Made by a program: the position numbers and the translations under genes. A stretch of 54,932 nt of DNA from Octopus bimaculoides (Eukaryota). Of this stretch, positions 1 through 54,932 are shown one piece after another; positions within the stretch are counted from its first letter, which is position 1; each line of letters begins with the position of its first letter. The notes beneath the pieces were generated by a model that had not been told where the DNA came from, ran no database searches, and was given only the letters and a program-made list of their open reading frames with translations. The stretch covers positions 4,684,718 through 4,739,649 of the forward strand of contig NC_069006.1 in NCBI RefSeq assembly GCF_001194135.2. Reading direction: 5' to 3'.

Positions 1-11757: not shown

Positions 11758-12418
11758 NNNNNNNNNNNNNNNNNNNNNNNNNNNNNNNNNNNNNNNNNNN
11801 NNNNNNNNNNNNNNNNNNNNNNNNNNNNNNNNNNNNNNNNNNNNNNNNNNNNNNNNNNNNNNNNNNNNNNNNNNNNNNNNNNNNNNNNNNNNNNNNNNNN
11901 NNNNNNNNNNNNNNNNNNNNNNNNNNNNNNNNNNNNNNNNNNNNNNNNNNNNNNNNNNNNNNNNNNNNNNNNNNNNNNNNNNNNNNNNNNNNNNNNNNNN
12001 NNNNNNNNNNNNNNNNNNNNNNNNNNNNNNNNNNNNNNNNNNNNNNNNNNNNNNNNNNNTTTTTTTTTTTTTTTTTTGCATGTCCCTTTTTCATGTTATT
12101 TTCTTGTACATTTTATGTAATTTTTTTCTTGTGTTCTTTCAGATTTCCCATTTCCAAACCTCTTTGTTTATTTTCTTTCTCTTTGATACTCCAACAACAG
12201 TCAACCCAATGACAGACTCTCTCTAAACTGAGAAACTAGAAAAAACTACCATAATTAGAGTAGTTAGCATTTGTCAAGATTTTCATGTAATGACCATAAA
12301 ACTTCCTTGGCCTGTGAATTTTAGTGAGGTCAGCCAGAAGAAACAGGGCCACTTTATAGATTTTAAGGTCCAGTAATTTTAAAGGAAGGGAGATCATTTC
12401 TTTTAAATCCCACATATA

Positions 12419-12579
12419 CTGTATTTTAACGTGTATAAGGAACCCCCTAATTTTTGGGGCTTAAAATTTGGAAAAAAAGGTTTTGTAAGGGATTATAATA
12501 CTATTAATGTTTAAGAAACTCCCATATTTTTTTAACCTCATTTTTGACAAAAAAGGGTTCCTTATACGTTAAAATACAG
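12419..12579. mobile_element. pogo/Tc2-like MITE
   Basis: TIR ctgtattttaacgt(gt)ataaggaaccc / gggttccttatacgttaaaatacag, TA on both sides. Confidence 0.85.
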
Positions 12580-13047
12580 TAATTGGTGGAAAAGGTAAAA
12601 AGTCAGGAGTGTGTGTGTGTGTGTGTGTGTACATTTTCCTCAGGGGTGACATCATCACACAATGTTCACTTTTCCATGCTTGCATGGGTTACACAGAATC
12701 TTTTGAGGCAGGTTTTCTACAGCCAGATGCCCTTCATGTTGCCAACCCACACTTGCTTCCAAGCAAGGTAGTATATTCCATAACCAGATATGTCTTCATA
12801 AAAGATTAGGGAAAACATTGCTTTTGTGATTGGCTGTTCATTTACAGCCATTACTTGAATTCAAACCACCCACATACACGTACATATATATATGCATGCA
12901 TATGTGTGTGTCATCATCATCATCATCATCATCATCATTTAACGTCCGTGTTCCATGCTAGCATGGATGGGACAGTATCACAAGAACTGGCCAGGCTGAA
13001 GTCTGCACCAGACATCTGTGACTGTTTTGGCAGGATTTTTACTGCTA

Positions 13048-13530
13048 GATGCCCTTCCTAACACCAACCACTCAGCAGAGTGGAATTAGTGCTTTTTATG
13101 TGGCCCAAGCAGAGGTGAGGTCAGTTTTGGCAAGGTTTTTACAGCTGGATGCCCTTCCTAACACCAACCACTCAGCAAAGTGGACTTAGTGCTTTTTATG
13201 TGGCCCAAGCAGAGGTGAGGTCAGTTTTGGCAAGGTTTTTACAGCTGGATGCCCTTCCTAACACCAACCACTCAGCAAAGTGGACTTAGTGCTTNNNNNN
13301 NNNNNNNNNNNNNNNNNNNNNNNNNNNNNNNNNNNNNNNNNNATTAGTGCTTTTTATGTGGCCCAAGCAGAGGTGAGGTCAGTTTTGGCAAGGTTTTTAC
13401 AGCTGGATGCCCTTCCTAACACCAACCACTCAGCAAAGTGGACTTAGTGCTTTTTATGTGGCCCAAGCAGAGGTGAGGTCAGTTTTGGCAAGGTTTTTAC
13501 AGCTGGATGCCCTTCCAAATGCCAACCACT
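13048..13530. repeat. 100-bp tandem repeat derived from a SINE interior
   Basis: gatgcccttcc recurs at 13048, 13148, 13248, 13406 and 13506 with near-identical units; gap at 13295-13342. Confidence 0.9.
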
Positions 13531-14406
13531 TTACATTGTGGACTGGGTACTTTTAAGTGGCACCTGCACTGGCAGAGTCACCAAGTACTTGCAAGACAAA
13601 AACTTTAACGAGGGGAGGAGGCATTGGAGTGGTTGATGATGAAAAGGTTATAGTGAGACAGATACAGGTGTTTTGCTGAAGAGGAAGTATAAGGGTACCT
13701 GGCCGGAGAGAGAAGACCCTGCCAAATCAGACTTGAGCCTGGTGCAGCTCCCCAGCTTTCCAGCTCTGGTCAAACCGTCCACCCCAAGTCAGCATGGACA
13801 ATGGACGTTGGAGGATGATGATGATATATATATATAGTGTGAACAGTGTAATATATAACCCCATATACATCACACAAGACACATACATATTGCTAAACAC
13901 AGGCACAGACACACACACACAGATAGAAAGTCAACCGTATGCGTAGATAGAGACACATACCACCGAAAGACAAGATGGAATACAAGACAGGACTAGATCA
14001 GAGAGAAAAGGAGAAGCGGAGAGGAACAGATAGCCATTGAAGAGGTTGCAGGGTGTGGGACAAAAGAACACTGACAAATAATAATAATAATAATGATCCT
14101 TTTTACTAAAGGCACAGGGCCTGTAATTTGAGGGGAGGGGATGAGTCAATTACATCGACCCCCAGTACTCAACTGCCTTCAATAATAATAATAATGGTTT
14201 CAAATTTTGCCACAAGGGCAGACATGTCAGTCGATTACATATGTTTGTGTGAATGATTTGGGGTTTGTCTTGAATTGTCAGGGATCTTTAGTTGGAAAGG
14301 AGAATTGTGGAGGGTTTGAGTTACTGGTAATTTAAGGGACTCACTGATATAGGGATCACAGTATTGCAGAAGTTTACTGGAATCGTGTCCATTTTTACCG
14401 TTTCAG

Positions 14407-14533
14407 GTGTACATATGTGCCACTTGATGCCTTCCATACTCCAGTGAATAAACTCAAGAAAAGTTTCCTCACAAACGACAAACAGAACGTCTACTTCCCT
14501 GGATTCCCCACGTTTAAGCACATCCGACACAGA
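14407..14533 (+). CDS. XRN1: XRN1 coding exon (CTYVPLDAFHTPVNKL...VYFPGFPTFKHIRHR)
   Basis: tttcag acceptor, aga|gtaagt donor; YFxGFPTxKHIRH motif; phase 2 to 0. Confidence 0.95.
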
Positions 14534-14749
14534 GTAAGTGGTGGTCTTTTATACATTTATATATCATCATTTGAACATCTGTTTCCCAGTTTGGCAGGAA
14601 CTGGGAAGCCAGGCAGTTACACTAGGTTCCAGCTGCCTGTTTTAGCTTGGTTTCTACAGCAGGATGCCCTTCCCAATGCCAACCACGTTACAGAGTGGAC
14701 TGGGTCCCTTTTATGGGGTACCCCCACAGGTGCTTTCACCTGGGATTGG

Positions 14750-14945
14750 CATGGATGCTGTTATGTGACACCAGCACAGGCAATTTTATGTGACACAGGC
14801 ACTTTTGTGACACCAGCATGGGTGCTTTTTATATAGTACCACCACAAATATTTTTATGTGGCACTGGCACAGGCACTTTTGTGTGACATAGACACAGGCA
14901 CTTTTATGTGACCACGGCACAGGCACTTTTATGCAACACCAACAC
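14750..14945. repeat. ~22-25-bp minisatellite inside a SINE
   Basis: Repeated gtgacaccagcacaggcacttttat-like units. Confidence 0.8.
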
Positions 14946-15071
14946 CTGTGAGCCCATGAGACAAGGACCTCTTGGCTGAGAGAGGGGCATAGAGGACCTC
15001 TTGGGAAAGTCTGGTCCCTATTCTGTTTGGCTTTTTTGCTGACCTGCCAAGTTATGGGGACATACGGAAAT

Positions 15072-15120
<49 letters not shown>

Positions 15121-15407
15121 ACATACTGGACTTCTTTCAGTTTCCATCTACCAAATCCACTCACAAGGCTTTGGTTGGCCTATGGCTATAGTAGAAGACA
15201 CTTGCCTGTGGTGCCACACAGTGGAACTGAACCCAAAACCACATCCATACATATATGCTGTTCTTATCACAGTATATATGGCTAATATGTGTGTCCCCCC
15301 ATACTGTAATTGTTTTAGCTTCAAAACATGATCCCAGATCAAATCACTTGCCTGACAAATATTTTTCCAATATTCATTCATGTTTTTCCCCCATTTTCTC
15401 CTTTCAG

Positions 15408-15497
15408 GCAGAATTAAAGAAAGATGGCGTGAAAGTTTTCCAGTTTAACAGTAAACTCGATAACATGATAGTCCAAATAATTGAGGATTGGGAACAG
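15408..15497 (+). CDS. XRN1: XRN1 coding exon (AELKKDGVKVFQFNSKLDNMIVQIIEDWEQ)
   Basis: ctttcag acceptor, cag|gtaaat donor; 90 nt; matches LKKSGVQVFQQSSRGENM. Confidence 0.95.
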
Positions 15498-15922
15498 GTA
15501 AATTTAAAGTTTCTTTCTTTTACTTTTTAATTCATGTCATCATCGTCGTCAATGTCATTTAACATCCTTTTTTCCATGCTGGCATGGGTTGGATGATTTG
15601 AAAGGATGTTGTGCTTCAGTGTCTGCTTTTGCATGGTTTCTGGAACTGGATACCCTTCTGAAATCCAACCATTTTACAGAGTATACTGGGTGCTTTTTTT
15701 CATGCTACTGGCACTAGTGAGGTCACAAGGTCACAAGACAGAAAGTGAGGCCACAAGACAGAAAGAGAACAGGAAAAGAAATAAAAATAGGACCCCTCAC
15801 ACACACACACTTTAAAATTATCAAGCATATTCCAACCCTGACTACCACTGTTAAATATTGTTTATTATTAGAAAATTACTATTTGTAAATCTCACGACCT
15901 GAGATATTCAGCAACAGTACTT

Positions 15923-16145
15923 TGTAGTAAAAATTGTTTGCCAACATAACATGGCAGTCCTGGTTTAGGATGAATGTTGCTGTAATTTAGCCCCAGGAGA
16001 CATCGTCTCCAGCTGGCTATACGACACGATCTGTGTCCTTATATTTTCGAACAAGGGAATCTAGCACCCCCCCACTCATCAATTACAGCAACATTAATCC
16101 TAAACCAGGACTGCCATGTAACGTTGGCAAACAATTTTTACTACA
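15923..16145. mobile_element. non-autonomous element with ~64-bp terminal inverted repeats
   Basis: tgtagtaaaaattgtttgccaac...ggatgaatgttgctgtaatt mirrored at 16081-16145; no clear TSD. Confidence 0.8.
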
Positions 16146-16306
16146 TTGTTTATGTCATCAATTATTGTGATGTGTACATCACCATTTAACATCCATTTTC
16201 CATGCTGGCATGGGTTAGACGGTTTGACTGGAACTGGTAAGCTGTAGAGCTGCACCAGGTTCCAGTCTGATTTGGCAGGGTTTCTATAGCTGGATGCCCC
16301 TCTTAA

Positions 16307-16548
16307 CCCATCCATGCCGAAATTTTTCTAGTGAATGAAATTGCCTGAAAATTCACAGATACTATTATTTTGAGCTAAATAACAACTGAAAAAAAATTTC
16401 ATTGAAATCCGTTTGATACAGACTGCATACACGTTAAGAACAGGTTCCATTCTTTGATACAGATCATACAGAAATCGCAATTTGTATCAAGTATTTGTTT
16501 TATACCCTTAAAAATTGTCAGTTTAAACGGACAATCGGCATGAATGGG
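16307..16548. mobile_element. piggyBac-like MITE inserted in a SINE
   Basis: TTAA|cccatccatgccga...tcggcatgaatggg|TTAA; SINE sequence resumes on both sides. Confidence 0.88.
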
Positions 16549-16941
16549 TTAATGCTAACCACTCCAAGAGTGTAATTGGTGCTTTTTACATGCCACCGGC
16601 TCAGGTGCCAGTTACGTGACACTGGCATCGGCCATGACTACAAGTCCACTCAGCTTGACCGGTCTTCTCAAGCTTTAGAAATTAGTATCATCATCATCAT
16701 CATCATCATCGTTTAACGTCCGCTTTCCATGCTAGCATGGGTTGGACGATTTGACTGAGGACTGGTGAAACCGGATGGCAACACCAGGCTCCAATCTAAT
16801 TTGGCAGAGTTTCTACAGCTGGATGCCCTTCCTAACGCCAACCACTCTTATGTGGAATGACAAATCTGGAGACAAAAGTATTCAATACTCACATTAATTT
16901 ATTTAAAGCTGAGGCTTGACTCTAACAGAAGAGACATTATC

Positions 16942-16973
<32 letters not shown>

Positions 16974-17879
16974 TGTTATCATTAAGTCCACTTTTCCATG
17001 CTTGTATGGCTCGGATGAAGTTTATTGAGGCAGATTTCCTACGGTGGGATGCCCTTCCTGATGCCTACCTTCACCTCTTTTCCAAATAAGGTGGTATTTC
17101 TCCCAATGGCTGGACAAGTTTGTCATGGAAGACTGGAAACGAGCAACACTGTATAGAGGCCTATGATGATGATGATGATGATGGTGATGATCATTTACAA
17201 CCATCACAAAGTGTCCAGACAAGGTTACATACACACACACATAATGGACTTCTTTCAGCCTCCATTTACCAAATCTACTCATGAGGTTTTGGTCAGCCTA
17301 GGGCTATAGCAGAAGATGCTTGCCCAAGGTGCCATGCGGAGGGACTGAACCCACAATCACAAGTAAATCTGCCAAGATCTTAGATATTGAAGAGTGGAGG
17401 AGAGTTACATCATCATCATTTAACGTCTGTTTTCCATGCTGGCATGGGTTGGATATTCTGACAGGAGGTGGTCACCTGGACTCCATGTCTGTTTTGGCCT
17501 TTAAGGCATCCAGCCGTAGAAACCGAGCCAAGTCAGACTGGAGCCTGGTGCTGCTCTCCAGCTTACCAATTCCAGTCAAACCATCTAACCCGATAGTTAC
17601 CAAACTTCTTCAGGTTGCTGCCCCTTTGGCACCCAGTCCACAGTCCTAATGCCCTCCCCCCATCATCCACACCACAAATATAGATCATTTTCTGTAGCAA
17701 ATTCAAAACAACTGTATTTTACAAGTAAAACTTATGCCACCCAGAGTGTACTGGGTGCTTTTGTGCAGCACTGGCATGGGTGCTTTTTATGTGGCACTGA
17801 CACCCATGAGCCTGCAAGATTAGGAATGCTCAGCTGCAGAGTGATGCAGGGGACATGCCTGCATGCAAGGACAGGGCAG

Positions 17880-18340
17880 CCATGTATTTACTTTGCTTGT
17901 CGTGTCTTCTGAAGCACAGCAAACTGATAGAAGTCTCAGTCCTCTGTCGTCCCCTCTGTGAAGCCCATTATCTGAAGATCCTTTCTCACCACTTCATCCC
18001 ACATCTTCCCAGGTTTCCCCCATTCCACATGTTCCCTCTGCAATTAGAGCTCAGCATCTCTTGATTCAGCTGTCTTCATTCATACACATTCCATGGCCAC
18101 ACCAACACAGTCTTCTCTCTTGTACCCTACATCTTGTACCCTCCATACCCAGTTTTTCTCTCAAATCACTTACACTTTGTCATATACGCACACTGACCTT
18201 ACCCACCCAGTGAAGCATACTGGCTTCATTGCTTTCAAGCCTTTGCACCCTCACCAGTCACAACCCATGTTTCACTGCCATGTGCTACATGTTGTATTTC
18301 TAATTGTAAAATTCAAACAAGGGAGTCCTGTTGTTACAGA
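17880..18340 (-). mobile_element. RTE LINE 3' fragment
   Basis: Reverse complement of the region seen at 35160-35540 (HGSETW, ERNEASML, RGKPGKMW). Confidence 0.75.
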
Positions 18341-18421
18341 TTCCATGTAGTTCCATGTTTCTTTGACTACAAGTGGTCTTATAAGATATGTCTGTGACTT
18401 TGTTCTATCTTTGTTCCTTAG

Positions 18422-18525
18422 GATTTGAAAAGTATTGCTACTGACATCTTAGGAAAGACCCTTCTAGTTAACTGGCCCCATTTATTTGAAGTTAAAGTTC
18501 TGGTAGTTGCAGACGCTCAGATGAG
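18422..18525 (+). CDS. XRN1: XRN1 coding exon (DLKSIATDILGKTLLVNWPHLFEVKVLVVADAQM)
   Basis: ttccttag acceptor, ag|gtcagt donor; LGKxxxVNWPHL motif; phase 0 to 2. Confidence 0.95.
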
Positions 18526-19650
18526 GTCAGTATAAAATACTCAGCCTTCTTGTTTTTATTTATTTAATCTTCATTTTCATTTTTTTTTAAGTTTTTTTAA
18601 AAATTTTTTATTTTAAAAAATTCATTTTACATTTGACCATTTTGCAAAGTCTGTAATTTCTTCAGTTCTTCCGCTGACCATTCTTAACTCTGTTTACCAT
18701 TTTTCTGTAAAAATATATTGCCTCTGTTAGAATTATTTTTGAAAATAAAATAGAATTTAGTAAAATAACTTTATTATTAAGCTGGTGTTTAGAACATAAA
18801 TTAACCTGAAACTTTGATGGGAGGTTTTAATTTAGGTCCCTTTAAACCCTTTTGTTACCATATTCCTGTTGAAATACATTGCTGTTTTATTTCAATTAAT
18901 TTTGAAATATTTCAATAAAACGGCGAGCTGGAAGAAACGTTAGCACGCCGGACGAAATGCTTAGCGATATTTCGTCTGTCTTTACGTTCTGAGTTCAAAT
19001 TCCGCCGAGGTCGACTTTGCGTTTCATCCTTTCGGGGTCGATTAAATAAGTACCAGTTACGCACTGGGGTTGATGTAATCGACTTAATCTGTTTGTCCCC
19101 TCTGTGTGTAGCCCCTTGTGGGCAGTAATGAAATAAGAATGGTTAGCAGACGAAGCTGGTGTAAGGCAATCAGCTGGCAGAATGGTTAGCATGCCAAACC
19201 AAAATGCTTAGCAGCATTTTATCTGTCTTTATGTTATGAGTTCAAATTCCGTCAAGGTTGACATTGCTTTACATTTTCCCAAGGTCAGTGAAATAAGCAC
19301 CAGTCGTGTACTGGGGCCACTGTAAACAACTACCCCCCCTTCTGTCCCCCAAGAAATTTCAGGTCTTGTGCCTATAATAGAAAGGATTATTCATTATCAT
19401 TTAACGTCCACTTTCCATGCTGGCATGGGTCGAACAGTTTGACTGGAACCGGGAAGCTGGAGAGCTTCACCAGGTTCCAGTCTGATTTGGCAGGGTTTCC
19501 ACAGCTGGATGCCTTTCCTGAAGCCAACCACTCCGGGAGTGTAATGGCTGCTATTTACGTACCACCGGCATGGGTACCATTTACATGACACTGGCAATGA
19601 CCATGACCATGATTGCACAGGTGCCATTTACATTTATTATTATTATTATT

Positions 19651-20203
19651 GAGTGAGAGAGCAGTGCATGCTATCAAAGTGACACTGGGGTAAAATATAC
19701 GAAGCCCAGTATACCCATAATGACGACCCGTCTGATAAGGGTACACCAGGCACATGCATCACAACCATGTGTGCACGACATGGTGATCTCATATCAAGAT
19801 AAACAGCGCATGACCTTGCAGGTGGGGCCCAGTTAGAATTTTCTTCAGATCGGGTAGCCCATCCCACTCAAAAGGTCCCTGAATAAGGTTTGTTTAAGGA
19901 TGTTGAGCAAAACATCCATGTTTCCAAAAGTGAATTATTCAAACCCCAAAGAATTCCTCTCAACACATGGCTATGATGCTCCCCCACTACTTCTGCTCAT
20001 GATCAGAGATGCACATATCGTCAGCCACCAAGGGACATGCTCAGCTGGTTAAGGTCAAACAACTGACAAGCAAATCTGTGGTATTGAGTAGAATATTTGC
20101 TGTAGCCCATCTTTTATACCAAGACAAAACAATGTCCATGATGACACTTCCAATCAATTAAGATCAGAAGCTATGAGAGCCACTGCCTGGTACTGCATCT
20201 GGG
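19651..20203. repeat. unclassified ~550-bp insertion flanked by catttattattattatt direct repeats
   Basis: Same 17-mer at 19631-19647 and 20204-20220, suggesting a target-site duplication in a (TTA)n tract. Confidence 0.5.
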
Positions 20204-21403
20204 CATTTATTATTATTATTATATTTGCTTAGAAGCCACACTCTGTGCGGACTTTTAATCTAGCTCTTGCAGAGGGCTAATTTTAGCCTGTGGCCCAAAA
20301 CTGAAGAGAGCTAAATAGCATGACTAAAATACATCTATTATAGCTATATGCCCCAGTGGTGTTTGATCAGAGGTTAAGGGTGGGTGAGAATTAATTCTGT
20401 AATGCAATCATTTATTGTTCCAGTCCCAAGTTGAATTCCAACTGTTGGCCAATTTGACCCAAAGTTATTATCTCTGTGTAAAATTGATGCGAATGTCATT
20501 TATCTCCCCCTTGGTCTCTGATAACATCTGACAAACGCCAACCAAGATGGCGTGAATCAGTCAAGCTTTACATGCTAGAAATAGCAACCCAAATGCTTTT
20601 AAATTAGATCCTAATGCTGGATGTTCAAGAACCAAACAAAGGGCAGATTTTCAATCGTTTTCTACTCTAGGCACAAGGCCCGAAATTTTTTGGGACGGGA
20701 CCAGTTGATTAGATCGACCCCAGTAAGCAGCTGATACTTAATTTATCGCTCCCGAAAGGATAAAAGGCAATGTTGACCTTGGCGGAATTTGAACTCAGAA
20801 CGTAAAGACAGACGAAATACTGCTAAGCATTTTGCCTGGCATGCTAATGTTCTTGCCATCTTGCTGCCTTCAATCCTGTGATAATCCTGATTCCAAAAAG
20901 GCATAATATGTCTCTTTAGAGCAAATGTAGACTGAGATACAGGGGTCCCAGACGGACAGACAGAATTTCGCTTTTATTTATGTAGATGTGTAAAGATGAA
21001 GAGTTGAGAGAAGGCAGAATTGTTTTGTGTAGCAGACATGTAATAGTATTTGTTCTGGCTCCTTGCATCCTGGTTTCATCATCATCGTTTAACGTCTGCT
21101 TTCCATGCTAGCATGGAAAGCGGACATTAAATGATATCCCACCAAAATCCATTTTGCCTTTCATCTTTTCATATTGATGAAATAAAGTACCAGTTAAGTA
21201 CCATGGTCAATGATAATTACTAGTCCCCTCCCCCTTAAAATTATCGGGCCAGTGCTTTAAAAAAACAAAAGACAATTCTTTATATGGGTACAAAAATTTA
21301 ACTCAGATTGCTTTGTATTCAGGAGATTGAAGAATTTAAAATTAATATTTCACCTTTTGAACAGTGGCTCTCATGTTTGTTGTATTTTATTTTTGAATTC
21401 TAG

Positions 21404-21505
21404 CTATTATTTGTCCAACCACTTTGATGGCACCATCAGGTGTGAGAAATTTGATGAACTTCACCATAAACTTTGGCAACGGGAGGTCAACGCCATTACG
21501 GAGAA
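21404..21505 (+). CDS. XRN1: XRN1 coding exon (YYLSNHFDGTIRCEKFDELHHKLWQREVNAITE)
   Basis: ttctag acceptor, aa|gtaagg donor; phase 2 to 2; WxxEVxxIxE matches WAKEVQGISE. Confidence 0.9.
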
Positions 21506-21552
21506 GTAAGGTTTATTTTGATTTGTTGAGAGTGGACTTGAGAATTATTTAA

Positions 21553-21768
21553 CCCTTTAGCATTCGGATTTCTCCGTCAAATGTAATGCTTCTTTATCCA
21601 TATTATCTTGAATTCATCATACATTGCAGCTTTTAGATTTCAATAATGTGATTGTTTACTTTTAGAATGACATTGCACGATAGGTGTGAGAGACTGGATC
21701 TGATTTGCTTGAAAATAAAGCAGGTAGAATATTTGGGCTGGATATATCTGGCTTTAAATGCTAAAGGG
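21553..21768. mobile_element. piggyBac-like MITE (ccctttagcatt family)
   Basis: ttaa|ccctttagcatt...aatgctaaaggg|ataa. Confidence 0.85.
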
Positions 21769-24700
21769 ATAAATTTAATTTATTTATTTTTCACTGGATT
21801 TATTTCTCGGCCCCTTGCTTTTTGGCTTGGGTTGAAGGGTCTGTCTTGTGAGGCTTTTCTGTGATACCCCAACTCTGCAGGAAAGGCACACAGTCATAAA
21901 AACCATGCCAAAACTAACACAGAAGTCTGGTGCAGCTCCTGTCAAACTATCCAGCCCATGCCAGCATGGAAAGCAGACATTAAATAATGATGTCTGTAGT
22001 ACAAGAGCTGTGAGCTTTCAATATGGTTAGCCTCTTGCTGGAAAGGCCTACAAGAGAGATTCTTCAAACTGAACCAACTGGAAAGAGACCCAAGGAGAGA
22101 CCAAGAACAAAATGGTTGGAGAAGATCCATATTTTCAGTTCGTTGTGCTTGAGAATCCAGCCAGAAATTGTAATGACAGTTGCTTCTGATAGGGCCCCCT
22201 ATGAAAGAGGTGCCTGAGGACTCTAACCCCCACTATGACCTTCCAAGGAATAGTAGGCAGCAAAAATGGATGGATGGATTTTTTTTTACTGTCCCCCCTT
22301 TTCATGTATGTTTTCCAAGCATCTGTTTTGAATTGAGGACAAAATTTGCTGAGTGAAATTTTTTTATGGCTGGATGCCCTTCCTGTTGCCAACCATCATA
22401 TTTCCTTTCCCCCTGGCTTACAAATGGAGGAGACAACTTGTATGGTGAGGACACTTGTTTACAACTTTGATGTGATGTCAAGACAAGGACATACACACAC
22501 ACACGACAAGCTTCTTATAGATTCTGTCTACCAAATCCACTCTCAAGGCTTTAAGTAGAAGACACTTGCCCAAGGTGCCACTTAGTGGAACTGAACCCTG
22601 CAACCTTGAAACCACTTGGTTGGACAATAAATTTCTTAAACCCTCAGCCATGCTTTCACCCCACCCCCACCCACCCCACTTCNNNNNNNNNNNNNNNNNN
22701 NNNNNNNNNNNNNNNNNNNNNNNNNNNNNNNNNNNNNNNNNNNNNNNNNNNNNNNNNNNNNNNNNNNNNNNNNNNNNNNNNNNNNNNNNNNNNNNNNNNN
22801 NNNNNNNNNNNNNNNNNNNNNNNNNNNNNNNNNNNNNNNNNNNNNNNNNNNNNNNNNNNNNNNNNNNNNNNNNNNNNNNNNNNNNNNNNNNNNNNNNNNN
22901 NNNNNNNNNNNNNNNNNNNNNNNNNNNNNNNNNNNNNNNNNNNNNNNNNNNNNNNNNNNNNNNNNNNNNNNNNNNNNNNNNNNNNNNNNNNNNNNNNNNN
23001 NNNNNNNNNNNNNNNNNNNNNNNNNNNNNNNNNNNNNNNNNNNNNNNNNNNNNNNNNNNNNNNNNNNNNNNNNNNNNNNNNNNNNNNNNNNNNNNNNNNN
23101 NNNNNNNNNNNNNNNNNNNNNNNNNNNNNNNNNNNNNNNNNNNNNNNNNNNNNNNNNNNNNNNNNNNNNNNNNNNNNNNNNNNNNNNNNNNNNNNNNNNN
23201 NNNNNNNNNNNNNNNNNNNNNNNNNNNNNNNNNNNNNNNNNNNNNNNNNNNNNNNNNNNNNNNNNNNNNNNNNNNNNNNNNNNNNNNNNNNNNNNNNNNN
23301 NNNNNNNNNNNNNNNNNNNNNNNNNNNNNNNNNNNNNNNNNNNNNNNNNNNNNNNNNNNNNNNNNNNNNNNNNNNNNNNNNNNNNNNNNNNNNNNNNNNN
23401 NNNNNNNNNNNATATATATATATATATATACGTACAGTAATCCCTCGCCGTATCGCAGTTTATTATTTAAGCTTATGTTGATTCTTATGTGGCATTGTTT
23501 CGCATTTGTAATAAAATAAATATGACTGGTCACCGTGCCAGTGGAGCACTAACAGCACTGTCGACAGTGTTCATTGCCAGAGCAGCTATCTGGCTTCCAT
23601 GCTAGTGGCCCATAAATAGCACCATTAGAGCGTAATCGTTACCAGCGTTGCCTTCTAGCACTTGTGCTGGTGGCACGTTTAGAAAATCATTCGAGCAAGG
23701 TCGTTGCCAGTGCCGCTGGGCTGTCTCCTGTGCAGGTGGCAAGTAAAAAACACCTTTTTGAATGTGGCCATTGCCAGTACTGCCTGACTGGCCTTTGTGC
23801 CGGTGGCACGTAAAAGCACCCACTACACTCTCGGAGTGGTTGGCATTAGGAAGGGCATCCAGCTGTAGAAGCTCTGCCAAATCAGATTGGAGCCTGGTGT
23901 AGCCACCTGGTTCACCAGTCCTCAGTCAAATCATCCAACCCATGCTAGCATGGAAGGCGGACGTTAAACGATGATGATGATGATATACAAATTATAAAAA
24001 TGACAAAAAAGATATACAGTACAGCACTATTTCTACTTCGTGGATTTTCACCTACCACAGAGGGTTTTGGGAATGTAACAGCCCAAGCCTCTTTGGAGAC
24101 ACTTGCTCAAGGTGCCATGCAATGGGCCTGAACCCAAGACCAGATGGTTGGGTAGCAAGCTTTTTAATCACACACGACCATACCTGCCCTTACTCAGGGT
24201 TAAATAAAATAAACAACCAATGACCAGTGAGAGTAGAGTAAAAGGAAATGTTTCCTATATCCCCTCCTTCCCTTTCCATATGGAATTCTCAACAGTGTTG
24301 GTCATGTTGTCTATGACCCTGATGTTTAATTTAGCCGAGGAGTTACCCCAGCAAAGCCTTTGAACTTCTTGTGTTTTTTTAATCTCTTTTAAGTTTTTAA
24401 CTCAACAGTAATATGCAGATGGTATCATCATCATCACCATCATCATTGTTTTAATGTCCACTTTTCCATGCTTGCATGAGTTGGACAGAATTTGTCGAAG
24501 CAAATTTTTCTGCGGCTGTATGCCTTTCCTTTTGCCAACCCTCAACTGGTAATTTCCCCTTGGATAGATATTGTTATGGGAGAATCCTGAACACCCTACG
24601 TGACTGAAGGTGAACCAACCGACTACAATAAATAAGAAAACTGTCAAGGACGGACAGATGACGGTGTTAGTTTGACGTGTGTTGTTTTAACCGTCAGTAG

Positions 24701-25423
24701 TTAAGCAGTGAATACTGAGTATCGTACCTACGTTCAAGTAGGATGGAGTGGAGTGCATTCTGTGTTAATATATTTCTGTGATAGGTTATTTTTAGATAAC
24801 CACAGCCATTTATTTGTGTAATACCATTTTACACCAGTTGTGTATGCTCATGTCATAACAGATATATTTCCTTGGAAGGCACCCATTTACAACTATAACA
24901 TGATACCAAGGCAAAGAGACAGTACCCCACCACCACCCACATATACATGACAAGCTTTTTCCTGTCTCCATCTGCCAAACCCAACTCACAAAGCTTTGGT
25001 CAGCCCAGGGCTATTGAAGACATTTGCCCAAGGTGCCATGCAATGGGATTGAACCCAAAACCATAGATAGCTAATGCAACTACTATTCCCCTCTCCTTTC
25101 CATCCACCACCATCACAATATGAAAGTTCCCCCCACCACCACCACCACCACCACTTTGTTGGCTCAGCTGATCAATGTTTTTGAAAGCAAACAGAAGACA
25201 ACCAACCAGTTCAGTTAGATGTAGACGCTAACCTTGAATTGCCTGTTGTGTCTTTTGTTTTGATTTTCTTGTTCCATCCAAAAGGACAAAATAAGTTGGC
25301 CCTCTGTCTACCCCTAAACAACTGACCTCTTTTTTTTTACTCACATGTATTATATTTTCAAGACCCTGCTCCTTTCAAATGATTTCATCTCTTCTCCACT
25401 GCTATTTTTCTGAAACTTACCAG

Positions 25424-25511
25424 ATTTGTTGCTGGACCTGATGGTAAACTCACTCTTCAGAAGCAGTTCTCAGAAAAAACTATGCCTTATGCCTTACAAG
25501 CCACTGTCAGG
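25424..25511 (+). CDS. XRN1: XRN1 coding exon (FVAGPDGKLTLQKQFSEKTMPYALQATVR)
   Basis: cttaccag acceptor, agg|gtgagt donor; matches NGEVRLEKQWSKQVVPFVYQTIVK. Confidence 0.93.
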
Positions 25512-25804
25512 GTGAGTAGATGACATTGTTCTCCTTCTCTTCTCTCTTCCTTCTCTCTTCTCCCTTCCTCCTTTATAACAATGTTCGCAAGTTGGATTCG
25601 GCTGAGTCAGCCTGGGAGATGTTGTTGTTTCTAAACTTAATCCTGCAGGCTTATTTCACTTACATCTTCCAGAAAATAGCAGTTTCTTTCATGTGTATGT
25701 TAATGTCTATGCATTTTTTTTTTCTTTTAAAATTAAGGATTTTGGGTTCACCAATCTAGAATTTTCTTCAAATTCTTATCATTTTTCTTTTGTCTGTATT
25801 GTAG

Positions 25805-25918
25805 GACATCATTTCTGAAGAACCAGAGTATTCTGATGAAAAGGACATTGACGAGGTGTTTGCAGTTGATACTTCTGTTTTCATGTTAAGTGGTACTTAT
25901 TATGGTTTCCATGGAAAA
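25805..25918 (+). CDS. XRN1: XRN1 coding exon (DIISEEPEYSDEKDIDEVFAVDTSVFMLSGTYYGFHGK)
   Basis: attgtag acceptor, aaa|gtaagt donor; 114 nt; VFMLxxxYYG motif. Confidence 0.95.
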
Positions 25919-27609
25919 GTAAGTAATAAGTCAAACTGTTTTAAGAATATTTTCATCGGTGCAGGTGTGGGGCAGTGTGGTTAAGAAGCTTGCTTTGCGG
26001 CTACATGGGCTTTGGGATCAATCCCACTGTGTGGTATTTTGGCTAAGGGTCTTCTGTCATAGCCCTGGGCTGACCAAAGCCTTCTGAGTGAATTTAGTTG
26101 ATGGGGAAACTGTGGGGAAACCTGTTGTGTGTGTGTGTGTGTGTTCCTCTCCCCACCACTTGACAACTACTGTTGGTTTGTTTATGTCCCTGTGAGTTAG
26201 TAGTTTGGCAAAGGAGATCCTTCACAGGTTCATGATGAGTCTCTTAAGGGGGACGAAAGCACTTAATAAATAGTTTTTATCCAAATCCTGACTACCTTCT
26301 TTTATTAATATATATCATCCTCATCCTCATCATTTAACATCCGTTTTCCATGCTGGCATGGGTTGGACATTTCGACCAGAGTTGGCAAGCTGCACCAGGC
26401 TGATTTGGCTTGGTTTTTCTATGGCTGGATGCCCTTCCTAATGCCAACCACTTTATAGTGTGTGCTGAGTAATTTTATGTGGCACCATAGGAGTGCTTTT
26501 ATGTGGCACTGATACGAGCGTTTTTTACATGGCTCTGGCCCAGGACCCTTACAGGCCAATCCTTTTTACCAGGGGGAGTGACCTTAACACTTCTGCTGTG
26601 GAGTACAAGTCTTCTTGAGTAAAGAAAGATGCTAGGTAGCTCAGCCCTTTGTCATGTGTATGTTTAGGCTTTCACTTCATACACGCCAGCTCAATTTGAT
26701 TCGCTCCCAGTTACAGGAGACCTGTTTTTATTTTCTTGTTTGTATTCGTAATTATGTACCATGTATCTGTAATTATTATCATCATCATCATCATCATCGT
26801 TTAACGTCCGCTTTCCATGCTAGCATGGGTTGGACGATTTGACTGAGGACTGGTGAAACCGGATGGCAACACCAGGCTCCAGTCTGATTTGGCAGAGTTT
26901 CTACAGCTGGATGCCCTTCCTAACGCCAACCACTCAGAGAGTGTAGTGGGTGCTTTTACGTGTCACCCGCATGAAAACGTCCACGCTCGAAATGGTTGTA
27001 TTTGTAATTATGTACCATGTTCACTAGCTTTCTTATAAAAAGGTCTAATGCTCTTAGCTCAGACTTTTTTGGGCGCAACCAGATTGAACTGTTTAAGGTG
27101 TAACTGGCCAAAACAGTTATGACTTCTGGTACTTGACTGAAGAAAGAAAGCCATGAATGACCCAACCCTTTTTTGCCTGTCCTTCTAATTGTTGTTTCTC
27201 CTGTCTGCCTTTGTATCATCTATCTGTCTGAATGTCTATTGTCTTTTATTGCGTTTTTGTTCCATTTTTTTTGTATATAATAATAATAATAATAATAATA
27301 ATAGAAAAATTAATAAAAATATGTGTAATTAGATTAAATGTTGAGTAGAGCACCAGCACAGTTTAAGCTACCTGTTGTTATCCATAGATTTACTTCAGGA
27401 ACTTCACACTGTTAGGGTAATATTATTAATAAAAGTAGATGGATTTCATATTTGACTTTTATTAGGTACGACATATGTTTCGACCTGTCGTTCTGGGTCT
27501 TTTCATCAATAAAAATATCTCACTAGAGATTTTTTGTGTTAGCTGGCTTGTTGTTAGATGTCCATCATATTTATTTTATTAATAATAATAATAATAATAA
27601 TATATGTGT

Positions 27610-28087
<478 letters not shown>

Positions 28088-28724
28088 TGTGACAAAAGAT
28101 TGAGATACCTAAGTTATTTTATAGTTTAAGGTTAGCAACTGTGGTTGCTATGTGTGCAAATAAAGATCCAAATTGAAGGAATGGAGCAGGTAAAATCCAG
28201 GCTATATGTTGCCTAGCTAGCAGAACCTCAGAAGCAGTAATTACACTCAACGAGGGGTGCTCCGCTAGCTACTCATGTGGCTGAAGACACCTTAGTTAAA
28301 TGAAGGTTACACTGCCTTCAAGGGGATCCCACGTTAACTCGTAGGAGTATATGTATATACATACACCGGTGCTGAGAGTTTGTCTTGTGACCAGCTTTTC
28401 ACATCACTCTGGTCTTTTGATGAACGTGTGTATGTGCATTAATAAAGGGCAGGAACAGGCTTGTTGCTGGAGGAGATTCATGACTGCCGTTGCATTTTAT
28501 GAGTGGGTTGTAATAATCAGTGTGAGATAAATGTGGTGGTGATGGGGGGGTGAGAATGTGCTGTCAAAGGGGAATAGAAGAGAGTGTGTGGGGGTGTATA
28601 AAGAGGTTGTAAGGGTCTGGCTGGGAGAGTGAGAGAGAATTGTGAGGAGTCACTGAATCCCTGTTTTAATTATTATTATTATTGTTGTTGCTTTTGTTAT
28701 TGTTTGCCATCCCTATTGTTTCAG

Positions 28725-28817
28725 GTTTCAGAAGTCAACAAAGACCAATGTACTGTGACCGTTTCTATTCCTGTCCCCTATGAACCCAACTTGGACAACA
28801 TCATCCATAATCAACAG
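28725..28817 (+). CDS. XRN1: XRN1 coding exon (VSEVNKDQCTVTVSIPVPYEPNLDNIIHNQQ)
   Basis: gtttcag acceptor, cag|gtgaaa donor; 93 nt; EPNLD motif. Confidence 0.93.
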
Positions 28818-29524
28818 GTGAAAATTTTACATTTTTATTTTATTTTTCTCTCACACATTTTCTTTTCCTTTCACACTCTCTCTTATCCTCTCTCTCTCTC
28901 TCTCCTCCTCTCTCTCTCTCTCTCCTCTTTCTCTCAATCAAATGATCTAGAAAAAGAACTTCGAAAATAAACACTCATTTATCATTATTCATCAATCATT
29001 ATGTAAGAAATTTTCATTAAATGTAAATTATTCACCAGCACTGCCATCATCACCATCACCTCCTCCTCCTCCTCCTCGTTTGGTGTCCAATCATCTTTTT
29101 CCCATGCTGGTATTGTTTGATCTGTTTCAGCCCTTCGTTTCTCCATTTGCTGCACCCTGCTCCCTTGTCAAACAGCAGACAACACACTTTGTCAGCATTG
29201 GTACAGGTCATTCATTTGTCTTCTTTGTTTGGCATGGATTTTACAAACAGTTCATTTTCCTATTGCTAACTACTTTACAACACAGACTAAGATGGAACAT
29301 GACACATCTGCCCATGCCATTCACCCTGGAGAGTTCCATCAATCAGTTTTTATTCTTAGACGAATTGCTTCTGGTATGGCTTGCAAAGTTTACGTATTCT
29401 GCCAGTTCTAGCCTTTTTTTTTTTTTCAAGCATGGCTATATTGTGGTCAGAACACTTTCCTATCGTCAACCACCGGCTGCAGTTTAATGTGTCCCCTACA
29501 CTAGAGAGGATGAAGCTGCCTTAA

Positions 29525-29956
29525 CCCTTTTATTACCCTATTTCTGTTGAGATGCTCTGTGTTTATTTCAATTAATTTTAAATATAACAAAGAATTTAGT
29601 AAAATAACTTCGTTATCATTAAGCTAGTGTTAGTAACATTAATTGCGACTAAGGTTTGGTGGAAGATTTTNNNNNNNNNNNNNNNNNNNNNNNNNNNNNN
29701 NNNNNNNNNNNNNNNNNNNNNNNNNNNNNNNNNNNNNNNNNNNNNNNNNNNNNNNNNNNNNNNNNNNNNNNNNNNNNNNNNNNNNNNNNNNNNNNNNNNN
29801 NNNNNNNNNNNNNNNNNNNNNNNNNNNNNNNNNNNNNNNNNNNNNNNNNNNNNNNNNNNNNNNNNNNNNNNNNNNNNNNNNNNNNNNNNNNNNNNNNNNN
29901 NNNNNNNNNNNAATACGGAGCCAGAGGTAGTTTCAGCCAGGTTGGTATCGAAAGGG
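29525..29956. mobile_element. piggyBac-like MITE (ccctttcgttacc family), spans a gap
   Basis: TTAA|cccttttattacc...ggtatcgaaaggg|TTAA; related pieces at ~10642, 11294, 18720-18910. Confidence 0.8.
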
Positions 29957-30822
29957 TTAAGGGGCTGCTTTTATTGCACCACTATTACAGAGGTTGAGTG
30001 TGTGGACTAACGAGTCTGCCCTGTATCAATTTTAATTACAAGTTTCAGCTGGGTTGCTTTCACCACAACTTGTGAAGTCCATAACTCTTATATGAGATTA
30101 ACTCTTTAACATTCAGATTAATTTATCAAATATAATGCTTATTTATCCACATGTAGCTTCAAGACTTTGACGATATTCTTTCATTATTTTACTTGTTTTA
30201 CTTCAGTCATTTGACTGTGGCCATGCTGGAGCACCGCCTTAAAGGGTTTTTAGTTGAAGAAATCAACCCAGGACTTATTCTTTTTATGCCTAGTATTTAT
30301 TCTATCAGTCTTTTTTGTTGAACGGCCAAGTTATGCGGACGTAAACATAACCATTTTCTCCCTCCCTCTTTTGAATTAAAACCCTCTTGGGGGTTGATAT
30401 TGCACCTCATCATTTTAAGACTTTCTGGGAGTTGAAAAAAGTACAGGCCAAGTACTGGTGGCCGGTAGTGGCTAAGGGTGCAATTCTGACTTTAGACTTC
30501 TACTCCACTCTCAAATTTATTATCTTGGGCCTGTACTGAGAAATCATTATTAATCCTTACTTTAAGGTGGTGAGCTATCAGAATTGTTAGTACGCCAGGT
30601 GGAATGCTTAGCGGTATTTCGCCCATCTTTACGTTCTGAGTTCAAATTTCACCAAGGTTGACTTTGCTTTTCATCCTTTTGGTTTTGATCAAATAAGTAC
30701 CAGTTGATTTACTGGGGTCGATGTAATTGACTAGCCCCTTCCCCTCAAATTGCAGGCCTTTTGCCTAAAGTGGAATGGATAATTAATCCTTACTTTTCTA
30801 ATTTTCCTTTCCTTATTCACAG

Positions 30823-31079
30823 TTGTACGAGAAGCGGTATTATTCAGCGAACGATGCAGCCATGCGTTTGGGCATCAGTAACTATTTCCTGTCCCACATT
30901 ACCGAGTCGGTGTTCATTGTGCGCCTCTCTCGCAACGGATCAAACGAGCAGAAAGTCAACATTGGCCTCGGTTTGAAAATCCATCGTAGAAGTGAAGCGC
31001 CAGGTTACACCAAATTTATGTTAGACTGCTGGCATTATTCCGAGAAGACATTGGACTGTGTTCACCAATATTTGCAGAA
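30823..31079 (+). CDS. XRN1: XRN1 coding exon (LYEKRYYSANDAAMRLGISNYFLSHITESVFI...NIGLGLK...PGYTK...WHYSEKT...YLQ)
   Basis: attcacag acceptor, aa|gtaagt donor; 257 nt; RLG, N(V/I)GLxLK, PGYTK and WxYS motifs. Confidence 0.96.
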
Positions 31080-31159
31080 GTAAGTAAAGTTTTGGGGGGG
31101 GGGGGCTTGCTTATCATTTATCCCCGTAAAATAAACTTTTGTGTTGTGAAGTCTGATTA

Positions 31160-31400
31160 ATGCAAAGGGTATTCTACCAAACCCCTTCTTCCAATCCACC
31201 TGTTTAGCAAAATCTCATCAAGGTAACCTCTTACATTACTACGGTGCTGTGAGGATGCCCCATCCTGCTGGAAATAAAACTCTGCATTTTTAAAGTTCTC
31301 TTGAATGTTTGACATGACAGACTGTTGCAGCAAGTTCAAATAAATGGTACGATCACAAAAGAATGGATCAATAAATCCTTTTGATAAACCATGCCATACT
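31160..31400 (-). mobile_element. Tc1/mariner superfamily (maT/DD37D-like) transposase fragment
   Basis: YLNLL...[12 protein letters not shown]...[18 protein letters not shown] motif; subfamily call from memory. Confidence 0.7.
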
Positions 31401-32481
31401 CCTGGTAAATTAGTATGGTGTTCCTCTGCAATATGCAGATTCCCAGGTGCCCAGCAGGTGTGGCAGTTCAGTGTAAATTTAGCCTCATCACTCAAAGCAT
31501 ATCGTTTACCTTTTACTTGTTTCAGTCATTAGACTGCGGCCATGCTGGGGCACCGCTTTGAAGAATTTTGGTCGAACTAATCGACCCCAGCCAGGTACTT
31601 ATTCTATCAGTCCGTTTTGCTGAACTGCTAAGTTACGTGAGCACACACGTACCAACATTGGTTGTCAATTGGTGGTGGGGGGGACATACAGAACCACAAA
31701 GAGACACACGTGTGTGTGTGCGTATGTGTATATACATACAACAGAGTTCTTTCAGTTTCCATCTGCCAAATCCACTTACAAGGCTTTGGTTGGTTCTGCC
31801 CAAGGTGCCATGCAGTGGTACTGAACCTGGAACCACGTGGTTGGGAAGCAAGGTTCTTATCACACAGCCATGCCTGTGCCTATAGAATCAGAGAACTGTA
31901 CCAGTTTCTTGTGTCTGTTTTGGCGTGATTTCTATGGCTGGGTGCCCTTCCTTCCAGTCACTTCATCTGTGTAACATCACACATTCTTTTCTCCGACTAT
32001 ATTTTTCCTCCTCTCCAGACCTTTCCCCTCTTTCTGACAAAGAGCCATGATCGAAGTGTCATCTTCCCCCTCTTTTTTTCCATCTTCAACTTTCTCTGTG
32101 TGTGTCAACCTAATATATTCACTACATACATCCTTTTGTTGTTTTTGCTTTTATTTTCAATTTGCCTCTAGATATATGTATTTGCGCACATTATTTCTGT
32201 GGGGTTTTTTTGTGTGTTATCATCATCGTTTAACATCCGCTTTCCATGCTGGCATGAGTGGGTCACTTTGATAGGAGCCAGCCAGGCAGAAGCCAGCACC
32301 AGACCTCTGTGTCTGTTTTGGCAAGATTTTTACAGCTGGATGCCCTTCCCGACACCAACCCCCTAGCAGAGCAGCAAAGATTGGGCATATTTTATGTGCA
32401 CATTTTATGACATAGAATGACATATCTAATGTGAATGCGCAAACACATATACTCATATCCATCCTGACATCTTTCCAACAG

Positions 32482-32568
32482 GTTTCCAGAACTCTTTGAA
32501 ATCATTTCAACTCAGGGACATTCATATCATGATGCTTTGCCGGAAACCAAAGTCTTCAGCAACCTCAG
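32482..32568 (+). CDS. XRN1: XRN1 coding exon (FPELFEIISTQGHSYHDALPETKVFSNL)
   Basis: ttccaacag acceptor, ag|gtaatg donor; PELF motif; phase 2 to 2. Confidence 0.92.
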
Positions 32569-32899
32569 GTAATGACTTCCACATTATTCCCATCTCTCTG
32601 TGTTTGTTTCTCAACAAAGTCAATGTCACTTGGGTTTTGTTTTTGTTTTCAATACAAACATAAATACTTTAAGAGGGAAATCTCTTTCAAAGAATTCTCA
32701 GTTGTCTGTAATGAAATGTTGAGGGGTGGGGGACTAGTTGATTACATCGAACCCAGTGTTTCACTGGTACTTAGTTTATTGACCCCGAAAGGATGAAAGG
32801 CAATGTTGACTTCGGTGGAGTTTGAACTCAGAACGTAAAGATGGACGCAATGCCAACAATTTACTGGGTGCCTCTCACCAAATCTGTGGTAGGTGCAAA

Positions 32900-33935
32900 G
32901 TCCCAGCTAGGTCAAGTCCCAGCTGGGTCCAAGGAGACAAGCTTGGAAAGACTGGAAAAAAGGTGGAAGCAGAGAATTATATCAGGTAGCCAAAAGGGCA
33001 GCTAGGCGTCAGGTATATATAACAAAAGGAGTAGCTGAAGGTAAGAGATTTGCATGTGCCTTATGACATGAGGATCAGAGGCATGAGGTGTCCAGGATTG
33101 CAAAGCAGTGTATCAGAGAGAATAGAGACGCGGTAGGTGAGAAATGTATGTGAATGGATAATGGTATGCTTGTACTTAGTGACTCAGAGAAGAAAGATGC
33201 TTGGAGATGCCATTATGAAAGGTTATTAAATGTGGAGAATGATTGGGAAAAGAAGTCTCTTTCAAATATCAAACCAATTGAGGGACCATCCATCAGTGTT
33301 GATAGCAGTATAATTGATAAGGGAATTAAGGATATGAAGACTAGGAAAGCCCTTGGACCATTGGGTATCACTGCTGAGATGATTAGAATATCAGCTGGTA
33401 CGGGATACGGCCTAGTCACTCGTGTAGTTAACCAGGTTATTCAGGAAGGTGTCGTCCCCAAAGACTGGTGTAGTTGTGTTATAGTCAGCTGCTACAAGGG
33501 TAAAGGTGATGCCTTAGATAGAAACAACTACAGAGGTATCAAACTGCTGAACCAGGTGATGAAAGTTACAGAGAGAGAGTTCTGTCTCAACTGATTAGGG
33601 ATAGAATTAAACTAGATGAGATGCAGTTTGGTTTTCTTCCTGGAAGAAGTACCACAGGTGCTATCTTCCTAGAAGAGTATTTGGCCAAAAGTAAACCATT
33701 GTTCTTAGCCTTCGTCGACCTGGAAGCTTTTGATTGGGTTCCCTGCTCTCTGGTGGTCTCTAAGGAAGCTAGGAGTAGAGGAGTGGCTTGTTAGAGCTGT
33801 ACAAGCCATGTACAGTGATGCTGTCAGTAAGGTGAAGGTCAGCCTTGAATACTGTAATGAATTTAGCATACAAGTTGGGGGTTCACCAGGGCTCAGTTCT
33901 TAGTCCACTCTGATCCATTGTAGTTCTTCAGGTCA
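32900..33935 (+). mobile_element. RTE-clade LINE fragment (reverse transcriptase, frameshifted)
   Basis: EKKDAWRCHYERLLNVEN...CYKGKGDALDRNNYRGIKLL...QFGFLPGRSTT; stops and frameshifts. Confidence 0.92.
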
Positions 33936-34134
33936 TCAGAAACATTAGATATTGTTAGAATAGCAGTCAAAAATGAACAACAAAAAAGATGAAATGAGAA
34001 TTTTTTAAAAAGTGCCAGGCTTTATCTTTTAAAATTTTGTTTCAGCCACTGGACTACAGCCATGCTGGGGCACCACCTTTGACAAAAAATTGCTAGAGAA
34101 TGTTATATAACTTTTGGTGTTTGTCTTGTTTTAG

Positions 34135-34267
34135 GTACACTCTTCAGAACGTGTTAGATTTTATAAAGACTTTACCATGCCATAATATTAAACTTCTGAA
34201 AAGTGGTTCTATGGTGCTCAATGAAGGGGTTGTCGAAGCCATTGCAAATGTAGTGAGAAAGTTGCCG
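34135..34267 (+). CDS. XRN1: XRN1 coding exon (YTLQNVLDFIKTLPCHNIKLLKSGSMVLNEGVVEAIANVVRKLP)
   Basis: gttttag acceptor, ccg|gtgagg donor; phase 2 to 0; aligns to VQEIITWLKGHPV...ILDAAIVEKIE. Confidence 0.9.
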
Positions 34268-34577
34268 GTGAGGATACAACGCTTGTTTTTATCTGTCTCT
34301 TTGTTGTTTTGTTGATGTTTTTTTTTGTTTGTTGTTGTTTTAGTTTAGTTTTTTTTCTTCTTTTCTTTCCTTCTTCATAGACCTCAAACACATTTTACCT
34401 GTTCATCATCATTGCCATTGTTTTAAGATGTGTTTGTCTAATTCATCTATCTGATATATCCCTGTCATCAATAGGTACACACACACACATATACCTACAC
34501 ATACACACACACACACATACATATATATACCTCCTTTTTATTCTACACACACACACGCATACATATATATATATAAG

Positions 34578-35570
34578 CATGGGTCTAAGCTGTAGTCTAG
34601 TCACCCGCATAGTCAACCAGGTGATACACGAAGGAGTCATACCCAGTGACTGGTGTAGCAGCACCATAGTCAACTGCTATAAAGGTAAAGGTGACGCTTT
34701 AGATACAAATAATTACAGAGGTATCAAGTTGTTGGATCAGGTGATGAAAGTCACGGAGAGGGTCATATCCCAACTAATTAGAGAGAGAGTCAGTTTAGAT
34801 GAGATGCAGTTTGGGTTCGTGCCTGGGAAAAGCACCACTGATGCTATATTTCTGGGAAGACAGCTGCAGGAGAAATACCTAGCCAAGGATAAACCTCTGT
34901 ACCTGGCTTTCGTTGACACGGAGAAAGCCTTTGACAGGGTCCCCCGATCCCTTATCTGGTAGTCAATGCAGAAACTAAGGATATATGAGTGGTTAGTGAG
35001 GGATGTACAAGCCATGTACAGGGATGCTATCAGTATGGTGAGGGTGGGAGTGGATGCTCTGAGAGGCGTAGCTGCTAGAATCAGCATAGCCTGGGCAAAG
35101 TTCAGAAAGCTCCTACCTCTGCTGGTAACAAAGGGCCTCTTGCTCAGAGTGAAAGTATACTGTATGATGCCTGTGTGTGAACAGCCATGCTATATGGCAA
35201 GGAAACATGGGCTGTGACTGTTGAGGACATATGTAGGCTTGAAAGAAATGAAGCTAGTATGCTCTGCTGGATTTGTAATGTCAGTGTGGATGCACGACAG
35301 AGTATAAGCGCTCTGAGAGAAAAGTTGGACATCAGAAGTATCAGATGTGGTGTGCAAGAGAGACGACTGCACTGGTATGGTCATGTGATGCATATGGATG
35401 AGGACAGGTAGAGCCAGGAAGACATGGGATTGAGGTGATGAAGCATGACCTTTAAACGTTGGGCCTCACAGAGGCTATGACAAGCAACCGAGACCTTTGG
35501 AGATATGCTGTGCTTGAGAAGACCTGGCAAGCCAAGTGAGATCGGGACTGTGGCCGATGCCAGTACCACC
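34578..35570 (+). mobile_element. RTE-clade LINE, 5' truncated with internal deletion, reaching the 3' end
   Basis: CYKGKGDALDTNNYRGIKLLDQ...MQFGFVPGKSTTDAIF...DTEKAFDRVPR; then MLYGKETW...QERRLHWYGHVMHMDED. Confidence 0.92.
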
Positions 35571-35838
35571 AGTATATGTGTATCTTTGTGTCTATATTTG
35601 TCCTTCCCCGGTTGCTTGACAACCAGTGTTGGTATGTTTACGTCCCCCATAACTTAGCACTTTGGCAGAAGAGACCGATAGAATAAGTACCAGGTTTACA
35701 AAGAGTAAGTCCAGAGGTTGATTTCTTCAACTAAAAGCAATGCTCCAGCATGGCCCCAGTCAAATGATTGAAACAAGTAAAAGAATATGTATATACACAC
35801 CCACACACATAAATATGTACCCCTTCTTATTCCACATG

Positions 35839-35872
<34 letters not shown>

Positions 35873-35989
35873 TCACGTATAATAATATACATACACATGC
35901 ATATATATCATCACCCTATGTTTTAAATCTGGGTTTTGTCCCCATTAACAGGGGTGGCTGGATCTACCTCAATGCCATAGCAACTGCCC

Positions 35990-36400
35990 TCACACCATCT
36001 CGCCCGGTTTTAGGCGTCCTCCCTCCTCAAGCTAACCCTCCCAATCTCCTCCTCCACCTGTCCCCTCCACCTTTTCCTCGGCCTACCTCGCTTTCGCTGT
36101 CCATTCACCTCAAACTCAGGCACCCTCCTCAGAACATGCCACTCATCCCTCCTCAACACATGCCCATACCACCACACTCCATTCGCCCTTGCCAGCCGTT
36201 CCACTGATTCCTCCAGCCCCCAGCATCCCCATCAAGACCTCAGTCCTCCTCTTATCAAACAGCTTCACCCCACACATTACTCTCTCGGTCCTTCTCAAAA
36301 TTGCCGTCTCTCTCTCCCTCGGATGCCATGTCTCACTCCCATACAGCATTGCAGCTCTCACACAACTCCTACAGACCCTTCCTTTCATCTTTCATCAGAA
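35990..36400 (-). mobile_element. RTE LINE 3' ORF fragment
   Basis: KGRVCRSCVRAAMLYGSETW...WYGHVLRRDE...KRGRPRKRW. Confidence 0.88.
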
Positions 36401-36483
36401 CCTTTTAATTCCACATATATACATACATACACATATGTATATACACACCCACACACATAACTATATACCCCTCTTTATTCCAG

Positions 36484-36543
36484 GACATCAACAAAAATGT
36501 AAAGACTGTTCAACAAACAGTGAAACCAGACAATTTATTTAAG
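36484..36543 (+). CDS. XRN1: XRN1 coding exon (DINKNVKTVQQTVKPDNLFK)
   Basis: tattccag acceptor, aag|gtaatt donor; 60 nt; matches KKVRVTVKPHLLYR. Confidence 0.9.
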
Positions 36544-37086
36544 GTAATTTACATTTTATTTCATTAATTTTTAAAATTTTGATCTCCATGGTTACCTTTT
36601 GAGGACAAGTCTGTCCAGTGCACCTTCTTACCATTTGTCAGTGCCATTCTTCTGGTCTTTGAGACTAACTTCCACCATTTCTACACTTTGCTCCCTCTAT
36701 CTTCATTGTTGCGATCGTCATTGTCTTAACATCTGCTTTTCCATGCTAGCATGGGTCAGACGGAATTGGTTGAGGTGAATTGTTTGTAGCCGGTTGCTCT
36801 TTCTGTTGCCAAGGAAAGTAAATATTTCTCCTCAGTGGCCGGACATGTTTTCATGGAAGATTGGAAATAGATATCACTGCTTGTGTGACAGTGACACTCC
36901 TTTACAGCTATCATGCATTGTCAAGATAGACAAACAGGTATATCTATATATCTATGGGTTGTAAATTGCAAATAAGCCACCCTTATTATTTATTATTTTC
37001 ACTTTTACCATTTATGAAATCAGCGTGAGGTTTCTACAGTAACTCTTATAAACTGACCTGATGAACCATTTTAACCCTAGGCAGCT

Positions 37087-37148
37087 GGGTAAGAGCCACT
37101 GATGAGCATTAATATAGACGTGAAATCACTGGTGATCTTGCTATGCCC
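37087..37148 (+). ncRNA. degenerate type I hammerhead ribozyme motif
   Basis: gggtaagagcca CTGATGA gcattaatatagacgt GAAA tcactggtgaT C ttgctatgccc: intact core, stem III ATCAC/GTGAT, AUC triplet, imperfect stems I and II. Confidence 0.55.
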
Positions 37149-37329
37149 TGGGTGCTGTAGGGAGCTTGCCTCTCTTGTCAGTCATAAGATAAGTGCTTTA
37201 TCATGGCTAAAAGTTGTTTTGGCTGTTATTTCCAGCAATGCTGGTGCTTGCTTGTACCCTTAGTCACTCCAGTGATGTCTGTCGTTCTGCCTTTCGCTTG
37301 TAAATTGCAATTAAGTCGCTTTTATTATA

Positions 37330-37563
37330 CAGGGTGTGGCAGAAAGGTTACCCTGATTTTCAAAGGTTAATAATAAAAAAAACACATGAGGTACAAGAAA
37401 AAATTATGCTCTCCACTCCAGGCCATGGTGGGTACTACCTGAAAAGGAAAAAAAAAATGGCATTTAATGTACTTTATAGAAATACAAAGTTTTTCCATGC
37501 ATCTTCATGTGTTTGTTTGTTTTTTCACCTTTGAAATCGGGGCAACCTTTCTGCCACACCTTA
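37330..37563. mobile_element. Tc1/mariner-type MITE
   Basis: TIR cagggtgtggcagaaaggttaccctgattttcaaagg mirrored at the right end; left TA. Confidence 0.85.
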
Positions 37564-37573
37564 TGTGTATATA

Positions 37574-37612
<39 letters not shown>

Positions 37613-39121
37613 GCGAGTAAAAATAAATACAAAAAAGGGGTTTTGTATGATTGTGTATAGAGGAATATATTATTTTGTTTAAAAGAGTTCCAACACTGTC
37701 TGTTTTTTATGTTTTATTTATATTCCTGCAAAACCAATGTGGGATATAGAATATGGAATATACAATATATAATATAATATACAATATATAATATAAAATA
37801 AAAATGGATGGTACTATGAATGTCTTATTGAATATATGGAATATGTCTTATTGAATAGATGAAATATTGAGTGTTCAATATAAAGGATTAAATATATAAA
37901 GGCGAATACGTATTTTCTATACCTTGTGGTATTTCATCATGGCCGGTATGACAGACTTTAACAGACTGGAAATTTTAAATCCAAATACAGTTAATTCTGC
38001 TTAATTACCTACTGGATAATTTCATAAGCTGGTTAGTTTCATCACTTTTCAACACAAAACTGACCTCACTTTTGCTGGTACCATGTAAAAAACACCAAGT
38101 CCCATTCTGCTGGGTGATTGGTGTTAGGAAGGGCATCCAGCTGTAAAACCCTGCCAAAACTGACACAGTAGCCTGGGGTAGTCTTCCAGCCTCCTGTCAA
38201 ACTGTCCAACCCATGCCAGCATGGAAAATGGACATAAAACGATCATGATATATATGTATATATGACGGGCTTCTTTCAGTTTCTATCTATGAAATACACT
38301 CATAAATATTTTGGTCATCCTGGGGCTGTAGTGCTGTTAGTACTCCACTGGCACAGGTGCCAGTCATCGAGTATGGTTCAATTACGATTTCACTTACCCC
38401 AACAGGTCTTCACAAGCAGAGTTTAGTGTCCAATGAAGGAGAGGTTTGCATGGGTGCCAGTCGTTGGATTTGGCCCAGTTCTTATTTTTTTAAAGCTTGG
38501 TACTTATTCTATTGGCCTCTTTTTTTTCTGAACTGTTTATTCCCCCACCCAACCATTTAACAACTAGTGTTGGGGTGGGGGAATAAACACAGACATAAAG
38601 CTACACACACACACACACATATAGTGACTGAGATCTTTGGCGATATGTTGTGCTTGAGAAGACATGTCAAGACAAGTGAAATCGTAGTCGTGACTGATAC
38701 TGGTATTATGTAATTGGCACCTGTGTTGGTGGCACAGAAAATGCACCTTTCGAGTGTTGGGCCTTACAGAGGCAAAATGGCTGATGCCAGTGGCACGTGA
38801 AAAGCTCCTTTCCAGTGTTGGGCCTCCTGGAGGCAACAACTAAGACATTTGGCATTATGTTGTGCTTGAGAAGACCCTCCCAGCCAAGTAAAATTGCAGT
38901 CGTGGCAGATACTGGTGTCGCACAAATGGCACCCGTGCCAGTAGCATGTAAAAGCAGCCATTACACTCGTGGAGTGGTTCGTGTTAGGAAGGGCATCCAG
39001 CCATAGAAACTATGCCAAAGTAGACTGGACTCTGGTACAGTTCCCCAGCTTAGCAGCCCTGGTCAAACTGTCCAACCCATACCAGCATGGACAACAGACA
39101 CTAAATGATGATGATGATGAT

Positions 39122-39167
<46 letters not shown>

Positions 39168-39682
39168 CATATTGTTGCTATTATGCAAAAGTGTCGTAAG
39201 TCCAAAATGTTACTATTTCAGAAAACGAAAAAATAGTTTCACCATTCCATAGCAAGACCGTTGTACTACACTCTGACAATTTTTCATATCTTGGCATCTG
39301 AAACAACTGGAGATACAATAGTTTGACCAAAAGAGCTGGCTATTGCAAGCAAAACTAAATATTGGAAAAAAACGCATTTGTCTAAATTTGTACATGTGAC
39401 AGTTTAACATAATAGCAATGATATATGAATGCTGGGGTCAATGTATCAAGTAGCTCTTTTCCATCAAATTTCAGGCTTTGTGCTCCAAAGAATTATTATT
39501 ATTAATGATATTAAGCATTTCTTCCTGCTCTTTACATTCTGAGTTCAAATCCCACTGAAGTCGACTTTGTCGTTCATTCTTTCTGGATCAATAAGACAAG
39601 CACCAGTTGAGTTCTGGCAGGGAGATGTAATCAGCTTAACACCTCTCACAAAATTTCAGGCCTTGTGCTTATAATAGAAAGG

Positions 39683-39724
<42 letters not shown>

Positions 39725-39932
39725 ATTAATTAAGCTGGCAGAATCATTAGCATGCTGGATGAAATGCTTGGCAGTATTTTGCCCATCGCTACAGTCTGGG
39801 TTCAAATTCCGCTGAGTTCAACTTTGCCTTTCATCCTTTTGAGCTCGATAAATTAAATACCAGTGAAATACTGGGGTTGATGTAATTGACTAGTCCCCTC
39901 CCCCAAAATTTCAGGCCTTGTGACTTTAGACA

Positions 39933-40300
39933 TCATCATCATCATCATTGTTTAATGTCTGCTTTCCATGCTAGCATGGGTTGGACGGTTTGACTGGGGA
40001 CTGGCAAGCCAGGAGGCTGCACCAGGCTCCAATCTGATCTGGCAAGGTTTCTACAGCTGGATGCTCTTCCTACTGCCAACCACTCTGAGAGTGTAGTGGG
40101 TGCTTTTTACGTGCCACCGACATGGGAGCCAGTTAGGCGGCACTGGCATTGGCCAATTTTGGATGGTGCTTTTTACATGCTACCTGCACAGGGTCCAATC
40201 GAGGCAGTGAGGGCTGGCATTGACCATGTTTGGATGGTGCTTATTGCATGCCACCAGCGCAGGGAGCCAGTCAGGCGGCACTGGCATCAGCCAAATCCTG
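39933..40300 (-). mobile_element. RTE-tailed SINE / RTE 3' UTR family with (TGA)n tail, representative copy
   Basis: (cat)n gtttaacgtccgctttccatgctagcatggg...ctacagctggatgcccttcctaacgccaacc; roughly 20 copies across the window (e.g. 323-660, 1292-1525, 8985-9245(+), 10769-11035, 16688-16848, 23530-23985(+), 26778-26995, 41733-42052, 49146-49400(+), 51737-51880). Confidence 0.85.
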
Positions 40301-40933
40301 CATCATTTTACTGTGCAGAGGTTCTCAACATGGATGGTACCGCCCCTCCAAGGGGCACGTCAGAGAAAAGATTTGGCTTTAGGGGGCAGTGAGGTAGCAT
40401 AATTAACCTGCTAAATTTTACCTATGGTAATAATTATATTATTGCTATATTTTGGGTTGGTCTTTTTGTTTTTTTTGTCAAATAAAACACACACACAAAA
40501 AAAACAACCATCCTGAAATAAAACAATATCTGTTTCAACAAATGGCTTTTCACATCAGGAATCTTGTAACACTCGTTTGTAAAAGTGATTATATTACACA
40601 TGATAAAACTAATAATGGCTGTTAAAATAAAATGAGATTTCCTCAAGCACAGGGAGGTCATTAATTTGCAATGAATAAAGTGTATTTACAACTTCTATCT
40701 TCATTAATTTTTTTATCATTTCATTGTTAAAAGAAGCTTATAGAATCCATTTTCAGAATATAACTTATAAATTATCATCCATGTTAAGTCTGTATAGTTG
40801 TGAAACCTGACTTTGTCACTTAGGTGGGTGCTGGGCATAACAACTACTTAAAGGGGTGGGTTGACTACAAAACAAAAGGTTAAGAACCAATGTTTTAGAC
40901 TCTGCTTTAATGAAAAATAATTTTCCATTGCAG

Positions 40934-41139
40934 CCCATCGCATCAGTGAGCAATGTTATACCTGATTCTAATGTGGAGTACAAGTTGTTTGACCGTATTA
41001 TAAACATCCGCAAAGGACTAGGGTCTCTGCCATTTAGCTTGAGGGGGACGGTGGTTGGTATCCATCCAGGGGATAAACCATTCTCGACCATCTACGACAT
41101 CCTGTTTGATGAAGAATTCTCAAAGGCTGTTGAATTGGG
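40934..41139 (+). CDS. XRN1: XRN1 coding exon (PIASVSNVIPDSNVEYKLFDRIINIR...LRGTVVGI...YDILFDEEFSKAVEL)
   Basis: cattgcag acceptor, gg|gtaagt donor; LFDR, LRGT and LFDEEF motifs. Confidence 0.96.
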
Positions 41140-41932
41140 GTAAGTCTTTTGTTTCTTCTTCTTTTCATGTCTGAAAGGTGCAGCTGTGGCTGTGAGCTGA
41201 AGAGATTCGCTTCCCGACCACAGGGTTTGGGGTTCAGTCCCACTGTATGGCACCTTGGGAAAGTGTCTTTTACTATAGTCCCTGGGCCAACCAAAACCTT
41301 GTGACTGCATTTGGTAGATGGAAACTGTGTGGAAGTCCATGTGTGTTTAATAATAATAATAATAAACGCAAAATTCTGTCTGTCTGGGACTCTTGTATCT
41401 CAGTCTCCATTTTCTCTGCAGAGACATACCTTTTTTGGACTCGGGATGATGACAGGGGGATAGCTGGACAGAACTGGGAAAGAGTTGCAAAAAATGCTTT
41501 GTAGTACTTGTATTAACTCTTTGCAGTCTGAGTTCTAATCCTGCTGAGTAACTTTAACTTTTGTCATTTTGGGGGGAAAACGGGGAAATGATAAAATGAA
41601 ACACCATTTGAATACTGTGGTTAATGTAATCAAGTCCTTTCTTCTAAAATTGCTAGCCTTGTGCCAAAATGTTGTTGTTGTTGCTGTTACTATTGTTAAC
41701 CCTTTAACATTCTGATTACTCTCTGTCAAATATCATCATCATCATCATTGTCATTTACTGTCTGCTTTCCATGCTGGCATGAGTTGGACGGTTTGACTGA
41801 GGACTGGCAAGCCAGGAGGCTGCACCAGGCCCCAATCTGATTTGGCAAGGTTTCTACAGCTGGATGGCCTTCCTAACGCCAACCACTCCAAGACTGTAGT
41901 GGGTGCTTTTTATGTTCGACAGGCACGGGAGC

Positions 41933-42052
41933 CAGTCAGGTGACACTGGCATCGGCCATGCTTGAATGGTGCCTTTTATGTGCCACCGGCATGGGTTCCA
42001 GTCAGGTGACACTGGCATCGGCCATGCTTGAATGGTGCCTATTATGTGCCAC
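41933..42052. repeat. 66-bp tandem unit inside a SINE, continuing into a gap
   Basis: cagtcaggtgacactggcatcggccatgcttgaatggtgcc at 41933 and 41999. Confidence 0.85.
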
Positions 42053-42352
42053 NNNNNNNNNNNNNNNNNNNNNNNNNNNNNNNNNNNNNNNNNNNNNNNN
42101 NNNNNNNNNNNNNNNNNNNNNNNNNNNNNNNNNNNNNNNNNNNNNNNNNNNNNNNNNNNNNNNNNNNNNNNNNNNNNNNNNNNNNNNNNNNNNNNNNNNN
42201 NNNNNNNNNNNNNNNNNNNNNNNNNNNNNNNNTTTGCCTTTTGTTCTTTCGGGAATGAGAGAATAAGTAACAGTTGGGCCCTGGGGTCAATGTAATTGAC
42301 TTAGCACCCGACCTTAAAAAAATGTCAAGGCCTTGTGCCTATTGTAGAAAGG

Positions 42353-42390
<38 letters not shown>

Positions 42391-42637
42391 GGTGGCAGAA
42401 CTGTTAGAACACCAGGCGAAATCCTTAGCGGTATTTCATCTGTCTTTACGTTCTGAGTTCAAACTCTGCCAAGGTCAACTTTGCCTTTCATCCTTTCTAG
42501 ATTGATGAATTAAGTACCAGTTATGCACTAGGGTTGAGGTAATCGACTCGCCCCCTTCCCCCAAAAATTTTCAAGGCCTTGTGCCTATAGCAGAAATAAT
42601 TATTATTTAATTATTTATTTATTTATTTATTTACTTA

Positions 42638-42671
<34 letters not shown>

Positions 42672-42677
42672 TTGCAG

Positions 42678-42882
42678 CAATGTACCGAACTGTGGCTATC
42701 ATCTTACCACCCATGATATGATGAACTTGTCGTATGGGAAGCATCTAAACCAACCTACAATGACCAGCCCATTCCCAGCACGTACCTCCCAATATGCCAA
42801 CCAGAACCAATCCGCAAGGCCCACATATTCCGGTAATCAGACCCAACGGAAAGTTACGGTGAACAACCAGAATAACTCCAGA
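42678..42882 (+). CDS. XRN1: XRN1 coding exon (NVPNCGYHLTTHDMMNLSYGKHLNQP...NNQNNSR)
   Basis: tttgcag acceptor; GYxL...NLSxG motif; donor aga|gtacgt chosen because it gives phase 0 to match the next exon, but alternative donors exist. Confidence 0.85.
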
Positions 42883-43196
42883 GTACGTAGTTGTTGTAGT
42901 TGTTGTTGTTGTTGTTGTTGTTGTTGTTGGCTTCTATTGCTTTTTTCTTTTCCTTTTTTCTTTGTTTTTAGTTTCTGTTCAGTTCTTTTATCTTTTGTTT
43001 TAGTCATTGGACTGTGGCCACACTGGGGCACCACTTTGAAAAGGCTTTAGTCAAACGAATCGACCCCAGTACTTATGGGGTTTTTTAAAAATCTTTTTCA
43101 AGTCTGGTACTTATTCTGTTGGTGACCTTTTGTTGAATTGCTAAGTTACGAGAACGTAAACAAACCAACACCAGGTGTCAAGTTGTGATGGGTGAT

Positions 43197-43239
<43 letters not shown>

Positions 43240-43634
43240 ACAGACTTCCACAGAGTTTCCATTTGCCAAATTCACTCACAAGGCATTGGTGTGCCTAGGT
43301 CTCTAGAAGAAGTCACTTGACCAAGGTGCCACACAGTGGGACTGAACCTGAAAACACAAGCTTACAAAGCAAGCTTCACCTCACAGCCATGCTTGGACCT
43401 GTCTAACCGTGTGTGTGTTACCAATCCATCCTCACTACTTGAGAATAAGTTTTAGTTGGTTTACGTCTCAATAACTTAGCGAATCAGCAAAAGAGACTGA
43501 TACAGTAAATACCAGACTTTAAAAAAAGAAATGAAAAGAAAGAAAAACCCCCAAATATTGGGGTTGATTTCTACAGCTAAAACCCTTCGAGATTATGCTG
43601 CAGCATGGCCACAGTGCAATGACTGAAACAAGTA

Positions 43635-43667
<33 letters not shown>

Positions 43668-43907
43668 ATACAGAAACTACATGGGGGTGTTTGGGAAGTG
43701 TGAGGCATGTTACTTGGCTGAACCAAATCCCCTAAAACAGTAACCCCATAGCTGTTAGGTCCCATAAAAGTAGGGCCCCTGGGGGGAGGGGGTTCTCTCT
43801 CTTTTTCTATACCATTCTAAAAGGAAATGTTAAGAATTAGAAGAATTACCCTAATATAACCGTTTAGCATTTAAAGTAGGGTATCCGACTGTAATAATCA
43901 CTGGAAT

Positions 43908-44213
43908 AATTTAGCGCCTTCAGACTATCATCTCTTTGGCCCCATGAAAGAGGGTTTGAGAGGCAAACATTATTCCATTGACGAAGAAGTGAAAACTGTA
44001 GTGAAGAAGTGGCTCAAAGAACAGTCAACAGAATTTTACGGGGCTCTCATTCGAAGGTGGAACATTGCTATTGAGAGAAACGGTAACTATGTTGAGGAGT
44101 AGGGATGTGATCCACAGAGGACCAGCTTCATTTTGATGTATGATACATGTTCCTGTGTTGGTAATTATACCTGTCCTAAACAAAATGGCATTACTTTTTG
44201 ACTCACCCTCATA
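43908..44213 (+). mobile_element. mariner (DD34D-type) 3' fragment with TIR
   Basis: NLAPSDYHLFGPMKEGLRGKHY...WLKEQSTEFY...RWNIAIERNGNYVEE* followed by TIR ggcattactttttgactcaccctcata. Confidence 0.88.
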
Positions 44214-45639
44214 GAAAGATTTTAGTAAAAATCCCATTATGAGTTTATGTAAAAATACCTGAAAGAGAAGTGAGACACTTACCCTATTGTGTTCGTTTGG
44301 GCTGTTTGTGGAGAAACGGAAGAGTGATTGGACACCCTTTATAATATCCTGCATCTAGAATAGTCCATTTTGTGACTCGATCTTCATTTCGTTTTATAAT
44401 CTCAACTTCCAGTAATCCTTTCCACTATAGGCACAAGGCCTGGAATTTTTATCATCATCATTTTATCATTTTTATCATCATCGTCATTGCCATCATCATT
44501 TTTACATCTAGTCGATTACATTGACCCCAGTGTTTCACTGGTACTCATTCCATTGACCCCGCAAAGATGAAAGGCAAAAATCGATCTCAGTGAAATTTGA
44601 ACTCCAAACGTAAGGACAGATGAAATGCCACTTAGCATTTTGCACAACGTGATAACGATTCTGCCAACTTGCCACCTTCTTGACTTCCAGTAATAACAGT
44701 AATTGTATGAAATTTTCAATCGAAAACCTAGTTTCAATCTGTCTCACCACAAAACCCCTGCCTCTGGTATGCTTACATGTTTATAACCAGTTGTTAAGCT
44801 CAAGACACCAGGCTTACAGTAAGTAACTTTCCTTGGCTTAGTTTTCTGAGATTGAAATGTGTGCTAATTTATTCAAGATGGCTGTTCCCGTACCTGTTGC
44901 TAAGGGGGTAGGGGACACTGGATGGCACTGCCCCCTAACTATTCAATGATGCACCCTCAGAATTAGAAAATCTTCCTGCAATTCATTTTTTGAAGTCTGA
45001 CTAACATGCCCGTCGGTAAGGGGGAGCACTGTATGGCACTGCCCCCGGTGCACCCTCAGATTTAGAAAATACAGTTTGCAAAAATCTTCCTGCAATCCAA
45101 TTAGTGACCCCAGAATATTTTGAGGCACCCCAAGGCACCAAAGTTTGGCGATGGGCCTTACTGTCCCTATACACAAAATGTGCCTGGCAATCCTTCAGTA
45201 TTGGTAGACAACATCATTCACCCACACGATCTTCCCTCGTGACAAAGAGAAAGAGGCTGAGTTGAAAAAGTGGGTGAATGATGTCGTCTCCTCACACCAT
45301 CACTCTGTAGACCAATATCGAAGGAACGCCTCCCCCCTCCTCTGCCCTTGCCTTTTTTCATATTGAAGTTGTGTAGAAGTGTTATTTATATGCAAGTCAT
45401 CATCATCATCATCATCATCGTTGTCATTGTCATTATTGTCTTATTTTTATCATCATCATCGTCGTCATCATTGTTGTTATTGCCGTCATCATTTTTACAT
45501 CTTGTTGCCAGTGCTGGACGCTTCTTCTCCAACACAGCATCTTCACATTTGTTCTTCCTTTGTCGTCTCTTGTGTAAGGTTTAGCTTCCTGGAAGCCATC
45601 ATCACTCATCTCCACATCTTGATCGTCGTCGTCTTCCAT

Positions 45640-46200
45640 TCTATCCTTCCATATGGCACTTCTTCACCCATCTCTCATCATTCATATGCATCACACATCC
45701 ATTCCAATCTCACCATTTCTGCTGCACACTACCATCATCGGTTCCTTTTATACCCAGATCTTCCTCTCAGCTCGTCTATGCTTTGCCGTTTGTGCCCATT
45801 TAACATCACACATCTTGTGGATCACACTCACATCATTCTTTGCCAACCTTCGCACATCCTCTGCATTCAGAACCCATGTCTCACTACCATGCAGCATCAC
45901 CATTCATACCCAAAGCATCGTACAACCTACCATTCACTCGGAGAGAAAATCTCATTAGCAGAGATAAGTAAACAAAACATCATCGACAGAGGTAATAGTT
46001 TCCCAAATTCTCTTCATCTGATTCTAATTCTGGCTACAACACTTTCAGTACACTTGCCCCACTCCCCACTAGGTCTCCTAGGTAACAGAACCCCTTATCA
46101 ACTACTTCTACAGAGCCTATTAAATATTACAAGGAACTTACTTTATTGGTGTTCTAAGGGCTCGCTGTTCCTGCACACCTGTCACAGGTAAAGATTCTAT
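45640..46200 (-). mobile_element. degraded RTE LINE fragment
   Basis: Minus strand LYDA...MLHGSETWVLNAEDVRRL pattern with stops. Confidence 0.65.
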
Positions 46201-46339
46201 TCACTGTCAGCCTGTCTTTGTTTTCCCTACACCTTGCACCCCTTTAGACTGCATAGAGCACACCAGGTGGAATTCTTGTCCAACTCCTTATCTGCGTATT
46301 GGGGACACAGCTGATATGGCAATTTCAAAAACATGTCTC

Positions 46340-46620
46340 TCTCAGGTTTTGACTCGAAGAATTCATGGAACCACATTTTCAGTTCCAAATCATTGTTGAA
46401 CCAAACACCCCACAGAGTGTCAGAGAGCGACCCCAAAAGGTGATATTTCAGGAGAATATGGCAAGCATGGTAGAACTTCCCAACTAAGCTCCTGAGTCGT
46501 ATTTTTTGTCAAATTAGCATGGGGCAGGGGTGAGTGTTGTCATGTTAAAGAAACGCATCATGTTGCTGGTCGGGTCATTTCAGTCAGATTGCCCATCAAA
46601 TGAAGGCAACAGTATCATGA
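46340..46620 (-). mobile_element. degraded mariner transposase fragment
   Basis: Minus strand HDN...YHLLGSLSDTLWGVWFNNDLELKMWFHEFFESKP with frameshifts. Confidence 0.7.
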
Positions 46621-47339
46621 GAACATCCTATCTTATTTCCTTATTGCCCACAAGGGGCTAAGCATAGAGGGGACAAATAAGGACAGACAAAGGGATTAAG
46701 TCGATAACATCGACCCCCAGTGCATAACTGTTACTTAATTTATCAACTCCGAAAGGATGAAAGGCAAAGTCAACCTCGGGTGAATTTGAACTCAGAACGT
46801 AATGGCAGACAACGAAATACTGCTAAGCATTTCGCCCGGCGTGCTAACGTTTCTGCCAGCTCGCCGCCTCCTATCTGTTGAGCCAAATTCCCTCATGGAT
46901 TGGTACTGACCCTTGTGGATGAGCTTGTTCACTGAATCCTCATTGGCCTGAACAGGTCAGATGAAATGCTGAGAGTGTGTGAGGTGGAGTTTTCCTTCCT
47001 TGAGCATATGGTTTTGGCTTCAGTCCCTCTGTGCGGTACCTTAAGCACTTGAGAAGGGCTGACCAAAGACATGTGAGAAGATTTGGTAGACAGAAACTGA
47101 AAAAAGTTCATTTTTCTTTTTTTTCTACTTGGCCCTCCACGATCACGTGGCCCTCCACGATCACGTGTCTGGAAATAAGTAAAATTTATTCAAATTTTCA
47201 AAAATGATGAACAAAATTTGTAATGGAAGAATAGAAGTACTGAAAATAAAAGCATAAAACACTACAAGAAAAATATTTTTTTTTGTGTTAATTCAAATAA
47301 CATTAGAAAGAACTGAAAGAATTTATCTGATAACAGTGT

Positions 47340-47518
47340 AGATGGATAGGTCTACAGGTAGATAAATAAGTAGGTAGGTAGATAAGTAGTTAGATAGATA
47401 AATAGATAAGTAGGTAGGTAGGTAGGTAGGTAGGTAGGTAGATAGATAGATAGATAGATAGATAGGTCTATAGATAGATAGATAGGTCTACAGATAGATA
47501 GATAGATAGGTCTACAGG

Positions 47519-47554
<36 letters not shown>

Positions 47555-47655
47555 CAGGTCTACAGGTAGATAGATAAGTAGGTAGGTAGATAAATAGATA
47601 GATAGATAAATAGATAAGTAGGTAGGTAGGTAGGTAGATAGAGAGGTCTATACAG
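47340..47655. repeat. compound (GATA)n/(GGTA)n microsatellite with ggtctacag interruptions
   Basis: Directly visible. Confidence 0.95.
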
Positions 47656-47962
47656 ATAGGAATGCATGCAGACCATGGTGTATGTGCTATACATTAATGT
47701 TGATTTTAATGTCAAGTTATAAATGCTTTGTTCATGGTCGGACACATTAAAGAAAAGTAAGAAAAAAATCCAAGTGGAGCATGGGACACAAAAAGGCTGA
47801 TAAAGGCTGAATTATTGCTTGCTGGTAGAGGGCAGTTGACTGAGGACAAACGTTAGCCAAGGGCTTTCTGAGGATTGTTTGATGGTAACGATATGAATGC
47901 AGAGCAGATATCATTTCCTTGGGGTTTTGGTAACCTGTTCTTGTATGATTTCTTTCCCTCAG

Positions 47963-48145
47963 CATACTCCACAAACAACCACAACACCAACAACACCAGC
48001 TGATCAGCACCACACCCATCAGCAAGGTGACACATTTCATCCAAACTCATTCTATGACGGCGCCAGTCCTCAGTTTGTCACACCCAAGATGTTTAGTCGA
48101 AAACAAGCCAACCCTAAACTGACTGACGACAAAGCTTCAGCTAAG
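47963..48145 (+). CDS. XRN1: probable XRN1 C-terminal low-complexity exon (HTPQTTTTPTTPADQHH...SPQFVTPKMFSRK...ASAK)
   Basis: tctttccctcag acceptor, aag|gtcagt donor; 183 nt open, phase 0 to 0; no strong homology visible. Confidence 0.7.
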
Positions 48146-48809
48146 GTCAGTTGTTTGTTTGTTGTCTCTCTCTCTTGCTTTTGTCTTTGGAAATTCTAAT
48201 TTACACATCGTATCATGCAGGGGTTTGCTGTGGGTTGACCAATAATGCCTTGAGTGATATTGGTGGACAGAAACTGAAAATCGCATGAGTTTTTGAGAGT
48301 TTATATTGCTCTTCATCTTCCTGTGTGTCTGTTTTGTATGCATTTCCTCACTTTTGTGTGTGTGTGTGTGTTTCCCTTTGTTGTGATATGTGATTTGTAC
48401 TGATTGCAAACGCTCATCGTTAATGCAAACGGTGTCGTTTGTTTGCAGTCTTCTGCGAAAGCATGTCCGACTCTTCTTTGACATGTCTTGAACACATTGC
48501 ACAATGATTTGTTCACAAACAAAGGCTCCGTTGTTCTTACAAATGGTGTCACGTGTCTGCAGTTCTTCACACGAAAAAACGTGTCTNNNNNNNNNNNNNN
48601 NNNNNNNNNNNNNNNNNNNNNNNNNNNNNNNNNNNNNNNNNNNNNNNNNNNNNNNNNNNNNNNNNNNNNNNNNNNNNNNNNNNNNNNNNNNNNNGGGGGA
48701 TTATTATTGCCTCACCTGGGAACAGGTGAAGAGCATCTGCTTAGGAAATTCTGGCTCAATATAGTGTTTCTTGAGCCATGCAAGCATGGACAAGTAGATG
48801 AAGACACAC

Positions 48810-48960
48810 TGATGATGATGGTGGTGGTGGTGGTGGTGATGATGGTGGTGGTGGTGGTGGTGGTGGTGATGATGATGATGGTGATGATGATGGTGGTGGT
48901 GGTGGTGGTGGTAGTGGTGATGATGATGATGTTGGTGGTGGTGTTGGTGGTGGTGATGAT
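48810..48960. repeat. (GGT)n/(GAT)n trinucleotide tract
   Basis: Directly visible; source of the spurious poly-His and poly-Val ORFs. Confidence 0.95.
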
Positions 48961-49435
48961 GCACCAATGTGTACTATGCATCTGGTGGTGTTGCTAGTTG
49001 CTGTTGTGATGGCGATGATGATGATGATGTAGCTTATGATGTTATTGCTCTGTTGATTGTGATGTTGAGAATGGTGGTGTTGATGATGATGATAGCACAG
49101 TCTGTAGTGCTATCAATGTTGCCATTTGTGTATATATATGTTGTAAAAGCACCCACTACACTCTGAGTGGTTGGCGTTAGGAAGGGCATCCAGCTGTAGA
49201 AACTCTGCCAAATTAGATTGGAGCCTGGTGTTGCCATCCAGTTTCACCAGTCCTCAGTCAAATCGTCCAACCNNNNNNNNNNACTCTGCCAAATTAGATT
49301 GGAGCCTGGTGTTGCCATCCAGTTTCACCAGTCCTCAGTCAAATCGTCCAACCCATGCTAGCATGGAAAGCGGACGTTAAACGATGATGATGATGATGAT
49401 GATATATGTGTGTGCATGTGTATAATGTATATATA

Positions 49436-50377
49436 CAGGGGTTGGACAAAATAATGGAAACACCTTAAAATTTCAAACAAATTTACTGCCTTTAGCAGTA
49501 ATTACAGCTTGGATTCTACAAGGTATGGACTCGTACAAAGTTTCAATTGTTTCCAAAGGATTTTTTGTCCATTCTTCAGCTAAAACAGTCTCCAGTTCTT
49601 GTAGTGATGATGGTGGAGGATATCGACTCCTTACTTGTTTTTCTAAAATGCACCATAGATGTTCAATAATATTGAGATATGGGTACTGTGGTTGCCAGAT
49701 AAGATGTTCAACTTCACTAGAATGTTCCTCGTGCCATTCAGTAACAACTTTAGCTGTGTGAATTGGTGCATTATCATCCTGAAAGATTGTGTTTCCCTCC
49801 AGAAACAGTTCCGCAACCATAGGATGAATTTGGTCAGATAAAATGCTTAAATAGTCTTGACTATTAATTCTGCCGTGANNNNNNNNNNNNNNNNNNNNNN
49901 NNNNNNNNNNNNNNNNNNNNNNNNNNNNNNNNNNNNNNNNNNNNNNNNNNNNNCCCAGATCATCACAGATCCTCCTCCATGTTTAACAGTTGGAAGAAGG
50001 CAGTCTGGGTCAAATGCTTCTTTAGGCTGTCTCCACACGTATACTCGGCCAGTGGTCGGAAATAAGGTAAAGGATGACTTATCCGAGAAAATAACATTCT
50101 CCCACTGCTCTAGGGACCAATTCTGTAGGTTTTTACTCCACTCTAAACGTTTTGCAAAGTTTGTTTGTGAAAGTAGAGGTTTTCTGATTGCAGCCTTCCC
50201 TTGAAATCCGGCTTTGTGCAGCTCCTGGTGAACAGTTTTTGTGGAAACTGGGTCCTCGAGGTGGTCATTAAGCTCTGCAGTAATTTTGGGAGCTGTACTT
50301 TTGTGATCCTTTCTAACAATTTGCGTAAGAGTCTGACAGTGCCTATCTGAAAGTTTGGGTTTCCTTCCAGAGTTAGG
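49436..50377 (-). mobile_element. Tc1-like transposon remnant, DD36E transposase, one TIR, 5' truncated
   Basis: ta|caggggttggacaaaataatggaaacac TIR; minus frames give SGRKPKLS, HKAGFQGKAAIRKPLL, VIFSDKS, TVKHGGGSVMIW, FQDDNAPIH...LNIIEHLW; internal gap 49879-49953. Confidence 0.92.
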
Positions 50378-51571
50378 ATGTTGGACTCATGATCATAAGA
50401 TTGTGGTTTCGATTCTCTGATTGGGTTGTGTGTTCTTGAGCAAAACCCTTCATTTAATGCTGCTCCAGTCCACTCGGCTGTCGATGGGTTCCAACAATAG
50501 CTGAGAAATTGACCCAGTAATGGACTCATGCCCCATTCAAGAAGGGCAGTGTTGTAATCTCTGAACATATATATCCTGGAAACCAGAGGAAGCTCTGGTA
50601 TTATGACCCCAAAGGGGTCAAGACAAATCCTTAAATCTATTAAGTCTAAGCTCCTTTTTTTTTTTTTTGTTTCTTTTAATGAGTAATCTTTGAACATATA
50701 TATCCTGGAAACTGGAGGAAGCTCTGGTATTATGACCCCAAAGGGGTCAAGACAANNNNNNNNNNNNNNNNNNNNNNNNNNNNNNNNNNNNNNNNNNNNN
50801 NNNNNNNNNNNNNNNNNNNNNNNNNNNNNNNNNNNNNNNNNNNNNNNNNNNNNNNNNNNNNNNNNNNNNNNNNNNNNNNNNNNNNNNNNNNNNNNNNNNN
50901 NNNNNNNNNNNNNNNNNNNNNNNNNNNNNNNNNNNNNNNNNNNNNNNNNNNNNNNNNNNNNNNNNNNNNNNNNNNNNNNNNNNNNNNNNNNNNNNNNNNN
51001 NNNNNNNNNNNNNNNNNNNNNNNNNNNNNNNNNNNNNNNNNNNNNNNNNNNNNNNNNNNNNNNNNNNNNNNNNNNNNNNNNNNNNNNNNNNNNNNNNNNN
51101 NNNNNNNNNNNNNNNNNNNNNNNNNNNNNNNNNNNNNNNNNNNNNNNNNNNNNNNNNNNNNNNNNNNNNNNNNNNNNNNNNNNNNNNNNNNNNNNNNNNN
51201 NNNNNNNNNNNNNNNNNNNNNNNNNNNNNNNNNNNNNNNNNNNNNNNNNNNNNNNNNNNNNNNNNNNNNNNNNNNNNNNNNNNNNNNNNNNNNNNNNNNN
51301 NNNNNNNNNNNNNNNNNNNNNNNNNNNNNNNNNNNNNNNNNNNNNNNNNNNNNNNNNNNNNNNNNNNNNNNNNNNNNNNNNNNGTTACAAACTCGACAAA
51401 CGTGTGTGTGTGTGTTTGGTACCAGAACTTGAAAACAAAAAAAAAAAAAAAGAACTTTCAATAAATGATTAAATATATTTTCCGAATGAAAAGGTGATCT
51501 GTACGAAAATTAATATTTTATGGGTTTTGAATTTGAGTCTCAAGTACAAAATCTAAAGTTTCCCATATAGG

Positions 51572-51735
51572 CACAGGAGTGGCTGTGTGGTAAGTAGTAT
51601 GCTTATCAACCACATGGTTCTGGGTTCAGTCCCACTGCGTGGCACCTTGGGCAAGTGTCTTCTACTATAGCCTCGGGCCGACCAAAGCCTTGTGGGTGGA
51701 TTTGGTGGACGGAGGCTGAAAGAAGCCTGTTGTAT
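51572..51735 (+). mobile_element. tRNA-headed CORE-type SINE (OR2-like), representative copy
   Basis: ggagtggctgtgtggtaag...gggttcagtccc head; gtggcaccttgggcaagtgtctt resembles the MIR/CORE box. Other copies approx. 1530-1700, 3120-3450, 4255-4565, 6693-7030 (two), 10330-10578, 15020-15240, 25960-26215, 31510-31880, 41175-41345, 42995-43395. Confidence 0.85.
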
Positions 51736-52247
51736 ATCATCATCATCATCATCGTTTAACGTCCGCCCGCCATGCTAGCATGGGTTGGACGATTTGACTG
51801 AGGACTGGTGAAACCGGATGGCAACGCCAGCCTCCAATCTGATTTGGCAGAGTTTCTACAGCTGGATGCCCTTCCTAAATATATATTATTTAAAAGAGTT
51901 CCAACTCTGTTTTTTATGTTTTATTTATATTCTTATAAAATTAATGTGGGATATAGAATACGGAATATATAATATGTATAGTAAAATGAAATGAAGTATT
52001 GAATGTCTTATTGAATATATGAAATATTGAGTATTAAATATATAAGGACATTAAATATATAAGGACTAGTATACTTTCCTACTTTATTGCAGATGTGTTT
52101 TAACTGTAGTTGACTGGCTGTCTTTTTGTCCTTTAAATGTTTGTTACATGTACTAAGGTACCCCACTAGTACCATTAACCCCTAAATGTCTGTGACATCT
52201 AGGGTACCCCACATGTACCATTAACCCTTAAATGGTTGTTCTTTCAG

Positions 52248-52464
52248 GAGGGGACAGCTGCATTAAAACAGATGCTGAACATAGGGAGCACAGAGTCAGC
52301 TCCTTATAAATTTGACAGCCAAACGGGGGACATGAAAACCCAATCAATCGCCTCCCCTAAAGTGCAGATTGCTGTGGCCCCTTCATCCCATGCTGTAAGC
52401 AACTTGAGTAGCAGTGGGGCATCAAGTTTTACCCACCAAGTCACAGTTGAAGAATTGTTTGAAG
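52248..52464 (+). CDS. XRN1: XRN1 C-terminal exon (EGTAALKQMLNIG...HQVTVEELFE)
   Basis: ctttcag acceptor, g|gtaagc donor; GTAALKQMLNI resembles GTRMLKEILKI of human XRN1; phase 0 to 1. Confidence 0.82.
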
Positions 52465-52669
52465 GTAAGCAACAGGTTTTGGATTTGTGTTTTTTTGATA
52501 CGTTCAGGCGTTTGCTCTGGTTCTTTTACGTTCAAGAGTTCAAATCCCATTGAGGTGAACTTCGCTTTTGGTGATCAATAAGCTAAAGTACCAGTTGAGT
52601 CCTGGGATTGATGTAATTGACTAAGCCCCTCTGCTTAAAAATTGCTGATCTTGCACCTAAAATTAGAAA

Positions 52670-52910
52670 CACTTATTATTATTTAAGGCGGCAAACTGGC
52701 AGAATTGTTAGCACGCCGGGCGAAATGCTTAGCTGTATTTTGTCTGTTGCTACATTCTGTGTTCAAATTCTGCCGAGGTCGACTTTGCCTTTCATCCTTT
52801 TGGGGTTGATAAATTAAGTACCAGTTATGCTCTGGGGGTCGATGTAATTGACTTAATTCCTTCCCCCCAAATTTGAGGCCTTGTGCTTCCAGTAGAAAGG
52901 ATTATTATTA
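52670..52910 (+). mobile_element. tRNA-headed SINE with Meta/MESC-like domain, representative copy
   Basis: gtcgactttgcctttcatcctttyggggtcgataaattaagtaccag core, (ATT)n tail. Other copies approx. 4830-5045, 7500-7870 (two), 18920-19390 (two), 20655-20870(-), 30565-30780, 39720-39930, 42390-42600, 44420-44680(-), 46625-46870(-). Domain name from memory. Confidence 0.8.
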
Positions 52911-53712
52911 TCATTATTATTACCATTATTATTATTATTATTATTATTAAGGTGGTAAGTTGGGAAAATCATTGACGTGTTGGACAAAATGGTTAATGAT
53001 ATTTTTTCTGGCTCTTTATGTTTTGAGTTCAAATGCTGCTGCCAAAGCCAACTTTGTCTTTCATCCTTTTGGTTGTCTATAAAATAAATTACGTGTCAAT
53101 TACCGGGTTATGTAATTATGTAATCCTCTACCTTCCGCTCCCCTCAAAACTGTTGGCCTTGTGGCAAAATTTGAAACAATTCTATTTTTTTAATTAGACT
53201 TGTACTAAGCATTATTGAGTAAAATCTCCATATTTCACTCTGTCACACTGTGTTACTGCTACGGCAGGGATACGTTAAACCTCATCTGGATTCCTGGTAA
53301 AGCGGTAATGAACAACTCACATGGATGAGGCAAATGCAGTCAATTCTGTTTGTCACTTTGCTCGCAATCATTATTCATGAGCTGTATATGCAACTATTTA
53401 TTTCATTTGCTCAAGAGCCCAGATGGAGCGCAAAGTGATACACAGGGTCCCAGGTCTGAGAGGGTTAATCTGTTCAAATGCATTCAAACAGGGAAAGACA
53501 ATGCACAAGGCAATTCTCCTTCAAGACGATAAGAGTGTAAACACATCACACTTGGCAGTGTTGTCCTAAAAGGAAAATTACTTCTCTCGGAACAATTAGT
53601 GCAGCATATTGTCTTTCCATGTCCAAATGTACCCAAAGCATACAGTTCTATATTTAAGAGATGAGGAATTATTTACATTTGACAGATATTTGTCCTCATC
53701 TTGTTTGTTGTT

Positions 53713-53758
53713 AACACAACGTTTCAGCTGGTATACCCTCCAGCCTTCATCAGGTGTC
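53713..53758 (-). ncRNA. minimal hammerhead ribozyme motif, antisense copy
   Basis: Minus strand gacac CTGATGA aggctgg-agggtata-ccagct GAAA C GTT gtgtt; better stem II but GUU triplet. Confidence 0.55.
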
Positions 53759-54020
53759 TTGGGGAAATTTCAAACCTGGGTTCTCATTCCTAAGGTAGTT
53801 TTCGATGTTGTTATTATTATTATTATTCAGGTCACTGCTTGGAATCGAACTCAGAATCTTGGGGTTAATAGCCCGCGCTCTTAACCACTATGCCATATGC
53901 CCATGGGCATATAATCCCAAGATTCCAAGTTTGATTCCAGGCAGTGACCCGAATAATAATAATAATAATAACATCGAAAAATACCTTAGGAATGAGAACC
54001 CAGGTTCGAAATTTCCTCAA

Positions 54021-54066
54021 GACACCTGATGAAGGCTGGAGGGTATATCAACTGAAACGTCGTGTT
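54021..54066 (+). ncRNA. minimal hammerhead ribozyme motif, sense to XRN1
   Basis: gacac CTGATGA aggctggagggtatatcaact GAAA C GTC gtgtt; stem I gacac/gtgtt, ACGT palindrome in place of stem III, GUC at 54059-54061. Confidence 0.65.
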
Positions 54067-54178
54067 AACAACAAACAAGATGGGGACAAATATCCGTCAA
54101 ATGTAAATAATGTACCCAAAACATGTTAAATAGGATTGTGCAAAACGGTATGTTATATCTTTGCTGGTTTCTTTATAG

Positions 54179-54462
54179 CAGTGGTTCTCAATCAGGGCCC
54201 ACATGAACATTAAGGGGCCCACATAAGATTTTTTTTTGTTTAATTGCTTATATTTTTACAATATGCAAAAATATAAAAACTTTTTATTCAATTCCTAATG
54301 ATAATTTTTATTCCTAAGAATGATTTTTATATAATTCCTAATAATATTTAATTATAAAAATACTGTAGGATTTCTTTTTATATACTTGTAAGGGCTATGA
54401 GGGTCCAATAGAGTAAAACAAAAATCAAAGGGGTCCACAGGCAAAAAAGGGTTTGAGAACTG
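54179..54462. mobile_element. hAT (Charlie-like) MITE
   Basis: cagtggttctcaa...ttgagaactg with 8-bp near-duplication ctttatag / ctttacgg. Confidence 0.75.
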
Positions 54463-54932
54463 CTTTACGGGTTTATTTTTGTGATTCTTTTTTTGTTGGG
54501 TGGCAGGGAGAGGGTGTGCCCTGCCTTGTCCCCTAACTGCTGTAATCTTATCTAAACATTGCTTAAATGGTCATCAGAAGCTGTGATCAGTCTTGACCTT
54601 TGATGGTTGTTGGTGTTTCATTTCTCATGATGACATGGTTGGATGGTTAAGAAATTTGCTTCTCGACCATGTGGATACAGGTTCAATCTTACTGTGCAGC
54701 ATCTTGGGTAAAATATATTCTACTTTAAAGCCCTTGGCTCAACCAATGCTTTGTGAGGGAATTTACAGAACAAAAATTGAAAGAAACCTGTTATGTGTGT
54801 ATGTATGCATATATAAATATTATATATATATATATATATGGAAAAAAAGTCGAGGTAGAAAATGCTAAAATAATTTTATCATGAAAAACATTTTAGTACC
54901 GGTTTCGGTCATTGAGAGTTTTTCAGTTCAAA

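What the first reader, a model, noticed from the sequence alone, without database searches (positions are those of the whole stretch)
30877..30909. XRN1 motif SRxTGS is genomically SHITES: candidate restorative A-to-I recoding
Seen: agt aac tat ttc ctg tcc cac att acc gag tcg = SNYFLSHITES. Human XRN1 (recalled) has SGYLVSRFTGS. A-to-G at 30896 (CAC to CGC, H to R) and at 30905 (GAG to GGG, E to G) would give SRITGS; editing 30880-30881 (AAC to GGC) would also restore the upstream Gly. Known: coleoid cephalopods recode extensively by ADAR editing, including restorative sites. Inference: these clustered G-to-A differences may be corrected in RNA. Caveat: transitions are the commonest substitutions, so plain divergence is a real alternative.
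Basis: partly seen in the sequence, partly recalled or inferred. Interest (0 to 1): 0.7.

Follow-up and report, generated by a model that had tools for sequence, protein, structure and literature searches.

The report
Octopus XRN1 His/Glu at conserved Arg/Gly
In the octopus gene for the mRNA-degrading enzyme XRN1, two amino acids that almost every other animal and fungus keeps as Arg (or Lys) and Gly are encoded as His and Glu. RNA editing could in principle change them back, but nothing I could test points to editing, so ordinary lineage-specific mutation is the likelier explanation.

Summary
Window 30877-30909 reads SNYFLSHITES, inside a clean exon (30823-31079, + strand) of Octopus bimaculoides XRN1 (RefSeq XP_052832848.1).

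About 110 XRN1 homologues cover this motif. The His column is R in 98 and K in 12, never H. The Glu column is G in 97, S in 10, A in 2, never a credible E. Bivalves, an abalone, a nemertean, mammals and Drosophila all carry R and G. One A>G change at 30896 and one at 30905 would restore the consensus. The third claim fails: the Asn at 30880-30882 sits in a variable column where N is normal.

Whether the RNA is edited could not be tested. No RNA reads, no other cephalopod XRN1 and no published site list covering this gene were reachable. Indirect evidence leans against editing:
- 30905 has a 5' G, the neighbour ADARs disfavour.
- No above-chance RNA duplex was found in the exon, the spliced mRNA or the flanking 3 kb.
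- Wasp, bug and pseudoscorpion XRN1 show the same excess of A>G-revertible substitutions.
- Published base rates for editing at such sites are low.
- XRN1 is a housekeeping gene, while strong editing is mainly neural.

Best reading: fixed G>A substitutions, one of them at a CpG.

The parts
30823..31079 (+). XRN1 exon encoding the helix-turn-helix and first wing strands of the winged-helix (D2/D3) domain. It corresponds to residues 842-927 of XP_052832848.1 and ends in phase 2.
   Evidence: Splice sites. 100% identity to P0121 and P0219. Pfam XRN1_D2_D3 hit. Aligns to Drosophila Xrn1 2Y35 residues 869-951. AlphaFold model helices and strands. Foldseek top hit 2y35_A at 4e-12.
30895..30897 (+). 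CAC = His (His866 of P0219) where homologues have Arg (98) or Lys (12). A>G at 30896 gives CGC = Arg. The context is C-A-C. The inferred ancestral CGC contains a CpG.
   Evidence: In the model it lies inside a helix (model residue 95 of helix 90-98, block pLDDT 89).
30904..30906 (+). GAG = Glu (Glu869 of P0219) where homologues have Gly (97), Ser (10) or Ala (2). A>G at 30905 gives GGG = Gly. The context is G-A-G, so the 5' neighbour is the one ADARs disfavour.
   Evidence: It is the last residue of the same helix, at i+3 from the His. Neighbour preference from PMC9989829.
30880..30882 (+). AAC = Asn. The column is variable, so this is not a deviation from a conserved state.
   Evidence: Column counts are S48, G20, N10, P9. 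Several homologues have N here.

Best explanation
These are ordinary genomic substitutions fixed in the octopus lineage, not sites that depend on RNA correction.

The exon encodes the winged-helix domain of XRN1. In its third helix, the ancestral ...S-R-I-T-G... became ...S-H-I-T-E... through two G>A transitions. CGC>CAC is the classic CpG-deamination product. GGG>GAG is a plain transition.

The two residues sit one helical turn apart (i, i+3), at the end of the helix. They may therefore be a co-tolerated or mutually compensating pair, with loss of Arg+ and gain of Glu- on one helix face.

The same exon departs from consensus at four more conserved columns that no A>G edit could fix (F>I, N>G, K>R, K>F). 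This suggests the domain as a whole has drifted in octopus. The protein made in most tissues is expected to carry His and Glu and to be functional.

Shown: sequence, exon, gene identity, species, conservation, helix position in a model, absence of predicted duplex, sequence context. Inferred: direction and mechanism of mutation, tolerance or compensation, absence of meaningful editing.
For: - The exon deviates at other conserved columns that are not A>G-revertible: I53 against F91, G50 against N81, R55 against K86, F65 against K61.
- Gene-wide, octopus differs at 50 of 367 conserved columns. Only 12 are A>G-revertible, and 24 are transversions or ambiguous.
- The same A>G-revertible excess appears in animals not known for extensive recoding. 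Ampulex compressa has 11 A>G against 1 G>A, Halyomorpha 8 against 1, Cordylochernes 6 against 1. The pooled other species have 61 A>G, 40 G>A, 14 T>C and 10 C>T.
- The 5' neighbours of the 12 revertible A's are G4, C4, T2, A2. That is no depletion of G and no U/A enrichment against the CDS background.
- 30905 has a 5' G, disfavoured in all metazoans studied, O. bimaculoides included (PMC9989829).
- The exon fold is no more stable than shuffles (z = +1.13). The spliced 551-nt context gives z = +1.06, with pairing probability 0.65 at 30896 and 0.18 at 30905 against a mean of 0.44 for all A's.
- The best complement within 3 kb (-32.1 kcal/mol) is weaker than for shuffled targets (mean -35.8). Only a 14-nt inverted repeat lies nearby, and it does not cover the sites.
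- The corrected Jiang and Zhang analysis finds the frequency of restorative editing (FR) below that of synonymous editing (FS) when all sites are counted. FR exceeds FS only above 10% editing (PMC8249491).
- Editing is much lower in non-neural tissues (PMC4384741; PMC8382921), whereas XRN1 is a general mRNA-decay enzyme (PMC10590902).
- Fungal homologues carry K and S at these columns, so the requirement is 'basic' and 'small', not strictly R and G.
Against: - H and E are unique among about 110 homologues at two of the best-conserved columns of the domain.
- G>E at a helix C-cap is a radical change.
- Both changes are exactly the type ADAR could revert.
- They lie 9 nt apart, and editing sites tend to cluster.
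- The species recodes tens of thousands of sites, 1,960 of them restorative in 3,587 genes by the original count.
- Structure prediction is a weak negative for ADAR substrates.
- No RNA data and no other cephalopod orthologue were examined.
Confidence: 0.8

Rival explanations
1. Restorative (harm-permitting) A-to-I recoding. ADAR deaminates 30896 and/or 30905 in a large share of XRN1 transcripts, so the translated protein regains Arg and Gly. Under this reading the G>A mutations could be fixed because editing masked them.
For: - The organism is a coleoid with massive recoding (PMC6881472).
- The edited states equal the conserved, inferred ancestral residues, and non-coleoid molluscs encode R and G.
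- The two sites are 9 nt apart.
- Predicted pairing probability at 30896 is 0.65, above the mean of 0.44 for A's.
- Sites edited above 10% are enriched among potential restorative sites.
Against: - There is no RNA evidence.
- 30905 has a 5' G.
- No duplex above chance was found.
- Base rates are low: FR is below FS overall, and median restorative editing was under 2.5% in the original, later corrected analysis.
- Animals not known for extensive recoding show the same substitution pattern.
- As a housekeeping gene, XRN1 would need high editing outside the nervous system, where editing is low.
- No XRN1 entry appears in the stored parts of five supplement sets. This is inconclusive because the key file was truncated when stored.
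Confidence: 0.07
2. Incidental low-level editing. One of the A's, more likely 30896, is edited at a few percent in neural tissue as promiscuous ADAR activity, with no restorative role. The His/Glu protein remains the functional form.
For: - By my rough estimate, about 2% of coding A's in bimac orthologues are edited. This uses 28,115 sites in 3,587 genes and an assumed ~1,200 nt and ~30% A per gene.
- Most sites are edited at low level.
- The C-A-C context at 30896 is neutral.
Against: The evidence against is the same lack of data. The per-site prior is only a few percent, and no local duplex is predicted.
Confidence: 0.08
3. Assembly error, or a polymorphism of the sequenced individual. Under this reading the species normally encodes Arg and/or Gly.
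For: The window comes from a single assembly (GCA_001194135.2) and contains many gaps: 13 N runs totalling 4,456 N. No second individual was checked.
Against: - Two separate base differences sit in a clean, gap-free exon.
- The older protein record P0121 (UPI00071CDAF9) and UniRef A0A0L8FRY0 carry the same residues as the current RefSeq model.
- Neighbouring codons are intact.
Confidence: 0.03

Closest known systems
XRN1 / Pacman winged-helix (D2/D3) domain, as in Drosophila Xrn1 (PDB 2Y35)
   Same: The exon aligns to Dm residues 869-951, with His25 matching Arg888 and Glu28 matching Gly891. It hits Pfam XRN1_D2_D3. The AlphaFold model's best PDB match is 2y35_A at 4e-12. The flanking exons give XRN_M, D1 and SH3_12.
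   Different: The near-universal basic residue and small residue at the end of the third helix are His and Glu. The exon is only about 45% identical to the nearest non-octopus homologue.
Restorative / harm-permitting A-to-I editing in coleoids (Jiang and Zhang 2019, corrected 2021; Shoshan et al. 2021)
   Same: A genomic A sits where the conserved, inferred ancestral state needs G. The change is nonsynonymous. The species is one of the four analysed in that work.
   Different: No evidence that these A's are edited. The 5' G at one site and the absence of a predicted duplex do not fit typical substrates. The gene is broadly required, whereas the model is best supported for neural-specific genes.
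GRIA2 Q/R site, cited by Shoshan et al. as the textbook restorative recoding site
   Same: It has the same logic: a single A>I change converts a genomically encoded residue into the functionally required one.
   Different: From general knowledge, GRIA2 editing is nearly complete and depends on a defined intronic complementary sequence. No such element was found within 3 kb here.

Membership tests
XRN1 (5'-3' exoribonuclease 1), winged-helix / D2-D3 domain | Match to the family's domain model above the curated cutoff | tested here: met
   PF18334 XRN1_D2_D3 scores 43.6 bits against a cutoff of 21.8.
XRN1 (5'-3' exoribonuclease 1), winged-helix / D2-D3 domain | Correct gene context: XRN_N, XRN_M, D1, D2/D3 and SH3-like domains in order on one strand | tested here: met
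   The gene call on L001 lists all five Pfam families. Window exons match 2Y35 in order. SH3_12 lies at 40865-41140.
XRN1 (5'-3' exoribonuclease 1), winged-helix / D2-D3 domain | Fold agrees with a solved XRN1 structure | tested here: met
   Foldseek top hit is 2y35_A at E = 4e-12. Model pLDDT around the motif is about 89.
XRN1 (5'-3' exoribonuclease 1), winged-helix / D2-D3 domain | Conserved S-[RK]-[ILVF]-[TS]-[GSA] motif at the end of helix 3 | tested here: not met
   Octopus has S-H-I-T-E. No homologue has H, and none has a credible E, among about 110. This is a deviation within a clear family member, not grounds for exclusion.
ADAR A-to-I recoding site (restorative class) | Genomic A read as G in RNA from the same species or individual | not testable with these tools
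   No RNA reads or transcript assemblies of cephalopods were reachable. Key papers are not held.
ADAR A-to-I recoding site (restorative class) | Organism with extensive mRNA recoding | tested here: met
   Octopus bimaculoides. It is one of the coleoids in PMC6881472 and PMC9989829.
ADAR A-to-I recoding site (restorative class) | Edited codon restores an ancestral amino acid | tested here: met
   30896 H>R and 30905 E>G match the consensus of bivalves, a gastropod, a nemertean, vertebrates and insects. This is not met for 30880/30881, where the column is variable. Ancestry within cephalopods was not tested.
ADAR A-to-I recoding site (restorative class) | Site lies in a double-stranded RNA region | tested here: not met
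   Exon z = +1.13. Spliced mRNA z = +1.06. The best complement within 3 kb is weaker than for shuffled targets. Only a 14-nt inverted repeat lies nearby, away from the sites. These are predictions only, so this is a weak negative.
ADAR A-to-I recoding site (restorative class) | Favourable nearest neighbours (5' U or A, not G) | tested here: inconclusive
   30896 is C-A-C, which is neutral. 30905 is G-A-G, with the disfavoured 5' G and a favoured 3' G (PMC9989829).
ADAR A-to-I recoding site (restorative class) | Listed in a published editome | tested here: inconclusive
   No XRN or exoribonuclease entry appears in the stored supplements of five papers. The O. bimaculoides recoding table of PMC9989829 is truncated, and the Cell 2017 and 2023 papers are not held.

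The most novel reading that the evidence does not exclude
Both A's are edited together at high level in neurons but not elsewhere. Octopus would then make two XRN1 forms: an ancestral-type Arg/Gly winged helix in the nervous system and a His/Glu form in other tissues. That would couple ADAR activity to the regulation of 5'-3' mRNA decay through the domain that reaches toward the catalytic centre.
Probability: 0.04. Interest if true: 0.55.

Novelty: already known. Interest (0 to 1): 0.22.

Why it matters
If the sites were edited, this would be a clean, structurally interpretable example of harm-permitting editing in a core mRNA-decay enzyme. It would feed the debate over whether coleoid recoding is adaptive or merely masks mutations, although it would be one more case among roughly two thousand already counted in this species.

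If they are not edited, which is more likely, the practical lesson is for screening. Calling a site 'one A>G away from the consensus' is a poor predictor of editing. G>A-type substitutions at conserved columns are just as common in XRN1 of insects and an arachnid. The His/Glu pair remains a small curiosity for XRN1 structure-function work.

Tried and rejected
1. Other cephalopod XRN1 sequences.
- The exon-only word search found no candidate.
- The 444-aa spliced query returned only fragments under 800 aa, none cephalopod-like. P0001 is a repeat-artefact model.
- The profile search gave at most 37% identity.
- The HMMER search of 50% representatives found only the octopus protein above 52% identity. 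The nearest relatives are bivalves at 39%.
- Two marine-metagenome fragments (P0122, P0124) carry SRITGS but cannot be assigned to a taxon.

2. Published editing tables.
- No XRN1 entry was found in the supplements of PMC6881472, PMC8382921, PMC9989829, PMC4384741 or PMC9068888.
- A codon-string search failed because of the '=>' signs in the table.
- Liscovitch-Brauer 2017 and Birk 2023 are not held.

3. Independent assembly. The locus fetched from GCA_001194135.2 is the window itself, so it gives no independent confirmation.

4. Mutually exclusive alternative exon with the canonical motif. There is none in the 77.6-kb gene locus.

5. Gene-wide excess of A>G-revertible deviations as a signature of editing. 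I rejected this after the cross-species control and the neighbour analysis.

6. Editing-complementary sequence. None was found.

Full report
**What is there**

Window 30877-30909 is agt aac tat ttc ctg tcc cac att acc gag tcg, which translates to SNYFLSHITES. It lies in frame inside an exon. The exon is bounded by a polypyrimidine tract and cag| acceptor, with the first exon base at 30823. It ends with a GAA|gtaagt donor, with the last exon base at 31079.

The 86 codons hit Pfam XRN1_D2_D3 (43.6 bits, cutoff 21.8). They align to residues 869-951 of Drosophila Xrn1 (PDB 2Y35). On the same strand the window carries further XRN1 exons in order. These include the helical catalytic part at about 7242-7398 and 8562-8681 and the SH3-like domain at about 40920-41139.

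**Which organism**

An HMMER search of 1.84 billion representative proteins gave one hit with an identical exon, P0121. P0121's 90% cluster contains XP_052832848.1, '5'-3' exoribonuclease 1 [Octopus bimaculoides]', and UniRef A0A0L8FRY0.

The encoding locus is CM046626.1 of assembly GCA_001194135.2, and the window is a sub-range of it. The second copy of the sequence is the same assembly, however, and does not confirm the bases independently.

**Is the deviation real**

I pooled the hits and aligned them to the exon.
- The His25 column (CAC, 30895-30897) is R in 98 homologues and K in 12. None has H.
- The Glu28 column (GAG, 30904-30906) is G in 97, S in 10, A in 2 and Q in 1. The only E comes from a spurious second alignment stretch.

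Named homologues carry R and G:

| Species or group | Motif |
|---|---|
| Pinctada imbricata (bivalve) | SRITGS |
| Ruditapes philippinarum (bivalve) | SRLTGT |
| Pecten maximus (bivalve) | SRMTGC |
| Haliotis rufescens (gastropod) | SRLTGS |
| Tubulanus polymorphus (nemertean) | SRITGT |
| Lamellibrachia satsuma (annelid) | SRITGT |
| Primate-cluster and rodent XRN1 | SRFTGS |
| Drosophila | GRLSGT |

The only single-base routes from CAC to Arg and from GAG to Gly are A>G at 30896 and 30905.

The third proposal does not hold. The column for AAC>GGC at 30880-30881 is variable (S48, G20, N10, P9), and Asn is an ordinary state there.

**Structural context**

An AlphaFold model of residues 772-1095, built on a seven-sequence alignment, has mean pLDDT 66 overall but about 89 around the motif. 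Its best PDB match is 2y35_A at 4e-12.

The model shows two helices, at model residues 79-86 and 90-98, followed by a beta hairpin. This is the winged-helix pattern described for XRN1 (PMC10590902). His is residue 95, inside the second of these helices. Glu is residue 98, its last residue.

The conserved Gly is therefore most simply a helix C-cap. The His and Glu side chains are at i and i+3 on one face of the helix. Fungal-type homologues have K and S at these columns, so the constraint is 'basic' and 'small' rather than strictly R and G.

**Can editing be tested here**

Not directly. The word-indexed protein database appears to lack proteins longer than about 800 aa, and it returned no cephalopod fragment for three different queries. 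The representative search found no second cephalopod; the nearest relatives are bivalves at 39% identity.

Supplements of five editing papers hold no XRN1 entry. The one table that lists O. bimaculoides recoding sites by gene is truncated. The two most relevant Cell papers are not held.

**Indirect tests**

1. Neighbour context. 30896 is C-A-C, which is neutral. 30905 is G-A-G. Across all metazoans examined, O. bimaculoides included, the 5' neighbour of edited A's favours U or A and disfavours G (PMC9989829).

2. RNA structure.
   - The exon folds no better than shuffles (z = +1.13).
   - A 551-nt spliced context gives z = +1.06. Pairing probabilities are 0.65 at 30896 and 0.18 at 30905, against a mean of 0.44 for all A's.
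   - The best duplex between the 46-nt target and any 80-nt tile within 3 kb is -32.1 kcal/mol. Shuffled targets average -35.8.
   - The only nearby inverted repeat is 14 nt long and does not cover the sites.

3. Gene-wide pattern.
   - Octopus deviates at 50 of 367 columns that are at least 85% conserved in 23 other full-length XRN1 proteins.
   - Twelve of these are A>G-revertible, against 3 G>A, 0 T>C and 1 C>T.
   - This looks suggestive, but the same analysis on each other species gives similar counts. Ampulex compressa has 11 against 1, Halyomorpha halys 8 against 1 and Cordylochernes scorpioides 6 against 1. Pooled, the other species have 61 A>G, 40 G>A, 14 T>C and 10 C>T.
   - The asymmetry is therefore a general property of which substitutions conserved sites tolerate, such as V>I, R>K and G>S. 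It is not a signature of editing.
   - The 5' neighbours of the 12 octopus sites are G4, C4, T2, A2. That is no ADAR-like bias against the CDS background.

4. Other deviations in the exon. It also departs from consensus at F>I, N>G, K>R and K>F, which no A>G edit repairs. The domain has simply diverged in this lineage.

5. Base rates.
   - Jiang and Zhang originally counted 1,960 restorative, 16,013 diversifying and 10,142 synonymous edited sites in 3,587 bimac genes. On my rough assumption of about 1,200 nt and 30% A per gene, that is about 2% of coding A's.
   - Their correction states that potential restorative sites are edited less often than synonymous sites overall. They are edited more often only above 10% editing.
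   - Median restorative editing was under 2.5% in the original, later corrected analysis.

6. Tissue logic. Editing is much lower outside the nervous system. XRN1 is the general cytoplasmic 5'-3' decay nuclease. The His/Glu protein must therefore work in most tissues whether or not neurons edit it.

**Other alternatives checked**

There is no second, canonical copy of the exon anywhere in the 77.6-kb gene locus, so mutually exclusive splicing is excluded. Sequence error is unlikely: there are two separate differences in a gap-free exon, and the older protein records agree. No second individual was examined.

**Conclusion**

The interpretation remains an untested candidate.

Weighing the indirect evidence, I put about 0.8 on plain fixed G>A substitutions. 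One of them is the CpG-type CGC>CAC, and the pair is possibly co-tolerated. I put about 0.07 on substantial restorative editing, about 0.08 on incidental low-level editing and about 0.03 on error or polymorphism.

Even if true, it would be one more member of a known class, so interest is modest. The decisive experiment is a simple read count at four positions.

Noticed in passing
window 41036 (AGC, Ser1055), 14462 (AGT, Ser609), 15454 (AAA, Lys648), 4146, 41006, 41099 (ATC Ile), 41123-41124 (AAG, Lys1084): These are further octopus-specific deviations at XRN1 columns conserved in at least 85% of 23 other species, each revertible by A>G. Lys1084 would need two edits to reach the consensus Gly. 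Ser1055 replaces the Gly of the SH3-like 'GLRG' motif, which is G in 22 of 23. As a set their 5' neighbours show no ADAR-like bias.
   Followed up: partly
window 30970-30972 (GGT, Gly50 of the exon): This is the opposite case. Octopus encodes Gly where 81 of 113 homologues have Asn (AAY), two A>G steps away. It could be ordinary divergence or a 'hard-wired' former edit. I could not distinguish these here.
   Followed up: no
window 33154-33900 and 34381-35400 (+ strand): Two reverse-transcriptase-like ORF fragments of one retroelement family lie in the same orientation (RVT_1 hit for the second). They flank the small XRN1 exon at about 34135-34267.
   Followed up: partly
many introns, e.g. window 1337-1768, 3256-3592, 6802-7047, 10333-10668, 15043-15328, 31562-31925: A short interspersed repeat recurs throughout the locus. 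In one frame it reads approximately '...SQGFGRPEAIVEDTCPRCHAVGLNPEPCGW...'. Copies flank the exon of interest, and those I noticed are in the same orientation.
   Followed up: no
L001 1001-1129 (upstream of the window) and window ~3-30: RefSeq model XP_052832848.1 deviates from invariant XRN1 columns across residues 1-45 and at 347-353 ('IIIxIYY'). This looks like gene-model error (a wrong first exon and an over-extended exon) rather than biology.
   Followed up: no
window 2656-3119, 6014-6681, 7871-8377, 9834-10329, 11758-12059, 22683-23411, 50756-51383 and six shorter runs: Thirteen runs of N total 4,456 bases, so some intronic sequence is missing. This is a limitation for the search for an editing-complementary sequence. 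Of these runs, only 29671-29911 lies within the 3 kb scanned either side of the exon.
   Followed up: no
window 31094-31104: A run of about 11 G lies 15 nt downstream of the exon's donor site. Intronic G-runs can act as splicing enhancers. I did not examine this.
   Followed up: no
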